Origin: an uncultured Treponemataceae bacterium
Lineage (GTDB): Bacteria > Spirochaetota > Spirochaetia > Treponematales > Rectinemataceae
Direction of reading: 5' to 3'
Length of the DNA stretch: 64,000 nt
Assembly (NCBI GenBank): GCA_964644505.1
Contig: CAZXXZ010000009.1
Coordinates: 4,366-68,365 of the forward strand
Shown: one piece after another, positions 1 through 64,000 of the stretch
Numbering within the stretch: position 1 is the stretch's first letter
How the letters are laid out: each line of letters begins with the position of its first letter
The notes under the pieces: generated by a model
Databases searched by the model: none
What the model was told of the DNA's origin: nothing
Seen by the model: the letters and a program-made list of their open reading frames with translations, nothing else
Program-made: the position numbers and the translations under genes

Positions 1-818
1 GGGAACTTCGAGCCCAGGGTCTTGTCCATTTCCTTGAGCCAGGCCGCCTTCTCTTTTCCGGTGCGTCCGGTCGCGAACTCGCCTATGTACATCGGTTTAT
101 TGAACTTGACAATCAGTTCTGAATACGTTTTGGCGAAAATGTCTTCGAAGGATGCGTTGCCGTCGAAGTCGTAGCCGTCGATGGCGATCCAGTCGACATA
201 CTCGTCGCCGGGATAGGCTGCGATCGGGTCGTTCCAGTCGGCCGAGGGGACACTCGCGGCGTTCGGGCACCACACCCACAGGGCGTTTTTCCCTCCCGCG
301 CGGACAACGAGATCGTGGACGCGCCTGTACGCAGCGATATATGCCTTGGGGTCCTGTCCGTTTTTCGCGACGCTCCAGGGGTACCAGTCGCCGTTGAACT
401 CGTGGCCCCAGCGAATGAAGACCGGTTTGCCGAATTTCGCGACGGCCTTCCCCCACTCGGTGATGTATGCGTCGTAGGCGCCCGAGTTGATGGTAGCCAG
501 GTTGATCTTACCGTTATCGCTCCAATACCAGGGCTCCCAGGTTATGTTCGGGATTGCCCCGTAGTCAGCGGCGTTTTGCGCGGCCTTGGCCGGGAAGGGA
601 TGCTCGAAATCGATGAACCACATGAGCGAAGCGAAGCCCGTTCCGAGGCTCTTCCCGAGCGAGCGAGTCTCGGTCATGTCCTCCGGGCCTTTTTCGGTGA
701 AAAGTCCGAGCCAGATCCGCTTGCCCTCGTTCGACGGGCTCTGGGCCGTCGCGACGAAGGTCGTCACAAACACGCCGAGCATGAAAAAGGCGATGAATGG
801 GTGTTTAGTTATTTTCAT
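1..818 (-). CDS. Glycoside hydrolase family 26-like (beta-mannanase-like) secreted enzyme. The C-terminus runs off the left window edge.
   Basis: Not in the ORF track. Reverse-complement translation from the ATG (complement of 816-818), preceded by GGAGG, is open to position 1: MKITKHPFIAFFMLGVFVTTFVATAQ (signal peptide) ... IRWGHEFNGDWYPWS ... WVWCPN ... MYIGEFAT. These are GH26-type acid/base and nucleophile Glu motifs. Confidence 0.7.
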   Translation of the reverse strand, partial: MKITKHPFIAFFMLGVFVTTFVATAQSPSNEGKRIWLGLFTEKGPEDMTETRSLGKSLGTGFASLMWFIDFEHPFPAKAAQNAADYGAIPNITWEPWYWSDNGKINLATINSGAYDAYITEWGKAVAKFGKPVFIRWGHEFNGDWYPWSVAKNGQDPKAYIAAYRRVHDLVVRAGGKNALWVWCPNAASVPSADWNDPIAAYPGDEYVDWIAIDGYDFDGNASFEDIFAKTYSELIVKFNKPMYIGEFATGRTGKEKAAWLKEMDKTLGSKF

Positions 819-869
819 ATCACAAACCTCCTGTCACGGTTTTTGTCCGTCTTTACCTAAAGCATCCGC

Positions 870-1886
870 TCAGGTTGTGCCCCTGACGACAAGTTCGAGC
901 GGGATAGTCGTCGTCGATGCTTTGAAGCCCCTGGCGATGGCGTCCATGAGCGATTGCGCCATGTTCCGTCCGAGGGCCTTGCGATCGTATCGAAGCGTCG
1001 TAAGGCCGGAATGCACCCAGGCCGACACTTCAAGGCCGTCGAAGCCTGCTACAGCGACATCCTCGGGGACGCGCAGGCCGGAGCCTCGGACTGCGTTGAG
1101 CGCACCGATGGCCGATTCGTCGTTGGCGGCCACGATCACCCGCGGCGCGGGTCCTTGCGCAAGAAGTCGTGCGACGGATGCTTCGGCACAGTCGGTGCTG
1201 AATCCGCCAAGCGCCCTCCGACGCTGTTCTCGAGGCAGAGCCTTTGCGTCGAGATACGTTTCGAAGGCCTCGTAGCGCTCGCGGGCGTCCCAGGCGCCGT
1301 CGAGGTCTCCGTCCAACCAGAGAAAGTCCCGGTAGCCGCGCGCCCACAGATGATCCATGAGCATTGAAACAGCCCTTCGGTTTTCAAGAACGTATTTCAT
1401 GGCCACGTTGTCATCGAAGCCGGGATCGAACAATGCGGTTGGGATCGATTCTGCCATCGACAGAAGCGCCGGGGTCCAGTTTTTTCCTGGGTTGAGAATG
1501 ACAAGTCCCCGAATGAGCCCCGACGAGATAAGGCTGCTGCAGAGAGAGAGCGAATCGTCCTGGATCGTCATGGCCAGGACCGCAAACCCTCTCTCACTGA
1601 AAAATGGCTGAAGACCTTCGAGGAACTCTCCATACCAGGGTCCGGCCAAGCCACGGGTTAACACCGCCACAAGATTGCCCTTCGCACCCTTGAGAAGTCG
1701 CGCCGCAATGCTCGGTGTATACCCGAGGGATTGGGCGGCCTTGATCACCCTTTCCCGGGTCTCTTCCGCTATCCGGCCGGTCCCGTTCATGGCATGGGAC
1801 GCGGTGCCGACCGACACGCCGGCGCGACTGGCGACTTCCCGTATGGTAACCGCAGATCCCGGGTTGATGAAACGTTTCATCATCAC
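870..1886 (-). CDS. LacI-family transcriptional regulator
   Basis: 338-aa ORF. N-terminal HTH (VTIREVASRAGVSVGTASHAMNG) followed by a periplasmic-binding-protein-like effector domain. Divergent from the GH5 gene. Confidence 0.9.
   Translation of the reverse strand: MMMKRFINPGSAVTIREVASRAGVSVGTASHAMNGTGRIAEETRERVIKAAQSLGYTPSIAARLLKGAKGNLVAVLTRGLAGPWYGEFLEGLQPFFSERGFAVLAMTIQDDSLSLCSSLISSGLIRGLVILNPGKNWTPALLSMAESIPTALFDPGFDDNVAMKYVLENRRAVSMLMDHLWARGYRDFLWLDGDLDGAWDARERYEAFETYLDAKALPREQRRRALGGFSTDCAEASVARLLAQGPAPRVIVAANDESAIGALNAVRGSGLRVPEDVAVAGFDGLEVSAWVHSGLTTLRYDRKALGRNMAQSLMDAIARGFKASTTTIPLELVVRGTT
1866..1881. promoter_or_regulatory. Perfect 16-bp palindrome GATGAAACGTTTCATC, a candidate LacI-type operator overlapping the regulator's own start codons
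   Basis: Read directly; the sequence equals its own reverse complement. It has the central CG typical of LacI/PurR-family operators and covers the GTG-ATG-ATG start region of the 870-1886 gene. Confidence 0.5.
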
Positions 1887-1969
1887 GTATAATACAGGCG
1901 AGGATGGTTCAAGTCAATTCCTTTTCTTATAGTGAATCAATTGACTGAACTTCAGGGTGTACTAGGATG

Positions 1970-1986
1970 TTGAAACGTTTTCTCAA
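1970..1986. promoter_or_regulatory. Imperfect copy of the same motif (TTGAAACGTTTTCTCAA) upstream of the GH5 gene; candidate second operator
   Basis: Shares TGAAACGTTT with the 1866-1881 palindrome. Lies in the divergent intergenic region between the LacI and GH5 genes. Confidence 0.35.
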
Positions 1987-2132
1987 AAGCGTCGCGCCCA
2001 GCCCATTGCCGCGATCGGCGCTCTTACGCGAGTCGCGCTCGGCCCCTGGACGCGACCGGAACGCTTACCCACGGCCCTGGGAACCGACCGCTCTGTGAGC
2101 AGTTTTTTGCCCTGGGAAAAGGAGATACGAGC

Positions 2133-3191
2133 ATGAGAGGTCTCAACTTTGGAGGCTGGTTCAGCCAAATCGACGCGATCGAGGAAAAAGACCCTCAAGC
2201 TGTTACTAACAGACGTGCACACCTACAAACCTTTTTACGCTTTGAAGATTTCAAACGGGTAAAAGACTGGGGCTTCGACCACGTCCGGCTTCCCATCGAC
2301 TGGCATAACGCCTTCGATTCAAACATCAACCCGAATGAAGAGGTCTTATGCCTTCTGGACAAGGCCGTAGAGGGCATCCTGTCCTGCGATCTCGAACTCA
2401 TTCTCGATCTCCACAAATGTCCGGGCCACGACTTCTACGAAGGTACCACTCGGGACCAGGCCTTTTTCTCCGATCCCAAACGGAGACGAGATTGCCTGCG
2501 CGTATGGGAGCACTTGGCCGAACGTTACGGGTGCAAAAAGGGGGTGATTCTCGAAATCCTCAACGAGCCGGTCGCGCCGGATTCGGAGACCTGGAACACC
2601 GTCAAGGATGAACTTGCGCAGGCGATCCGCAAAGCGGCGCCCGCATCGACCATTCTCGTCGGTTCAAACCGCTGGAACAGCGCAGCCGAATTCGACAAGC
2701 TCAGGCCGATCGACGACGACAATGTCGTGTACAGCTTCCACTTCTACCTTCCCATGGTCTTCACCCATCAAAAGGCGCCGTGGTGTCCGGGCAGCGCCTT
2801 CGGCGAAGAGCGACCCTATCCCGGCACGTATACGATCGTCAACGACGGCGCCACCCGGATCGCCTTGGACGAGGAGGGAAGCTGGAACAAGGATCGTCTG
2901 GCTCGCTGTCTCGAACCAGTCTTGAAATTCCGGGAACGATACAATCTCCCCGTCGCCTGCAACGAATTCGGGGTGTATATGGGCGGCGCCGATTCGGAAA
3001 GTCGCTACGCCTGGCTTACAGATTTCATGGACCTGCTCAATGAAGCCGACATCGGCTGGACGTATTGGAATTATAAAAACCTCGACTTCGGCGTCATAAG
3101 CGTCGGCGAGCGGCTTTTCGAGTCCGCCCCGCAATACCGGAATCCCGATCGCATCGACCGAAGGCTCCTTAAGATACTGCAAGAACATTAA
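2133..3191 (+). CDS. Glycoside hydrolase family 5 enzyme (cellulase/mannanase superfamily), no signal peptide
   Basis: 352 aa. GH5 motifs ILEILNEPV (acid/base Glu) and ACNEFGV (nucleophile Glu). GGAG upstream of the ATG. Confidence 0.85.
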   Translation: MRGLNFGGWFSQIDAIEEKDPQAVTNRRAHLQTFLRFEDFKRVKDWGFDHVRLPIDWHNAFDSNINPNEEVLCLLDKAVEGILSCDLELILDLHKCPGHDFYEGTTRDQAFFSDPKRRRDCLRVWEHLAERYGCKKGVILEILNEPVAPDSETWNTVKDELAQAIRKAAPASTILVGSNRWNSAAEFDKLRPIDDDNVVYSFHFYLPMVFTHQKAPWCPGSAFGEERPYPGTYTIVNDGATRIALDEEGSWNKDRLARCLEPVLKFRERYNLPVACNEFGVYMGGADSESRYAWLTDFMDLLNEADIGWTYWNYKNLDFGVISVGERLFESAPQYRNPDRIDRRLLKILQEH

Positions 3192-3278
3192 CACGTAGTA
3201 ACAAAGGTATGGATGCGTGTCGAGGGAAGAAGGCCCTTTGGCAGGGTAACGATAAACTCGTTGCTTGCCATCCGTCTG

Positions 3279-3833
3279 TCAGTACTCCACAAGGGCCGGA
3301 AACGAGAGTTCGGTGTCGTTCGAGGCCTTGCCGAAGAACACGGAGAACTTGCGGTTCAGGGCGAGGGCGAAGGCGCGGATCTCGGCGCTGACGGCTTTGC
3401 ATTCGAGGAAAAGCGAGTATCCCTCGCCTTTGACGAACAGGACCTCTGTCCCGGGCCGTCCCTCGGGGCGGGAAAGAATGCGCATCCCCGGCGAGGCCGT
3501 GCTCTTCCATTCGGAGGACAACACGACCTGCTCCCTCGTGTACCAGACATTTATGCGATTCGGGTTGCCCTGTCCAAGCTCGTCCTGAGCGGCCTTGAGC
3601 GCCGCAGCCTGGTCACGCGAGCTGTCGCCCAGGAGGTATTCACCGGAAAGCGACTGAATCGCGTTTGGGCCGAAAAACGGTAGCCCGCGCTGGGCGAAGG
3701 TACCGCGGATCAGAAGCGCGCTTTTCTTTGCCGGCGCGGAGTTGGACTGGGCGAAGACATGGTACGACAGCGCGAATGAAACGACGAGTACCGCAGCCGA
3801 TGCACAACCGAACAATCTGCGCGGCGAACGCAT
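3279..3833 (-). CDS. Hypothetical secreted protein
   Basis: 184 aa with an N-terminal signal-like segment (FGCASAAVLVVSFALSYHVFA). Follows glmS on the same strand with a 12-nt gap. No recognisable motif. Confidence 0.6.
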   Translation of the reverse strand: MRSPRRLFGCASAAVLVVSFALSYHVFAQSNSAPAKKSALLIRGTFAQRGLPFFGPNAIQSLSGEYLLGDSSRDQAAALKAAQDELGQGNPNRINVWYTREQVVLSSEWKSTASPGMRILSRPEGRPGTEVLFVKGEGYSLFLECKAVSAEIRAFALALNRKFSVFFGKASNDTELSFPALVEY

Positions 3834-3845
3834 CGGAATCCGCCT

Positions 3846-5672
3846 TCACTCCACCGTGACCGATTTTGCGAGATTCCGCGGCTGATCGACGTCTCTTCCG
3901 AGCTCGAGCGCGCAGAAGTACGCGAAAAGCTGAAGCGGCACGACCATGGTGAAGGGATAGAAGCGGCTGTCCATCGCGGGGACCGGTACGAAGTCATCGA
4001 CCAGGGTCTCGAGCTCCCGGTCGCCTTCGACGCCGACGGCGATGACGGGGCCTCCCCTCGCCTTAATCTCTTTGATGTTCGAAATCACCTTCTCGCGCAT
4101 GCCGTCGTCCGGAACCAGGAAGACGCTCGGAACATCCCCGCTCACGAGGGCGATGGGGCCGTGCTTGATTTCGCCGGCCGCGTAACCTTCGGCGTGGATG
4201 TACGAGATCTCCTTGAGCTTCAGGGCGCCTTCGAGCGCAATCGGATATAAAAGCCCCCTGCCCAGGAAGAGAAAATCCCGGCAGCGGTGATATTTTTTTG
4301 CTATGGCCTGTATCCTGTCGCGCTGGCCGAGGGTCGTCCGTATCTTGTCCGGCACCGATGCAAGACAGCCGAGGAATCTCTCGCCCTCGCTGCGCGAAAG
4401 GTCGCGCATTCTCGCCATGGTCAGGGTGAAAAGATAGAACGCGGCGAGCTGACTGGTGAAGGCCTTGGTCGATGCGACCGCGATCTCGGGGCCGGAATGG
4501 ACATAGACTCCGCCGTCCGACTCGCGCGGTATGGTCGAGCCGACGACATTGCATATACCCAGGACCTTCGCGCCCTTGCGCTGGATTTCGCGCATCGCGA
4601 ACAGGGTGTCGATGGTCTCGCCCGACTGCGAGACGGCGAACCAGAGGCTCCCCGGCTCGACGACGGGGTTTCGATACCGCAGCTCGCTGGCGAGTTCTGC
4701 GGTCGCGGGAATGCGGGCGACCGACTCCAAAAGCTGGGCGCCGACGAGACTCGCGTGCCAGCTCGTGCCGGCGGCGATCATGCAGACGCGGCTTACTGCC
4801 CGGAGTTCGCTCCGCTCCATGTTGAGGCCGCCGAGCTTTGCGGTCGCGTTGTCCTGATCCATGCGGCCGCTGATCGCGCGACTGACCGATTCGGGCTGTT
4901 CGAAAATCTCCTTTTCCATGAAGCAAGGAAAACCGTTCTTTTCGATGGCCCCGAGTTCCCAGGTGATGGCGTCGGCCTTGCGGTTGACCTGAGTGTCGCT
5001 GCGGTCGGTGATATGGAAGTCAGAGGCGTCGAGCGTGACGACCTCTCCGTCGTTCAGGTAAACGACGCGTTTTGTGCTGGAAATGAAAGCCATGACATCG
5101 CTGCCCAGGAGCATCTCGCCCTCGCCGACGCCGACGGCGAGAGGACTTCCGTTGCGGGCTCCGACGATCCGCCCCGGCTCGTCCGCGTGGATGACCGCGA
5201 TCCCGTAGGTACCCTGCAGATGCCTGAGCGCAGCCTTGACCGCGGATTCGAGATCGCCCTCGTAGTATTTCGCGATGAGATTGGGGATGACCTCGGTGTC
5301 GGTCTCGCTGGAGAAAACCACACCTTCCTTGGACAGCATCTCGCGGAGGCTTCGGTAGTTTTCGATGATGCCGTTGTGCGTCACGGCGATCTTGCCCGAG
5401 GCGTCGAACTGCGGGTGTGCGTTCGCCTCGGTGACGCCTCCGTGCGTCGCCCAACGCGTATGTCCGATGCCCCAAGTCCCCGGGATGTCCTTGGGCGTCG
5501 CTTCTCTGAGCGCCTGTATCTTTCCGACTTTGCGGACCGAAATGAAACTCCCGTTACCGGTGCCGACGGCGATGCCTGCGGAGTCGTAGCCGCGGTATTC
5601 GAGCCTTTTAAGCCCTTCGAGAAGAATCGGGCCGGCTCGTCGGGGCCCTGTATAACCGACTATACCGCACAT
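3846..5672 (-). CDS. glmS: Glutamine--fructose-6-phosphate aminotransferase (isomerising)
   Basis: 608 aa. MCGIVGY N-terminal nucleophile Cys, two SIS domains, canonical C-terminal KSVTVE. Confidence 0.97.
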   Translation of the reverse strand: MCGIVGYTGPRRAGPILLEGLKRLEYRGYDSAGIAVGTGNGSFISVRKVGKIQALREATPKDIPGTWGIGHTRWATHGGVTEANAHPQFDASGKIAVTHNGIIENYRSLREMLSKEGVVFSSETDTEVIPNLIAKYYEGDLESAVKAALRHLQGTYGIAVIHADEPGRIVGARNGSPLAVGVGEGEMLLGSDVMAFISSTKRVVYLNDGEVVTLDASDFHITDRSDTQVNRKADAITWELGAIEKNGFPCFMEKEIFEQPESVSRAISGRMDQDNATAKLGGLNMERSELRAVSRVCMIAAGTSWHASLVGAQLLESVARIPATAELASELRYRNPVVEPGSLWFAVSQSGETIDTLFAMREIQRKGAKVLGICNVVGSTIPRESDGGVYVHSGPEIAVASTKAFTSQLAAFYLFTLTMARMRDLSRSEGERFLGCLASVPDKIRTTLGQRDRIQAIAKKYHRCRDFLFLGRGLLYPIALEGALKLKEISYIHAEGYAAGEIKHGPIALVSGDVPSVFLVPDDGMREKVISNIKEIKARGGPVIAVGVEGDRELETLVDDFVPVPAMDSRFYPFTMVVPLQLFAYFCALELGRDVDQPRNLAKSVTVE

Positions 5673-5776
5673 TGGTGTTCCTTATGTATGGACGGATCGT
5701 CTTGAACGACCATTCTTACTTGATGCAAGCAGTATATCGCGCTGTTCTCCGGCTGTTCAATCCCGAAACGGCTACC

Positions 5777-6892
5777 TCATCCCGCGGGCGTACCGGGTGC
5801 AGCAGGTGCAGCAGGTGCAGCAGGTGCAGCGAGCGTGGCGGGTGCGGCGGGTACGGTGGGCGCGGCTGCAGGAGAGCCGGGCGAAGGCTGAGTCGTGTTC
5901 GAAATGAACTTCCATATCGTGCCGTCCTCCTGGCCGAGACGCCAGAACGCCACCTTTGTTATCGACGCCGAAGAATAAAGAGAGAGCCGGGCGAAGGCGG
6001 AAATCGCATCTTCGAAATACGCCCGAACCGTCACTGTCTCGACATACTCGAAAAAGGGGATCAAGCCCTCCCGCTCGATCTTTTCGATGCGTTTTTCGTC
6101 GATGAGCGAGGATATCGTCGAGTGCTTGTACGCCCGCGACAGGCTCTTGTCAGCCCAGGCCCGTCCATAAAAAGGGTTGCCCATGACGAGTTTTTCGGGC
6201 GGAATCTTCGACTTCGCATACTCGGCGATCTTCGAACACCACTCGAGCGAGGCTATCGGCCCGGGGGCGCTCGAACTCCAGTGCTCGTCATAGGCCATGA
6301 CGATGATACGGTCGACGACTCCCGCCAAACGGGCGTAACCGAAGTAATCCGTCTTCTCGGTCATACGCGCTGGCAGGGCGACGCTGAGAGTTTTTTCCCC
6401 GAGCTTTTTTTTCAGATCCGAGACGAAGGAGAAAAACGCGTCGTAATCCTTCGACAGCACGGCCTCGAAATCGAGTTGCACGCCGTCGTAGGGAAGTGAA
6501 GCTTGTATAATATCGGTAATGAGCTGATCCCGGAACGGCAGGGCCGGATCGAGGCAGAAATGCGTGAGCGCATAGTTGCCGATCTCGGCCACCACGAGGT
6601 GGGTCCGCGCTTTGACGCCTCCGAGCTTCTTACGGTCGGGGACGCCGCTCAGTTTTCCGTAAGAATCGATGGAGGCGCTGAAATGACAGAGGTCCGTAAT
6701 GGGAAAGGCGGTATCGATGTATTTTTCCTCGCCGGACATGACATAGGCCCATACCTCCGAAAACGAAACAGGAGTCGGCACGCTCGCGGCGGGGGCCGGG
6801 GCCGCTGAAGCGGATGGTGATCCGGTCTGGGCGGCCCCGCCGCAGGCAAGACAGGCGATGAGAATCAAAACGGTGTACCGGCGTCGCTGCAT
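5777..6892 (-). CDS. GH18-like (chitinase/YaaH-like) lipoprotein with a Pro/Ala-rich C-terminal tail
   Basis: 371 aa. Lipobox-like LIAC. GH18 motif variant YDGVQLDFE (DxxDxDxE with the middle D replaced by Q; the final D and E are kept). C-terminal PAAPAAPAAP repeats. Confidence 0.75.
   Translation of the reverse strand: MQRRRYTVLILIACLACGGAAQTGSPSASAAPAPAASVPTPVSFSEVWAYVMSGEEKYIDTAFPITDLCHFSASIDSYGKLSGVPDRKKLGGVKARTHLVVAEIGNYALTHFCLDPALPFRDQLITDIIQASLPYDGVQLDFEAVLSKDYDAFFSFVSDLKKKLGEKTLSVALPARMTEKTDYFGYARLAGVVDRIIVMAYDEHWSSSAPGPIASLEWCSKIAEYAKSKIPPEKLVMGNPFYGRAWADKSLSRAYKHSTISSLIDEKRIEKIEREGLIPFFEYVETVTVRAYFEDAISAFARLSLYSSASITKVAFWRLGQEDGTIWKFISNTTQPSPGSPAAAPTVPAAPATLAAPAAPAAPAAPGTPAG
5796..5830. 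repeat. 9-bp tandem repeat (GGTGCAGCA, about 4 copies) encoding the (AAP)n tail of the GH18-like gene
   Basis: Read directly: ggtgcagcaggtgcagcaggtgcagcaggtgcagc. The unit length is a multiple of 3. Confidence 0.8.
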
Positions 6893-6959
6893 AGCATCCC
6901 TCTCTCTTCTGTATCGGACAAACAGCCTTCGAACGCGACAGTTTCGCGTTCAAAATCTG

Positions 6960-8441
6960 TCAGCCGGCGGAAGCGAGAGAGAGAAAGTCGTAGCTCGTCT
7001 CGACGAAGTATTTCAGATCGTAGTCCTCGTGAGTCACCACGATGAGGATCGTCTCGTTGTCGGCCATGTAGTCGGTCAGGGCCTTCATGACGAGCCCGCG
7101 GGTCGCGAAATCGATGTGCGCGAAGGGTTCGTCGAGGAGGAATACCTCGGGTTTGGCTGCGATCGCGCGGGCGATGTCCATTCGCTTCATCTCGCCCGAG
7201 GATAGGCTGCGCGGATAGGCGTCGAGGAGGCTGCGGGGCAGTCCGATCATGTCCATGCAGCGCTCCAGATCCTCCCGCTCGCGCAGGTTGCGCCGTCTGT
7301 CGCGCAGCCCGCCCCGTGCCCGGGCCGCCTCGATCTGGCGTATTGATTCACTGATGCGGAGATCGGGGAAGAAGGCGAAGCGCGAATCCTGCTGAACGAT
7401 CGCCATCTTGCCGCGGAAGGGAATGAAGGCGCGCGGGTCGTGGCCGCGCTCGTCGGGCTTCAAACGCACCAAATCCATGCCGTCGAGCTCGATCCTGCCC
7501 GATGTTCCGTCTATGAGCCGCAGTATCGCGCGGATCATGCTGGTCTTGCCGCAGCCCGAGGGTCCCGTGATGCCGTAGATGGTCGATTTCTCGAACTCGA
7601 CGCAGAGCCCCCTGAAAGCCTCGAACTCGCCCTCGCCCAAGAGGAGCCGCTTCGTGTAGCGTTGTGCGACATCGCGCAGGCTGAGCCCGGGCGCGGATTC
7701 CTTGGCGCTTCGCGAGCGCTCGAAGCCCTTGCTTTCCGGAACCCCGGACAGGCGGTTCAAGGTGTGATTCTCGAGGGAGAGAACCGAGTCGACATTCAAA
7801 GCACGGACGAAATCGAAATCGTGGCTCGCGACCAGAACCGTCTTCGTCCGGTCGCCGAGAATTTCGTCGTTGAGAAATTCTATGAAGCGGCCGCGCAGCT
7901 GGCGGTCGAGGTTGACCGTCGGTTCGTCGAGGAAGACAAGCCCACCCTTGCGCGCAAGGAGGATCATCAGGGTTATGCGCTGAAGCTCGCCGCCCGAGAC
8001 TTCGTCGGGATAATGACGCGCGAAACGTCCGAACTCGATGCGGAAGCGTTCGCGCAGCCTGCGTTCGATGAGAGCGCCCGATTCCGGTGCCAGCAGCTTC
8101 TGATTCTGTTCGATCGTCAATGCGGGGTTGAGCGACTGCGAACTCTCGGCCGGAACGTACACGAGTCCGGCTGCCATGATACGGCGCCACGAGAGCCGGC
8201 CCGTCTTGACGCCGCCGCGGTATGCGCTTTTACCGTGCAGGCTCATATCGCCCTTGATCGAAAAAGGCGAAGCGGGCAAAAGCCCCGAAAGCGCCCTGAG
8301 GAGCACGGATTTCCCCGAGCCCGTCTTGCCGATGATCGCGGTGGAACTTCCCGGATCGGGGGCGAAATTCTCGATATCGAAAAGGAGACGAGGTCCGAGG
8401 GAGACGGCGAAGTTTTCAAGAACCAAAGGCCTGTCGTTCAT
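6960..8441 (-). CDS. ABC transporter ATP-binding protein with two fused NBDs (DppD/DppF-like)
   Basis: 493 aa. Two Walker A motifs (GKTGSGKS, GPSGCGKT), two signature motifs (SGGELQR, SSGEMKR) and two Walker B motifs (LVFLDEPT, FLLDEPF). Confidence 0.9.
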   Translation of the reverse strand: MNDRPLVLENFAVSLGPRLLFDIENFAPDPGSSTAIIGKTGSGKSVLLRALSGLLPASPFSIKGDMSLHGKSAYRGGVKTGRLSWRRIMAAGLVYVPAESSQSLNPALTIEQNQKLLAPESGALIERRLRERFRIEFGRFARHYPDEVSGGELQRITLMILLARKGGLVFLDEPTVNLDRQLRGRFIEFLNDEILGDRTKTVLVASHDFDFVRALNVDSVLSLENHTLNRLSGVPESKGFERSRSAKESAPGLSLRDVAQRYTKRLLLGEGEFEAFRGLCVEFEKSTIYGITGPSGCGKTSMIRAILRLIDGTSGRIELDGMDLVRLKPDERGHDPRAFIPFRGKMAIVQQDSRFAFFPDLRISESIRQIEAARARGGLRDRRRNLREREDLERCMDMIGLPRSLLDAYPRSLSSGEMKRMDIARAIAAKPEVFLLDEPFAHIDFATRGLVMKALTDYMADNETILIVVTHEDYDLKYFVETSYDFLSLASAG

Positions 8442-9247
8442 TCTGCGCTCTCCTTACGTTCACCCAGGGCGAGGACAAGAGCGAGGCTGATCGCCGCGAT
8501 CGCCAAGGAAGGCAGCCAGAACAAGATCGGCTTCCCCCCGGGGAAGAGGGCGTCGCGGTTGGCCGCGATGAGGGCGCCCGGGCTCTGATGAGCCGGCGTT
8601 CCGTAGCTTCCGAATCCGAGTTGAATGATGAAACCGAAGGACGTATCGAGCACCAGGGTCTTGAGCAGTATTCCGGCGGCGACACGCGAGATCGCTCCGC
8701 GCATCGTCTTCGTCCTCATGAGGATGCGGAGAATCCTCGATTTTCGAAAGCCGTATGATCTGAACGACAGACTGTACTTCCGATAATACAATTCGCCGAG
8801 CGGTATGGTTATCCCGCGGACGGCCTCGGGGAGGACGACTGCGGTGGCCGCGAGAATGAACACGATGAGCGACACCGCCTGCGAGGACGACTCTCCATGC
8901 TGCGCAAGATAGCCCGAGACCGGCGCATAGCAGAAGAGGGCTATGAGTATCGCCGGCACCGATTCGACAGCCTCGAGGATGCTCGAGGTGATTCTTCCCG
9001 CCGTGGGCGCGAAAATACCCAGGTACCCGAGGCCGAGGGCCAGACAGAGGGCGAAAAGCGCCGTCGCGGCCAAGGTAATGGCCAACTGCCTGAACGACGA
9101 AGCCAGATCGGCTAGATACTCCGGAGGAAACCCGGAAAAGAGTCCGCCGAAAAGACCCGTGTCGGAGGGAGGGAGCCACGCGACGACAAGCGGCGAGGCC
9201 AGGGCGACAAAACATATAGAGAGCAAAAATCTAGGCCGCTTTTTCAT
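8438..9247 (-). CDS. ABC transporter permease (DppC/OppC-like)
   Basis: 269 aa, multi-TM. 4-nt overlap with the ATPase gene. Confidence 0.85.
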   Translation of the reverse strand: MKKRPRFLLSICFVALASPLVVAWLPPSDTGLFGGLFSGFPPEYLADLASSFRQLAITLAATALFALCLALGLGYLGIFAPTAGRITSSILEAVESVPAILIALFCYAPVSGYLAQHGESSSQAVSLIVFILAATAVVLPEAVRGITIPLGELYYRKYSLSFRSYGFRKSRILRILMRTKTMRGAISRVAAGILLKTLVLDTSFGFIIQLGFGSYGTPAHQSPGALIAANRDALFPGGKPILFWLPSLAIAAISLALVLALGERKESAE

Positions 9248-10115
9248 ACCACCTCGGATAGACGAGGAACAGGACCGTCCTGACGATGAATGCGACGATC
9301 GCGTTCAGACACAGGAGCATGAACACCGATGCTACGAGAAGATCGGTGTTCCGTTCGAGCAGGGCGTCCATGAGCGAACTGCCGAGCCCCGGAAAAGAAA
9401 ATATAATCTCGGCTATGGTCACTCCGCCGATGATCGCCGGGACCTTTCCGGCCAGGTAGGGCAGAAAGCGGGGAATGCTCGAGGACAAAAGGTAGCCCGA
9501 GAGCGTCCCCGGGAGGGGAAAGAGCCTCCCCAGCGGCGTTCCGAGCGTTGAGAAGACCATCGCGTGGGTGGATTCTGCCTGCCTTCGCATGTCGGCCACG
9601 AGAAAGCGCGTAGCGTCCCAGCCCAAGCCCCCGGTGAAGACGGCGGCCGCCGCGATGAGAAAGAACGGCGCGTCGCTGCCGTAGTCCTTGCCGAGGACCC
9701 ACAGACCCACGAAGAGCGGCACGGCCGCGAGGCCGCAGGCTGCGAGCTTGAGCGGCGCTATGATCCTCGATTGGGCTTTCGAACCGTAGGCCCGCGAAAG
9801 ATGCTCGGCGCTCGTCGAGAGCGCCGCCCCAACGAAGGCCACGAAGGTCAGGAGAATCACCGAAGCCAGCGCGAGAGGCAAGGTGACCGCGGCGCCGGAG
9901 GCGATAATACGGCCGGCCGAAAATCCCGGATGCTCGGCCGAAAAATCGGGCGATCCGGAGAGCATGAGGAAGAAGGACCGTCCCGCCTCGGCGTAACTTT
10001 CGGCGCTCGAACCGATGGACGCGAGGTAGAGCGCCGAAAGCGCGGCAGTGCCCGCTATCGCGAACAAAAACCCTCTGAGCAGAAGCTCGTAGAGGAGAAA
10101 TTTCGCGACACGCAC
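9231..10115 (-). CDS. ABC transporter permease (DppB/OppB-like)
   Basis: 294 aa, multi-TM. Overlaps the next permease gene. Confidence 0.85.
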   Translation of the reverse strand: MRVAKFLLYELLLRGFLFAIAGTAALSALYLASIGSSAESYAEAGRSFFLMLSGSPDFSAEHPGFSAGRIIASGAAVTLPLALASVILLTFVAFVGAALSTSAEHLSRAYGSKAQSRIIAPLKLAACGLAAVPLFVGLWVLGKDYGSDAPFFLIAAAAVFTGGLGWDATRFLVADMRRQAESTHAMVFSTLGTPLGRLFPLPGTLSGYLLSSSIPRFLPYLAGKVPAIIGGVTIAEIIFSFPGLGSSLMDALLERNTDLLVASVFMLLCLNAIVAFIVRTVLFLVYPRWYEKAA

Positions 10116-10116
10116 C

Positions 10117-11724
10117 TCAACTACCCGCCAGCGACCAGTCTTCGGCCGAAAGGAAGGGGTTGTCCGAGGCGATCGCCACGTCCTTTATCCCCTTCGAGTA
10201 GACATCCTTTTCGAGCGTGCAGAGGTACACGGCCGGCGCGAGCTTTGAAACGCGGTCGTGGATGTTCCGCGTCGCCGCGACCCACTCCGAAGCGACGACC
10301 GAGCGGTCCCACTGATCCAGAAGTTCGTCGAGCTTGCTGTCTCCGATACCGTAGATGTTATTGCTCCCGTCCGATCGGTACCATTCGCGGAGATCGGAAT
10401 ACAAATTGTCGAAGCCGTCCGAGTAGACAAGGGCGAGCTCGTAGTTTTTTTCCGAGAAGACGAGTCTCTTGAAGACCTGGTCGCCCGTGCGCTTCGGCAC
10501 GACGGTCACGCCGATTCTTTTAAGCTGCGTAGCGACGCCCTCGGCCATCTTGGCGCCGAAATCGCCGAGCGAATCGGGAAATAAAAGATTCACCGACTTT
10601 CCGTTGATTCCGCCCGCGACCGCGAGCCGCTTGGCGAGGCTGATGTCGAGGGGGTTGGGATCGGGGAGCCGCGCGAGAGCGTATTCGGGGAGGTTGCGCT
10701 CGAAAATATCCGAGGGGAAGGGTCCGTAATTGATAACGACACCCTGTTGCCGGTCTGTTATCGAAGGCACGAGCGAAGACTTGTCGAGCGCGGCCGAGAG
10801 GGCGCGTCGTGCTTCGACCTTTTCGAAAAGCGGCGACTTGGCGTTGATCGCGATCTGGTAGAAAGCGTAGGGCATGTACCAGTTGATATCGATGCCCGGT
10901 ATCTTTTCGGCGACGGGCCGGTCGAGGGGCGAGGTCTCGAGAACGAGATTGACCCTCCCCTTCCGAAGCTCGTTCATACGGATAACCGGATCGACCATCT
11001 TGCGGATGACGAGGGTCGAGGCCTGCGGCGGCTTCTTGAAGTAGGTCGCGTTCGCCGCGAAGCTGAGCCACTTGCCGATTTCCCAGGACACCAGCTTGTA
11101 CGGCCCCGTGCCCACAGGCTCGACCGCGAAGAGCCTTTCCTTCTCGCCCGCGCGCAGGTTTTCGGAGAGCTGCGCGCCTTTGTATTTCGAAGGGATTATT
11201 TTGAAGGAAAGCACGGGATAGACGCGGAAGGGCGGTATGGGCCTTCGGAAGACGATGGCGACGGTCCAATCATCGATCGCCTTCACGCTCTCTATGAATG
11301 ACGAGAGATACTCTCGTTTCGGCGATCGGTTCTCGGGCAGGACATAGGCGTTGAACGAAAACACCACATCCTCCGCCGTAAATTGAGTGCCGTCGTGCCA
11401 CGAGACCTCGCGCAGCCGAACGGTGTAGGTTTTTTTGTCCCTCGGATCCTGCTCGATGCTCTCGGCGAGCGCAAGTTCGGAGCTTATGGCCCCCGAGGCT
11501 TGATCGACCTCGAAATTGACAAGGCCGTCGAATACGAGTTCGTCTGCGTTGAGACCGGCCGCATTCTGATCCAGGATAGGATTGAGGGAATCGGGCAGAT
11601 TTGCCGTGCCCACGACGATGCCCTTGGGCTCGGGCTTCCACAAGAGGGCGAGCGCCGCGGCCGAGAGGGCCAAGGCCCCGGCCGCCGCTATGATGACGAT
11701 ATTCCGCTTCTTCATGAAAATCAC
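10117..11724 (-). CDS. ABC transporter substrate-binding protein, family 5 (peptide/nickel/oligosaccharide type)
   Basis: 535 aa with a signal anchor and family-5 SBP-like sequence throughout. Alternative ATG start at 11715 (MKKRN). Confidence 0.9.
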   Translation of the reverse strand: MIFMKKRNIVIIAAAGALALSAAALALLWKPEPKGIVVGTANLPDSLNPILDQNAAGLNADELVFDGLVNFEVDQASGAISSELALAESIEQDPRDKKTYTVRLREVSWHDGTQFTAEDVVFSFNAYVLPENRSPKREYLSSFIESVKAIDDWTVAIVFRRPIPPFRVYPVLSFKIIPSKYKGAQLSENLRAGEKERLFAVEPVGTGPYKLVSWEIGKWLSFAANATYFKKPPQASTLVIRKMVDPVIRMNELRKGRVNLVLETSPLDRPVAEKIPGIDINWYMPYAFYQIAINAKSPLFEKVEARRALSAALDKSSLVPSITDRQQGVVINYGPFPSDIFERNLPEYALARLPDPNPLDISLAKRLAVAGGINGKSVNLLFPDSLGDFGAKMAEGVATQLKRIGVTVVPKRTGDQVFKRLVFSEKNYELALVYSDGFDNLYSDLREWYRSDGSNNIYGIGDSKLDELLDQWDRSVVASEWVAATRNIHDRVSKLAPAVYLCTLEKDVYSKGIKDVAIASDNPFLSAEDWSLAGS

Positions 11725-13217
11725 CTCTGCCGCGCTATGAATGAGCTGTAAATGACGACCTCGCCTTGATACGCAGCCTGCTTGCCCTCCTGCACTTCAA
11801 TAAAGTACAGGCCCGAGGGAAGCTGCGCTCCGGCGTTGAGCACGGGCCAGGACTTCCCGACCTTGTAGCTCCTGTTGACGAGATCCTTGATGCCGTTCTT
11901 TCCGATGAGCGATCCGGACTTCGTGTTTTCGGCGAAAACCCTGATCGTCCTCTCGTCGCCGACCGTGACGACAAGATCGTTCATCGCGCCCTTGGCGATC
12001 TCCTCCATGCCCCACCAGTACTCGGGGCCGCCGCTGGTCGCGCCGCGGAACACGGCCGGGCGGCTCTTCTGGTCGTTGCCCTTGGTCCCCGGCTGGGGGT
12101 TGAAGAGGCCGATGAGGAGCGGCGACACGGGCTTGCCGCGGCTCGCGATTTCCTTCGCCGTGCGGATCTCGGCCTCGACCCTCGCGATACGCGTCTCGAG
12201 TTCCTTGCGCTGCGCGTCGACCTCGGCGAGCATGGCCGAATCGATGACCGCAGGGAATCGTTCGTGGAAGAGCTTGAGTTCCTGATACTCTTTTTCGATA
12301 TTCGCCTTCTTCTCCGACTCGAAGGCGAGCATCTCTTCTTTTGTCATCGTCCCCACTTTATCGCCCTCGGGGACGCGGGCGAATTCCTCGCCGATGCGGT
12401 CCTTGAAGGAGTACTGTCGTTCGCGCAGGCGTCTCTCCATCTCGATGCGCGAGTCTTGCCGCTTCTTTTTTATCCGCGCAGACTCGGCGCTCACGGCCGC
12501 GGTCTCGGAAACGCCCTCGCGTTGGGCGGATTCGAGGAGCGCAGACTCGGCCTTCGCATACGAGGCGGCCGCGCTCTCGTAAAGACCTATTTTCGTGTAG
12601 AACTCCTCCTCCGAACGAGCCTTTTCGAGGGTCTCGTCGGCCTTGCCCGTCGAACGCTGAGCCGTCAGAAGGAGATCTGCCTCCTTGAGCATGAGCGGTA
12701 GCTGATATACGTCGCCGTAGTCGTTGACGGCAGACTGGGCAAGCTCTCGGGCGCTCGAGGTTCGGCGCGCGTCGAGAAGGGCGCGCACCCGGTCGGCTGC
12801 GGTCTTCGCAGCCTTGTCGCGAAGCTCGGGCGAAATCTTGAGCTCGGGCGGGAACGAGTCCAAAGCCTTGCGCGCCCGGCCGTAGGCCGCATCGAACTTG
12901 GCCTGCTCTTCGATTTTCGCGGCAGCAGCCGCGTCGAGGTCGTTGTTCAGTCCCGCGTATGCGTCGATATAGCCCACATATTTCGCTCGCGTGGCGGCGT
13001 CTTGAATCTGGTTCCAGCTCTCGCGGGCGGCCTCGGGCTCCTTCTTGTTCCAGGCATCGCGGCCCCGGGTGATAAGTTTGTCATCGGGCAGGGCCTGAAC
13101 ATTTTTCGTAGCGCCCTGCGGCGCCGTCTGGCAGGAGAAGACCATCGTGGCGGCGATCAAAACGACCGCAGTCACGGAAATCAGCGCAGCGACACCGCCG
13201 CGGAAAGACTTACTCAT
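11721..13217 (-). CDS. Coiled-coil lipoprotein, unknown function
   Basis: 498 aa. Signal plus lipobox-like VFSC, long Ala/Glu/Lys/Arg-rich helical region, C-terminal beta-rich domain. Overlaps both neighbouring genes (8 nt upstream, 4 nt downstream). Confidence 0.7.
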   Translation of the reverse strand: MSKSFRGGVAALISVTAVVLIAATMVFSCQTAPQGATKNVQALPDDKLITRGRDAWNKKEPEAARESWNQIQDAATRAKYVGYIDAYAGLNNDLDAAAAAKIEEQAKFDAAYGRARKALDSFPPELKISPELRDKAAKTAADRVRALLDARRTSSARELAQSAVNDYGDVYQLPLMLKEADLLLTAQRSTGKADETLEKARSEEEFYTKIGLYESAAASYAKAESALLESAQREGVSETAAVSAESARIKKKRQDSRIEMERRLRERQYSFKDRIGEEFARVPEGDKVGTMTKEEMLAFESEKKANIEKEYQELKLFHERFPAVIDSAMLAEVDAQRKELETRIARVEAEIRTAKEIASRGKPVSPLLIGLFNPQPGTKGNDQKSRPAVFRGATSGGPEYWWGMEEIAKGAMNDLVVTVGDERTIRVFAENTKSGSLIGKNGIKDLVNRSYKVGKSWPVLNAGAQLPSGLYFIEVQEGKQAAYQGEVVIYSSFIARQR

Positions 13218-14820
13218 GCTGGACCTCCATCACAAGTCTGAACCCCACGTCGGGGTATCCCTTCGCCGCGTCCAGGCTGCGCCTATTGGAGACGCGAAGC
13301 TCGTTCGGGCCGTCCATCCAGGAACCGCCCTTTACAATGTAGTACACGCCGGGGCTTCCGTCAGAGGCGGGACTCGTCGACGTCCACTGCCAGACATTGC
13401 CCGCCATGTCATAAAGACCGTAGGCGTTTTTTCCGGCTTTGAAACTTCCGACCGGCGAAGGGCCGTCGAAGCTGCCGTTGCCGTTGTAGTTCGCAAGAGC
13501 CCCGGATGTCGGCGACTGATCGCCCCAGGGGAAAATAGAGTCGGCTCCGCCACGCGCCGCGCGCTCCCACTCCTCCTCGGTCGGAAGGCGCTTGGGTTTG
13601 CCGAAGCGGGCCGAAAGCCATTCCGCGAAACGCTTAGCGTCCTCGACGCTCACGCCGATGACAGGCTGATCGGGAGCCCCGTAGTCGGGATGATCGATGA
13701 ACTCGGGATAGGACGAGGCGGGAGCGCCCGTATCTTCGAGAAATGCACGGTACTGGGCGTTGGTCACGGGATAACGGTCCATCAAAAAAGCGGCGACCTC
13801 GGCCTTCCGCGGCGCCTCCTTCTTCCTGTCGGCCTTGCGATCCTGCGGGACGGCGCCCGCGTTAAACGATCCGCCGGGAACGCGCACCATGTCGTAGAAC
13901 GATGCTTCGATGTCCTCGAAGAAAAGATATGAAAAACTCGCACCCGACTTGGCGTCCAACAAGGCTAAAAACTCGGAAGAAGGATCTATCGCGGCGAATG
14001 CAGTAGAGACTTCAAGACTTACGCGATGATCCGTGAGCTTCGAGCCTCCGACGAAGGATACATGGGCCGTGCCCTTATCATCGAAGACCAAGGTGCTTCG
14101 CTCGGACAGTCCGGATTCGCTTTTCCATCGAACGAACGCCCTCGCACCCGCAACAGAAAGACCGTCTTTAGAAACGAGCGTAACCGTCATCGAAGTGTCG
14201 GCATCGATAAGGCCGGATTTAGGCTCGGCCTTGAAAGCCAGACCGGACACGACATTCCTGCAATATTCCTTGACGCGGTCGACAAACAGTTTTTCGCTGT
14301 TTTCCGACTCGGTTAATATGGTGTACAAACCTTCCTGCGATACGCGATCGATGATGCGCACGGCGGCCGAAAGACGATCGGAAAGCGGCATCTTCGCGTC
14401 TGTGGTAATACCGGCAAGACGAGACTGAAGCTCCGAACGGATCGCCGAGCGGCGGGAAGCCTCGATGGTTTCCCATTCCGTAAGGGGAATTTTCACGACG
14501 ACACGGTATGTCCCTTCTTTTTTTTCTTTTATAAAGGGCTTGAGTTCCGGAAGCACGGCGGACTTCTTCATCTCGTCGGTCACGGAAAAACTATCCGCCG
14601 CCTTTCCTGAAGAATACGCAAGACCGTTCGAACGCAGATTGTCGCGCGCTGCGGCGAGAGCCTGATCGAAGGTCGGCCCGACTCCCGATCCATACAGGTA
14701 GGCGGGATCCCGTTCGAAGGAATCGAAACGGGCGCTAGCACATGACGTCGATACTACGGCGACAACAATGCCCAGGACTGCGATCCCCAGCATCCGTGTG
14801 ATACTCACGTACAATTTCAT
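13210..14820 (-). CDS. Lipoprotein with a C-terminal formylglycine-generating-enzyme (SUMF1/FGE-sulfatase, C-type-lectin-fold) domain
   Basis: C-terminal motifs RYPVTNAQYRAFL, RLPTEEEWERAARGG, YGLYDMAGNVWQW, VKGGSW. I trimmed the track ORF (13210-14964) to the internal ATG at 14820, which gives MKLYVSITRMLGIAVLGIVVAVVSTSC (signal plus lipobox). Confidence 0.85.
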   Translation of the reverse strand: MKLYVSITRMLGIAVLGIVVAVVSTSCASARFDSFERDPAYLYGSGVGPTFDQALAAARDNLRSNGLAYSSGKAADSFSVTDEMKKSAVLPELKPFIKEKKEGTYRVVVKIPLTEWETIEASRRSAIRSELQSRLAGITTDAKMPLSDRLSAAVRIIDRVSQEGLYTILTESENSEKLFVDRVKEYCRNVVSGLAFKAEPKSGLIDADTSMTVTLVSKDGLSVAGARAFVRWKSESGLSERSTLVFDDKGTAHVSFVGGSKLTDHRVSLEVSTAFAAIDPSSEFLALLDAKSGASFSYLFFEDIEASFYDMVRVPGGSFNAGAVPQDRKADRKKEAPRKAEVAAFLMDRYPVTNAQYRAFLEDTGAPASSYPEFIDHPDYGAPDQPVIGVSVEDAKRFAEWLSARFGKPKRLPTEEEWERAARGGADSIFPWGDQSPTSGALANYNGNGSFDGPSPVGSFKAGKNAYGLYDMAGNVWQWTSTSPASDGSPGVYYIVKGGSWMDGPNELRVSNRRSLDAAKGYPDVGFRLVMEVQHE

Positions 14821-14994
14821 CGATACTACTCCTGATGCTGTGTGCATCATGATATTTATGCAAGTTCCATGCCATAATGAAGACTGAAGAAAATACAGTG
14901 TATTTATTGAATATTTTGACGTTTTATTCTGTTCTAAAGGGCACTGACAGTGGTCTTGCAACAATTTTTGTTATTTTCGATTACGCTTTTGTAA

Positions 14995-15089
14995 GTTCCT
15001 CGAAGCTTGTTGTACCCCTCCAGATGCCCAAGGCACATGTCCGCTTCTCTGCCTTGGAGTAGGCGCAACAAGATTCGAGGAAGCCCCGA
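14995..15089. repeat. Long imperfect inverted repeat / nested hairpin just 3' of asnA; member of the CCTC...GAGG..CCCC repeat family
   Basis: CCTCGAAGCTTGTTGT (14998-15013) pairs with GCAACAAGATTCGAGG (15065-15080), 14 of 16 positions. Inner pair CCAAGGCA/TGCCTTGG. Ends with GAGGAAGCCCC. Confidence 0.5.
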
Positions 15090-16106
15090 TCACAGGAGGG
15101 GAATGCCTGCCTTCGCGCACTCCTCGCGCATGGACTCGGGCCAGATCCCGACTTGTATTTCGCCGATATGGGCCTTTCTGAGAATGTACATACATAGCCG
15201 CGACTGACCGATACCGCCGCCGATCGAAAGCGGAAGGCGTCCTGCGAGTAGTTCTTTGTGAAAGTATAATTTTCTCCGCTCTTCCTTGCCGCTTATTTTG
15301 AGCTGGCGCTCGAGCGCGGGAATATCCACGCGTATTCCCATGGACGATAGTTCGAAGGAGCGGCCGAGAACCTCGTTCCAGACGAGGATGTCTCCGTTGA
15401 GGCCTTTATGTCCCTCGGTCGTGGGCGTGCTCCAGTCATCGTAGTCGGGCGCTCGGCCGTCGTGGGGTCTGCCGTCTGCGAGCTCTCCTCCGATTCCGAT
15501 GATGAACACGGCGCCGTATTCTTTCGCGAGAGCGTCCTCCCGTTCGCGGGGGCTCTTCCCTGGATAGCGGGCGAGGGCGTCTTCGGCATGCACGAAGGTT
15601 ATTTCCTCGGGTAGTTCGAGGGGGAGAACCGGATAGAGATCGTGCATCCGGAACTCGAGACGCTTGATGGCCGCGAAAATCTTGCGAACCACCAGCTTCA
15701 GGAAATCGAGATTCCGTTCCGACTCGTCGATGACACGCTCCCAGTCCCATTGATCCACATAGAGCGAGTGAATCGCATCGAGTGTCTCGTCGGCCCTGAT
15801 CGCGTTCATGTCGGTATAGAGCCCGAAGCCTCTTTTGAAGCCGTATTCCGCGAGCGCGAGGCGCTTCCACTTCGCGAGGGAGTGCACCACCTCGGCACGT
15901 TCATCGCCGAGCGCCTTGACGGGGAAGGAAACGGGCCGTTCGACGCCGTTGAGGTCGTCGTTGATGCCGGTGCCCGCGAGAACAAAAAGAGGCGCCGTCA
16001 CCCTGGTCAGGTTGAGTTCTGTGGCGAGGTTCAGCTGGAAAAAATCCTTAATTTCTTTTATTGCGCGCTCGGTCTCCCGCACGCCGAGCAGAGGCTGGTA
16101 CGACAT
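15090..16106 (-). CDS. asnA: Aspartate--ammonia ligase (asparagine synthetase A)
   Basis: AsnA-like from MSYQPLLGVRETERAIKEIKDFF. I trimmed the track ORF (to 16292) to the ATG at 16106, which is preceded by GAGGGGAG and gives a 338-aa product. Confidence 0.9.
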   Translation of the reverse strand: MSYQPLLGVRETERAIKEIKDFFQLNLATELNLTRVTAPLFVLAGTGINDDLNGVERPVSFPVKALGDERAEVVHSLAKWKRLALAEYGFKRGFGLYTDMNAIRADETLDAIHSLYVDQWDWERVIDESERNLDFLKLVVRKIFAAIKRLEFRMHDLYPVLPLELPEEITFVHAEDALARYPGKSPREREDALAKEYGAVFIIGIGGELADGRPHDGRAPDYDDWSTPTTEGHKGLNGDILVWNEVLGRSFELSSMGIRVDIPALERQLKISGKEERRKLYFHKELLAGRLPLSIGGGIGQSRLCMYILRKAHIGEIQVGIWPESMREECAKAGIPLL

Positions 16107-16284
16107 GATTCTCCCCTCGTATGATGTTTTTATTCGTACATCTCGACGATAGTCATGGATGAGCGGTTCGATGTCAATATGCACATTTAATGACAACGTC
16201 GAAAAAGATTGATTGCAAAACTCAGAAATATGCGGGATTATCAAAGAGAGCGCGATCGATGTCAACGACGGGGGTGTCATCGTT

Positions 16285-18456
16285 ATGAACATCGGGCTTA
16301 GCGTGCTTTTTGCATTAGCCCTGGCAACCGCCCTGCTCTTCGCTTCGCTCTACCTTCTTGAACGTTCCCGCTGCATCCGGAACCGCAGTGTACTCATCCA
16401 CGAACTTGCGGCTATGGCGGAGCCTTTGGCCAAGGTCTCGTTCGGTATTCTGAGTCAGAGGATGGAGAGCTCGAGGGAGACTCCCCGTCTCGATAAACAG
16501 GTTTCCGAGGTCCTGGCGACGATCCGCGCCAATTTCAACAGAATCACCAGCGAACCCTTGAACCGTCTGTTCTACATCGGGACGGACGCATGGCTCGACG
16601 GCATCGCCTGTGCACGATGTATCGGAGACGAACTCGGCGGGAAGGGCGCGGTCGCGGTCGTCGTGACCTCGAGCCTCGGTGTGCTGAAGATGGCGCAGCG
16701 GTACCGCAGCTTTGTCACATGCATGGCGAAGGAGTATCCCGGTATTCGGGTGACAGAAACCCTCGAAGCACGGGCCGACGCCTCCAGGACACGCCAATTC
16801 GTCCGCGAGCGGGCGGCCGGAATCGATGCGCTGTATGTGACCGGTAATTCCATGGCCGGTGGCGCGGCGCAGGGCATTGCGGACGCCGGAAGGGCCGGTT
16901 CGGTTTTCATGCTCTGCCACGACATCGACGAATCGATCGTCAAATATCTCCGCGAAGGAACAATCTCCGCGACCGTCGCCTGCAGTTCCTACGCCCAGGG
17001 GCGCGACTCGGTCATCGGTCTTTTCAATCATATTGTCTCGGCCTGGAACCCGATCCAGACGCGCATGATGGTCGAACTCAAGATCGTAAAGCGCGGGGAT
17101 ATAGAAACATACTGGGATGATTCTGCCCACGAACCGCTGCGCACCGCTCCCTTCGCGCCGACGGGTATCACACCGATCAGGGCAGCCGATCGGGAGATCC
17201 GCATTCTCGTATTCTGCGAAGATTGGAACCAGTTCGTCGCACAGACCAAGGCGGGCGTCTCCATGGCGGCCGAGATACTTCGAAGCTACAAGGCCTGCAT
17301 CATCGAGCACACCCTCAATCAAATCAAACGGCCGCCCCATGAAGTTATAGCCGAAGCGGAGGCGGTGATTTCAGCCGAGAGAGCGAAAGGACTCGACGGC
17401 ATCGTGTCCTTCGTCGGTATCGAGGACATGGTTCCCGTGCTCAATCGCGCCGCGGCGGCAGGCATTCCCATCGCGACCTTCGATTCGGAACCCTTGAGCC
17501 TCAGGAGCATGATCCAATGGCTGCTCCAGAGCGCGAAGCAGCTTGACCGTTTTTCCGGCGAGTACGAGGCCGGCCATCTGGAAATCGACCAGGCTATGCA
17601 CGAGACCCTGCCCGCGATCGAAGCGATGGTCGGCAGAGCCAACGAGGAGGCGCGTCTTGCGCGGGATGGGGCCGATTCGGTCGCCAAGCTCTCGTCCTTG
17701 ATCGACAGAACTTCGGAAGAAGAACAAGGGCAGGCGAACACCGTGCAGAGCTCGGCCGAGATAGCGGACAAGCTCTCGGAAATGGTCGCCTTTCTCGAGA
17801 CGCGCGTCGAGGGCCTGCGCGATATGGGGGCGCAGGTCAGGATTTCATCCGAGAAGGCGCAGCGGCTCCGCGGTTACAGCGACAAGATCCAATCGATTAT
17901 CGGCATCATCGACGACATCGCCGAACGGACGAATATCCTGGCCTTCAACGCCGCAATCGAGGCGACACATGCGGGAGACAAGGGTCGGGGCTTCAAGGTC
18001 ATCTCGGGAGAGATTCGATCGCTGGCGGACAAATCAGTTTCATCGACACGGGACATCGCCCTCCTCATAGACGAGATGCGGAGAGCGATCTCCGACGACA
18101 TCGAGGCGAACTCACGTTCGCTCGAGATCGTCGAAGAACAGATCTCGCTGATCAGCGATGCGTCGTCTACGCTCGCGGAGCTCTCCGGCAGGCTCCAGCA
18201 GATGATGGAAAAAGTGCGCGACGCTGTCGAGCGCAACACAAAGGCCATCGAGGACATGAGGAACTCGGCACTGAGCATGAATAAAGTCGTCTCCGAAAAC
18301 TCGCGTATCTCGACCGACAACAGCGCGGCGATGGAATCGATCGGCGGGGCCTTCACCGAGATCAGCGCGCAGTTCGCCGAGATGAGTCGGCAGACGGCGC
18401 AACTTAAACAGCTCGTTACGGTCCTCGAGGGTACGGTTTCCGCTTTCAGCTCATAA
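16285..18456 (+). CDS. Methyl-accepting chemotaxis protein with one N-terminal TM segment and PBP1 (sugar-binding/LacI-like) sensor domains
   Basis: MCP signalling hairpin ILAFNAAIEATHAGDKGRGFKVISGEIRSLADKS. PBP1-like region from about aa 90 to 420. Start taken at the internal ATG 16285 (MNIGLSVLFALALATALLF); the track start is 16213. Confidence 0.9.
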   Translation: MNIGLSVLFALALATALLFASLYLLERSRCIRNRSVLIHELAAMAEPLAKVSFGILSQRMESSRETPRLDKQVSEVLATIRANFNRITSEPLNRLFYIGTDAWLDGIACARCIGDELGGKGAVAVVVTSSLGVLKMAQRYRSFVTCMAKEYPGIRVTETLEARADASRTRQFVRERAAGIDALYVTGNSMAGGAAQGIADAGRAGSVFMLCHDIDESIVKYLREGTISATVACSSYAQGRDSVIGLFNHIVSAWNPIQTRMMVELKIVKRGDIETYWDDSAHEPLRTAPFAPTGITPIRAADREIRILVFCEDWNQFVAQTKAGVSMAAEILRSYKACIIEHTLNQIKRPPHEVIAEAEAVISAERAKGLDGIVSFVGIEDMVPVLNRAAAAGIPIATFDSEPLSLRSMIQWLLQSAKQLDRFSGEYEAGHLEIDQAMHETLPAIEAMVGRANEEARLARDGADSVAKLSSLIDRTSEEEQGQANTVQSSAEIADKLSEMVAFLETRVEGLRDMGAQVRISSEKAQRLRGYSDKIQSIIGIIDDIAERTNILAFNAAIEATHAGDKGRGFKVISGEIRSLADKSVSSTRDIALLIDEMRRAISDDIEANSRSLEIVEEQISLISDASSTLAELSGRLQQMMEKVRDAVERNTKAIEDMRNSALSMNKVVSENSRISTDNSAAMESIGGAFTEISAQFAEMSRQTAQLKQLVTVLEGTVSAFSS

Positions 18457-18458
18457 AA

Positions 18459-18495
18459 GGGAACCTCTAAAACCTGGTTGGTTTTTCGAGGTCCC
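18459..18495. repeat. Palindromic intergenic repeat (GGGAACCTCTAAAACC-loop-GGTTTTTCGAGGTCCCC), possible terminator of the MCP gene
   Basis: Imperfect hairpin starting 3 nt after the MCP stop codon. Related copies at 41015-41052, 41091-41123 and 25261-25302. Confidence 0.5.
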
Positions 18496-18556
18496 CACAA
18501 CGAAGTGCCTCGAAGCTTGTTGTGCGTCAGCGCAAGCTGTCCACTCGTCCTTTGTC

Positions 18557-18585
18557 TTGACAGCGCAGGACTGATCGGGTATTCT
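18557..18585 (+). promoter_or_regulatory. Candidate sigma70-type promoter (TTGACA-17 nt-TATTCT) for the second LacI gene
   Basis: TTGACA at 18557-18562, TATTCT at 18580-18585, with a 17-nt spacer. Followed by the palindrome GTGCCAtcgtTGGCAC (18591-18606). Confidence 0.45.
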
Positions 18586-18620
18586 GAGTTGTGCCATCGT
18601 TGGCACAAGAAGGACATCGT

Positions 18621-19601
18621 GTGAGTACGATCAAGGACATAGCCCGCGAGGCGGGTTGCTCGATCCGCACCGTCTCCCGCGTTCTCAACGGCGCACACAA
18701 TGTCAGCGAAGAAACCCGGGCCAGGATTCTCGAGATAACGCGACTCCGCAACTACAGCCCCGATCCCCACGCCCAGTCGCTCAAGACAAAACGCAAGCGC
18801 ACGATCGGCATCGTTGTCAATTCGATCACGAGCGACGTCAACCGCCAACGCATCGAGATAATAACGCGGCTCTTCAACACGGCGGGGTATGCGATCCTCA
18901 TAAGCTATGCGGACGATATCTCGTCCGAGGAGGAGATCATACGACGCTTCGCCGTCCGGGCCGACGCCCTCATCCTCTTTACGAATCTCCAGACCGAGCG
19001 TTCCTCCGTGCTCGACGATCTTAAGTCCAGAGGTCTGCCCTTCATCCTCGTCGATCCGCCGGTCAAAGGCTCGTACCCCAGCATCCTCATAGATCGAGCC
19101 TCGGGCTACCGCGAAGCGGTGCGGCATCTTGTGTCGAAAGGACGGCGAAAGTTGGCCCTCGTCATCGAAGAGTTCCGCAGCGCCGACCGCATCGAGGGCT
19201 ACCGGCAGGGCCTCGCCGACACCGGCATCGACTTTGACGGCTCGCTCATCGTGCGTTCTGCGAAGAGTTTCCGCGGGGGGAGGGACGCGGCGGATGCCGT
19301 CCTCTTCCTCCTGCGCGAGCGGGGCATCGAGGCCGCGCTCTGCCATAACGACAAGGTCGCTGCCGGCATCCTCTCGTCGATCGCGGAGCGCGGTATCCGC
19401 GTCCCGGAGGATCTCGCCCTTGTCGGCTTCGACGACGACGACTACTCGGCCTATCTGATCCCGCCTTTGACGACTATTGTCCAGGGCGGGAGCGAGGTGG
19501 GCGTCGACATTTATGAGCAGCTGTACAACTGTCTGGAATTGAATAGGCCCATATCGAGCAGGATCTATCATACTTCGCTCGTGATCCGCCGCTCGACCTA
19601 G
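18621..19601 (+). CDS. LacI-family transcriptional regulator
   Basis: HTH STIKDIAREAGCSIRTVSRVLNG plus a PBP-like domain. GTG start at 18621 is preceded by GAAGGA; the track start is 18591. Confidence 0.9.
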   Translation: MSTIKDIAREAGCSIRTVSRVLNGAHNVSEETRARILEITRLRNYSPDPHAQSLKTKRKRTIGIVVNSITSDVNRQRIEIITRLFNTAGYAILISYADDISSEEEIIRRFAVRADALILFTNLQTERSSVLDDLKSRGLPFILVDPPVKGSYPSILIDRASGYREAVRHLVSKGRRKLALVIEEFRSADRIEGYRQGLADTGIDFDGSLIVRSAKSFRGGRDAADAVLFLLRERGIEAALCHNDKVAAGILSSIAERGIRVPEDLALVGFDDDDYSAYLIPPLTTIVQGGSEVGVDIYEQLYNCLELNRPISSRIYHTSLVIRRST

Positions 19602-19727
19602 AGTTTTGCAGGCGTTAAGGGATTTACCGGTTGCTGGCACGCCTCGAGTTTGTCGTCAACCGGCAAGGCGGTGCCGCGCCGAACTGTGATCGCCCGATCG
19701 CACTGGACGATCGGCCAAGGGGGGACG

Positions 19728-20993
19728 ATGCTCGTACACAAAGGCGGATCAAATCCGCTTCCGCAGTCAGAAGTTCGGGAAATCATCGAAGAGGGTCTTG
19801 CGCGGGAGAATCTCGACGGCGCTTCGGTTCTCTTCATCATTCCCGATTCGACTCGCAGCTTTCCGACGAATCTTGTTTTCACGACGATTCATCGTGCTTT
19901 GACGGGCAGGGCGCGCAAGCTCGACTTCCTCATCGCCCTGGGTACGCATAGGGCGATGAGCGACAAGGCGATCCGCGACATGATCGGTATTACCGAAGAA
20001 GAGGCGAGGACGAGGTATGCGGACGTTCGCTTTTTCAATCATGCCTGGGACGATCCTTCGGCCCTCCGTTCGATAGGCAGCATCAGTAAAGAAAGAATCG
20101 CGGAGTTGACCGAAGGCCGTTTCTCCCAGGATGTGCCTATCGCGGTCAACAAGCTGCTCTTCGACTACGACAAGGTGATCATCGTCGGACCGGTCTTCCC
20201 GCACGAGGTCGTGGGCTTCTCGGGCGGGCACAAGTATATCTTCCCCGGAGTCGGCGCGGCCGACTTCATCAATTTCTTCCACTGGTTCGCGGCCGTCATC
20301 ACGAATCCGAAAATAATCGGCAACAAGGACACCCCTGTCCGCGCCCTTATCGAGGAAGCCGCGTCAATGCTGGATTTCAAGGCCTCGGCCTTCTGCCTAT
20401 CGGTGGTGGGGCCCGAGCTCTACGGCATAGCCTATTCGGATTCGGTCTACGAGGCCTGGAGCGTGGCCTGTGAGCTTTCGAAGCAACTGCACATTCAGTA
20501 CTGCGACCATCCTTTCAAATCGGTGCTGGCCTGCGCCCCGCACATGTACGACGATCTGTGGACGGGCGGCAAGTGCGCCTACAAAACCGAGAGCGTGGTC
20601 GCCGACGGCGGCGAGATAATCATCTACGCCCCGCACATCACCGAGGTCTCCTACACCCACGGCGCCGTGCTCGACAAAATCGGCTATCACACGCGTGATT
20701 TTTTCCTCGCTCAGTGGGACAGGTACAAGGACTACCCCTGGGGGGTGGTCGCGCACTCGACCCATGTCAAGGGCATCGGGAGCTACGAAAACGGCATCGA
20801 AAAGCCGCGCATTTCGGTCAAGCTCGCGACCGGAATAAGCCGCGAAAGGTGCGAGAAAATCAATCTCGGATACGTCGACTGGCGGACGATCGACCCCAGA
20901 CAATGGCAGAGCAGGCCCGACCGGCTCTATCTCGAGCACGCCGGCGAGATGCTCTACAAACTCGAGAACCCGCCGGAGTGGCAGAAACTATAG
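19728..20993 (+). CDS. LarA-family (nickel-pincer-dependent 2-hydroxyacid racemase/epimerase) homologue
   Basis: DUF2088/LarA-like motifs: IIPDSTRSFP, ALGTHRAM, GPVFPHEVVGFSGGHKYIFPG (His and Lys at positions expected for the catalytic His and the cofactor-tethering Lys). Start taken at ATG 19728 (MLVHKGG) after a G-rich RBS; the track start is 19650. Confidence 0.8.
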   Translation: MLVHKGGSNPLPQSEVREIIEEGLARENLDGASVLFIIPDSTRSFPTNLVFTTIHRALTGRARKLDFLIALGTHRAMSDKAIRDMIGITEEEARTRYADVRFFNHAWDDPSALRSIGSISKERIAELTEGRFSQDVPIAVNKLLFDYDKVIIVGPVFPHEVVGFSGGHKYIFPGVGAADFINFFHWFAAVITNPKIIGNKDTPVRALIEEAASMLDFKASAFCLSVVGPELYGIAYSDSVYEAWSVACELSKQLHIQYCDHPFKSVLACAPHMYDDLWTGGKCAYKTESVVADGGEIIIYAPHITEVSYTHGAVLDKIGYHTRDFFLAQWDRYKDYPWGVVAHSTHVKGIGSYENGIEKPRISVKLATGISRERCEKINLGYVDWRTIDPRQWQSRPDRLYLEHAGEMLYKLENPPEWQKL

Positions 20994-21036
20994 TGTGATT
21001 TTTTTATCCCGTTTGGAACAATAGTGGAGGTAGTGC

Positions 21037-22491
21037 ATGGATAAGGCTGACATCGGGCTCATAGGGCTCGCGGTGATGGGCGAGAATCTCGTCCTCAACA
21101 TGGAAAGCAAGGGCTTCACGGTGGCGGTGTTCAACCGGACGGTCTCGAAGGTCGACGACTTCGTCGTCTCGGGACGCGGCAGGGGGAAGAAGATCATCGG
21201 CTGTCATTCCCTCCAGGAACTGACCGGCGCCCTCAAATCGCCCCGGAAGGTCATGCTGATGGTCAAGGCGGGGCAGGCGGTCGACGAGGGGATCGAGCAG
21301 CTCATCCCCCTCCTCTCGCCGGGCGACATCATCATCGACGGCGGAAACTCGAACTACGAGGATACGATCCGCAGGACGGCCTACGTCGAGTCCAAAGGGC
21401 TTTTGTACATCGGCACGGGCGTCTCGGGCGGCGAAGAAGGCGCCCTCCTCGGCCCCTCGATCATGCCGGGCGGTTCCAGGGCCGCATGGCCCGCGGTCAA
21501 GCCGATCTTCCAGGCCATCGCCGCCAAGGTCGCTGACGGCTCGCCCTGCTGCGACTGGGTCGGCGACAACGGGGCCGGCCACTTCGTGAAGATGGTGCAC
21601 AACGGCATCGAGTACGGAGACATGCAGCTCATCTGCGAGGTCTACCAGATTATGCGCGACGTCCTGCTCATGAGCGCGAGCCAGATGCACGAGGTCTTCA
21701 AGGAGTGGAACGAGGGCGACCTCGGCTCCTATCTCATCGAGATCACGCGTGACATTCTGGCCTACAAGGACGCGGACGGCTCGCCCCTGGTCGACAAGAT
21801 CCTCGACACGGCGGGCCAGAAGGGCACGGGCAAGTGGACGGGCATAGCGGCCCTGAACCAGGCGGTCCCGCTGACCCTCATAACCGAGGCGGTGTTCGCG
21901 CGCTGCCTGTCCGCGGCCAAGGACGAGCGCGTCGCCGCCGCGAAAGTATTCGGAGGCACGAAGAGCGCTTTCGCCGGAGACACGAAGGCGTTTATTAACG
22001 CACTGCGCGACGCCCTGTACGCCTCGAAGATCGTCTCCTACGCCCAGGGCTATCAGCTTATGCGAGCTGCGGCGGCCGAGTACAACTGGGACCTGAACTA
22101 CGGCGGCATCGCGCTTTTATGGCGCGGCGGCTGCATCATCCGCTCAGTCTTCCTGGGAAAGATCAAGGAAGCCTTCGACAAGAATCCGACTCTCACGAAC
22201 CTGCTGCTCGATCCCTTCTTCAAGGAGAAAATTCTCAAGGCCGAATCGGGCTGGCGCGAGGTGGTCTCGACGGCGGTCAAGAACGGGATCCCTGTTCCAG
22301 CGCTTTCCTCCGCCCTCTCGTATTTCGACGGCTATCGCTGCGAACGCCTGCCCGCGAATCTTCTCCAGGCCCAGCGCGACTACTTCGGCGCCCACACCTA
22401 CGAGCGCGTCGACAGGCCCCGCGGCGAGTTCTTCCACACGAACTGGACCGGCCGCGGCGGCACGACGGCCTCGACAACCTACAATGCGTAA
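21037..22491 (+). CDS. gnd: 6-phosphogluconate dehydrogenase (decarboxylating)
   Basis: 484 aa. IGLIGLAVMGENLVLNMESKGF Rossmann N-terminus, Gnd-like throughout. Confidence 0.95.
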   Translation: MDKADIGLIGLAVMGENLVLNMESKGFTVAVFNRTVSKVDDFVVSGRGRGKKIIGCHSLQELTGALKSPRKVMLMVKAGQAVDEGIEQLIPLLSPGDIIIDGGNSNYEDTIRRTAYVESKGLLYIGTGVSGGEEGALLGPSIMPGGSRAAWPAVKPIFQAIAAKVADGSPCCDWVGDNGAGHFVKMVHNGIEYGDMQLICEVYQIMRDVLLMSASQMHEVFKEWNEGDLGSYLIEITRDILAYKDADGSPLVDKILDTAGQKGTGKWTGIAALNQAVPLTLITEAVFARCLSAAKDERVAAAKVFGGTKSAFAGDTKAFINALRDALYASKIVSYAQGYQLMRAAAAEYNWDLNYGGIALLWRGGCIIRSVFLGKIKEAFDKNPTLTNLLLDPFFKEKILKAESGWREVVSTAVKNGIPVPALSSALSYFDGYRCERLPANLLQAQRDYFGAHTYERVDRPRGEFFHTNWTGRGGTTASTTYNA

Positions 22492-22502
22492 GGAGCAGTA
22501 AG

Positions 22503-23621
22503 ATGTCCTCATTGACCATTCCGTCCGCACAGGGCAAAAAACACGATTTTCTCGCCTTAGGCGCTCTTGTGACCCGCCTCGACCCCGGCGTCGTTCCGTT
22601 TTCGATGGCGAATCACTACGATCTTCACGTCTCGGGGGGCGAGTACAATGTCGCGGCCAACCTCTCGCGCTGCTTCGGCATGAAGACGGCGATCGCCAGC
22701 GCCATGGTCGACGGGCTCCCCACCGCCCTCAAGGTGCAGAACTGCGTACGCGAGGCCGGAGTCGAGGCCTACTATGTCCGTTTCAAGCACGACGGCGTGC
22801 GCGGACCCAACATCGCCCAGGTCTGGTCGGACCGCGGCAAGGGAGTCCGCGCACCGGTAGTTTTTTATAACCGAGCGAACGAGGCCGCGGGCCTCCTCAA
22901 GCCCGGCAGCTTCGACTGGAAATCCATCATCGGATCGAGCCCGGCCGACGCGAAGGTGCGGTGGTTCCACTCGGGCGGGATCTTCTCGGCCCTCTCGCCG
23001 ACGACGCCCGAACTCGTCATCGAGGCGATGAAGGCGGCCAAGGCCGCGGGCTGCGTCACCTCGTTCGACCTCAATTACCGCGCGAAACTGTGGAACGCAG
23101 CGGGCGTCGAAGCCCCTCCCCTCCTATCGCGCATCGTCGAACTGACCGACGTTCTCGTCGGCAACGAGGAGGATCTCCAGCTCGGCCTGGGGCTCGAGGG
23201 GCCGAAGGTGGACAAGGCCGCGAGCGCCCCGGCCGCCTCGTCGAAACTCGACCCGGCGGTCTTCCTCGGCATGATGGATCAGGTGAAGAAACGATTCCCG
23301 AATGTCAAGGCCGTCGCGACCACCTTGCGCGATGTGCATTCCACGGACAGGCACAGCTGGAGCGCCGTGCTCTGGATCGAGGGGGAAAGCTACGTCGCGC
23401 CGACCTGCGAGCTCGATGTCTACGACCGCGTGGGCGGCGGCGACGGTTTCGCGGCCGGCCTTTTCTACGGCCTCATGGCCGGAAAATCCGCCGAAGAATC
23501 GCTGCGCCTGGGCTGGGCGCACGGCGCTCTCCTGACGACCTTCCCCGGCGACACGACCATGGCGACGCTCGAGCAGGTAGAGTCCTTCGCCAAGGGCGGC
23601 TCGGCGCGGATCCAGAGGTAG
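22503..23621 (+). CDS. PfkB-family sugar(-acid) kinase, 2-dehydro-3-deoxygluconokinase-like
   Basis: GGEYNVA and DRVGGGDGFAAG motifs. ATG at 22503 is preceded by AAGGAG. The upstream part of the track ORF (from 22119) overlaps gnd and was discarded. Confidence 0.85.
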   Translation: MSSLTIPSAQGKKHDFLALGALVTRLDPGVVPFSMANHYDLHVSGGEYNVAANLSRCFGMKTAIASAMVDGLPTALKVQNCVREAGVEAYYVRFKHDGVRGPNIAQVWSDRGKGVRAPVVFYNRANEAAGLLKPGSFDWKSIIGSSPADAKVRWFHSGGIFSALSPTTPELVIEAMKAAKAAGCVTSFDLNYRAKLWNAAGVEAPPLLSRIVELTDVLVGNEEDLQLGLGLEGPKVDKAASAPAASSKLDPAVFLGMMDQVKKRFPNVKAVATTLRDVHSTDRHSWSAVLWIEGESYVAPTCELDVYDRVGGGDGFAAGLFYGLMAGKSAEESLRLGWAHGALLTTFPGDTTMATLEQVESFAKGGSARIQR

Positions 23622-23625
23622 GCCG

Positions 23626-25236
23626 ATGAAACTCAACGCACGATCGCTGGACGCAAAAAAAGTCTGGACGGACGCGGGCTTCGAGCTGCCCGCCTACGAC
23701 CGCGCCGCCGTGGCCGCGAATACCGGGAAGGCGCCCGAGTGGCTGCATTTCGGAGCCGGCAATATCTTCCGCGCCTTCCCCGCCGCCCTGCAGCAGACTC
23801 TCCTGAATCAGGGCAAGAGCGGCACGGGGATTGTCGTCGCCGAGGGTTTCGATTACGAGATCATCGAAAAGGCCTACCGCCCCTTTGACAACCTTTCCGT
23901 CCTCGTGCTGCTCAAATCCGACGGCACAATCGAAAAAAAGCTGATCGGTTCGGTCGTCGAATCCCTCGTCGCCGATTCCGCGCACGGCGACTGGAAGCGG
24001 CTTGTCGAAGTCTTCACGAAAACGACGCTCAAAATGGCGAGCTTCACCATCACCGAGAAGGGCTACAGCCTCGTGAATGCCCAGGGCGCATTCATCCCCG
24101 ATGTGGAGGCCGACCTCGCGGCGGGCCCCTCCGCCCCGAAAAGCATCATGGGCAAGCTCGCCGCGCTCTGTCTGGAGCGGTACAAGGCCGGGGCAGCCCC
24201 CCTCGCCCTCGTCAGCATGGACAACTGCTCGCACAACGGCTCGAGGCTCTACGAAGCCGTCCACACGATCGCCTCCACGTGGGTGGAGGCCGGATTCGCG
24301 GACAAGGGCTTCCTCGGCTATGTCGAAAACCAGTCGAAGCTCTCCTTCCCCTGGAGCATGATCGACAAGATCACGCCGAGACCCGACGAAGGCGTTCGCG
24401 CCAGACTCGTCAGAGACGGCTACGAGAGCGCCGACATCATCGTCACCGCGAAGAAGACCTACACCGCTTCATTCGTCAACGCGGAGGAAAAAGAGTACCT
24501 CGTCATCGAAGACCTCTTCCCGAACGGCAGACCTCCCCTCGATGCGGCCGGCGTAATATTCACCGACCGCGCGACGGTCGACCGTGTCGAAAAAATGAAG
24601 GTCTGCACCTGCCTCAATCCACTGCACACGAGCCTCGCGGTCTTCGGCTGTCTTCTGGGATATACGACGATTCACGACGAAATGAACGATCCCGAACTGG
24701 TCGCGCTCGTCGAACGCGTCGGCTATACGGAGGGACTGCCCGTGGTCGTCGATCCCGGCATCATGGACCCGAGAAAATTCATCGACGACGTCGTCAAGGT
24801 CCGCCTGCCCAATCCCTTCATGCCGGACGCGCCGCAACGCATCGCCACGGATACATCGCAGAAGCTGGGCATTCGCTTCGGAGAGACGATCAAGGCCTAC
24901 CTCGCGCGATCGAAGGAATCGGTCCGGGAACTCAAGGCCATCCCTCTCGTGCTCGCCGGCTGGTGCCGCTACCTCATGGGCGTCGACGACGAGGGAAGGA
25001 CCTTCGAACCGAGCCCCGACCCCCTGCTCGAAAGTTCGCGGAAACATGTAGCCGGAATTAAACTCGGCGATCCGGGCCCCTTCCACGCTCGACTGGAAGG
25101 ACTCTTGTCGAACGAAAAGATCTTCGGCATCGACCTGTACAAGGCGGGACTCGGGGAAAAAGTCGAGTCGTACTTCGCCGACCTCGTCGCAGGCAGAGGG
25201 GCCGTACGGGCGACTCTGAGGAAATATCTCTCTTGA
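23626..25236 (+). CDS. Mannitol-dehydrogenase-family oxidoreductase (fructuronate/tagaturonate reductase-like, UxuB/UxaB type)
   Basis: 536 aa. N-terminal WLHFGAGNIFRAF dinucleotide-binding motif typical of the long-chain mannitol dehydrogenase family. Confidence 0.85.
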   Translation: MKLNARSLDAKKVWTDAGFELPAYDRAAVAANTGKAPEWLHFGAGNIFRAFPAALQQTLLNQGKSGTGIVVAEGFDYEIIEKAYRPFDNLSVLVLLKSDGTIEKKLIGSVVESLVADSAHGDWKRLVEVFTKTTLKMASFTITEKGYSLVNAQGAFIPDVEADLAAGPSAPKSIMGKLAALCLERYKAGAAPLALVSMDNCSHNGSRLYEAVHTIASTWVEAGFADKGFLGYVENQSKLSFPWSMIDKITPRPDEGVRARLVRDGYESADIIVTAKKTYTASFVNAEEKEYLVIEDLFPNGRPPLDAAGVIFTDRATVDRVEKMKVCTCLNPLHTSLAVFGCLLGYTTIHDEMNDPELVALVERVGYTEGLPVVVDPGIMDPRKFIDDVVKVRLPNPFMPDAPQRIATDTSQKLGIRFGETIKAYLARSKESVRELKAIPLVLAGWCRYLMGVDDEGRTFEPSPDPLLESSRKHVAGIKLGDPGPFHARLEGLLSNEKIFGIDLYKAGLGEKVESYFADLVAGRGAVRATLRKYLS

Positions 25237-25260
25237 ATGCTTAAGTATGACAAGGGGACG

Positions 25261-25338
25261 AGGTCAAATCTTAAAAACCAAGCGGGTTTTTTTGAGATCC
25301 CCATAAGCCGGGGCCGTTTGTATTTTAAGGGAAACGGC
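25261..25338. repeat. Two intergenic hairpins: a repeat-family copy (25261-25302, ...TTGAGATCCCC) and GGCCGTTT-loop-AAACGGCC (25311-25338)
   Basis: Read directly, downstream of the reductase gene stop. Possible terminators. Confidence 0.45.
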
Positions 25339-25431
25339 CTGCGGCTTACTTGAAACATTCCGCGTTTTTCACTACAAGTAGTTGGGTACGGACCGCCCTG
25401 CCCCTCGATCCCCTGCACAAGGAGACCTGAA

Positions 25432-27258
25432 ATGACTCTCGATTCTCTTAAGCACAGCAGACTCAAGGCTTGGATCAGCGATTTCGCCGCTATCGCGACC
25501 CCCGACAGTGTGGAGATATGCGACGGCTCGAAGGCCGAGTACGACCGCATGATCAAGATCACCGTGGATTCCGGGATGGCGACCCCGCTCAATCCCGCAA
25601 AGAAGCCCGGTTGCGTAGCTTTCCGCTCCGATCCCACGGATGTAGCCCGCGTCGAAAACAGGACCTATATCGCGTCGAAAACGAAGGATGATGCCGGTCC
25701 GACGAACAACTGGATCGACCCCGTCGAGCTCAAGAAAATCATGATGGATCTCTACAAGGGTTGCATGAAGGGGAGGACCATGTACGTCATTCCCTTCTCC
25801 ATGGGCCCCATCGGCAGCCCCATCGCCAAGATCGGCGTCGAGATCACCGACAGTCCCTACGTCGTCGCCAACATGCACATCATGACCCGCGTGGGTACAA
25901 AGGTTCTCGACATCCTCGGCACCGACGGCGAGTACGTGCCCTGTTATCACTCGGTCGGCAAGCCCCTCGGCCCCGGCGAGTCCGACAACGGCAAGTGGCC
26001 CTGCGCCCCCCTCGACAAAAAGTACATATCGCACTTCCCGGAAACCCGCGAGATCTGGTCCTACGGTTCCGGGTACGGCGGAAACGCCCTCCTCGGCAAA
26101 AAATGCCTCGCGCTTCGAATCGCCTCGGTCCAGGCCCGCGACGAGGGTTGGCTCGCCGAGCACATGCTCATCCTCAAAATCACGAACCCCGCGGGCGAGA
26201 GCAAGTTCATCGCAGCGGCCTTCCCCTCGGCCTGCGGCAAGACCAACCTCGCCATGCTCGTCCCCACCATCCCCGGCTGGAAGGTCGAGACGATCGGCGA
26301 CGACATCGCATGGATGAAATTCGGTAAGGACGGCAGACTGTACGCGATCAATCCCGAGGCGGGCTTCTTCGGCGTCGCGCCCGGCACCAGCATGGAGTCG
26401 AATCCCAACGCCATGATCGCCGCGAGCAAGAACACCATCTTCACCAACTGCGTCGTCACCGAGGACAAGGACATCTGGTGGGAGCAGATCGGCTATCCCG
26501 CCCCCGCCGGCAAGAACATCGACTGGAAGGGCAACGAGTGGCACGAGGGCATGAAGGACGCCGAGGGCAAGCCGATTCTCGGCGCCCATCCGAACGCGCG
26601 CTTCACAGCCCCCGCCGCCCAGTGCCCCTGCATCGCCAAGGAGTGGGAAGATCCGAACGGCGTGCCCATCTCCGCCTTCCTCTTCGGCGGCCGCAGGCCC
26701 AGCACCATCCCCCTCGTGCACATGGCCCGCGACTGGAACCACGGTGTCTTCCTCGGTTCGATCGTGGGATCGGAGATCACCGCGGCCGCCCTCGACCTCA
26801 AAGTCGGGACCATCCGCCGCGATCCCTTCGCCATGCTTCCCTTCTGCGGCTATCACATGGGCGATTACTTCCAGCACTGGATCAACATCGGAAAGAGAAC
26901 GAGCCCCGACAAACTTCCCAAGATATTCATGGTCAACTGGTTCCGCAAAAAGGACGGCAAGTTCGCCTGGCCCGGCTACGGCGAAAACAGCCGCGTCCTC
27001 AAGTGGATTTTCGAGGCCTGCGCCGGTACGGCGAAGATGCAGGAAACAGCGATCGGCTTTATGCCGACGCCCGACGCCATCGATCCGCCGGCCGGTGTGA
27101 GCAGGGAGACTCTCGCCGAGATACTCTCGGTCGACAAGGAAGGCTGGCTCAAGGAGATCGAGGATATCCGGAAAGAGCATTATCCGAAGTTCGGCGATCG
27201 GCTTCCGAAGGAGCTGAACGCCCTTCTGGACACGCTCGAGAATAACTTGAAGAAGTAA
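25432..27258 (+). CDS. pckG: Phosphoenolpyruvate carboxykinase (GTP)
   Basis: 608 aa, GTP-type PEPCK sequence throughout ([10 protein letters not shown]-loop). AAGGAGA upstream. Confidence 0.97.
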
Positions 27259-27295
27259 CAATCCCTTCGACGCGATTTTCAGCATCATGCAGCGC

Positions 27296-27334
27296 AAACC
27301 CGCCGGTTTTAGCCGGCGGGTTTTTCTTTTTTTT
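27296..27334 (+). terminator. Rho-independent terminator of pckG
   Basis: 11-bp perfect stem AAACCCGCCGG / CCGGCGGGTTT, 6-nt loop, followed by TTCTTTTTTTT. Confidence 0.85.
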
Positions 27335-27419
27335 AAGACAGATATTTCCGCCGACGCGATGATATACTTTTCTCCATCCTCTCGGCATTATCCGGCTCCC
27401 GACTTGGACAGGAGGAAGT

Positions 27420-27875
27420 ATGGCAAAAACGAAGATCATTCCATCAGTCCGAAGAATCACCGTCGACGAAAAGCTTTCCGACGATCTCATCCGCCTCGAG
27501 ATATGCACCCTGAAGTGCTGGAACGATGCGACGGGCGAGTTCGTGGACCTGCCGGACGATTGGCTGTGCTCCGATGACGCTTATCCGCTGGCGTGCCCCT
27601 CGGCCGGAGACGGAGCCGGGAGACGCTACTATGTCGAGTTCATGGGTATACCTGAGTCGATGACGGGAAAGTACCCATGGAACAGCTTGCACGAGGGTCA
27701 AGTCTTTCTTTCAGGCGAATTCCGTATCGAACGCAGTTCTGAAGAAGGTGCCGAGAGTGTACGGTTCTTCGTGAGCCCCGGGAATTCGGCCTTCGAGCGG
27801 ATCGACGACATGGTGAAGCGGTGGACGAAAACTTTGTATTACGAAGTCATCGCCGGAGGATCGAATCATGGCTGA
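27420..27875 (+). CDS. Hypothetical protein (151 aa), translationally coupled to the MBL-fold gene
   Basis: AGGAGGA RBS. No TM segment, signal peptide or motif that I recognise. Stop codon overlaps the downstream start (ATGGCTGA). Confidence 0.65.
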   Translation: MAKTKIIPSVRRITVDEKLSDDLIRLEICTLKCWNDATGEFVDLPDDWLCSDDAYPLACPSAGDGAGRRYYVEFMGIPESMTGKYPWNSLHEGQVFLSGEFRIERSSEEGAESVRFFVSPGNSAFERIDDMVKRWTKTLYYEVIAGGSNHG

Positions 27876-28923
27876 GTACACGACAACGAGCGGCGATCTC
27901 ATCATCGGAATCCTCAACGTCGGATTCGGAGACAGCATCGCCATACGCTTTCCGAAAGCGGGGACTGTGTATCCCGTCGGCGTCGTTGATTGCTGCGATT
28001 TCAAGAAAATGAAATCGTTCATCGAGGATGTCACAGGCGGGAAGTTTTTGATTGAGTTCATTTGTGCGACGCACCCTCACGCGGACCACATCCGCGGCAT
28101 CGACTCGCTTTTGAAAGATAAAAACTTTTCACCGAGGGAGTTCTGGGACAGCGGTTTTCGCCACAACTCGACGACATACCGGCGCATCCTCACTACGCTC
28201 AAGGACAAGGGCATTCGGACAATACGCGCCTCGTCGGGCATGGAGAGGTACATCGGTGCGGTGAGCATCACCGTCGTCGCGCCTTCGATAAGTCTGCGCA
28301 ACCGCTACGCCACCTACGGCGTCGACATGAACAACGCGTCGATCGTGCTTCGTCTCGAACATCACGCGCGGGACGCCCTCGATATACGTTCGGAAGACTA
28401 CGAAGGCGATATAAGCAGGGAGATGATACGGGAGGCCGGCTCTTCGGTCGTCATCCTCGCGGGCGACGCCGAATTCGACTCGTGGAGCCACATTGCGCAG
28501 GAGTTCCCCAAACTCGAGAAACAGAAAGGGAACGAACCGCTCATAAGCAAGATGGTCAATTACCTCGCCTGCCATACGATCAAAGTCGCCCACCACGGGA
28601 GCATGCACAGCTCCCCGCTCGACATATACGAGAAGATGGGACCCAAGCTCGCGGTCATCTCGACGAAACAGGAATCGAGCAGCTCGAGGGCCGGTACTCG
28701 GAATCTATTCCCGCACGATCTTTGCGTCCGCGCGCTCGAGGAATGCGATGCCGGGATTCTTACGACGGACGGCAGTCATGACACGGCGAAGGCTGCTTCG
28801 GGTAGACCGGGAACTGTCGTGATCGCCGTCCCGCCGGGTGAGAAGCCGCGCTGGACGAAGCTCGGGGACGGCGAGACCGAAAACGCCGAAGTACAGGAAG
28901 TTATGAAACTCGAGGGGTTCTGA
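27868..28923 (+). CDS. Standalone metallo-beta-lactamase-fold protein of the ComEC/Rec2 C-terminal-domain type (putative nuclease/hydrolase)
   Basis: 351 aa. LNVGFGDSIAI, ATHPHADHIRG (HxHxDH at 28072-28089), NASIVLRL, LAGDAE, KVAHHGS. This order of motifs matches ComEC-type MBL domains. No TM channel domain. Confidence 0.85.
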   Translation: MAEYTTTSGDLIIGILNVGFGDSIAIRFPKAGTVYPVGVVDCCDFKKMKSFIEDVTGGKFLIEFICATHPHADHIRGIDSLLKDKNFSPREFWDSGFRHNSTTYRRILTTLKDKGIRTIRASSGMERYIGAVSITVVAPSISLRNRYATYGVDMNNASIVLRLEHHARDALDIRSEDYEGDISREMIREAGSSVVILAGDAEFDSWSHIAQEFPKLEKQKGNEPLISKMVNYLACHTIKVAHHGSMHSSPLDIYEKMGPKLAVISTKQESSSSRAGTRNLFPHDLCVRALEECDAGILTTDGSHDTAKAASGRPGTVVIAVPPGEKPRWTKLGDGETENAEVQEVMKLEGF

Positions 28924-28964
28924 CAGACCTTGAAGCTCCTCGGACAAGCCGGGATGCTCGTGTT

Positions 28965-30200
28965 TCAGCCGACAAGAAGCGGCTTGATATGCCGCTCCCA
29001 TAGATTCATGGTGACGTTGTGCGAAACCGTCTCTTCCGCGGCCTCGAGGGCGTCCAGATACCGAGCGCCCATCCTGGCCGCGACGCGGAAGGCGACGTGC
29101 ACAAGCTGCCGCATGCTCGGATTGAAGCGGGGCTCCGAAGGATTATGTCGTAGGGCGGCCGCAAGCTCCCACCCGCTCCAGTCCTCGACGACCGAAGGTT
29201 CGGGGAGGGCGGAACGGTCGATGTCGACCACGGCAGCATACGGCGCGACACACTCGTCCATCGACTCGTAGGCGGAGCGATACACTTCCTTGGCTATTTC
29301 CAGAGCCTCGCCTCCCGATTCCGCGAGGCCGACGATCTCCTCGAGCCAGGTCGTCCCGGCCGTCTTAAGATGTATACCGGCGCCCTCGCGGCGCACGATC
29401 TCTCCCATGCCGCGGTAAAGACTGAACTTGTCCGAGCCGGAGTGGACCGAGATCTTGAGGCTCTCCGGCAGCCCGAAGGCCCTCGAAGCCCACTTGGCCA
29501 CTCTGACGTCCGCCTCGAACTCTTTTAGAAATGCATGCACGTCTCCGACGTAATCGACTCCTTTATTGAACCGGCCCGAGAACTTCGGAGCTATAGTCTG
29601 GACGGGGACGCCCTCGTCGGCGAGCGCCGCAAGAATCACCACAAGCTCGGTCGGGGTCTGCGGCTCCTCGGTTTCGTCCATCGAAACCTCTGTTATAAAA
29701 TCATCCCCCCTACGAATGTCACGAACGCGGCGGTAGGTCTTGGCCGCTTCGCTCGCCGCATAGAGATAGCGCTCCGCAGCGGAGCGCAGTGAACGCTCAT
29801 CAACCGGCGCGGGAATGTCCTTCGAAGACGCGAGATCGCGATGGCGGCGCATAAACACCTCGACTGCATCCGGATCCGCGTTCCTGCCTATGTAATCGGC
29901 GACATCGAGCGTGAAAAAATCACAGTGAGGGGCGAATCTATCGACCGTGGCGAGCCCGACATGGTCAGCGTCGACATGATAGGGGCCGTCCCAGGCAGCC
30001 GCCTTGATTGCAGCCTCGGCGGCGGCGCGTTGATCGGCAGGCTGGGTTCCGATGAGCGTGTGCTCCCGGTTCGACTTGTTCCATACAATCGCCGCTTCGA
30101 CGGCCGCATCACGAGCCATCTTGAATGCGGCTATTTGTGCGACGCCTTCCCTTCCGAAACGATCGCCCGCACCTATTGAGAATCTCTCGATAATTTTCAT
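28965..30200 (-). CDS. TIM-barrel-like protein, possibly tagaturonate/fructuronate epimerase (UxaE) family
   Basis: 411 aa. IGAGDRFGREG, WNKSNREH, HVDADH motifs remembered as UxaE-like. Context of hexuronate genes. The ORF is secure; the family assignment is tentative. Confidence 0.55.
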   Translation of the reverse strand: MKIIERFSIGAGDRFGREGVAQIAAFKMARDAAVEAAIVWNKSNREHTLIGTQPADQRAAAEAAIKAAAWDGPYHVDADHVGLATVDRFAPHCDFFTLDVADYIGRNADPDAVEVFMRRHRDLASSKDIPAPVDERSLRSAAERYLYAASEAAKTYRRVRDIRRGDDFITEVSMDETEEPQTPTELVVILAALADEGVPVQTIAPKFSGRFNKGVDYVGDVHAFLKEFEADVRVAKWASRAFGLPESLKISVHSGSDKFSLYRGMGEIVRREGAGIHLKTAGTTWLEEIVGLAESGGEALEIAKEVYRSAYESMDECVAPYAAVVDIDRSALPEPSVVEDWSGWELAAALRHNPSEPRFNPSMRQLVHVAFRVAARMGARYLDALEAAEETVSHNVTMNLWERHIKPLLVG

Positions 30201-30367
30201 TGGAGCGCCTTTCCCGCAGCCTTCGATATGCTATAATTTTAGGTGCTGTGATTCTCTTGCGTCAAGCGAATCACGAAGCGTGCTTCGTCGTCTTCTACGT
30301 TGATTGCTTTTCTTTATTAAGCGGGCGATGAATCACTGTGGAACCAGACAGAAGACTGGAGGGGAAT

Positions 30368-31297
30368 ATGGACCGAAGGGAGTTTCTCAAACGGCTTATA
30401 GGCATCGGCACCGCAGGCGCTGCCATGTTCCTCACCAGGGGCCGTCTCTGGGCCCTTGACGGAACGGGGGCGTCGAGCAGTGCCGGAGCGCTGCCGGACC
30501 TCGTCGCGGTCAAGGGAGGCGATCCCGCGCTCATGCTCGATCTCGCCTTGAAAGAAATCGGTGGCATGTCGAACTTCGTTCGAAAAGGCCAAACCGTCGT
30601 CGTCAAACCGAATATTGGATGGGATCAGCCGCCCGAGGCCGCCGCGAACACCAACCCCAAGTTGGTCAAACGGATCGTGGAACACTGCATTGCGGCAGGC
30701 GCCAAGAAAGTCTATGTCTTCGACAACAGCTGCGATTCCGGTCCGCGATGCTATGCCAACTCGCAGATCGAGCGTTATGCGAAAGAAGGAGGAGCCGAGG
30801 TCGTCTCGGGCGCTTCGAGTTCGTATTACCACGAGGTTCCCATTCCCGGTGCGATCCGCCTCAAAAAGACGAAAGTGCACGAACTCATCATCGAAAGCGA
30901 CGTGTTCATCAACGTACCGGTGCTCAAGAACCATTCGGGGGCGGGAATGACCTGCGCCATGAAGAACCTCATGGGAATCGTTTGGGACCGGGGCTATTTC
31001 CATAGCAACGACCTCGACCAATGCATAGCCGATTCCTGCCTCTACAAGAAGCCGAATCTCAACATAGTCGACGCATGGAAGGTCATGCTCTCGGGCGGCC
31101 CCCGCGGATACTCGTCGAGCCGCTACTCGGAGGAAAAGATGCTTCTGCTTTCGACCGACATCGTCGCGATCGACGCGGCCTCGGCTAAGGTGCTCGGTTT
31201 TCAGCCCGAACGCTTCGGTTATATAGGCATGGGGCAGAAACTCGGCCTTGGGAAATCCGACACGTCGAAACTCGATATCCGCAGAATCACGATATGA
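30368..31297 (+). CDS. DUF362-domain protein with a twin-arginine (Tat) signal
   Basis: MDRREFLKRLIGIGTAGAAMFL Tat motif, DUF362-like body. GGAGGGGAAT precedes the ATG at 30368; the track start is 30338. Confidence 0.75.
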   Translation: MDRREFLKRLIGIGTAGAAMFLTRGRLWALDGTGASSSAGALPDLVAVKGGDPALMLDLALKEIGGMSNFVRKGQTVVVKPNIGWDQPPEAAANTNPKLVKRIVEHCIAAGAKKVYVFDNSCDSGPRCYANSQIERYAKEGGAEVVSGASSSYYHEVPIPGAIRLKKTKVHELIIESDVFINVPVLKNHSGAGMTCAMKNLMGIVWDRGYFHSNDLDQCIADSCLYKKPNLNIVDAWKVMLSGGPRGYSSSRYSEEKMLLLSTDIVAIDAASAKVLGFQPERFGYIGMGQKLGLGKSDTSKLDIRRITI

Positions 31298-32964
31298 AAA
31301 CAGAAGCCCGAAGTCCGGGATCCCGCGCAGGGGCTCGACACGGAGGACCGGCTCGGCGCATCTTTGCACGTCCTGCAAGGGCGGCGGTCTTGGTTTTCCA
31401 AGCTCTTGTCCTTGCCGTCACGATATATGTTTTTATAACAAATGCATTCGACGCCGACGCACTACGTTCCTTCGCCGCCTCATGGCAGATTTATCCCGGC
31501 CTCGCGCGTGTTTTGAGGGCGGCCTTTGAGACAGTCTTACTCGGAGCCTCGGCCGCTTCTACGCTCGGGGCGGCGATAATCGGGTTTACCCTTCCCCTGC
31601 TTCTTCTATCGGCGGTCTTCGGGCGCTGGTACTGCGCCTTTCTCTGCCCTCTCGGCACGCTGCAAGCGATAGCGGCTTCGGTCGGCGCAAAAAAAAGGCG
31701 CTATCGAAGAAACAAAAGCCTCGTGCGGATCGCCGCAGCAGTCGTCGTACTCGCGCTTTCCCTTACCGGCGCGATGGCAGCCGCTTCCTGGCTCGATCCC
31801 TGGTCTCTCTTCGGACGCTTCGTTTCGTACGACGTTCGTCCTTTGATTCAACTTGCTTCAAGAGCCGACACTCATGGATTTTCAGCCGAGACGGCGGCTC
31901 CTATCGCCTGCGTGATACTTGTTCTGCTCGTTCTGTCCGCGGCGACTAAGAGTCGATGGTTCTGCTCCACTCTTTGTCCCGTCGGCAGTCTTCTCGGTGT
32001 CTTGAATTGTATCGCACCTTTCAGGTTTCGCATCGACGATTCGTCCTGCATCTCCTGCGGTTCTTGTGAAAGAATCTGCCCGGCAGCCTGCATAGACCTC
32101 GCATCGAAACGCATCGACGACAGCAGGTGCATAAACTGCGCATCCTGCGCGTCATCCTGCCCGACACATGCGATCTATTACGGCCTGCCGATACGCGACA
32201 GGTCTCTTTCAAAGAAAGCACCTGTGGGACCCGGTTCAGAGGCGACAGCCGGGCACAAGGCTCTGAGTCGTAGAGTTTTTCTCTCGACCCTCGGCGGATC
32301 CGCTGCCATTCTCGTCCTCGCAGCCCTTCCGGGGAGGAGGGCAGCCGCGTACATACCACCGCGTTCCGGGGTCACCGTCCCCCCGGGTGCGGAATCGGTC
32401 GAACGCTTTCTCGAGACCTGCACCGCCTGCGGACTGTGCATATCCGCATGTCCCTCCAGTGTTCTGCAAGCCTCCCTCGGCGAACTTGGTCCACGAGGCC
32501 TGTACGCGCCGGCACTTGATTTTTCGGTTTCGTACTGTCAATACGAGTGCGCAGCCTGCATGACTGTCTGTCCCAGCGGAGCCTTGAGAAAACTACCGCT
32601 CGAACGCAAGAAACTCGTTAAAATCGGCACAGCCTCCCTCGTCAAGGACTACTGCATCGTTTTTACTGACCGCACGAAGTGCGGAGCCTGCGCAGAACAC
32701 TGTCCTACAGGCGCCGTGCACATGGTCTCACGGGAGGGCGGTATACCCGAACCCGTGTTCGACCCCGCGATATGCATCGGCTGCGGAGCCTGCCATCATG
32801 TATGCCCCGTGCCCGGCAAGCGGGCGATCTCGGTCGCCGGACTCGCGGTGCATGAAACCGCGCTCGAAGCGGCCGTTGATTTCTCGAACGATGCTTCCGA
32901 GGCCGATAGTAAGGCCGACACCCGATCCAATCCGGAATCAAATAAAGAGAAATTCCCATTTTGA
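31294..32964 (+). CDS. Integral-membrane polyferredoxin (NapH/MauN-like CX3CP motifs plus multiple 4Fe-4S CxxCxxCxxxCP motifs)
   Basis: 556 aa. GRWYCAFLCPLGTLQ and SRWFCSTLCPVGSLL, six ferredoxin-type Cys clusters, several TM segments. ATGA overlap with the DUF362 gene. Confidence 0.85.
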   Translation: MKTEARSPGSRAGARHGGPARRIFARPARAAVLVFQALVLAVTIYVFITNAFDADALRSFAASWQIYPGLARVLRAAFETVLLGASAASTLGAAIIGFTLPLLLLSAVFGRWYCAFLCPLGTLQAIAASVGAKKRRYRRNKSLVRIAAAVVVLALSLTGAMAAASWLDPWSLFGRFVSYDVRPLIQLASRADTHGFSAETAAPIACVILVLLVLSAATKSRWFCSTLCPVGSLLGVLNCIAPFRFRIDDSSCISCGSCERICPAACIDLASKRIDDSRCINCASCASSCPTHAIYYGLPIRDRSLSKKAPVGPGSEATAGHKALSRRVFLSTLGGSAAILVLAALPGRRAAAYIPPRSGVTVPPGAESVERFLETCTACGLCISACPSSVLQASLGELGPRGLYAPALDFSVSYCQYECAACMTVCPSGALRKLPLERKKLVKIGTASLVKDYCIVFTDRTKCGACAEHCPTGAVHMVSREGGIPEPVFDPAICIGCGACHHVCPVPGKRAISVAGLAVHETALEAAVDFSNDASEADSKADTRSNPESNKEKFPF

Positions 32965-34154
32965 AGGAGCGTGCGATGAGCGCCAATCCAGTCATTGACA
33001 TGATGGGCCGCAGGCTCAGACTCGGCGTTATAGGCGGAGGGCCCGGCTCGTTCATCGGCGCCACGCACCGCCAGGCCGCCCGCATGGACGACCGCTACGA
33101 AATCGTCGCGGGTGCCCTGTCCTCAGATCCCGCGAAATCGCGCGCCCAGTGCCGAGAAATCGGTCTAAGTCCCGAACGATCCTACGGATCCGCGCTCGAG
33201 CTTATCGATTCTGAACGGAAACGACAGGACGGCGTCGACGTCGTCGCCGTCATGACGCCCAACGACAGCCACTTCGAGTACGCCTCCGCCGCCCTCCGCG
33301 CGGGCTTCGACGTTATCTGCGACAAGCCGATGACGAACACGCTCGAAGACGCCGAGGCTCTTCATCGCCTGGTTCTCGAGACCGGACTCGTTTTCTGTCT
33401 CACGCACAACTACTCGGGCTACCCCATGGTGCGCCAGGCGCGCGAGATGGTGCGTAGCGGATTGTTGGGTTCGATACGACTTGTCCAGGCGGAATATGTT
33501 CAAGGGGGGAAGGCCAGGGAAGGCGAACCCGATCCCTCCGCTCCGCGCGCCTGGCGCTACGATCCGGTTCGCGGCGGTCCCTCGGCAGTGCTCGGCGACA
33601 TCGGCACGCACGCCCATCACCTCATGCGCTACATAACGGGACTCGAAGTCGCCGCCCTCTCGGCCGACGTCGGCGCGGTCGTACCGGGAAGAAAAATTCA
33701 CGATTACGCCGGCGCCCTCATAAAGCTGGAAGGCGGGGCCCGTGCTTGCTTCTGGGTCACCCAGGCTGCGGCCGGCGTCGAGAACAGCCTCGGGATACGC
33801 GTGAGCGGCTCGCTCGGCACCCTCGAGTGGAATCAGGAAACGCCCCAACGCCTTGTCTTCAAACCCCTCGACGGACCTTCGCAGGTTCTGAGCCCGAACG
33901 GTCCAGGCTCCCTACCCCTGGCTCTCAGGTCGACACGGCTCGTCAAGGGTCATCCCGAGGGCTTCCCCGAAGCTTTCGCCAACATCTACTCCGACGCGGC
34001 CGAGGCGATCGCCGCCCGCCGCTCGGGGAAGAAACCCGATCCCTTGGCGCTGACCTTTCCGACCTCGGCCGACGGGCTTGCCGGTATCCGCTTCGTGCGC
34101 GCGATGATCGATTCGAGTTCGGCCTCGGGATCCTGGGTCGAGCTGAAACGCTGA
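32961..34154 (+). CDS. Gfo/Idh/MocA-family NAD(P)-dependent oxidoreductase
   Basis: RLGVIGGGPGSFIGATH Rossmann motif, family-like C-terminal domain. 4-nt overlap with the polyferredoxin gene. Alternative start at 32976. Confidence 0.9.
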   Translation: MKERAMSANPVIDMMGRRLRLGVIGGGPGSFIGATHRQAARMDDRYEIVAGALSSDPAKSRAQCREIGLSPERSYGSALELIDSERKRQDGVDVVAVMTPNDSHFEYASAALRAGFDVICDKPMTNTLEDAEALHRLVLETGLVFCLTHNYSGYPMVRQAREMVRSGLLGSIRLVQAEYVQGGKAREGEPDPSAPRAWRYDPVRGGPSAVLGDIGTHAHHLMRYITGLEVAALSADVGAVVPGRKIHDYAGALIKLEGGARACFWVTQAAAGVENSLGIRVSGSLGTLEWNQETPQRLVFKPLDGPSQVLSPNGPGSLPLALRSTRLVKGHPEGFPEAFANIYSDAAEAIAARRSGKKPDPLALTFPTSADGLAGIRFVRAMIDSSSASGSWVELKR

Positions 34155-34191
34155 CAGGCTTCCTACAAGCCTTTAATCTTTCATCGACCGG

Positions 34192-35394
34192 TCAAACACC
34201 GCGGACTCGTTCACGCGCCTTCTCCATGGCACGCGCGAAACCGGGCAGGGATCCTCGTATCGTCGCATCGTCGACACAATACGCTATACGAAAATAACCG
34301 GGCGTGCCGAAACCCGAGCCGGGCACGACCAGGATGTTCTCCGCTTTCAGGAGTTCGACGAATTCCGACTCGTCCGCGAGGGGGCTTTTGGGGAAAAGAT
34401 AGAATGCGCCTTCGGGCAGATCGAAATCGTAACCGGCCGCTCGTAGTCCTGAGGCTATGAGGTCGCGTTTCTTTTCGTAGATCGAGGCGTCGACCCAGTT
34501 CTCGCCGAGAGTCGCGATGAGCTTCTGCATAAGACTCGGCGCGTTGACGAAGCCGAGGATTCGATTTGCCAGAGTCAGCGCACCCATGATCGCGTCGATA
34601 TCCTCCGCGGCGGGGTTGACGGCCGCATAGCCGATGCGCTCGCCCGGGAGCGAGAGGTCCTTCGAGTGAGATGTCGCCAGGATCGAGTTCGGATAATGCG
34701 CAAGCGGGCTTGGAACTTCCGCTCCGCCGTAGGCTATCCTTCGGTAGGGCTCGTCCGAAACAAGGTAGATCGTCCGGCCGTACTTCTTGCCCGCCCTTTC
34801 CATGGCCTTTGCGAGCGCGTCGAGCGAGTCGGAGGAGTAAATCTTTCCCGTCGGGTTGTTCGGGGAATTGACAAGAACCGCCTTTGTTTTCGGCCCCATG
34901 GCGGCTTCGAGCGCCGCGACGTCGAGGGAAAAGTCGGGTTTCGAAGGAACGGTCCGCAGGCTTCCTCCGTGGTTATCGGCGATGAAGCCGTATTCGACGA
35001 AATACGGCGACGAAACGAGAACCTCGTCGCCCGGGTCAAGAAGAGATTTGAATATAATGTTGAGCGCCCCCGAGGCTCCGCAGGTTACGACGACGTGTTT
35101 CGCTTCGACGGGGACGGCCTGTTCGCGGCGTATCCGCTCGGCTATCGCCTGTCTCGCCTCGGGCAGGCCGGCGTTGGGCATGTAGGCGTGCAGAGCGGGA
35201 TCATCCGAACGAAGGATTTCCTCGAGGCGAAGCCTAACTGCATCGGGAGGCGGAACATTCGGGTTGCCAAGGCTGAAGTCGAAGACCTTGTCTTCGCCGT
35301 AGAGTTTTTTGAGACGCGCGCCCTCCTCGAACATCTTGCGGATCATCGAGCCCTTGTCGATAAATGCCTTCATCTTAGCCGCGACCGCCATCAC
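34192..35394 (-). CDS. Class I/II pyridoxal-phosphate-dependent aminotransferase (aspartate/alanine aminotransferase-like)
   Basis: 400 aa. NPNNPTG-like SPNNPTG motif, SHSKDLSLPGERIGY (PLP Lys). Confidence 0.9.
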   Translation of the reverse strand: MMAVAAKMKAFIDKGSMIRKMFEEGARLKKLYGEDKVFDFSLGNPNVPPPDAVRLRLEEILRSDDPALHAYMPNAGLPEARQAIAERIRREQAVPVEAKHVVVTCGASGALNIIFKSLLDPGDEVLVSSPYFVEYGFIADNHGGSLRTVPSKPDFSLDVAALEAAMGPKTKAVLVNSPNNPTGKIYSSDSLDALAKAMERAGKKYGRTIYLVSDEPYRRIAYGGAEVPSPLAHYPNSILATSHSKDLSLPGERIGYAAVNPAAEDIDAIMGALTLANRILGFVNAPSLMQKLIATLGENWVDASIYEKKRDLIASGLRAAGYDFDLPEGAFYLFPKSPLADESEFVELLKAENILVVPGSGFGTPGYFRIAYCVDDATIRGSLPGFARAMEKARERVRGV

Positions 35395-35538
35395 CCACTC
35401 CTTTCGCGCAGAGAGGATAGCTCAAACGCGAGAAAGAAAAAAGCGTCTGTCTGCGGGAAGCGAAGAACGAACCGAGTCTCCCTCAGTATCAAATCTCGAA
35501 AAGAGGCTCACGAAGTAGACGAGAAATCCGCTTTTTTT

Positions 35539-36033
35539 TTACTTTCGCTTGGGATACTCAAACGAAAAAACAAGAGCGGCCCAGAGCATCGTGTCGGCGT
35601 CTTCGGGTTTCAGGTGTATCTCGACGCAGGCCAGGGCTCCAAACCTTCTCGATCCGACGCGCAGCCCTCCGATCAGCATCGGGACAAGGACCGGTTCATC
35701 GCGGGACGAAGCTACGGCACCGCCCCCCGCAAAGCATGCCGCACACTCGAAGGGCCTGAGATCCAGGCAGAGGGATGCTTCAAAGTCCACCTTCGCATTA
35801 CCGGCGGAGGCCGCCGTTACAAGCCTGGCGGCGAGTCCCTTCCCCACATCGATCCAGCACGAGGCTGCCGCCAGAGCCGTCATGTTCTCGATACCGAATA
35901 CCGCGACGTCGATCTTTGCGCCGGCGCCCAGGTCGAAACCGAGATCGAGCGCTGCGAGCTTGAATGAGAAAGCGGCCGTCAGCAGGACGACGACACGCCG
36001 TCGTCCCGCCGTACCGAGCCCGGCGCATTTCAT
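35539..36033 (-). CDS. Hypothetical small exported protein (possible beta-barrel), last gene of the kinase/FHA/vWA operon
   Basis: 164 aa. ATGA overlap with the upstream vWA-FHA gene. N-terminal basic plus hydrophobic segment, alternating hydrophobic pattern. No motif recognised. Confidence 0.45.
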   Translation of the reverse strand: MKCAGLGTAGRRRVVVLLTAAFSFKLAALDLGFDLGAGAKIDVAVFGIENMTALAAASCWIDVGKGLAARLVTAASAGNAKVDFEASLCLDLRPFECAACFAGGGAVASSRDEPVLVPMLIGGLRVGSRRFGALACVEIHLKPEDADTMLWAALVFSFEYPKRK

Positions 36034-37487
36034 TTCTTGCGCCGCTGATTGGACGTCGAGGTCTTGGAAGCACCGCCCTTTACACGAGTCATCGACTCGT
36101 CATCGTCGAAGACGGCTATCGTCCCGTTGAAGTTGATGACATCGCCCGGCTCGAGCTCTTTTCTCGTTACTTTGCGGTTGTTCACCACGAGGGCTTCATC
36201 GCTCATAATGGTGAATCTGCGCGTCGTCGGATCCTTCACGATGGTCACAGGACTTTTTTCGAGCCGTGTGTTTCCGGCTATGGTGATATCCGCGGTGCGA
36301 TCCGCGCCTATAACGGTTCGATCGCCTACATTGAAAACCTTCGTTCCCATGCCGACCCCGGGCGCGTAGAGCAGTGAAAGATTCGCGGACAGACTCGGCT
36401 TTTCGAATTTGATGAGCGAGAGGATGAGCCATACGAGAAGCGCGAATGGTATGGCGAGATAGATCCACCAGGGCAGTCCGCCTCCCGATTGGCCGAAGAC
36501 GGTGCCGGTGTAGTAATAGCGCGTGGAAGAAGGCTTCTTTCCGTCTTTATCAAAAACAAGCTTCACAAAGCGCTTGTCGCCGCCCATCATGAGCGCGCGA
36601 TACTCTATGAGCGATTCAGATAGTATTTTATCGCGGATCGTCTGATATGCGGTGCTCAGCTCCTGTTCGTTTCTCGCGTCGAAAACCTCGCCGCCGGAAC
36701 GATACGCGATATCGGCGAGACGCGAGTCCTTCTCCGTTCCGAAATTGACGGCGAATATGGTGACCCCGTCGCGCAAGGCCTTGTCGAGCGCCTCGTCGCT
36801 TGTGAATATCTTGTTTCCATATTCAGGATGCGGGGCTTTTTCGTACTTGGCGTAGGGATAATTGACGCCGTCCGACAACACGATGAGGGCCTTGCGCCCT
36901 CCTACCTCCCGCATGCCGCCGCTCGCCTCCATGATGGATGCGTATAATTCGGTGTAGCCTTCTTCGCGAGACGGTTTGGTAATGCCGTCCAGGGCCGCCG
37001 CGACCTTTCGCCGGTCGCGTGCAGGCTCTGTCAATAATTTATATCGAGTATTGAACGACGCGAGGCCTACGGTATCCTTGCTGCCGGTGATAGACAAGAG
37101 AAAGGTTTCCGCGGCGCGCTTGGCGATATAACTGCGGGTTTCCTTCTCGTCCACGGCAACGGTGCTCTGCGGGGTCTCGTACATGCTCCCCGAATTGTCG
37201 ACGAGGAAGAGGAAGGTAATACCCTGCGTTTTATTGCTTCCGGCCCTGACCGTCACGGCCTGAACCTGTTCGAACGAGCCGCCGTCCGCTGACTCATAGA
37301 CCGAAATCGAAGACGGGTCGGGGTTCTCGACCGGATTACCCTTGGCATCGAGCAATCGGGCGTACAGACGGTTCCTCTGCGTCGACAAAAGAGAACTCGA
37401 ATCTATCTGTGTGATCAATGCCGACTGCGTCCACACCGAAGATGCAAAGCCGGCCAATAGTATCGCAACGACAAGCTTCCTGATCAT
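36030..37487 (-). CDS. Membrane protein: signal peptide, extracytoplasmic von Willebrand factor A domain, one TM segment, cytoplasmic FHA domain
   Basis: MIDAS motif FLVDNSGSM. TM segment LPWWIYLAIPFALLVWLILSLI. C-terminal FHA-like FNVGDRTVIGADRTADITI...VVNNRKV...GDVINFNG. Start trimmed to the ATG at 37487 (MIRKLVVAILLAGF). Confidence 0.85.
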   Translation of the reverse strand: MIRKLVVAILLAGFASSVWTQSALITQIDSSSLLSTQRNRLYARLLDAKGNPVENPDPSSISVYESADGGSFEQVQAVTVRAGSNKTQGITFLFLVDNSGSMYETPQSTVAVDEKETRSYIAKRAAETFLLSITGSKDTVGLASFNTRYKLLTEPARDRRKVAAALDGITKPSREEGYTELYASIMEASGGMREVGGRKALIVLSDGVNYPYAKYEKAPHPEYGNKIFTSDEALDKALRDGVTIFAVNFGTEKDSRLADIAYRSGGEVFDARNEQELSTAYQTIRDKILSESLIEYRALMMGGDKRFVKLVFDKDGKKPSSTRYYYTGTVFGQSGGGLPWWIYLAIPFALLVWLILSLIKFEKPSLSANLSLLYAPGVGMGTKVFNVGDRTVIGADRTADITIAGNTRLEKSPVTIVKDPTTRRFTIMSDEALVVNNRKVTRKELEPGDVINFNGTIAVFDDDESMTRVKGGASKTSTSNQRRKK

Positions 37488-37497
37488 GAGGCCCCCC

Positions 37498-38388
37498 TTA
37501 CCCGAAATAGCCGTAGAGGAATTTCGCGCTCCCGATTTTGATGACGTCGTCCAACTCCAAGCGCGCGCTCGGCACATCCTTATCGTTGACGACGAGAGGG
37601 CCGTCCTTTTTCTCGATGAGGAGCTTGCCCCCGCGTTCGACTTTTATGAGCGCATGGAGGGGGGCGACGTCCCTATACCCGCGAAGCGCTATATCTCGTC
37701 CCGAATCCGAGCCTATCGATATGCGCCGCTGATTCACGATGAACTCCTTGCCCTTCAAGGGGCCGTTCAGGGCCTTGAAGGTACCCACCGCGAAACGTCG
37801 TTCGAGCAGGCAGTAGAGCGAGCCGATGAGTCCGGCCATGACGATGAGGGCAATGAGGCGGCCGCCGAGGAAGTCGGGGGCGGTCGTACTGAGCCACACG
37901 AACAAGAGTCCTCCGAGAAAACCGCCGACCGTTCCGCCTATCGCACCGAGGGCAGCTTTTTTGACCGATCCGGCGCGGACACCCTCGCTGAGGCCGATCG
38001 CCAAACCGACGACCGCCCATCCGGCCGATCGCGCCAGTATGAAAGGCAGCCCTACGGTCCGCGAGGATGTCTGCATAAGCGACTCGCCGGACATGAAAAG
38101 AAGGGCCTGAGCGGCCAAGGCTCCGAGAACGCCTCCGATTATTCCGGTCGCTATCCCCGAGAGCGCGCCGGCGAGGGCTTTTCGCGGCGAAGAACTGAGA
38201 AGACCCTCGGTGGATCCGAAAAACATGCCCATGGCGGAACCGGCCACCACGCCCACCGCGATACTGTAAAGAAGATAGGATGGAAAGGAGCCTTGGGCCG
38301 CCGTGCAGAGCTCGATGAGCGGCCAGGCGAAGACGGCGCCCAGCATGCCCACGACGATAATCAAGAGTCTTCTGACAAAATTGGTCAT
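37498..38388 (-). CDS. Multi-pass membrane protein (Gly-zipper-rich) with a C-terminal FHA domain
   Basis: 296 aa. Several Gly/Ala-rich TM segments, then FHA-like KGKEFIVNQRRISIGSDSGRDIALRG...VVNDKDV...DDVIKIGSAKF. Confidence 0.85.
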   Translation of the reverse strand: MTNFVRRLLIIVVGMLGAVFAWPLIELCTAAQGSFPSYLLYSIAVGVVAGSAMGMFFGSTEGLLSSSPRKALAGALSGIATGIIGGVLGALAAQALLFMSGESLMQTSSRTVGLPFILARSAGWAVVGLAIGLSEGVRAGSVKKAALGAIGGTVGGFLGGLLFVWLSTTAPDFLGGRLIALIVMAGLIGSLYCLLERRFAVGTFKALNGPLKGKEFIVNQRRISIGSDSGRDIALRGYRDVAPLHALIKVERGGKLLIEKKDGPLVVNDKDVPSARLELDDVIKIGSAKFLYGYFG

Positions 38389-38407
38389 TATCCCCTCCGC
38401 GCTAGAG

Positions 38408-40315
38408 CTAGTTATCTTTCATGAACTTCAAGCGGTCGGCCGCCGATCCCGGCTCGATCCTGAGTCTCAGCTCCTCCCCGGCGGCTATGACGATATCCTC
38501 CGAGGCCTTCCGCACTCCGGCCCTGGCCTCGAGGTGAATCCGTCCGGGAGGCAGGCTCAGGCTCATGCTCTTCTTATCGCCGAAGGACAGGCGTTGAAGC
38601 GTCCTCCCCGAATCGAGGGAGACGACGGCGTCCAGTCCGTCGATCGAGAGATCGAGGCCTTCGATATTCGTAGAAATCGACAGCCTACCCCCGATGGGCG
38701 CGAGCGACACGCGGAGCGACAGGACCGTCTGAAGCGGCCCCACATCGACGGAGAGCAGGGCCGGGGAGAAGCCGGGTGCCGAAGCCCGGAAACTGTAACT
38801 CCTGCCGGAAACAAGCTCGGCCCTCGGGAAGGCGTCGACATCGAGCCACGATCCATCGGCATCCTTGATGCTGAGCGAGGCCTTGGACGTTATATCCCTC
38901 CCCATGCGCTCGTCGAAAATTCTATACGAGAGCGTCAAAGGCTTGCGCTCGTGACCCGAGTAGGTATACGAGAGCCCGAAGCCTGATTCCATGCCTCCCG
39001 CCTTCTGCACGGCGAAAGGCGGTAAGTAGAATGATTCCGAATACTGCTTCTCTCCTATCGTCAAGCGAAGCTCATAGGTTCCGGGCTTCACATACACGGA
39101 ACCTGAGGACACAGCGTTCGCGGAAGCGTCTTTCGATAGGAGATTGGAGAGCCGCGGGACAAGCCCCGGCATGGGAATAGTGATCGCGCCGTTCTTCGAT
39201 GAGTTCGCTTTATCCCGAGGGATGAGCCTGGCGGCGACCGGGCTTTTCAAAGGGCTCTCCCCCGAAGCGAAACGGGCTTCAACCGAGAGCTTCCCGTACT
39301 CATAGGGCTTTACGAGCTCGAAATACGAACCGCTTACATACGCCCATGCGGCCAGAGCCCCGAGCAGAGCCAGGACCGGCACTCCGATCGCAAGAACCCG
39401 CCTGAGCACATGTTTTGCCTTCCTGGGCGGCGGCTTGTATTCCAGGCCGTTCATCGCGGCGACAAGCCGCTTATGAAGCTCTTGACCGTCCTCGTTCCTG
39501 AGGCGGTGCCGTATAATTTTTATAACAGGAGCGAGATCCTGGAAGCGCTTTTCCTTTTTCGGCCTGATCATTTTTCCGATCAGACGCGAGAAGGTCCTGT
39601 CGATCTTCGGATTCAACTTGCGGACATGGACATACTTGCCCTTTTGAATCGTCACGATCGTCTCGGGCGAGAAATTCCCGGGGAAGGGCTTCTTGCCCGT
39701 CGCCATCTCGTACAGCATGACGCCCATGGCGTAGATATCGGCGCACTTGTCCACATTCCGGGTGTTCTTGAACTGCTCGGGCGGCATGTAGGCGAAGGTG
39801 CCGAGCGTCATCCCCTGACGGGTAAGCCCCTCGTCGTCCTCGTCCTCGTAGCCCGCTATGCCGAAGTCGACAAGCTTCACCTCGCCCTTTCGGGAAATGA
39901 GGACGTTGGCCGGCTTGATGTCCCGGTGGATGACGCCGTGATCGTGGGCGTACTCCAAGGCCTTGCAGACGCGGCCGAATATGTACAATCCGAGCTCGTC
40001 CGCCAGATTCCGCTTGCGCCGTATGAGCTCGTCGAGCGAGAAGCCGTCGACGTATTCTTGAACGATATAGTAAGAATTTCCTTCCTTGAAGTGATCGTAG
40101 ACCGTCACGATGCCCTCGTGCTTGAAGTCCATCATGATGCGCGCCTCGCGTTTGAAGCGCTCGATGAACTCGGAACTGCCCCGGACAGTCAGTTTCTTCA
40201 AAATCACGTTCCGCTTGAGGGTGGGGTGGACCGCCTTATACACGGCGCCCATCCCACCCTGCGCGATGAGCTGGATTATCTTGTACTTGCCTACGCTTCC
40301 CGGAATACTCGCCAT
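38408..40315 (-). CDS. Hanks-type Ser/Thr protein kinase with a TM segment and extracytoplasmic PEGA-like beta-sandwich repeats
   Basis: GGMGAVYKA, VILKK, HRDIKPANVL, DFGIA, PPEQ motifs. TM segment VLAIGVPVLALLGALAAWAYV. C-terminal repeats. Confidence 0.92.
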   Translation of the reverse strand: MASIPGSVGKYKIIQLIAQGGMGAVYKAVHPTLKRNVILKKLTVRGSSEFIERFKREARIMMDFKHEGIVTVYDHFKEGNSYYIVQEYVDGFSLDELIRRKRNLADELGLYIFGRVCKALEYAHDHGVIHRDIKPANVLISRKGEVKLVDFGIAGYEDEDDEGLTRQGMTLGTFAYMPPEQFKNTRNVDKCADIYAMGVMLYEMATGKKPFPGNFSPETIVTIQKGKYVHVRKLNPKIDRTFSRLIGKMIRPKKEKRFQDLAPVIKIIRHRLRNEDGQELHKRLVAAMNGLEYKPPPRKAKHVLRRVLAIGVPVLALLGALAAWAYVSGSYFELVKPYEYGKLSVEARFASGESPLKSPVAARLIPRDKANSSKNGAITIPMPGLVPRLSNLLSKDASANAVSSGSVYVKPGTYELRLTIGEKQYSESFYLPPFAVQKAGGMESGFGLSYTYSGHERKPLTLSYRIFDERMGRDITSKASLSIKDADGSWLDVDAFPRAELVSGRSYSFRASAPGFSPALLSVDVGPLQTVLSLRVSLAPIGGRLSISTNIEGLDLSIDGLDAVVSLDSGRTLQRLSFGDKKSMSLSLPPGRIHLEARAGVRKASEDIVIAAGEELRLRIEPGSAADRLKFMKDN

Positions 40316-40360
40316 CGTCCTCTGGCTCCTCGCGCCGCCGCGGGGAGAAGTTTAAGATCT

Positions 40361-40888
40361 CTACGCGACGACTGTTTTATTGACTTCGACGAAGTCGTCC
40401 ATGAGCGCCTGCGTCACGTCCGCGAGTTTTTCCTCCTCGACCTCGGGCTTCATTTTCTTGGTGAAGCGCGCGATTTTAAGGATGGGGCTCGTCTTGCGGA
40501 CAGGGCCCTTCTTGAACGCGGCCACCGAATCAGTCTCGAAATCGCCCTCGAGCTGAGAAGATTCTTCGACCGCGGATTCGGGGACATCCTTCCGCAGGCC
40601 TATTGGAGCGTACTCGCAGCGACGCATCCCGTCAACGAGCGGCCCTATGTTGAGCAGCGATCCCGAATAGGTCATGACGATCGCGCCCTGTTCGTCGTCG
40701 GCGCTGAAGAACTGAACTTCCTCCATCCCGTTTTCCGCGACCGCCTGCTCGAAGGCGCTTTTCTTCTCGAGCCAGGATGTAGCCAGGGCTTCGAGGGTAT
40801 CCTCACCTTCCGGGAGCCCGGAGGGTTTCACCATCTGACGAACATGATCCTGAATGAAGGCATCGAGCGAATCGAAATTAACACCCAT
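40361..40888 (-). CDS. Hypothetical protein; paralogue of the N-terminal domain of the 41187-42110 product
   Basis: 175 aa. Shared blocks with the divergent neighbour: MTYSGSLLNIGP / LTYSGSILSVGP; EYAPIGLRKDVPE / EYVPIKLRQDVPE; KKGPVRKTSPILKIA / DGGPVKSTSAVYRIA. Confidence 0.7.
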   Translation of the reverse strand: MGVNFDSLDAFIQDHVRQMVKPSGLPEGEDTLEALATSWLEKKSAFEQAVAENGMEEVQFFSADDEQGAIVMTYSGSLLNIGPLVDGMRRCEYAPIGLRKDVPESAVEESSQLEGDFETDSVAAFKKGPVRKTSPILKIARFTKKMKPEVEEEKLADVTQALMDDFVEVNKTVVA

Positions 40889-41014
40889 ACTTTTCCTCCT
40901 AACAAAGGATACGCGAAAAACATAGCGCCGTCCGGAGCGGATTCCAATTGTTCAATTGTTTTTTTTAGCGGATTTTTCCGTGTTTTACGGGAATTTGGGG
41001 CTACACTTACATTT

Positions 41015-41052
41015 GGGAACCTCTAAAAACCCGGTTGGTTTTTAGAGGTTCC
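41015..41052. repeat. Palindromic intergenic repeat, perfect 16-bp stem (GGAACCTCTAAAAACC / GGTTTTTAGAGGTTCC)
   Basis: Read directly in the divergent intergenic region 40889-41186. Confidence 0.6.
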
Positions 41053-41090
41053 TTGCAATTCCCTTACGGGAATTGCTTTTTTCTAAGGTT

Positions 41091-41123
41091 GACCTCGAAA
41101 AACTGAAGTTTTTCGAGGTCCCC
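41091..41123. repeat. Palindromic intergenic repeat, perfect 13-bp stem (GACCTCGAAAAAC / GTTTTTCGAGGTC) plus CCC tail
   Basis: Read directly. Followed by a third CCTC/GAGG palindrome at 41131-41160. An unrelated hairpin GCAATTCCC-ttac-GGGAATTGC lies at 41055-41076. Confidence 0.6.
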
Positions 41124-41186
41124 ATTTGGATACCTCTCAGACTGAGGTCTTTCGAGGTACGTCACTACATGAGAAGGAGTTATTAA

Positions 41187-42110
41187 ATGGAAGAGAAAAC
41201 CGCCGGCGCCACCGCAGAATCCACATATTTACGTCTCCCGGAAGAAATTCGCACGCAAATCGACGCCCTTGCCGAAGGGCCGGACACTCCCCGTCTACCC
41301 GATATTAAAGAAAAACTCGCAGTGAACTGGCAGAGCAAATTCGAGCTTTTTGAATCTCAGGTAAAACTTTTAGGAATGGAGATGCTCGAGAAACTCGAGG
41401 AAGGCGATAAACGGGGTTTTATGGCTCTGACCTACTCCGGTTCGATTTTAAGCGTGGGGCCGGCGCAGGAAGAGGAATCGTCCCGCGGTCTGCCCGGGAG
41501 CCGCTGGGTGGAGTATGTGCCGATAAAACTCAGGCAGGATGTTCCCGAAATCGCCTCGGGATACGGAGCGATGATCGTCGGACCGGCGCTGCGGGGTTCC
41601 TCGCTGCGTTTCGACGGCGGTCCGGTCAAGTCTACCTCGGCGGTGTATCGAATCGCCGCCTGCCCGCCAGAAATAAGCGCCGATGAACAGGACAGGCGTA
41701 TCCGCGAGGCGGCGATTTTCCTCACCCACAGCTTCATGAAGATGAACAGGACGCTTTCGGCGGAGCGTCAGGTCGGGGTCGAGCAGTTCACGTTGCGCGG
41801 CATGGCGCAGTACGTCGCGCGCAAGAACGATGTGGCCACCGTCCTCGTCAAACGCATTCTCGAGGATTTCTTCGCGACCGCCGAAGCCGGCATCCTTCTG
41901 GGAGAGCGCGTATCGCTGGGCAGACTGGGTTCCGCGACGCTCAAGACAAAACCGGCGCGCAAGGCCCGCGTCATAAAAAACCCACTAACTAAAGAAGAAA
42001 TCCTGGTTCCCGCGAAGCCGGAAACCGCGGTGCCGAAATTCTCCTTTCATAAGGGCATCAAGGAAAAGGCTGCGGGGACTCCCATCGAAGACGAGGACGA
42101 AGACGATTGA
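41187..42110 (+). CDS. Fusion protein: unknown N-terminal domain (paralogous to 40361-40888) plus a C-terminal HU/IHF-type DNA-binding domain and an acidic tail
   Basis: 307 aa. The C-terminal part MAQYVARKNDVATVLVKRILEDFF...GERVSLGRLGSATLKTKPARKARVIKNPLTKEEILVPAKPETAVPKFSFHKGIKE fits the HU/IHF fold pattern. AAGGAG RBS. Confidence 0.8.
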   Translation: MEEKTAGATAESTYLRLPEEIRTQIDALAEGPDTPRLPDIKEKLAVNWQSKFELFESQVKLLGMEMLEKLEEGDKRGFMALTYSGSILSVGPAQEEESSRGLPGSRWVEYVPIKLRQDVPEIASGYGAMIVGPALRGSSLRFDGGPVKSTSAVYRIAACPPEISADEQDRRIREAAIFLTHSFMKMNRTLSAERQVGVEQFTLRGMAQYVARKNDVATVLVKRILEDFFATAEAGILLGERVSLGRLGSATLKTKPARKARVIKNPLTKEEILVPAKPETAVPKFSFHKGIKEKAAGTPIEDEDEDD

Positions 42111-42114
42111 TATT

Positions 42115-44325
42115 TTATACGGCGAGGGGCGCGCGGACGCGGAACTCGCTCCCCTTCTCTCTACGAATGAATCTTATTTCGCCCCCGAAGGACTCTATCG
42201 TACGCTTGCAATACGCGAGCCCGAGTCCCAGACCCTCGGCTATGTGCCTCGTCGTCACGAAGGGTTCGAACAACTTCTCCTCGATTTCGGGATCGACCCC
42301 CGAGCCCTCGTCGAGGACCGCCACCTCGGCGAAGTCTCCATCCCGGCCGAGTCTGATATCGAGGGCGCCGCCCTTGGGCATAGCCTGCAAGGCGTTTTGC
42401 AGAAGGGCCGCCCAAATCCGCACATACGCGGACTCGGAGCCGCGGGCGGGAGGGACTTCATCGAAGAATGTCCGTAAAACGACAGCCTTGGGTAGCCTGT
42501 TTTTAAAAAGAATGAGAGCTCGTTCGATCGTCAGACGCAGATCGACGGGACCGATCGTGATTTCATTGGAACTCTCGATCGCATAATCCCTGACTGCTTG
42601 GACGATCTCGGCGGCCCTGTTTGAAGCCTCATCGATCACCCACAGCGAACGGATGATCGCCGAAAAACGATACAGGGCGCGCGCGACCTCTCGTCCCTGT
42701 TCGTCCGAAAACGCGGCAAGTTCGTCATCCCCGAGATCCGACAGCCCCGCATCGGAAAGGTCGAGGGCCAAGGACGAGATCTCTTTGGAGGTAATTCGGG
42801 CAAGTCGTCGCTCAAAGCGCAAGAAATCACCTGACGCGGCATCCTTGAAAAAATCAGGCCTATCGAAAATACGGGCGGCGTATCGTAGAAACAGTTTTTT
42901 TTGTTCTTCGCCCAGGGTGACGAGGCTCTCGGCGAACTTCCCCTCGTTCCAGATTGATACAATTGCCTCGCTCGAAGACCGTATGGCCCCCAGGGGGCTG
43001 TTGAGACTGTTCGCCATGCTGGCCGAGAAACGCCCCAGGGTGATCTCACGGGCAGAACGCAGGACTGCGTTCTGCATTTCTTCGGTGCGGCGGATCGCCT
43101 CTCTGAGGTTCTCGTTCGAGCGTTCGAGTTCCTCGTTCGAATCACGGAGTTCTTTTGTATGTTGCGCGACCTCTTGCTCGAGCCGCGCGTTGGCCGCCAT
43201 CAAAAGACGACGTTGTTTGCTCTTGAAGAACGCATATAAGGAGATATATACCGCAGCCGCAAAAAGAAAAAACATAAGAGGCTGGAGTATCGCTTGATAC
43301 CGTATCCATGCGGGAGGCGGTGCATTGACCAGCTCGACGCCCGGGGGAAGGAGCTTCGGATTCGATCCGAACCGGATTAGCTCGTGGTAATCGGCGAAGG
43401 GGGTGACAAAGTCCGAGCCCGGCATCCAATGGCCAGGTTCGGTTTTATCGAACACAAGACCGAGAGCCAGATCTGCGGCCCTCCGCCCCCAGATTTCCGA
43501 CGAAAAACCGACCCCCCCGACCGTTCCCCTGTTCATATTGGACTTGAGATACTCGAACATCGGCACGCCGTAGGTATCGGTGATGGATCGAACATAGGGT
43601 TTGCCCGAAACGTAGTTTCCTTCCAGATCGTACCATCCTGGATTGAAGCCGATGACCATTGTCTCCTGCGGCGACTGTCTCAGGTATGGGTCGGCGATCG
43701 CCTGCGAGGTCGGATTGATCACGAAAACGAACTTCAAATCGGGCGCAACGGCGGAGAAACTCGCACGGATACTTTCGGCATGAAACAGCTCCGGGCCCAC
43801 GAAAAGCAGAATCACAGCCCGTTTTCTCTTCGGAAAGACCTTGGCGGCGAATTCCACGTTCTTCTCGCCGATTCCGGAGTTTTCTATAATGTACAGCGAT
43901 TTGTCGGATGCGAATCTCTTGCGCCGTTCCTCGTTGCCGACGACGTCGAAGGCCAGCATCGGCGCGTCAGGGAAATACCTCTTGCGGAAGTCGATCGAAA
44001 GAAAAAACGCGGGGTCGCCCTGCGCGACGATCATGGTCGGAGCCCGGCCGTCCAGGCGGGCTGCAAGCGCTTCGATACTGAGCTGTTTCGCCGTCTCCGA
44101 TAAAGTATAGGCAGAAGGCGCCAGGGGATAATGAAGAATCGACGCTCGGGTATCGCGCTCCCTCCAGCGCGATAAAAATGAATCTAATAAAACATGATCG
44201 GTCTCCAGATCGGTTGTCGACGTGATAAACACCACCACCGAGGGAGGCGGCTGTTCGGCGCGTATAGACCAAGCTGTGAAGATGAAGGCGAAGACCGAAA
44301 ACAAAGCGACACTCCATGTTTTCAT
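42115..44325 (-). CDS. Sensor histidine-kinase-like protein: periplasmic substrate-binding-like domain, TM segment, coiled coil, degenerate DHp, intact HATPase_c
   Basis: 736 aa. N box LLQNALQAM, G1 DEGSGV, G2 GLGLGL. The expected H box reads SASMANSLNSPLGAI, with no His. Confidence 0.85.
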   Translation of the reverse strand: MKTWSVALFSVFAFIFTAWSIRAEQPPPSVVVFITSTTDLETDHVLLDSFLSRWRERDTRASILHYPLAPSAYTLSETAKQLSIEALAARLDGRAPTMIVAQGDPAFFLSIDFRKRYFPDAPMLAFDVVGNEERRKRFASDKSLYIIENSGIGEKNVEFAAKVFPKRKRAVILLFVGPELFHAESIRASFSAVAPDLKFVFVINPTSQAIADPYLRQSPQETMVIGFNPGWYDLEGNYVSGKPYVRSITDTYGVPMFEYLKSNMNRGTVGGVGFSSEIWGRRAADLALGLVFDKTEPGHWMPGSDFVTPFADYHELIRFGSNPKLLPPGVELVNAPPPAWIRYQAILQPLMFFLFAAAVYISLYAFFKSKQRRLLMAANARLEQEVAQHTKELRDSNEELERSNENLREAIRRTEEMQNAVLRSAREITLGRFSASMANSLNSPLGAIRSSSEAIVSIWNEGKFAESLVTLGEEQKKLFLRYAARIFDRPDFFKDAASGDFLRFERRLARITSKEISSLALDLSDAGLSDLGDDELAAFSDEQGREVARALYRFSAIIRSLWVIDEASNRAAEIVQAVRDYAIESSNEITIGPVDLRLTIERALILFKNRLPKAVVLRTFFDEVPPARGSESAYVRIWAALLQNALQAMPKGGALDIRLGRDGDFAEVAVLDEGSGVDPEIEEKLFEPFVTTRHIAEGLGLGLAYCKRTIESFGGEIRFIRREKGSEFRVRAPLAV

Positions 44326-44355
44326 ACTGTAAGCTTAATGCATCTCCGCCGGCAT

Positions 44356-47300
44356 TCAACTCGTACGTGACTCAAGATATGACTGTGCGAATTCGATAGC
44401 TCTCTGGGCCTCTCGCAGGGCTGCATCGCGTTCATCCGCCGTAATATACCGGCCTTCCCGAAGGCCTATTTCCCAGGCTTGTAAAAGGCCAAGGGCTCTC
44501 TGAGCGCGCGCCGATCCGTAAATGTTGACCAGAGAATGTAAAAGCCGGGTAATATCATCCGGTTCCGCATCGGCGAGACAACTACGCAGTTCATCCAGCC
44601 TTTTGCTCCCGTCAGACACAAAGGCGGACAGGAGTGTTCGCAGAAATTCACGATTCCCTTTATACGCCTCGAGGAGACTTTCGATATCAAGGACAGCATC
44701 GACTTGATGAGCGAGCGTAACACTGCTTTTCGAATCGGTTGCGGTAGTGCCGGAGTCGAATCTGTACAGTGTTATTTCAGGCCGAGAGCCGATTCTCCGC
44801 AGAGCATCGATAACTGTCTCCGAGCCTATAGCTTTTGTTATGTAATCGTCAAAGTCAGACATAAGGAGAGACTCTTTATCACCCTGCGCCGCATAACCCG
44901 TCAATGCAATAATATACGGAGGCTTTTTCTTCAGTTTTTCACAGCCCTCCCGTATGAGACGAGCGGCCCGGCGTCCGTCCAGTTTCGGAAGATCGATATC
45001 CATAAACACCGCATCGAACTCGGAAGCCAAGGCGGCGTCCACGGCGGCACTTCCATCCACGGCCTCGATAACAGAAGAGCCGGCCAGTTCGAGGATGCGC
45101 CGCGTGTGATTTCGGCTGATCTGCTCGTCGTCTACGAGCAGAATACGAAGAGATACGGGTTTGAAGTTTTCCGAAGAAGGCTTTGGAGTAAAAGAAGACT
45201 TCTTGAGGCTGAGGCTCATGCTGAATCGACTACCCTCGCCAAGTTTACTCTGGACCTCGATGTCCGAACCCATGAGCCGTGCGAGGCTCCGGGCGAGCGG
45301 GAGACCGAGCCCCAGGCCCTGTTCCGCCGAAGCCCGAGCGCCTCCGACCCGATAATAGGGATCGAATATCCTTGCAAGATCGTCGGAAGCTATTCCGGGT
45401 CCGGTATCTTCCACATCGAAACGGATCAGAGCCTCCCCCTCCCTCATGGCATTGAGTCGAGCAGACAGCTTTACCGATCCCCGCTCGGTGTACTTGATCG
45501 CATTGCTTACGAGATTTCCGAGAATCTGGAAGAGCCGCGCCCGGTCACCGACAAGCTCCGCAGGGAGTCGTTCGTCGTATTCGGATTCGAGGGCAATGCC
45601 TTTCTTGCGCGCCGAAGATCCAAAGACACCGAGCACCGAATCGAAAAGCCCCCGCAGCACGAATACTTCGGATCTGAGCTCAAGCCTGCCGTCATCGAGG
45701 GCGGAACGATCAAGCAGCTCTCCGAGGAAGGAGTTCAACCTCATACCGGTTTCTTTGATAAGTTTCGCGTCTGAAGCTCCTTGTGCCGGGGCCGCCCGTC
45801 TCTCCCCGAGATCGAGCTCGAGTCGTTCGGCGACTCCGACAATACCGGTCAGAGGTCCGCGAATATCGTGGCTCACCGCGGACAAAAGGTCGCGTTTCGC
45901 CCGACTCGCACGCTCCGCCGTATCGAGCGCCGTCAATGTCTCCCGATACCGCCTGTCGAGCAAATTTCCGGCCTCCTGGAAGGCGCGTGAAAGTATAATA
46001 ACTTCCTCGATGCCCTCGTTCGGCCATTGAATCTCGATATTCGTGTCGGCGACGAGCGGCGCCGCTTCCCGGTCGATGAATTGTTCGATGAACCTGCGCG
46101 TCGCCGAACCCAATTGCTCGAGGGAGGAGACGAGAGTTTTGCTGGCATAGGCCGAAACGAGTATGACGATCGCAGCTACGAAAAAGGAAAAAAGCGCGAG
46201 GGCCAGGGCGAAGCTGATGACCGGCTCGGCAAGGGGCGGCATATCGACAACAAAGAGAGCCTTCCACCCCGGAGAGAAACCCGCATCAATAGTCTGGGAG
46301 AATGAAGCACTCGAAACGCCGCGGGATGCGCCCATAAGAAGCGGACGTTCGCCGCGCTTTACCTCGATCGAAGAGCGAAAACTGGCGCTATACTCGACAT
46401 AAGTTCCGGACTGCGGCATCGATGCGGAACTCGATACCGCTATATCTCCCTCGGGATCGAAGATCCACCCGCGGCTCTTGACGGGCACCACGACACTGTC
46501 GAGCATCTCCGCCAAGGTCGCAGTGGTAAAAACCATAAAGACATACGTGGAGCCTGTATCGCTTGTATCCGGGACGACAAGAAGAATACAGGGACGACCC
46601 TCGGCGTCCTTCTCGAGCGAACAAGACCGATCATGAACCGATTGCGCGTTTTTGAAGGCGAGGCTTCCGGACAGGTCCGATCCGGGATTGTCATGGGATC
46701 GCGTCGATGCTTTGAAGGCCGAAGAGAGTATCCGTCCTCGGTCGTCGAGCAAGCCGATGGAGAGAATATCCGAAGCGGTCGCCAGCATAGAGTCGAGCAT
46801 TGCCTGGAGTTCCGCTCCTCGCCTCCCTAGAGCAAACTCGCGTGAAATCGAATCGATCCTCGCCATCTTCCCTTCTTCCCAGAATGGGACGATGCCCGAA
46901 TAGATATCGGACACACTCACGAGTCTGGTTCCGACTTCGCGTTCCAAGCCCTTGATCCTCGAAATGCTTGTCGTCACGATGAAAAGAAGAAAAGGAACTA
47001 TGGCCAATACCGCCGCGGTTTCAAAAACGAGGCGCCGAAACGGGATATTGCGTTGATGTCCGAGAAGTGCGGTCAATTTTGCATTTGAAGGAAGCCGACG
47101 AGCCAAATCGGAAATAAGCGAAGCTGTTGTCGCCGCGGCTATTCCGAATACGGAGATCATGGCGCCCGACAGAAGAGCTTCCGAGAGGGGGTAGGTTTCG
47201 AAAAGCCGAACAATGACGACAAGCCACAGACCGAAAACCCAGAATATTGTATCGACAAGCGCGGTATTCCGTTCGCCGCGATAATAATAGAAGATCGATA

Positions 47301-47562
47301 CAGCTGTCTCGAGTATCGACACACCGCAATAGCCGAAATCGCCCGACAGTGCAGCTCCGCAGGCCGCTGCAAGAAGCACCGAAGCGCCGACGACCGGACC
47401 TTGATAGATCAAGGCCATGAAGACAAAAAAAGAGCCGAGGTAAACCTTGGTACCGAGAAAAAGCGAAAGAGGGAAAAAAGCGTTCACTACAAAACCGAGT
47501 GTCGCATGAACGAGTGCCAGGCCGATCCGAACAGCGAGCGTCGTATCAATATGAAGTTTCAC
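44356..47562 (-). CDS. Hybrid sensor histidine kinase: multi-TM N-terminus, extracytoplasmic sensor, HisKA, HATPase_c, REC, HPt
   Basis: 1068 aa. H box SHDIRGPLTGI, DTGPGI, REC (ILLVDDEQ...FMDIDLPKLDG), C-terminal HPt-like LHSLVNIYGSARA. Confidence 0.9.
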   Translation of the reverse strand: MKLHIDTTLAVRIGLALVHATLGFVVNAFFPLSLFLGTKVYLGSFFVFMALIYQGPVVGASVLLAAACGAALSGDFGYCGVSILETAVSIFYYYRGERNTALVDTIFWVFGLWLVVIVRLFETYPLSEALLSGAMISVFGIAAATTASLISDLARRLPSNAKLTALLGHQRNIPFRRLVFETAAVLAIVPFLLFIVTTSISRIKGLEREVGTRLVSVSDIYSGIVPFWEEGKMARIDSISREFALGRRGAELQAMLDSMLATASDILSIGLLDDRGRILSSAFKASTRSHDNPGSDLSGSLAFKNAQSVHDRSCSLEKDAEGRPCILLVVPDTSDTGSTYVFMVFTTATLAEMLDSVVVPVKSRGWIFDPEGDIAVSSSASMPQSGTYVEYSASFRSSIEVKRGERPLLMGASRGVSSASFSQTIDAGFSPGWKALFVVDMPPLAEPVISFALALALFSFFVAAIVILVSAYASKTLVSSLEQLGSATRRFIEQFIDREAAPLVADTNIEIQWPNEGIEEVIILSRAFQEAGNLLDRRYRETLTALDTAERASRAKRDLLSAVSHDIRGPLTGIVGVAERLELDLGERRAAPAQGASDAKLIKETGMRLNSFLGELLDRSALDDGRLELRSEVFVLRGLFDSVLGVFGSSARKKGIALESEYDERLPAELVGDRARLFQILGNLVSNAIKYTERGSVKLSARLNAMREGEALIRFDVEDTGPGIASDDLARIFDPYYRVGGARASAEQGLGLGLPLARSLARLMGSDIEVQSKLGEGSRFSMSLSLKKSSFTPKPSSENFKPVSLRILLVDDEQISRNHTRRILELAGSSVIEAVDGSAAVDAALASEFDAVFMDIDLPKLDGRRAARLIREGCEKLKKKPPYIIALTGYAAQGDKESLLMSDFDDYITKAIGSETVIDALRRIGSRPEITLYRFDSGTTATDSKSSVTLAHQVDAVLDIESLLEAYKGNREFLRTLLSAFVSDGSKRLDELRSCLADAEPDDITRLLHSLVNIYGSARAQRALGLLQAWEIGLREGRYITADERDAALREAQRAIEFAQSYLESRTS

Positions 47563-47926
47563 CCGCTACGAATCCTTTCCGACAGAGACAAAACTCTGCT
47601 TCGAGCCTGATTCCACAGAAGCATACCGTGGCTGAGTGCGTACTCATCATGTAGATTCTAGTCGCTTCACGACATAGACGCAAACCTCAGCACCTCGAGG
47701 TATGCTCGTATCTATCGTGGTTTTCTTATAATATAGGGCTTTCTCTATGCGTATGTTTATTCGAAAATCATACAATCATGTAGCTGCCCACTTGCGTTTT
47801 TTTACATATAATGATACTTTGTTTCGCATATCGATACGAAATCGTTAAGTAAGTAGCGAAAGCGACGTCTGTTCGACATCACCTACTTATTTTTAATGAT
47901 TCAATCCTGTTTCCCTGGAGGGCGCC

Positions 47927-49288
47927 GTGAATAATTATGCAGAAGATTTTATTGCTGAAGTAATTGCGAAGAACCCTGGTGAACCGGAATTTCATCAGGC
48001 GGTGACCGAGGTCGTCCGCTCCCTCGCGCCGGTAATCGAGAAGAGCCCGCAGTACCGCAAGGCGAAGATCCTCGAGCGCATGGTTGTTCCCGAGCGCGCG
48101 ATAATGTTCCGCGTTCCCTGGATCGACGACCGCGGCGAAATTCAGGTGAACCGCGGCTACCGCGTCGAAATGAACAGCGCAATCGGTCCATATAAAGGCG
48201 GCCTCCGCTTCCACTCGACCGTCTATCTCGGCCTTCTCAAATTCCTCGCCTTCGAGCAGGTTCTCAAAAACTCGCTGACCACCCTCCCCATGGGCGGCGG
48301 CAAGGGCGGCTCCGACTTCGACCCCCACGGCAAGAGCGATATGGAAGTCATGCGTTTCTGCCAGAGCTTCATGACCGAGTTGTACCGCCACATCGGACCC
48401 GACACCGACGTACCCGCGGGCGATATCGGCGTCGGCGGCCGCGAAATCGGCTACATGTTCGGCCAGTACAAGCGCATCCGCAACGAGTTCACCGGCGTCT
48501 TGACCGGCAAGGGCATCAAGTGGGGCGGCTCGCTCATCCGTCCCGAGGCCACCGGCTACGGCTGCGTGTATTTCGCCCAGGAGATGCTCGCGACCAAGGG
48601 CCAGGACCTCAAGGGCAAGACCTGCCTCGTCTCGGGCTCGGGCAATGTCGCCCAGTATACGATCCAGAAGCTCATGCAGCTCGGGGCCAAGGTCGTCACG
48701 ATCTCCGACTCGGACGGCTGCATCTACGACGAGGAGGGCTTCAACGAGGAGAAGCTCGCCTTCCTCCTCGAACTCAAAAACGTCCGGCGCGGCCGCGTAT
48801 CCGAATTCGCGCAGAGGTTCAAGAGCGCCGTGTACACGAAGCGCGACAAGAGCCTCGGCTATGATCCTCTGTGGAACTACAAGGCCGACTGCGCCTTCCC
48901 CAGCGCCACGCAGAACGAGATCAACGGCAAGGACGCCGAGCATCTTCTCAAGAACGGCTGCAAGCTCGTCGCCGAGGGCTCGAACATGTCCACCACGATC
49001 GAAGGCGTCGACGCCTTCATCGACGCAGGCATTCTCTACGCGCCCGGCAAGGCGGCGAACGCCGGCGGCGTCGCGACCTCGGGACTCGAGATGACCCAGA
49101 ACAGCATGCGCCTCTCCTGGACCCGCGAGGAAGTCGACAAGCAGCTGCACAGCATCATGAAGAACATCCACTCGGCCTGCGTGAAGGCGGCCGAGGCCTA
49201 CGGCAAGCCGGGCAACTATGTGGTCGGCGCGAACGTTGCGGGCTTCCTCAAGGTCGCCGACGCGATGATGGATCAGGGAATCGTTTGA
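47927..49288 (+). CDS. gdhA: NADP-specific glutamate dehydrogenase
   Basis: 453 aa. GdhA-like throughout (LPMGGGKGGSDFDP, GSGNVAQY). Confidence 0.96.
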   Translation: MNNYAEDFIAEVIAKNPGEPEFHQAVTEVVRSLAPVIEKSPQYRKAKILERMVVPERAIMFRVPWIDDRGEIQVNRGYRVEMNSAIGPYKGGLRFHSTVYLGLLKFLAFEQVLKNSLTTLPMGGGKGGSDFDPHGKSDMEVMRFCQSFMTELYRHIGPDTDVPAGDIGVGGREIGYMFGQYKRIRNEFTGVLTGKGIKWGGSLIRPEATGYGCVYFAQEMLATKGQDLKGKTCLVSGSGNVAQYTIQKLMQLGAKVVTISDSDGCIYDEEGFNEEKLAFLLELKNVRRGRVSEFAQRFKSAVYTKRDKSLGYDPLWNYKADCAFPSATQNEINGKDAEHLLKNGCKLVAEGSNMSTTIEGVDAFIDAGILYAPGKAANAGGVATSGLEMTQNSMRLSWTREEVDKQLHSIMKNIHSACVKAAEAYGKPGNYVVGANVAGFLKVADAMMDQGIV

Positions 49289-49368
49289 GCGATCTTTCTC
49301 CCGAAGGGCGGCCACCTGCAAAGGCGGCCCCCTCCTTCGAAGCCGCCCCTTTCACCGGGGGCGGCTTC

Positions 49369-51060
49369 ATGCTTACCGGCGGCGGAGGCTTGGGCGGCAA
49401 GGGCGACGGCCTCGCCCTGATCGGCGTACTTCTCGCGGACGGCCTAGTCAAGGCGGTTCCCGGCCTCGCGATCTCCATGCCGCGCACGCTCGTCGTCTGC
49501 GTGGACGCCTTCCGCCGCTTTCTAGACACGCCGCCGCCCGGCTACGCGGGACCGACGCCCCGCGAGGTCGCGGCATCGGCAGCGAGCTACAATGAGCTGC
49601 GCGAGCGCTTCCTCCTGAGCCCCCTGCCTGACCCCGTCATGGACGCGCTGCGCGGCTTTTTGCCCACGCGCGGCCGCCCGGTCATTGCGCGCTCGTCGAG
49701 CCTGTACGAGGACTCCTCGGGCGAGCCCTTCTCGGGAATTTACGAGTCCTACGCCATACCCAACGACCACCCCGACGACGAGGTGAGGTTCGCCCAGTTG
49801 GTCGACGCCGTCAGGCTCGTCTACGCGAGCATGTACTCGCCGGACGCGCGCGCCTACCGCAACGCCGCCTCGTGCAGCGAGGAGGACGAGGCCATGGCCG
49901 TCGCCGTTCAGGAACTCGTCGGCTCGCGCCGGGGCAGATGGTTCTATCCGATTCTCTCGGGCACGGCGCAATCGTACAACTTCTATCCGATTTCCTACGC
50001 CGCTCCCGAAGACGGGCTCTGCGTCGTCGCCCTGGGCCTCGGCGCTTACGTCGTTGGAGGGGGCGCGGCTCACCGCTTCTGCCCGCGCTATCCGGCGCTC
50101 AACGCGGTCCCGCCCGAGTTGGCGGGAGAGGGATCGCAGCGGCGGTTCTGCGCCATCGACATGGAGAGGCCCGAGCCGGCCCTCCTGTACGGCGAGTCGG
50201 CGGCCCTCGAGGAGATCGACCTATCCGAGGCCGAGGGCACGGGAGTCCTCGACCTCGTCGCCTCGACCTGGGACCGGGACGACGCCCGCCTCGTACCGGG
50301 CACGGCGCGCGAGGGAACGCGCATCCTGGATTTCGCGCCCCTCCTGAAATACGACGCCCTCCCCTTCGCTGCGGCGATTTCCGAATCGCTCCGGGCCTTC
50401 CAGGAAGCGACCGAGGGCCCGGTCGAGCTCGAGTACGCCCTCGACCTCGATCCGGACTCGGGCGAGGAGACGCTCTACCTCCTCCAGGTGAAGCGCCTGG
50501 TGCGCACGGGCTCGGGGGGAGTCGACCTCGAGGTCCTCGAGAGCGAGGGCTGTCTCGTTGTTTCCGACCGCTCGATGGGCGACGGTATCATCTCGGGAGT
50601 GGAGTATGTCCTTTGGATCGATCCCGAACGTTTCGACCGTTCGCGGAGCCGGGAGGTAGCCGAACAAGTCGCTGCCCTCGACCGGGAACTCGGTTCCGAG
50701 CGAAAACCGTACATTCTCATAGGGCCGGGCAGGTGGGGCACGCGCGACCCCTGGCTCGGCGTGCCCGTGGTCTATCCCCAGATCGCGCACGCGAAAGCCA
50801 TCGTCGAGACCGAAATGCCGGGCATTTCGATCGATTTTTCCTTCGGAAGTCACTTTCTACGCAATGTAGCCGAACGGGGAGTCGGCTATCTGGCCGTTCC
50901 CGAACGAAGTGAAAGTCGTGTAGACTGGGGCTGGCTCAGGTCACAGCCGGCCACGCGGACATACGGGGTCTGCACGCTCACACGCTTTCCCGAGGCTTTC
51001 GAGGTGCTGATGGACGGACGCCGCGGCCGTGCTCTGATCAGGAAGGAAACGAGATCGTGA
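49369..51060 (+). CDS. PEP/pyruvate-binding (PPDK N-terminal ATP-grasp) domain protein
   Basis: GGLGGKGDGLAL near the N-terminus, PPDK_N-like region. The track ORF from 48871 overlaps gdhA and was trimmed to the ATG at 49369. The exact start is uncertain. Confidence 0.7.
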   Translation: MLTGGGGLGGKGDGLALIGVLLADGLVKAVPGLAISMPRTLVVCVDAFRRFLDTPPPGYAGPTPREVAASAASYNELRERFLLSPLPDPVMDALRGFLPTRGRPVIARSSSLYEDSSGEPFSGIYESYAIPNDHPDDEVRFAQLVDAVRLVYASMYSPDARAYRNAASCSEEDEAMAVAVQELVGSRRGRWFYPILSGTAQSYNFYPISYAAPEDGLCVVALGLGAYVVGGGAAHRFCPRYPALNAVPPELAGEGSQRRFCAIDMERPEPALLYGESAALEEIDLSEAEGTGVLDLVASTWDRDDARLVPGTAREGTRILDFAPLLKYDALPFAAAISESLRAFQEATEGPVELEYALDLDPDSGEETLYLLQVKRLVRTGSGGVDLEVLESEGCLVVSDRSMGDGIISGVEYVLWIDPERFDRSRSREVAEQVAALDRELGSERKPYILIGPGRWGTRDPWLGVPVVYPQIAHAKAIVETEMPGISIDFSFGSHFLRNVAERGVGYLAVPERSESRVDWGWLRSQPATRTYGVCTLTRFPEAFEVLMDGRRGRALIRKETRS

Positions 51061-51776
51061 GTACAGGAGTATCGAAGATGGGCATTTTCAGGCGAAGACT
51101 CCCCGCGGCCGCCCTCGCGTTCGAACGGACGGACGAACACGCGCTCGAGCGGCGCGAGGCGTTTCGCGCCCGCAAGGCCTCGGGCCCCATAGACCTCCTC
51201 TTCATCGGAGATTCGATCACCAGACGCTGGGTCGAGGCTCCCGAACTTTGGGAGAAATACTTCGGACGCTACAATCCGGCGAATTTCGGCGTGGGCGGCG
51301 AAGCGACCCAGAACCTGATATGGAGACTCGAAAACGGCGAACTCGATGGCATCTCGCCCCGCGTCGTGGTCCTCCTCATCGGCACCAACAACGCGCCCGA
51401 GGGCGGCAAGGCCCGCGACATCGCGATCGCCGTCGAACGTATCGTGCAGATCATCAGGGAGAAGCTGCCCCGCACGCGAATACTCGTCCAGGGCATCTAC
51501 CCCCGCGGCCCACGGCGCGGCGAAGAAGGCTACAATCGCGAGGCGGCGCGCATAACGCGTGTCATCAAGGCCGCGAACCGCAGGATCAAAAAACTCGCCG
51601 ACGGCGACATCATCCGGTATGCGTACTTCGGAGACCTTTTTCTCGACGGGAAGGGGCGGGTCCGCGCAGACATCCTGCCCGACCGGCTCCACCTCAACGC
51701 ATCGGGCTACGCGGTCCTTGCGCCCGTCCTGGGGCCGATCGTCGACGAGATGATGGCAGCCCCGCCGATCGCATAA
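51057..51776 (+). CDS. SGNH/GDSL-family hydrolase (acetylhydrolase/esterase-like)
   Basis: LLFIGDSITRRW (block I), GVGGE (block II), LIGTNN (block III), DRLHLN (block V). GTGA overlap with the upstream gene. Confidence 0.8.
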   Translation: MSTGVSKMGIFRRRLPAAALAFERTDEHALERREAFRARKASGPIDLLFIGDSITRRWVEAPELWEKYFGRYNPANFGVGGEATQNLIWRLENGELDGISPRVVVLLIGTNNAPEGGKARDIAIAVERIVQIIREKLPRTRILVQGIYPRGPRRGEEGYNREAARITRVIKAANRRIKKLADGDIIRYAYFGDLFLDGKGRVRADILPDRLHLNASGYAVLAPVLGPIVDEMMAAPPIA

Positions 51777-51820
51777 CGTGTCGGCCGCCAGGGGCATCGA
51801 TCCTTTTTTTCTCCGAAGCC

Positions 51821-52903
51821 TCAACCGACTCGGTCAAAACGCAGGACGCTCGCTTTTTTTCCTGAAACGAGGACCGGGAATTCCTCCCGAAGGACAAACG
51901 CGCCCCCGGCGGCGGCCTTGATCTTCGGTCCCAGTGAGCGCGCGAGGAGGAGAACGAGGCGCCCTCCGACGCCGAGGAGAAACGAGGCTCTATGAATAAA
52001 AGAGCGAAGAAGAGCCTCGGCCTCGGCGGATTCGGGGCCGGCCTCGTACTCGCCCCAGGGCGGATCGGTAGCGATCGCGTCGATAAAGCCCCCGGAGAAT
52101 GCGTCGAGAGCGAGGGCGTCTCTCACTTTTGGGAAGAAGGTTTTGCGTCTCCTCTCGAAAGCCCGGTCGCGCAGGGACTCCTTCACCGCAGCGATTTTCT
52201 CCGGATCGATATCCTGGGCGAACACGAAACGGTAGGGCGCGGCTAAAGCCCTCTCGATCGCGATGCCGCCGTAGCCGCAGAACGGGTCGAGGAAGACATC
52301 CTCGGAACGCGGCTCCGTAAACTCGACAAGAAGGCGACAGGTCGTCCGCGGAAGCTCCCCGCGCCGAAGATCCGGTTCGCGCCCTCTTCGGCCGGGCGGG
52401 AAGACGCGCTCGAGGAAGAGGACCGAGCCCTCTGCGCGCGCCTGGAGGCGGAACTCCCGCGCCCCTACCGAACCGCGTGTGTCGACGCGTCCGCCGCATG
52501 AGCGGGCTATCGCGTCCTGCAAAAGAGCGCGCGGGGAGTCGGGCAGGGATGCGGGATCATCGGGGCCGAAGGCGCGCAGGATGAACACACTGTTCCGAGC
52601 GGCCCTGGAACGGCCGATAAAAGACAAGACTCCGCGGTCGTGGGCGAAGTTCACGGCTGCCTCGGCGAGCCGTGAAGACAGATCCACGGAAGAACCCTCG
52701 CCCTTATGGGGCCGGTGCTCGCCCAGAATACGAAAGAGCGAGCGGCAGTAGGCGAGCACAGTACTGGGTTCGGCTTCGCATTCGAATCGAAGGGCGTTGT
52801 CCTCGAGCGAGAGGATGCGGGCGCCGGGTGCGTCGCGTTCTATGAGCCGGCGCACGAGTCCGCCGAAACCCGGGACAAAGCTCGCGAAATACGCTTCCTT
52901 CAC
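51821..52903 (-). CDS. THUMP-like / class I SAM-dependent RNA (or N6-adenine-type) methyltransferase (COG0116-like)
   Basis: 360 aa. LDPFCGYGGIAIE (SAM motif I) and TDPPWG (motif IV). Confidence 0.8.
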   Translation of the reverse strand: MKEAYFASFVPGFGGLVRRLIERDAPGARILSLEDNALRFECEAEPSTVLAYCRSLFRILGEHRPHKGEGSSVDLSSRLAEAAVNFAHDRGVLSFIGRSRAARNSVFILRAFGPDDPASLPDSPRALLQDAIARSCGGRVDTRGSVGAREFRLQARAEGSVLFLERVFPPGRRGREPDLRRGELPRTTCRLLVEFTEPRSEDVFLDPFCGYGGIAIERALAAPYRFVFAQDIDPEKIAAVKESLRDRAFERRRKTFFPKVRDALALDAFSGGFIDAIATDPPWGEYEAGPESAEAEALLRSFIHRASFLLGVGGRLVLLLARSLGPKIKAAAGGAFVLREEFPVLVSGKKASVLRFDRVG

Positions 52904-52959
52904 CGCTCTTCCCCTTTCCTATGCATCGACAGCCCGCATTTCATGGTCCATCGCCGGCC

Positions 52960-53877
52960 TCAGGACAGAAAAAGTATCAAGGCCGAAAGCGTCAGGGGAC
53001 TCAAGGCGGTGGAGACTAGCACAATGTGTGCGGCGTAATCGGGCTCGTTCTGCATCTCGCGGGCTATGATCGCGGTATTGACCGCCGCGGGCGTCGCGAC
53101 GCCCAGTACCAATGACTGTGCGAGAACGCCCTGAAACCCGAAAAGTGTAACAAAAAACATACCCAAAAGAGGCGCTACCACGAGCTTCAGGACGCTTGAA
53201 GCGAGGGCGTCGCGCAGTCCGAATTTGGAGCCGATTCCGGCGAGGGAGGCTCCGAGCGTGAAGAGGGCGAATCCGATGAATCCGTCGGCAAGATATCGAA
53301 AAGGAATGAGCACCTGATCAGGCAGAACTACGCCAAAGGCCTTGATGCCGAAGACAAGACCCATGACCCACAATGTCGGCAGCGTCAGCGTTCGTTTGAT
53401 CGCCTGTCGCACCCCGGCGCCGCCCCGTCCCGCCTGGAAAACCCCAAGCGAGTTGCCGACGATGTTTTGTAATAAAACTATCATGAGCTGCCCGGTAACC
53501 GCGATCGGATCCCCTCGGAATGCGAGGTCGATCAGGGGAAGCCCGTAATTGCCGCTGTTGAAGAACATGAGCGAGTTGCAGAATGCGAATCTCCGCGGCC
53601 GCGTAAGCTTTAAGAGGAGCGAGGCGCCCAGGCCGAGCACATAGAGCAGCGCCATGACCGATAGGGCGTATAGGAAAACACGGGACAGCTCGGTCCACTC
53701 GAACTCGGCCTCGTAGACCCGGACGAAGACGAGGCTCGGGATGAGGGCGTACATCGAAAAGCGCGTCAGCGTGCGCAGATCGAGCGAAAGAGCCTTTTGC
53801 AGCCCGAAGCCCAGGCCGACTATCGCAGCCATCGGAAGCAGTATGGAGACGAGGATGAAGCCGAGACCGGTGCTCAT
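52960..53877 (-). CDS. AEC-family (auxin efflux carrier) transporter
   Basis: About 10 TM segments, AEC-like sequence. Start taken at the internal ATG 53877 (MSTGLGFILVS); the track start is 53919. Confidence 0.85.
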   Translation of the reverse strand: MSTGLGFILVSILLPMAAIVGLGFGLQKALSLDLRTLTRFSMYALIPSLVFVRVYEAEFEWTELSRVFLYALSVMALLYVLGLGASLLLKLTRPRRFAFCNSLMFFNSGNYGLPLIDLAFRGDPIAVTGQLMIVLLQNIVGNSLGVFQAGRGGAGVRQAIKRTLTLPTLWVMGLVFGIKAFGVVLPDQVLIPFRYLADGFIGFALFTLGASLAGIGSKFGLRDALASSVLKLVVAPLLGMFFVTLFGFQGVLAQSLVLGVATPAAVNTAIIAREMQNEPDYAAHIVLVSTALSPLTLSALILFLS

Positions 53878-53928
53878 GCGGCCATTGTAGCCTCCGGCCC
53901 GCGGCCCTGTCGACAACAAAAGAGGCTC

Positions 53929-53957
53929 TTGACGAACGAAGCGAGTTGTCTTAAACT
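53929..53957 (+). promoter_or_regulatory. Candidate sigma70-type promoter (TTGACG-17 nt-TAAACT) for the XRE-cupin/LeuCD-like operon
   Basis: Hexamers at 53929-53934 and 53952-53957, about 20 nt upstream of the ATG at 53977. Confidence 0.4.
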
Positions 53958-53976
53958 ATACTACAGGAACTTTAGT

Positions 53977-54552
53977 ATGGCGAAAGACAACGCTGCCGTC
54001 TCGATCGGCGACAAGATCCGCGAGGTGCGCGAAAAACGAGGGGTGACGCTCAGAGCCCTCGCCGAGGAGGCCGGCGTGTCCGAGAGCTTGGTTTCGCAGA
54101 TCGAGCGGGGCAGGGTCGCGCCCTCGCTCGACACGCTCATGGCCATCGTCGGGGCCCTGGACATCGATCTCGAATGGCTTTTCCGCGATTTCAAGCGCCA
54201 GAAGGCCGCGACGATCACGAAGAAATCGGAGCGCCGCATCACGCGCACAAACGGCATCGAATACGAGCAGGTCTCGGTTCTTCGGGGCGGCCCCTCCGAG
54301 CACGCCGTCGAGGTTCGCTGGATCACCATGGACAGCGGAGCGAAGACGGGCGACACCGAATACGGCCATGTCGGCAGCGAGACCGGAGTCATTCTCAAGG
54401 GCCGGGCCAGGCTCAACTATGGAAACAGGACCTATGAGCTCGAGGAGGGGGACGCGGCGACCTTCTCATCGGACATCCCCCATACGCTGTCGAACGCGGG
54501 CAAGGGAAAACTCGTCGCGCTGTGGATCACGACGCCGCCCAGGCGCCAGTGA
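53977..54552 (+). CDS. XRE-family HTH transcriptional regulator with a C-terminal cupin domain
   Basis: IGDKIREVREKRGVTLRALAEEAGVSESLVSQIERG HTH motif, then a cupin region (GHVGSETGVILKG...GDAATFSSDIPHT). The track ORF start at 53797 was discarded. Confidence 0.88.
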   Translation: MAKDNAAVSIGDKIREVREKRGVTLRALAEEAGVSESLVSQIERGRVAPSLDTLMAIVGALDIDLEWLFRDFKRQKAATITKKSERRITRTNGIEYEQVSVLRGGPSEHAVEVRWITMDSGAKTGDTEYGHVGSETGVILKGRARLNYGNRTYELEEGDAATFSSDIPHTLSNAGKGKLVALWITTPPRRQ

Positions 54553-54563
54553 GGAGGTAAACC

Positions 54564-55850
54564 ATGGGCAGTACCGCAGTCAAAAAGATCTTCGACGCGC
54601 ACACGCGCGACAGGCTCGAGGGAGGGGTCCGCGTACTCTCGTTGGACGCCGTCTTCTGCCACGAGATCACCACCCCGATCGGAATCGACGACCTCGCCTC
54701 CCGGGGCCTCGACCGGGTCTTCGATCCCGATCGCATAAAGGCGGTGATCGATCACGTCACCCCGGCCAAGGATTCGCTGACTGCCGAACAGGGCAAGGCG
54801 CTCCGCCTCTGGTGCCGCCGGCACGGCATCAAGGACTTTTTCGACATCGGGCGAAACGGCGTCTGTCACGCCATATTCCCCGAAAAAGGATTCGTCCGTC
54901 CCGGCTACACCATCATCATGGGGGATTCCCACACCTGCACCCACGGAGCCTTCGGAGCCTTCGCAGCGGGCGTCGGCACAACCGACCTCGAGGTGGGCAT
55001 CCTCAAAGGGGTCTGCGCCTTCCGCGAGACCGAGACCATCAGGGTCCAGGTCGAAGGCGCGCTCAAACCCGGCGTCTTCGCGAAGGACCTCATCCTCGCC
55101 CTCATCGCCGAGCTCGGCGTCGACGGTGCGACCGACCGCGTCCTCGAGTTCGGCGGCCCCGTTGTCGACGCGCTTTCCATGGAAGGCCGCATGACGCTCT
55201 GCAACATGGCGGTCGAGGCGGGGGCGACCTCGGGCATGTGCGCCCCGGACATGACGACGGTCGAGTACCTCTGGCCCTTCATTAAAGACGAGTTCGCCTC
55301 GAAAGAAGCGGCCCTCACCGAGTATTCGCGCTGGAAAAGCGATCCCGATGCGACATACGAACGCACGCTCCGCATCGACGCATCGAAACTCGAGCCGCTC
55401 GCGACCGTCGGCTACAAGCCCGACCAGGTCAAGCCGATCCGCGAGCTCGCGGGGACCAGGGTCGATCAAGTGTATATCGGGAGCTGCACCAACGGACGAA
55501 TCGAAGACCTGCGGGCCGCTGCGGCGGTCTTAAAGGGGAAACGGATCGCCGACAGCGTCCGCGGCATCGTCAGCCCGGCGACGCCGGCCGTCTACGACCA
55601 GGCGCTCAAGGAAGGAATCATCCAGGTATTCATGGACTCGGGCTTCTGCGTGACCAATCCGACCTGCGGCGCCTGCCTGGGCATGTCCAACGGCGTCCTG
55701 GCCGCGGGCGAAGTCTGCGCCTCCACCACCAACCGCAACTTCAACGGCCGCATGGGCAGGGGCGGCATGGTCCACCTCATGAGCCCCGCATCGGCGGCCG
55801 CGGCGGCGATTGCGGGCTGCATCGCCCAGTCCCCCCTCTACCGAGGATAA
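54564..55850 (+). CDS. leuC: Aconitase-family dehydratase large subunit (3-isopropylmalate/homoaconitate dehydratase type)
   Basis: 428 aa. MGDSHT, GSCTNGR and CGACLG Fe-S ligand motifs. The symbol is given by family resemblance only. Confidence 0.8.
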   Translation: MGSTAVKKIFDAHTRDRLEGGVRVLSLDAVFCHEITTPIGIDDLASRGLDRVFDPDRIKAVIDHVTPAKDSLTAEQGKALRLWCRRHGIKDFFDIGRNGVCHAIFPEKGFVRPGYTIIMGDSHTCTHGAFGAFAAGVGTTDLEVGILKGVCAFRETETIRVQVEGALKPGVFAKDLILALIAELGVDGATDRVLEFGGPVVDALSMEGRMTLCNMAVEAGATSGMCAPDMTTVEYLWPFIKDEFASKEAALTEYSRWKSDPDATYERTLRIDASKLEPLATVGYKPDQVKPIRELAGTRVDQVYIGSCTNGRIEDLRAAAAVLKGKRIADSVRGIVSPATPAVYDQALKEGIIQVFMDSGFCVTNPTCGACLGMSNGVLAAGEVCASTTNRNFNGRMGRGGMVHLMSPASAAAAAIAGCIAQSPLYRG

Positions 55851-55860
55851 GGAGGATCAT

Positions 55861-56391
55861 GTGAAAAGCTTCGGCGGAAAGGTCCTTTTTCTGGACCGTG
55901 ACGATATCAACACGGACGAGATAATCCCGGCGAAATACCTCACCGTCTCGACCAAGCGCGACCTCGCGCCCCACCTCCTCGAGGATCTCAAGCTCGAGGG
56001 CTTCGACAGCTCGCGCGCCATCGCCGGCGTCAAAGCCGTCGTGACGCGATCGAATTTCGGCTGCGGTTCGAGCCGCGAACATGCGCCCTGGGCGCTCGAG
56101 GTCAACGGCATAAGCCTCGTCGTCGCCTCGGGCTTCGCGCGGATATTCCGGCAGAATATGTTCAATTGCGGCCTAATCGCGGCGCAGCTGCCGAAAAGCA
56201 CGATCGACGAGCTTTTCACGCGCTTCGCCGCATCGGGGGCCGTCGTCGAACTCGACTGGGGCAGGAAAGAACTCACATTCACAGGCGAATCGGGGCGGGG
56301 CGAACTCAAGGCGGCGCTCGAACTGGGGCGATTCGACCAGGCCCTCGTGGAAGCGGGCGGGTGGATCGACTACGCAAACGCGAAGTATTGA
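55861..56391 (+). CDS. leuD: Aconitase-family dehydratase small subunit
   Basis: GTG start at 55861 after AAGGAGGA. DINTDEIIPAKYL, NFGCGSSREHAPWAL motifs. Confidence 0.8.
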   Translation: MKSFGGKVLFLDRDDINTDEIIPAKYLTVSTKRDLAPHLLEDLKLEGFDSSRAIAGVKAVVTRSNFGCGSSREHAPWALEVNGISLVVASGFARIFRQNMFNCGLIAAQLPKSTIDELFTRFAASGAVVELDWGRKELTFTGESGRGELKAALELGRFDQALVEAGGWIDYANAKY

Positions 56392-56408
56392 GGGAATCGA
56401 ACCCGAGT

Positions 56409-56434
56409 GAAGCGCGGCCTCCGAAGGCCGCTTC
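56409..56434. terminator. Hairpin between convergent leuD-like and lrp-like genes (possible bidirectional terminator)
   Basis: GAAGCGCGGCC-tccg-AAGGCCGCTTC imperfect stem. No strong T tract. Confidence 0.4.
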
Positions 56435-56451
56435 GAGGCCCCTGTCCCCGC

Positions 56452-56886
56452 TTACACGAACTTGCCGTAGCTTTTGAGCATGATGAAACTTTCCGAGGCG
56501 AGGATGCCCTCGACGCTCGGCAGCTCCTCGGTGAGAAAGCGCACAAGGCCCTTGTTCGAGTCGAGAAGCACTTCCGCAATCAAATCATAACGGCCCGAGG
56601 CTATCGACACCGAGAGGACGTTCGCGAGGCGGGAGAGCTCTTCGGCCTTTTGATCGAGCAGCTTCGATTCGGCGACCCGGAGCGCGACGAGGACGAGCTG
56701 TTTGTTCTCCAGCACGTCCGGATTGATCAATGCCCGCACCTGGAGTATGCCCGCCTCCTTGAGCCGCTTGAGCCGCGTGCGCACCGTGCCTTCCGAGATC
56801 CCGAGCTCGCGCGCGATCGTATTGTTGGGGACATAGCCTTCTTTGAGGATCGAGATGATCTTCCAATCGGTTTCGTCGGGCTGCAT
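56452..56886 (-). CDS. Lrp/AsnC-family transcriptional regulator
   Basis: 144 aa from the internal ATG 56886. DWKIISILKEGYVPNNTIARELGISEGTVRTRLKRLKEAGIL HTH motif plus a RAM/ACT-like domain. Confidence 0.9.
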   Translation of the reverse strand: MQPDETDWKIISILKEGYVPNNTIARELGISEGTVRTRLKRLKEAGILQVRALINPDVLENKQLVLVALRVAESKLLDQKAEELSRLANVLSVSIASGRYDLIAEVLLDSNKGLVRFLTEELPSVEGILASESFIMLKSYGKFV

Positions 56887-57194
56887 CGGTTTACAGTAAT
56901 GTATCCCGCTCGGATCGCACAAGGCTGACACGCGGCCTATACGGATGTTCCTCGAAACTTGTCGGGGCTGAGCCACGTCTATCATTCTGTTCACTAATAA
57001 TGTACAGTGTACAAAATACCGTTTTGGAAAGCTCGAACAAGGTACAGAAGTCTCTACAAACCGGAACGGTTTCTATGGATCCAAGCTGATTCAACACTCA
57101 GAGGGTTTTGAAATTGGCTCGATCCCCTCTTGATTGTCTCGAAGAGCCTTGTGTGCTACTGTTCTTCCATCAAATAAAAATGAGGATCGGTCAT

Positions 57195-59834
57195 ATGCGA
57201 CTATCGCGCCGAGTTTTACGTAGCCTTTTTCTCGCCCTCTTCGCGCTGCACCTCGCGCTCGGCAGTTTTGCGGAGAGTCCCAAGCGTTCGGCGCTCGTCA
57301 TCGGCAACAGCGCATACCCCGAGGCCTCCACCCTCGCCTCTCCGGCATACGACGCGCGGGAGATATCGACCGCTCTTTCTTCTCTGGGTTTCGCCGTTCA
57401 GACATTGCTTGACGCCGATCTTTCCAGCATCGTAAACGCCGCCACTCTATTCGTCAGAGATTCGATCGATTCAGACATCCGATTGGTGTACTTCTCCGGA
57501 TACGCGGTCCAGTACGGCGGCGGCAACTGGCTTGTCCCCGCCGGCTCCGCAGTAAAGCCGACATGGAGCGCAAAAACCGAAGCCTTCTCCGCGGACAGTC
57601 TGTTTTCGAACATGAATGCTTCAAAAAAAGGACTGAGTATTTTCATCATCGACTCGAGCGGAGGAGGACCCTTTTCCGACCGAGCGGAGCGAGCCGGACT
57701 GGCGGCGATGAGCGCGGACAATTCGATCGTCGTTTTTTCTACGGCGAAGCAGGCGGCCTTGTCCCGAACCTCCCCCAACGAAGCGAATTCCTTCGCGAAG
57801 GCCATCGCCAAAGAAGTGCAGAAACCCGGCAAGAGCGTCCAAGAAGCTCTGCTGGCGGCCCTCGAGCGTTCGAGCGTCGACGGGCGTCAGCCCTGGTCGT
57901 CGATGACGACGCCCGAGTTGGTGTATTTCACGTCTCCGGAATCCGCCCTTCAGGCCGTCCTCGAGGCGAAAACCAAGGCCGAGTCGATGGTGAAGCAGCT
58001 CGACGGCAAAGTCGGGGAACTCAAAGCCCGTATCGGCGCCGAGAAAGACCAGACCCAGAAAAAAGCTCTCGAAGCCGAGTTGAAGGCCCAGTCGGATCTT
58101 CTCGCGCAAAAAAAACGGGAGTACGAGGAATACGGTACCGAGCATCAACGTCTCGTGAGCGCGGCCGAAGAACGTAAAAAAGAAGAGAGCGGCCTGACGG
58201 CGCTTGCGAAAGAGCAGGCCGAACGACTCGAATCCGTACAAAAACTGGCCGAACTCCGTCAGTGGGAGATTTCGAGTCTGATAGGAGGAGCGCAAACTAT
58301 CGATGCCTTTCTAAAGGCCATAGAAACTACTACGGCGAGCCGGACGGATATACGTCAGAGATTTCGCGCATCGCTCGAAACGTATAAAACCGCAATCGGG
58401 AATTTATACGAGAAAGGCATACGAGCTGCAGCCTCCTGGTCGAAGTACCCCTGGGAAAGCGACGAAGCATTCCGTCAGCGTTCGACCGACGAGAGAATCA
58501 GATTGACGTGCGAACGCCTTACGAGAGTCGCGGCCGTGGACAAAGGGGCTGATCTGCGCGAGCATGAACTCCTCGCTGCATTCGATGCGCTTTCCGAAAA
58601 AGCCTTCGACGGCCTTGAAAACGCGCGGATGAGCTACCGCGGCGATTCGGTGAACGTGCGAGTCGGAGCCTATGACGTCGCAAGCTCAAGCTATCCCATC
58701 ACCGTCACATCGACCGAGTCCGCCCTGCCTTTCACGGCGACACTGGTCTTCTCGATCGCCGGCGGCGGCGCCGAAGAACAAAGAAGCCGGTATCTCGAGT
58801 TCGAATCGCTAAAACAGGCGAAAGCGTTGTTTGCCGAAATCGACACATCGGTATCGCGCATTCCCGGACTCGGTTACGCGACCATAGTCGAAGAGGTTCG
58901 GGTCAAAGCCAAGACAGCCGACGGCGACCGCCTTGTCGTCTCGGAAACGCGCCCGAAACCAGTCGCGCGTTTCAAGGGCAGTTCGGATCGCGAGCGTCCG
59001 ACTCCCGTATCCTCCTGGATAAGCGTGGTGGGGGTCGGGACCGAGATCTCCGTCGACGGCGGCGAACGGAAAAAGCACCGCCTGTTCATCCCCGATCCGA
59101 AAAGCGGCAGTCACGTGGTGCGGGCGGTTCTCGACGACGGAAGTCTCATCGAGCGCCGCGTGGATCTCGAGGCCGGGGGCAGTGTTCTGGTCGAATTCCG
59201 TTTCGGACGATTCACCCTGCCCTGGCTGGCCTCGGGTTCGACGGTAAGTCTGCGGGGAGCGGCGGCGGACACCGAGCGGGAAACTCAATCGCTGTTCGCA
59301 TCTTCCACCGAGTTTGTCCGTGAATACAAACACAACAACGACGGGCCATTCAGATCCCCCCTCATACCCGAGGGCTCATACCGGATCAGTATACAAGGTG
59401 ATTTCGCGTATTCGACCCAACTCGAACTGCGCGCCTATACCGAGATCGAGCTGCCGGGGTATAAGAACAGCCTTCTAAAAAGCATGAACGAGCGGAAGGC
59501 CGGTCTTGAACGATCCATCGGCGGAAAGGCGACGAGAAAAAAAATCGGAATCGCGGCCCTCGGTGTCGGAGTCCTCGGCGCCGCGGGAGCGGTGGCGAGC
59601 TACTACCTCGGCGCCGCGGCCGCCGAGGACATAAGGACGGCGGTCGATACGCCGAGCGCCGAGGAAGCCCACAAACGATACGATTTTTACAGTGTACTCT
59701 TCCCCATCAGCCTGGGCCTCGGCGGCCTGGGACTCGGAACGGCGCCCTTCCTTCTTTGGTTAGGGCCGGATGAGGACAAGGTAAAAAAATCCATCGAGTC
59801 TCTCGACGCCCAAATAAAAGCCTTGGCGAAGTAG
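57195..59834 (+). CDS. Membrane-anchored caspase-fold (peptidase C14-like) protein with the His/Cys dyad replaced by Tyr/Ser, plus coiled coil, PEGA-like domains and C-terminal TM segments
   Basis: SALVIGNSAY...RLVYFSGYAVQ (Tyr codon at 57501-57503 where SGHG is expected) and IFIIDSSGGG (Ser codon at 57657-57659 where D[AS]C is expected). Signal peptide from MRLSRRVL. Two hydrophobic segments near the C-terminus. Alternative starts at 57108 and 57180. Confidence 0.8.
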   Translation: MRLSRRVLRSLFLALFALHLALGSFAESPKRSALVIGNSAYPEASTLASPAYDAREISTALSSLGFAVQTLLDADLSSIVNAATLFVRDSIDSDIRLVYFSGYAVQYGGGNWLVPAGSAVKPTWSAKTEAFSADSLFSNMNASKKGLSIFIIDSSGGGPFSDRAERAGLAAMSADNSIVVFSTAKQAALSRTSPNEANSFAKAIAKEVQKPGKSVQEALLAALERSSVDGRQPWSSMTTPELVYFTSPESALQAVLEAKTKAESMVKQLDGKVGELKARIGAEKDQTQKKALEAELKAQSDLLAQKKREYEEYGTEHQRLVSAAEERKKEESGLTALAKEQAERLESVQKLAELRQWEISSLIGGAQTIDAFLKAIETTTASRTDIRQRFRASLETYKTAIGNLYEKGIRAAASWSKYPWESDEAFRQRSTDERIRLTCERLTRVAAVDKGADLREHELLAAFDALSEKAFDGLENARMSYRGDSVNVRVGAYDVASSSYPITVTSTESALPFTATLVFSIAGGGAEEQRSRYLEFESLKQAKALFAEIDTSVSRIPGLGYATIVEEVRVKAKTADGDRLVVSETRPKPVARFKGSSDRERPTPVSSWISVVGVGTEISVDGGERKKHRLFIPDPKSGSHVVRAVLDDGSLIERRVDLEAGGSVLVEFRFGRFTLPWLASGSTVSLRGAAADTERETQSLFASSTEFVREYKHNNDGPFRSPLIPEGSYRISIQGDFAYSTQLELRAYTEIELPGYKNSLLKSMNERKAGLERSIGGKATRKKIGIAALGVGVLGAAGAVASYYLGAAAAEDIRTAVDTPSAEEAHKRYDFYSVLFPISLGLGGLGLGTAPFLLWLGPDEDKVKKSIESLDAQIKALAK

Positions 59835-59883
59835 GCTTTCTCCGATAGACTATAGGCAAAAGTATAAAAGGACATGGTCCACT

Positions 59884-62800
59884 ATGAGAAAAAGTGTTGT
59901 CTTCTCTCTATCCGGGATTCCGGTCTTTCCGTGTATTCCACTCGCCGCCGCGCTCCTCGTCGCTGTGCTCTGGCTGCCTTCGTGCGATATCTGGGGCGGC
60001 ATCGACAATCCCGTCGATCCCAGGTCGCCGAACTATCAAGGATACCCGACCGTTTCGGGCATCGACAGCATCTACCCCTATACACCGGCCGATGGATCTT
60101 CGCATTTCTGGGTCCCCACCCTCGTCGCCGCCGAGGTGAAGGACGCAACGCACTACGAGTTCCAGATCGACTCTGAGCCGACAAGCACTTCGAATACGAA
60201 CACGTACACATTCTCCTCGTGGCAGCCCTCTGCCGGCGTTCATAGCTGGAGGGTGCGCGCCGGACGGGGCACTAATGATTTTGGACCCTGGTCATCCTCC
60301 GCCGCGTTCGTGATGTCGGCCGTGAATCTCCAGATTTCAAGTCCTGCCGACAAGGCTCTTATCTCCAGCGTCAATCAGCAGCGCTTCGACTGGCCCGACA
60401 TCGCGGAAGCAGATCAATACATGTTTCAAATATCGGAAGACCAATCATTCACTCAACCTTCTACCGAGACCATATCCACTGTCATCTCGGAATACAGCCG
60501 CTCATGGAGCACTCAAGATATCGGAAAGACTTTTTATTGGAGAGTCTGCGCACACAGGGGGGGGAAAGACGAGCCTGTGGAGTTCCTATACCACTCCCCG
60601 CGAGCTCAGGATCACGCCGCTCAACGTTACCATCGGCAATCCGACACACCAGTATGCGAACTCGAACGGCACCGTGTCCTTCACCGTCACCTATTCAAAC
60701 GCCTCCAGAATTGATCTTAGGAATAGTAATATAACTCTAAACACGAGCGGGCCGAGTTGCGACATTTCCGTAAGCGGTACAGGTGCATCCACAAGGACCG
60801 TCACTCTGTCGAATTTCAGCGGAAACGGGGAACTGGGCATTTCGATCGCTCCTTCGACCGCCTTCGACGAGGCCGGCAACCCTGCCCCCGCAGCCGGACC
60901 CTCGGCGACCTTTCTCGTCGACACGCAAGCTCCTGCGTTCTCGAGTGTCTCGATCACTTCGGATAGCGGCGGGAATTACGCGCGGAACGGCAGCATGATC
61001 ACACTCGCGTTCACAGTCCTTGAATCGGGATCGGGATTGTCAGGCCCGCCGCTTGTTCGTATCGGTGGTCAATCCGCACAGGTACAGGTAAGCGGAACCC
61101 TTCCAAATTACACTGCATCTCTCCTTCTGTCGGGCACTTCAGTTTTGGAGGGGAATCTCAGCTATTCGATCGAAGCATCCGATCGGGCGGGAAACACCGC
61201 ATCGACCGGTACACTTTCATCATCGATTGTCTACGACCGCAGCCCTCCGAGCATCACGATCGACGCGATCACATCGAGTCGAGGCGGCCACTACGCAGCC
61301 AACGGCGATACGGTGACCGTCGCCTTCTCGGTCAACGACCCGGGCCCTTCCGGTCACGCGGCGCCGCAGGCGACGATCGGCGGTCAAAGCGCGACCGTCG
61401 GCGGATCATACCCGAATTACAGCGCGTCGATTCAGCTTTCCGGCACGACACTGCCCGAGGGCCCGCTCTCGTATTCGATCACCGCCCAGGACAACGCCGG
61501 CAACACATCCTCGTCGAGCGGGAACACCGGCATCACGTACGATCGGACGGGGCCGCAGATAAGCGTCTTTTCGCTTGCGACGCCGACGCCGACCAACAGC
61601 ACCGCCGCCCGGGTGAACGTGGCGGCTACCGACTCATACTGTACCGTGGCGAGTTATACGATTATTACAGGAAGCAGCGTTTCGATCGGAGGAAGCAGGA
61701 GCGATGCCGGCGCGATCGACATAACCCTCACGCCGGAAGAGGGCGGCAAGTCCATCACCCTCACCGTCGCCGACGCATTGGGCAATACGACGACCCAGAC
61801 CCTGAGCAACGCGGTCGTACTCGATCTGACCGGTCCGGTGATCGACAGCTTCACCCTCCCCCTCGCCGTGAACACAAGAAGCATGAGCGCAGGCATCGGC
61901 ACTTCGATCGTCGCGCACGACGCGAGAAGCTCGGTAGCGAGCTATACGATCGCCGGAGAGGGCGTTCAAACGCCCGTGAGCGCCGCATCGGGGACGATCT
62001 ATTTCACGCTCACCGAACAAGAAAACGAAAACAAAAGCGTCGAGCTTTGCGTTTACGACGCTGCCGGTAATCATACTACTGTCGCACGTTCGGTTTTCTA
62101 CGACCGCTTGCCTCCCGTGATCAGCGATGTCACCGCGTCGACGAGCGGCAATCCGGGCTGGATCAGAGTCGGCCAGATCCTGACGATCCGCTTCAACGTG
62201 TCGGGCACCGGGAGCGCCATCGCCGGCCTTCCGACCGCGACCATTGCCGGACATTCCGTCACCTCGTCCTATGTCAGCGGTTCGGAATACAGGGCGAGTT
62301 ATACAATGAACGGGACGGAAGCCGAAGGCGACGTGTACTATACGATCAACGCAGTCGACGCCGCGGGCAACAGCGTTACCAGCGCTTCGGCGAACTCGAA
62401 TATCAACTTTGATAAAACAGCTCCGAGCTTTACGATCAGCCAGCCCTCGCATACGCTGGTCAGGGCGGGCGAATCGGTGGATTTCAATGTCGTGTACACA
62501 GATGCGTCCGCAACCATCTCTTTGGGACTACAGGATATTTCATTGACCAGGACCGGCTCGGCGACGGGGACGATCGAGTTCACGACTTCCGGCCCCAGCG
62601 TCCGCCTGATCACGATCAGTTCGATATCGGGGAACGGCAGCCTCGGTATTCACATCGCCTCCGGCACAGCGACCGATCCGGCCGGAAACAGCGCCGCGGC
62701 GCAGAGTTCGGCGAGTTTCATCGTGGATTCGACCCCGCCCGAGATTTCGCTCTCCCCCTCGGCGCCTACAGCCGACTATTACAGCCCGAGCCAGACGAGA

Positions 62801-63112
62801 CTACGGTTTTCATTCACCGAATCGGTCGGCGTCGCGGAGCTCAGATACTGGATCGGGTCTCAAGCCGAGCCCTCTTCGGGTTTCATCGATTATCCCTTGA
62901 ACGGGATCCAGTCCGGATCGGTCGACATCTATGTAAATGTCGCCACGACAGACAGCGCCTTCTCGTTCAGGCTCATCGATTCAGCAGGCAACAAGGGGAC
63001 GGCCTACGGCTTCGAGTACAACGGTTCGGCCTGGGTCTTCAATTCGACGCCGCGTTCGTTGAATCTCTCCGGCAGAACGCGCGCTCTCGTGATTCCGATG
63101 TCCTCACAATGA
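59884..63112 (+). pseudogene. Large surface lipoprotein with Fn3-like and tandem Ig-like repeats, interrupted by a frameshift in a G8 tract (phase-variable, or a sequencing error)
   Basis: Track ORFs 59884-60714 and 60674-63112 are one gene. After the G8 tract the first frame turns into low-complexity nonsense. The other frame continues the conserved repeat pattern: ...FYWRVCAHRGGK|TSLWSSYTTPRELRITPLNVTIG..., compare the upstream unit HSWRVRAGRGTNDFGPWSSSAAF. Lipobox LPSC. Confidence 0.75.
60557..60564. repeat. Poly-G homopolymer (G8) at the frameshift point
   Basis: Read directly: cacacaGGGGGGGGaaagac. Removing one G (or adding two) fuses the two reading frames. Confidence 0.9.
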
Positions 63113-63246
63113 CGGATACGGAAGGCTCATAAAAAGAGAGGCGGATCGTATCGATCAAGAACCTCTCTAGGAAAAGCCAAGGGAAACTCCGATTTTCCCT
63201 CTTCGAGGCTTTTAGCCTTTTCCGCCTTGCTCTATACTACGGCACT

Positions 63247-64000
63247 ATGCCGCGATTCCGGTACTATACGAATCTCGCCCATCCCGAAATAGCTCGTGCA
63301 CCCTCAGGAGAAAAGCCTTTTTTCTCAAGGGTCCCGCACATCGGTTCGGATCCGCCGGGCCTCGGGCGCGTCGACGCCGCCGAGAGCGCGTTGCACTATG
63401 TCGGCCGTATCACGCCGGACGGCGCAGGCCGTCCCGTCTTCGTATGGCAGGGCAGCGAACTTCTCGCCCGTTTCTTCGGCCGGCGCATCGGATTCAGATT
63501 CGGCAGGACACTGGGGAAAAATTATTATAACGTCATCATCGACGGCGAGAATCGGCTTCTCGCTCTCGAAGAAGGGCCCGGAGCTGACTACATCGCGAAC
63601 TTCGAACTCGAGGCCGGAGAGCACGAACTCGTCCTGTACAAGCGGAGCGAGGCCTATTTCGGCTCCGCCGTCTTCCAGGGTCTTCTTCTCGAAGAGGGCG
63701 CGCGCCTTGGACGGCGGCCCGAGGACCTCCCCCTCAGGATCGAGTTCTACGGCGACTCGATCACCGCGGGCGCCTGCAACGAAGACCCCGGAGATGATCA
63801 GTACGACGACCTCTCGACCCACGACAACTACCTCTCGTACGGCTCGATCGCCTGCCGAGAACTCGGAGCAGAATATGTCTCGATCGCGGTCAGCGGAACC
63901 GGCCTGACCTGCAGCTGGAACCCCGTTCTCATGCCGGAGGTGTGGGATCGGACCGCGGCCGATCCCCTTTCGCCGAAGTACGATTTTTCGGGGCCGCATC
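63247..64000 (+). CDS. SGNH hydrolase with an N-terminal beta-sandwich (carbohydrate esterase family 2-like acetylesterase). The C-terminus runs off the right window edge.
   Basis: Not in the ORF track. The frame from ATG 63247 is open to the window end: MPRFRYYTNLAHPEIARAPSGEKPFF...VFVWQGSELLARFFG...LRIEFYGDSITAGACNE (GDSL block I)...AVSGTGL. The two listed ORFs in this region (63296-63907 plus strand, 63325-63999 minus strand) are shadow frames. Confidence 0.7.
   Translation, partial: MPRFRYYTNLAHPEIARAPSGEKPFFSRVPHIGSDPPGLGRVDAAESALHYVGRITPDGAGRPVFVWQGSELLARFFGRRIGFRFGRTLGKNYYNVIIDGENRLLALEEGPGADYIANFELEAGEHELVLYKRSEAYFGSAVFQGLLLEEGARLGRRPEDLPLRIEFYGDSITAGACNEDPGDDQYDDLSTHDNYLSYGSIACRELGAEYVSIAVSGTGLTCSWNPVLMPEVWDRTAADPLSPKYDFSGPH

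Follow-up and report, generated by a model that had tools for sequence, protein, structure and literature searches.

Organization of the Locus

The window, which is the whole stretch of 64,000 nucleotides of DNA from an uncultured Treponemataceae bacterium that we analyzed, contains a two-gene cassette (genes A and B) whose 5′ neighbor is pckG (PEPCK_GTP match) and whose 3′ neighbor, in convergent orientation, is uxaE (UxaE match). The first-pass annotation had described two genes that overlap by 8 nt and lie alone between the pckG terminator and a convergent sugar-acid gene; both statements were confirmed, with the overlap being ATGGCTGA at 27868-27875 and the sugar-acid gene being uxaE. The cassette also occupies this site in L007, a Treponemataceae MAG, where its nucleotide identity is similar to that of the flanks. 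The features of the locus are as follows:

27296..27333, forward strand: intrinsic terminator of pckG, a 12-bp stem (8 GC pairs) at 27296-27323 followed by a T-run; kept in L007
27360..27368, forward strand: candidate extended -10 element TGATATACT in the 86-nt spacer, as read from the sequence
27410..27415, forward strand: Shine-Dalgarno AGGAGG of gene A, 4 nt 5′ of the A start; conserved in L007
27420..27875, forward strand: gene A, 151 aa; ORF confirmed
27855..27860, forward strand: Shine-Dalgarno GGAGGA of gene B, inside the 3′ end of A and 7 nt before the B start
27868..27875, forward strand: A/B overlap ATGGCTGA, 8 nt, containing the B start codon and the A stop codon; translational-coupling junction
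27868..28923, forward strand: gene B, 351 aa; ORF confirmed

As the pckG terminator forms the 5′ limit of the cassette, A and B require a promoter of their own. A sigma-70 consensus scan of the cassette found no full promoter; the GATATACT portion of the candidate extended -10 element is conserved in L007. A scan against Rfam gave solely sub-threshold matches, and these were on the pckG terminator.

The cassette had been thought, by eye, to be richer in A/T-ending codons than its flanks and hence to have been acquired separately. This did not hold when composition was compared, as neither A nor B differs from the other genes of the window: against a mean GC3 of 0.730 (sd 0.065) over 47 window genes, A has a value of 0.675 and B one of 0.738, corresponding to z-scores of -0.84 and +0.12, respectively. 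The A/T-richer look of the cassette is due to pckG alone, whose GC3 (0.849) is unusually high. These z-scores, together with the syntenic Treponemataceae relative, rule out a foreign composition. The dN/dS of the gene pair relative to L007 is 0.15-0.17 (0.17 for A), which indicates that both genes are under purifying selection; diversifying selection was not seen in dN/dS.

B Is a Soluble ComEC-Type MBL-Fold Protein

All five motifs of the ComEC C-terminal series that had been reported for the 351-aa protein were located in B (GFGDS at residue 19, HPHADH at 69, NASIVL at 156, GDAE at 199, and VAHHGS at 240). The best Foldseek match of B was the ComEC beta-lactamase-like domain, 9ic4 (E 8.8e-15, TMt 0.73), among 70 PDB MBL matches with an E of 0.001 or better. 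Comparison by hhalign with 15 full-length ComECs gave a probability of 99.8% (E 4e-29) for the C-terminal domain only, with B aligning solely to positions 524-790 of the 805-column ComEC profile. No transmembrane segment was found in either protein (maximum KD(19) of 0.38 for A and 1.40 for B), and neither has a signal peptide. The earlier view that B has no competence channel or OB domain is consequently upheld by the lack of a transmembrane segment and by the restriction of the match to the ComEC C-terminal domain.

The key residues of B are H69, H71, D73, H74, D200, H242, H243, and S245. In the ComEC domain, activity is lost upon mutation of H598, D600, D602, H603, D700, H725, and S728 (PMC12455585), and these residues align with B residues H69, H71, D73, H74, D200, H242, and S245, respectively, all seven of which are invariant across 29 diverse B sequences. 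The B family as a whole has 77 invariant columns and a mean identity of 57% across phyla and domains. It also has specific conserved insertions (residues ~141-195 and ~205-235), which were modeled with low confidence.

B has the alpha-beta/beta-alpha sandwich fold, the HxHxDH motif, and the downstream His/Asp motifs of the MBL superfamily, despite its scores being under the Pfam gathering thresholds (18.2/22.7 bits for Lactamase_B and 17/27 bits for Lactamase_B_2). Its TIGR00361 score is 26 bits (cutoff 190). B falls outside the RNase J/Z and glyoxalase II groups, as judged by its scores for RNase_Z (18.9 bits vs. a cutoff of 293) and the NCBIfam model GSH_gloB (16.3 vs. 200.8) and by the Foldseek values, which are ~8 orders of magnitude weaker for these folds than for ComEC (~1e-6 vs. 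9e-15). The Foldseek and hhalign matches, the invariant residues, and the lack of a transmembrane segment bear out that B is a free-standing, soluble MBL protein of the ComEC type whose metal site is intact. We conclude that B is an MBL-fold metallo-hydrolase of this type and probably a Mn2+/two-metal nuclease.

A Represents an Orphan Family

The first-pass annotation recognized no motif in A, and we likewise found no family match for it in Pfam, NCBIfam, PADLOC, or PHROG. Homologs of A numbered 26 in a word-indexed search and 151 representatives in an exhaustive profile search, and by these profile comparisons A is a closed orphan family of 151 representatives. Two motifs are conserved, VRRITVDEKLSDDLIRL and EGQVFLSGEF, as is a charged N-terminal hairpin spanning R11-R25. 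Mean identity is 35% for A vs. 57% for B, meaning that A evolves faster. The pI of A ranges from 4.5 to 9.8 across the family, so that it is neither uniformly acidic, as for an inhibitor or DNA mimic, nor uniformly basic, as for a binder; the copy in the window is acidic, with a net charge of about -8. Searches of A revealed no HTH, RHH, or AbrB domain.

The AF2 model of A (pLDDT 80.7) is mostly beta-strand with a C-terminal helix, and its secondary-structure order (b1-b2-b3-helix-b4-b5) is compatible with an OB fold. The top Foldseek matches in two independent libraries were SSB OB folds, which is suggestive of an OB/SSB-like fold, the matches being non-significant (E 0.012-0.013, TM ~0.2-0.3). 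The profile of A found nothing among PDB chains and had no similarity (probability 0.1%) to the 15 full-length ComECs, including their OB region, and we therefore dropped the possibility that A is recognizable by sequence as the N-terminal ComEC OB fold (DUF4131). Profile comparison likewise did not identify A as a cold-shock domain (CSD), with hhalign giving only 7.7% probability, over a common L.EGQ.v.F.v motif.

A and B Are an Obligate Pair

The first-pass annotation had asked whether homologs of A always neighbor this MBL subfamily, and the outcome was far stricter than asked. The linkage holds in both directions. A is directly upstream of every close B homolog for which there is upstream DNA (35+ loci, 37 GTDB species), and B is directly downstream in 69 of 70 informative A-anchored metagenome loci, the lone exception keeping the first 15 codons of B. 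At 77 of 79 distinct A/B junctions, the two genes either overlap or are separated by ≤10 nt. A and B are therefore an obligate, previously unannotated pair. The species with the pair, about 37 of 185,579 by a pattern-limited scan, span >12 phyla, including Bathyarchaeia and Heimdallarchaeota; the pair is found sporadically in anaerobic bacteria and archaea, with the Bathyarchaeia sequences nested among bacterial ones. A homolog on a Streptomyces plasmid (32% identity) was not retained as a paired locus, as the 146-aa product of the gene upstream of it has no detectable resemblance to A.

Neighborhoods and Associated Genes

All-against-all clustering of ORFs within ±9 kb of the pair revealed lineage-specific synteny only, and no universal third gene in that range. 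In one archaeal/bacterial clade, a small-ORF search identified a CSD gene ~60 nt upstream of A, an arrangement (CSD-A-B) that occurs in at least four different flanking contexts. Rare fusions join an ASCH or HEAT domain to A, and another joins A to a T2SSE ATPase. An apparent tandem second copy of A in three Acidobacteria loci (L031, L034, and L038) proved to be a single-linkage artefact via a long spurious high-GC ORF, the extra ORFs having no match to the A profile. One in-frame A-B fusion was found as a single sequence on a single contig, which may be a frameshift artefact, with no further fusions among the best 120 of 536 matches listed, and we consequently dropped it as Rosetta-stone evidence.

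The neighbors of the pair (150 neighbors, ~30 loci) are housekeeping or metabolic genes, as are the most frequent Pfam families among them, and the families matched by most neighbors do not include integrases or transposases. PADLOC matches on the 150 neighbors were mostly to generic ATPases, with isolated specific matches. By inspection of these matches, there is no apparent enrichment of defense or mobile-element genes, and the pair does not lie in the defense islands that the first-pass annotation had suggested looking for. Close relatives of the pair were absent from phage, plasmid, and IMG/VR collections.

DISCUSSION

A Possible Two-Subunit Nuclease

Our best explanation for these findings, to which we tentatively give slightly less than an even chance, is that A and B form a complex, as the two subunits of a single metal-dependent nuclease that is soluble and cytoplasmic. 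B would be the catalytic subunit, a free-standing version of the ComEC beta-lactamase-like nuclease domain, and its fold and residue conservation suggest that it would cleave by the two-metal-ion mechanism of ComEC, leaving a 5′-phosphate and a 3′-OH. Translational coupling would result in A being produced in fixed proportion to B. A would most likely be a dedicated nucleic-acid-binding or substrate-presenting (or regulatory) subunit, possibly OB-like, and would provide the affinity for substrate that the ComEC nuclease domain lacks by itself and that ComEC obtains in cis from its OB fold. In isolation, the ComEC domain shows no DNA affinity that could be measured, and its activity is ~7-fold faster once it is joined to an OB fold or to any other DNA-binding domain (PMC12455585); this need for a binding module is a precedent for B needing a partner. 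The cassette would be a self-contained accessory operon that passed horizontally between anaerobic bacteria and archaea long ago and was thereafter inherited vertically amid core genes, and its cellular role would probably be in the processing or repair of ssDNA or RNA rather than in fast-evolving immunity.

Several observations are consistent with the two-subunit explanation, beginning with the obligate linkage of A and B and with the ComEC-type fold and active site of B. The SSB OB folds as top matches, the strand order of the A model, the CSD gene, and the ASCH and HEAT fusions are hints of nucleic-acid binding by A or its associates, while the housekeeping flanks, lineage synteny, conservation of B, dN/dS, host-like composition, and lack of mobile relatives point to the behavior of a stable accessory gene. 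Against it, the acidity of A in the window (~-8) and the pI range of the family (4.5-9.8) are atypical of a nucleic-acid binder, and the fold match of A is non-significant, with no profile similarity to the ComEC OB or the PDB. Pce is among the nearest structural relatives of the ComEC domain (PMC12455585), so that a nucleic-acid substrate for B is not certain, and the very patchy distribution of the pair is equally typical of defense or toxin-antitoxin (TA) modules.

The last point is shared by two alternatives, in both of which B would be a nuclease that A holds in check. It is fairly unlikely, in our estimation, that the pair is a compact anti-phage or anti-plasmid defense system in which A is a sensor or regulator holding the nuclease effector B inactive until infection. 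Such a system would fit a compact, self-contained two-gene operon, a sporadic spread with inter-domain transfer (as in the nested Bathyarchaeia), the faster evolution of A than of B, and the weak matches of B to defense models in PADLOC (RTasMBL 1e-9, LmuA 6e-9, PDC-M48B 1e-7, and Avs1a) and NCBIfam (6A-MBL and Avs1a). However, these matches are far under the family cut-offs and mainly cover the common N-terminal MBL motifs, while the partners of such effectors (STAND NTPase, RT, LmuB/C, E1/E2/JAB, HamAB) are all absent near the pair, its neighborhoods are housekeeping ones with only isolated defense-model matches, and phage, plasmid, and viral collections hold no close relatives. The main contextual argument for defense or toxin immunity, as it was initially proposed, is weakened by the host-like composition and non-island context, and the reading is further weakened by the high conservation of B under purifying selection (dN/dS 0.15-0.17), which is unusual for an immune effector. 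We regard as quite unlikely a type II-like TA or toxin-immunity module, with B as a toxic nuclease and A as a co-translated antitoxin blocking its active site. The small gene does come first and its stop codon overlaps the start codon of B in most members, the partner evolves faster than the enzyme, the A of the window is acidic, its conserved charged hairpin could be an interface, and the pair, which is chromosomal, has a scattered distribution and has undergone horizontal transfer. Yet A has no recognizable DNA-binding or autoregulatory domain and is inconsistently acidic across the family, the pair is not associated with plasmids, prophages, or other mobile elements, an in-frame A-B fusion (a singleton) exists, and the extra CSD gene and the ASCH-A and HEAT-A fusions suit substrate handling better than an antidote.

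A further alternative concerns the substrate. Rather than a nuclease, B would be a phosphodiesterase or hydrolase whose target is a small molecule or the head-group of a polymer, as for Pce and CbpE, and A would be a specificity or chaperone subunit. In its favor, Pce, a phosphorylcholine esterase, is reported to be the closest structural homolog of the ComEC domain (PMC12455585), B has sequence matches to CbpE/Pce (E 0.2-0.6), its HxHxDH motif is the canonical one rather than the HxDxDH of ComEC, and it has conserved, family-specific insertions (~141-195 and ~205-235) of low model confidence. We nonetheless consider it improbable, since the ComEC nuclease domain is the best fold and profile match by many orders of magnitude, the equivalents of its DNA-contacting H725 and S728 are invariant in B, both proteins are cytoplasmic (no signal peptide or transmembrane segment), unlike surface esterases, and the CSD and ASCH associations indicate nucleic acid.

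A more novel proposal, which we consider unlikely, is that A-B (CSD-A-B in one archaeal/bacterial clade) is an undescribed two-component nuclease system, mobile between domains of life, and a soluble, split counterpart of the OB-plus-nuclease module of ComEC, which would act on incoming or aberrant cytoplasmic single-stranded nucleic acid, either as a minimal immune/abortive system or as a DNA-processing step where ComEC lacks these domains or is absent. The ComECs of spirochaetes are mostly "competence-only," and Archaea are without ComEC (PMC6299819).

Novelty and Significance

While the catalytic fold of B is known, its obligate pairing with orphan family A is previously undescribed, as is the finding that A-B, at 50-70% identity, reaches two lineages of archaea and >12 phyla of bacteria. 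In public records the genes are labeled "hypothetical protein," "MBL fold metallo-hydrolase" or, wrongly, "competence protein ComEC." If A is a substrate-binding subunit, the pair would be a natural soluble two-piece model of the cooperation between OB fold and nuclease in ComEC, which is hard to study in a membrane protein; if the pair is an immune or addiction module, it would represent a new minimal architecture common to bacteria and archaea. Either way, the family is now cleanly defined and its annotation corrected.

Comparison with Known Systems

The impression that no named system has this composition was borne out by searches of PADLOC, NCBIfam, and the literature, the last of which covered 6A-MBL, PDC-M48, and ComEC-like defense systems. 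The MBL effectors of defense systems (Avs1a, DRT-associated RTasMBL, Lamassu LmuA-MBL, PDC-M48B, 6A-MBL, and HamM) are, as is B, ComEC-like proteins of ~300-390 aa in small operons, but B scores far under their cut-offs (24 bits vs. 220 for 6A-MBL and 20 bits vs. 420 for Avs1a) and their partner genes and defense-island context are missing at the A-B loci. Type II TA operons likewise have a small upstream gene coupled to a nuclease-fold gene and are patchy and horizontally spread; A-B differs from them in having no antitoxin DNA-binding domain, no link to mobile elements, and a large, strongly conserved enzyme.

The closest match in fold is the C-terminal beta-lactamase-like nuclease domain of ComEC/Rec2 (e.g., Moorella glycerini BLACT, PDB 9ic4; TIGR00361). 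B has the same MBL sub-fold and motif series and keeps each residue shown experimentally to be essential for metal or DNA binding, and the ComEC domain, too, depends for its efficiency on a nucleic-acid-binding module separate from itself. There are, however, clear differences. ComEC has a channel and the DUF4131 OB fold in cis, both of which B lacks, and its nuclease is on the external face of the membrane, whereas B is soluble and cytoplasmic. The HxDxDH motif of ComEC is the canonical HxHxDH in B, which also carries conserved insertions totaling ~30 residues and is extended by beta structure at its C terminus. Unlike ComEC, B is always paired with orphan A. It also occurs in Archaea, from which ComEC is reported to be missing (PMC6299819). 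The same logic of an MBL core with an accessory nucleic-acid-binding element is seen in RNase J and CPSF73 (beta-CASP) and in RNase Z (exosite) (PMC12455585). These enzymes match B with a Foldseek E of ~1e-6 to 1e-5, and B has neither a beta-CASP nor an exosite, its putative accessory element being instead a separate polypeptide of a novel family.

Layout and composition of the cassette

As the first-pass annotation had it, gene A (151-aa orphan protein) and gene B (351-aa ComEC-type MBL-fold protein) overlap by 8 nt and lie between the terminator of pckG (PEPCK_GTP match) and a convergent sugar-acid gene, uxaE, whose 3' end falls 41 nt past the B stop codon.

27420..27875, + strand: gene A, 151-aa ORF
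27868..28923, + strand: gene B, 351-aa ORF
A/B overlap, + strand: 8 nt, ATGGCTGA, read from the window sequence
Before the A start, + strand: AGGAGG, read from the window sequence
Before the B start, within A, + strand: GGAGGA, read from the window sequence
27296-27323, + strand: pckG terminator, 12-bp stem, then T-run

The wider neighborhood is one of sugar-acid and central metabolism, the listed neighbors being 6PGD, PfkB kinase, mannitol-dehydrogenase family, DUF362, polyferredoxin, GFO/IDH/MocA, and aminotransferase genes. At 30338-32964 the DUF362 gene (30338-31297) shares 4 nt with a gene (31294-32964) that encodes a polyferredoxin-like, multi-[4Fe-4S] membrane protein of 556 aa, and the two look like a further translationally coupled pair of poorly characterized function. 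Long antisense ORFs shadow real genes in the window (~59% GC), e.g., a 641-aa ORF opposite pckG (25372-27297, - strand). Such ORFs misled greedy ORF picking and gave rise to false "conserved" clusters opposite B and, in Acidobacteria loci, to a spurious second A copy.

Separate acquisition of the cassette had been suggested from its A/T-ending codons, but its GC3 (A, 0.675, z -0.84; B, 0.738, z +0.12) is ordinary among the 47 window genes (mean 0.730, sd 0.065), and the apparent codon contrast with the flank arises because the GC3 of pckG is unusually high (0.849). In a Treponemataceae MAG (L007) the cassette occupies the same place, at 87.6% nucleotide identity compared with 91% and 81% for the flanking blocks. 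The cassette was therefore in place before the two species split.

Protein B resembles the ComEC nuclease domain

All five ComEC-type motifs previously noted in B are present, and neither A nor B has a TM segment. Pfam gave MBL matches only, all sub-threshold, and NCBIfam and PADLOC gave weak partial matches to ComEC_Rec2, 6A-MBL, Avs1a, RTasMBL, LmuA, and PDC-M48B, every one far below the family cut-offs. [quoted passage not shown] Matches to RNase Z, RNase J, or ELAC were ~8 orders of magnitude weaker, which sets B apart from these housekeeping MBL enzymes. In hhalign a B profile (29 sequences) aligned with 15 full-length ComECs in their C-terminal domain only (probability 99.8%, E 4e-29), in keeping with the proposal that B is soluble and has neither competence channel nor OB domain. 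Mutagenesis of the ComEC nuclease shows that H598, D600, D602, H603, D700, H725, and S728 are needed (PMC12455585); these correspond to B residues H69, H71, D73, H74, D200, H242, and S245, all invariant across the B family. Based on the fold and profile matches and these invariant essential residues, B is a free-standing, soluble metallo-nuclease domain of the ComEC type and is very probably active.

Conserved insertions particular to the B family lie at about residues 141-195 and 205-235. These are among the most conserved segments of the family (e.g., RNRYATYGVDMNNAS and GDAEFDSW...PKLE) and have the lowest AF2 confidence in the model (pLDDT 48-65); they may be surfaces ordered only upon binding A or substrate.

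Protein A is a small orphan family

A was said to have no recognizable motif, and it had no match in Pfam, NCBIfam, PADLOC, PHROGs, or PDB sequences. When 1.84 billion representative proteins were searched exhaustively by profile, the family came to only 151 proteins, nearly all of 120-190 aa, with a charged N-terminal hairpin (VRRITVDEKLSDDLIRL) and a C-terminal block (EGQVFLSGEF...F.RID...LY) conserved on either side of a variable, indel-prone center. In the AF2 model (pLDDT 80.7) the elements run b1-b2-b3-short helix-b4-b5-C-terminal helix. Foldseek found nothing significant for it in the PDB or BFVD libraries, the top matches in both being non-significant SSB-type OB folds (E 0.012-0.013, TM 0.2-0.3). 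Since, in addition, the A profile had no similarity to the ComEC OB region and only 7.7% probability against CSD (cold-shock domain), and net charge ranges across the family from strongly acidic to basic, a possible OB-like fold is a lead, not a finding.

A and B are obligately paired

A B-anchored scan of one genome per GTDB species gave 37 close loci, in bacteria (Treponemataceae, Desulfuromonadaceae, Desulfobacteraceae, Aminicenantes, Eisenbacteria, KSB1, Stahlbacteria, Anaerolineae, Dehalococcoidia, Pirellulales, Ignavibacteria, Myxococcota, Acidobacteriota, and Verrucomicrobiota) and archaea (Bathyarchaeia, eight loci, and Heimdallarchaeota). An A homolog lies directly 5' of B at every one having upstream DNA, the only two loci without A being truncated by contig ends. 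Conversely, among 80 A-anchored metagenome loci, 70 had enough downstream sequence and 69 of these carry B directly 3' of A. In the one exception, L112, unrelated sequence takes over after the first 15 codons of B; either the contig is chimeric or a deletion has occurred. The L112 ORF (912-1253) opens with the B N-terminus (MAHTIRPEDLIIHFL) and the remainder looks like a glycoside hydrolase. At 77 of 79 distinct junctions the two genes overlap or stand <=10 nt apart, and no universally linked third gene was found within +/-9 kb. The pairing is thus obligate.

Divergences of A and B correlate (r = 0.79), with A evolving faster (mean identity 0.35 vs. 0.57 for B). Purifying selection acts on both genes (dN/dS: A, 0.17; B, 0.155; flanking genes, 0.02-0.10). 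The B tree mostly tracks taxonomy within clades but nests Bathyarchaeia among bacterial sequences, a pattern that indicates old inter-domain transfer with vertical inheritance since.

Associated cold-shock genes and fusions

One B subclade (L004, Bathyarchaeia L009 and L010, and many sediment contigs) has an A of 131 aa, and there a CSD gene of 65 codons' product length (65 aa; PF00313, E 4e-17) lies ~60 nt 5' of A on the same strand.

L004:5358-5555, same strand as A: CSD gene, PF00313
L009:6665-6886, same strand as A: CSD gene, PF00313
L010:7319-7516, same strand as A: CSD gene, PF00313
Further 33 metagenome loci (e.g., L083-L143), same strand as A: CSD gene, PF00313

CSD genes are unusual in archaea. 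This gene precedes A in 36 of 101 informative loci. The flanks of these loci fall into at least four different contexts, which suggests that CSD-A-B forms a three-gene variant. Rare A fusions (P0257, P0192, P0169, and P0282) comprise A-B in frame (526 aa, a single sequence, contig L147), ASCH-A, HEAT-A, and the N-terminal half of A with a T2SSE (PilB-type) ATPase; the last three are known as proteins only and may be assembly chimeras. CSD and ASCH are nucleic-acid-binding modules, and their association with A points towards a nucleic-acid substrate for A-B.

Proposed role and alternatives

On its own, the nuclease domain of ComEC acts as an endonuclease and 5'-to-3' exonuclease that depends on Mn2+; its DNA affinity was not measurable, and tethering an OB fold or any other DNA-binding domain to it makes it ~7-fold faster (PMC12455585). 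The most economical reading would be that B is the catalytic module, the counterpart of this domain, and A its dedicated, co-translated partner supplying substrate binding or regulation, with the CSD protein assisting A in some clades. The pair is highly conserved, under purifying selection, host-like in composition, and set among housekeeping genes. On these grounds we favor a stable accessory function, the processing or repair of ssDNA or RNA, to which we would give slightly less than an even chance.

A patchy, horizontally transferred distribution and a coupled architecture with the small gene first would also suit a defense system or a toxin-antitoxin pair. Contextual support for either was sought and not found, and the pair does not fall in defense islands: neighbors are lineage-dependent housekeeping genes (e.g., FtsH/TilS/FolE, the Pst-PhoU system, peptidases, HMG-CoA reductase, Trm112, PanC, PlsY, and epimerases), and 150 of them from ~30 loci gave only generic ATPase and a few isolated specific PADLOC matches and no recurrent integrase or transposase family. 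Searches of 50,697 phage records, 72,556 plasmids, and IMG/VR likewise gave no close relatives. We regard defense as unlikely and a toxin-antitoxin pair as more unlikely still. The ComEC domain has a close structural relative in Pce, which would fit B being a phosphodiesterase on a non-nucleic-acid substrate; we judge such a role improbable and give it the smallest weight here.

The nearest plasmid match was a B-like gene (32% identical) adjoining an IS701 element in Streptomyces. This locus (L066:5465-7068; Streptomyces sp. NBC_01454 plasmid NZ_CP109461) keeps B-specific motifs, e.g., EFWDAGF and VLAPSIALK; no similarity to A was detectable in the 146-aa acidic gene upstream. Pairs of a small partner and a B-type MBL may make up a wider superfamily.

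Comparison with known systems

In agreement with the earlier view that no named system has this composition, the pair has no model in Pfam, NCBIfam, PADLOC, or PHROGs and no description in the literature searched; in public records the genes carry generic labels or, wrongly, that of ComEC. A-B is a clean, experimentally tractable unknown rather than a demonstrated new system. It is a strictly conserved two-gene module, common to bacteria and archaea, into which an MBL nuclease of the ComEC type has been recruited together with an orphan partner family.
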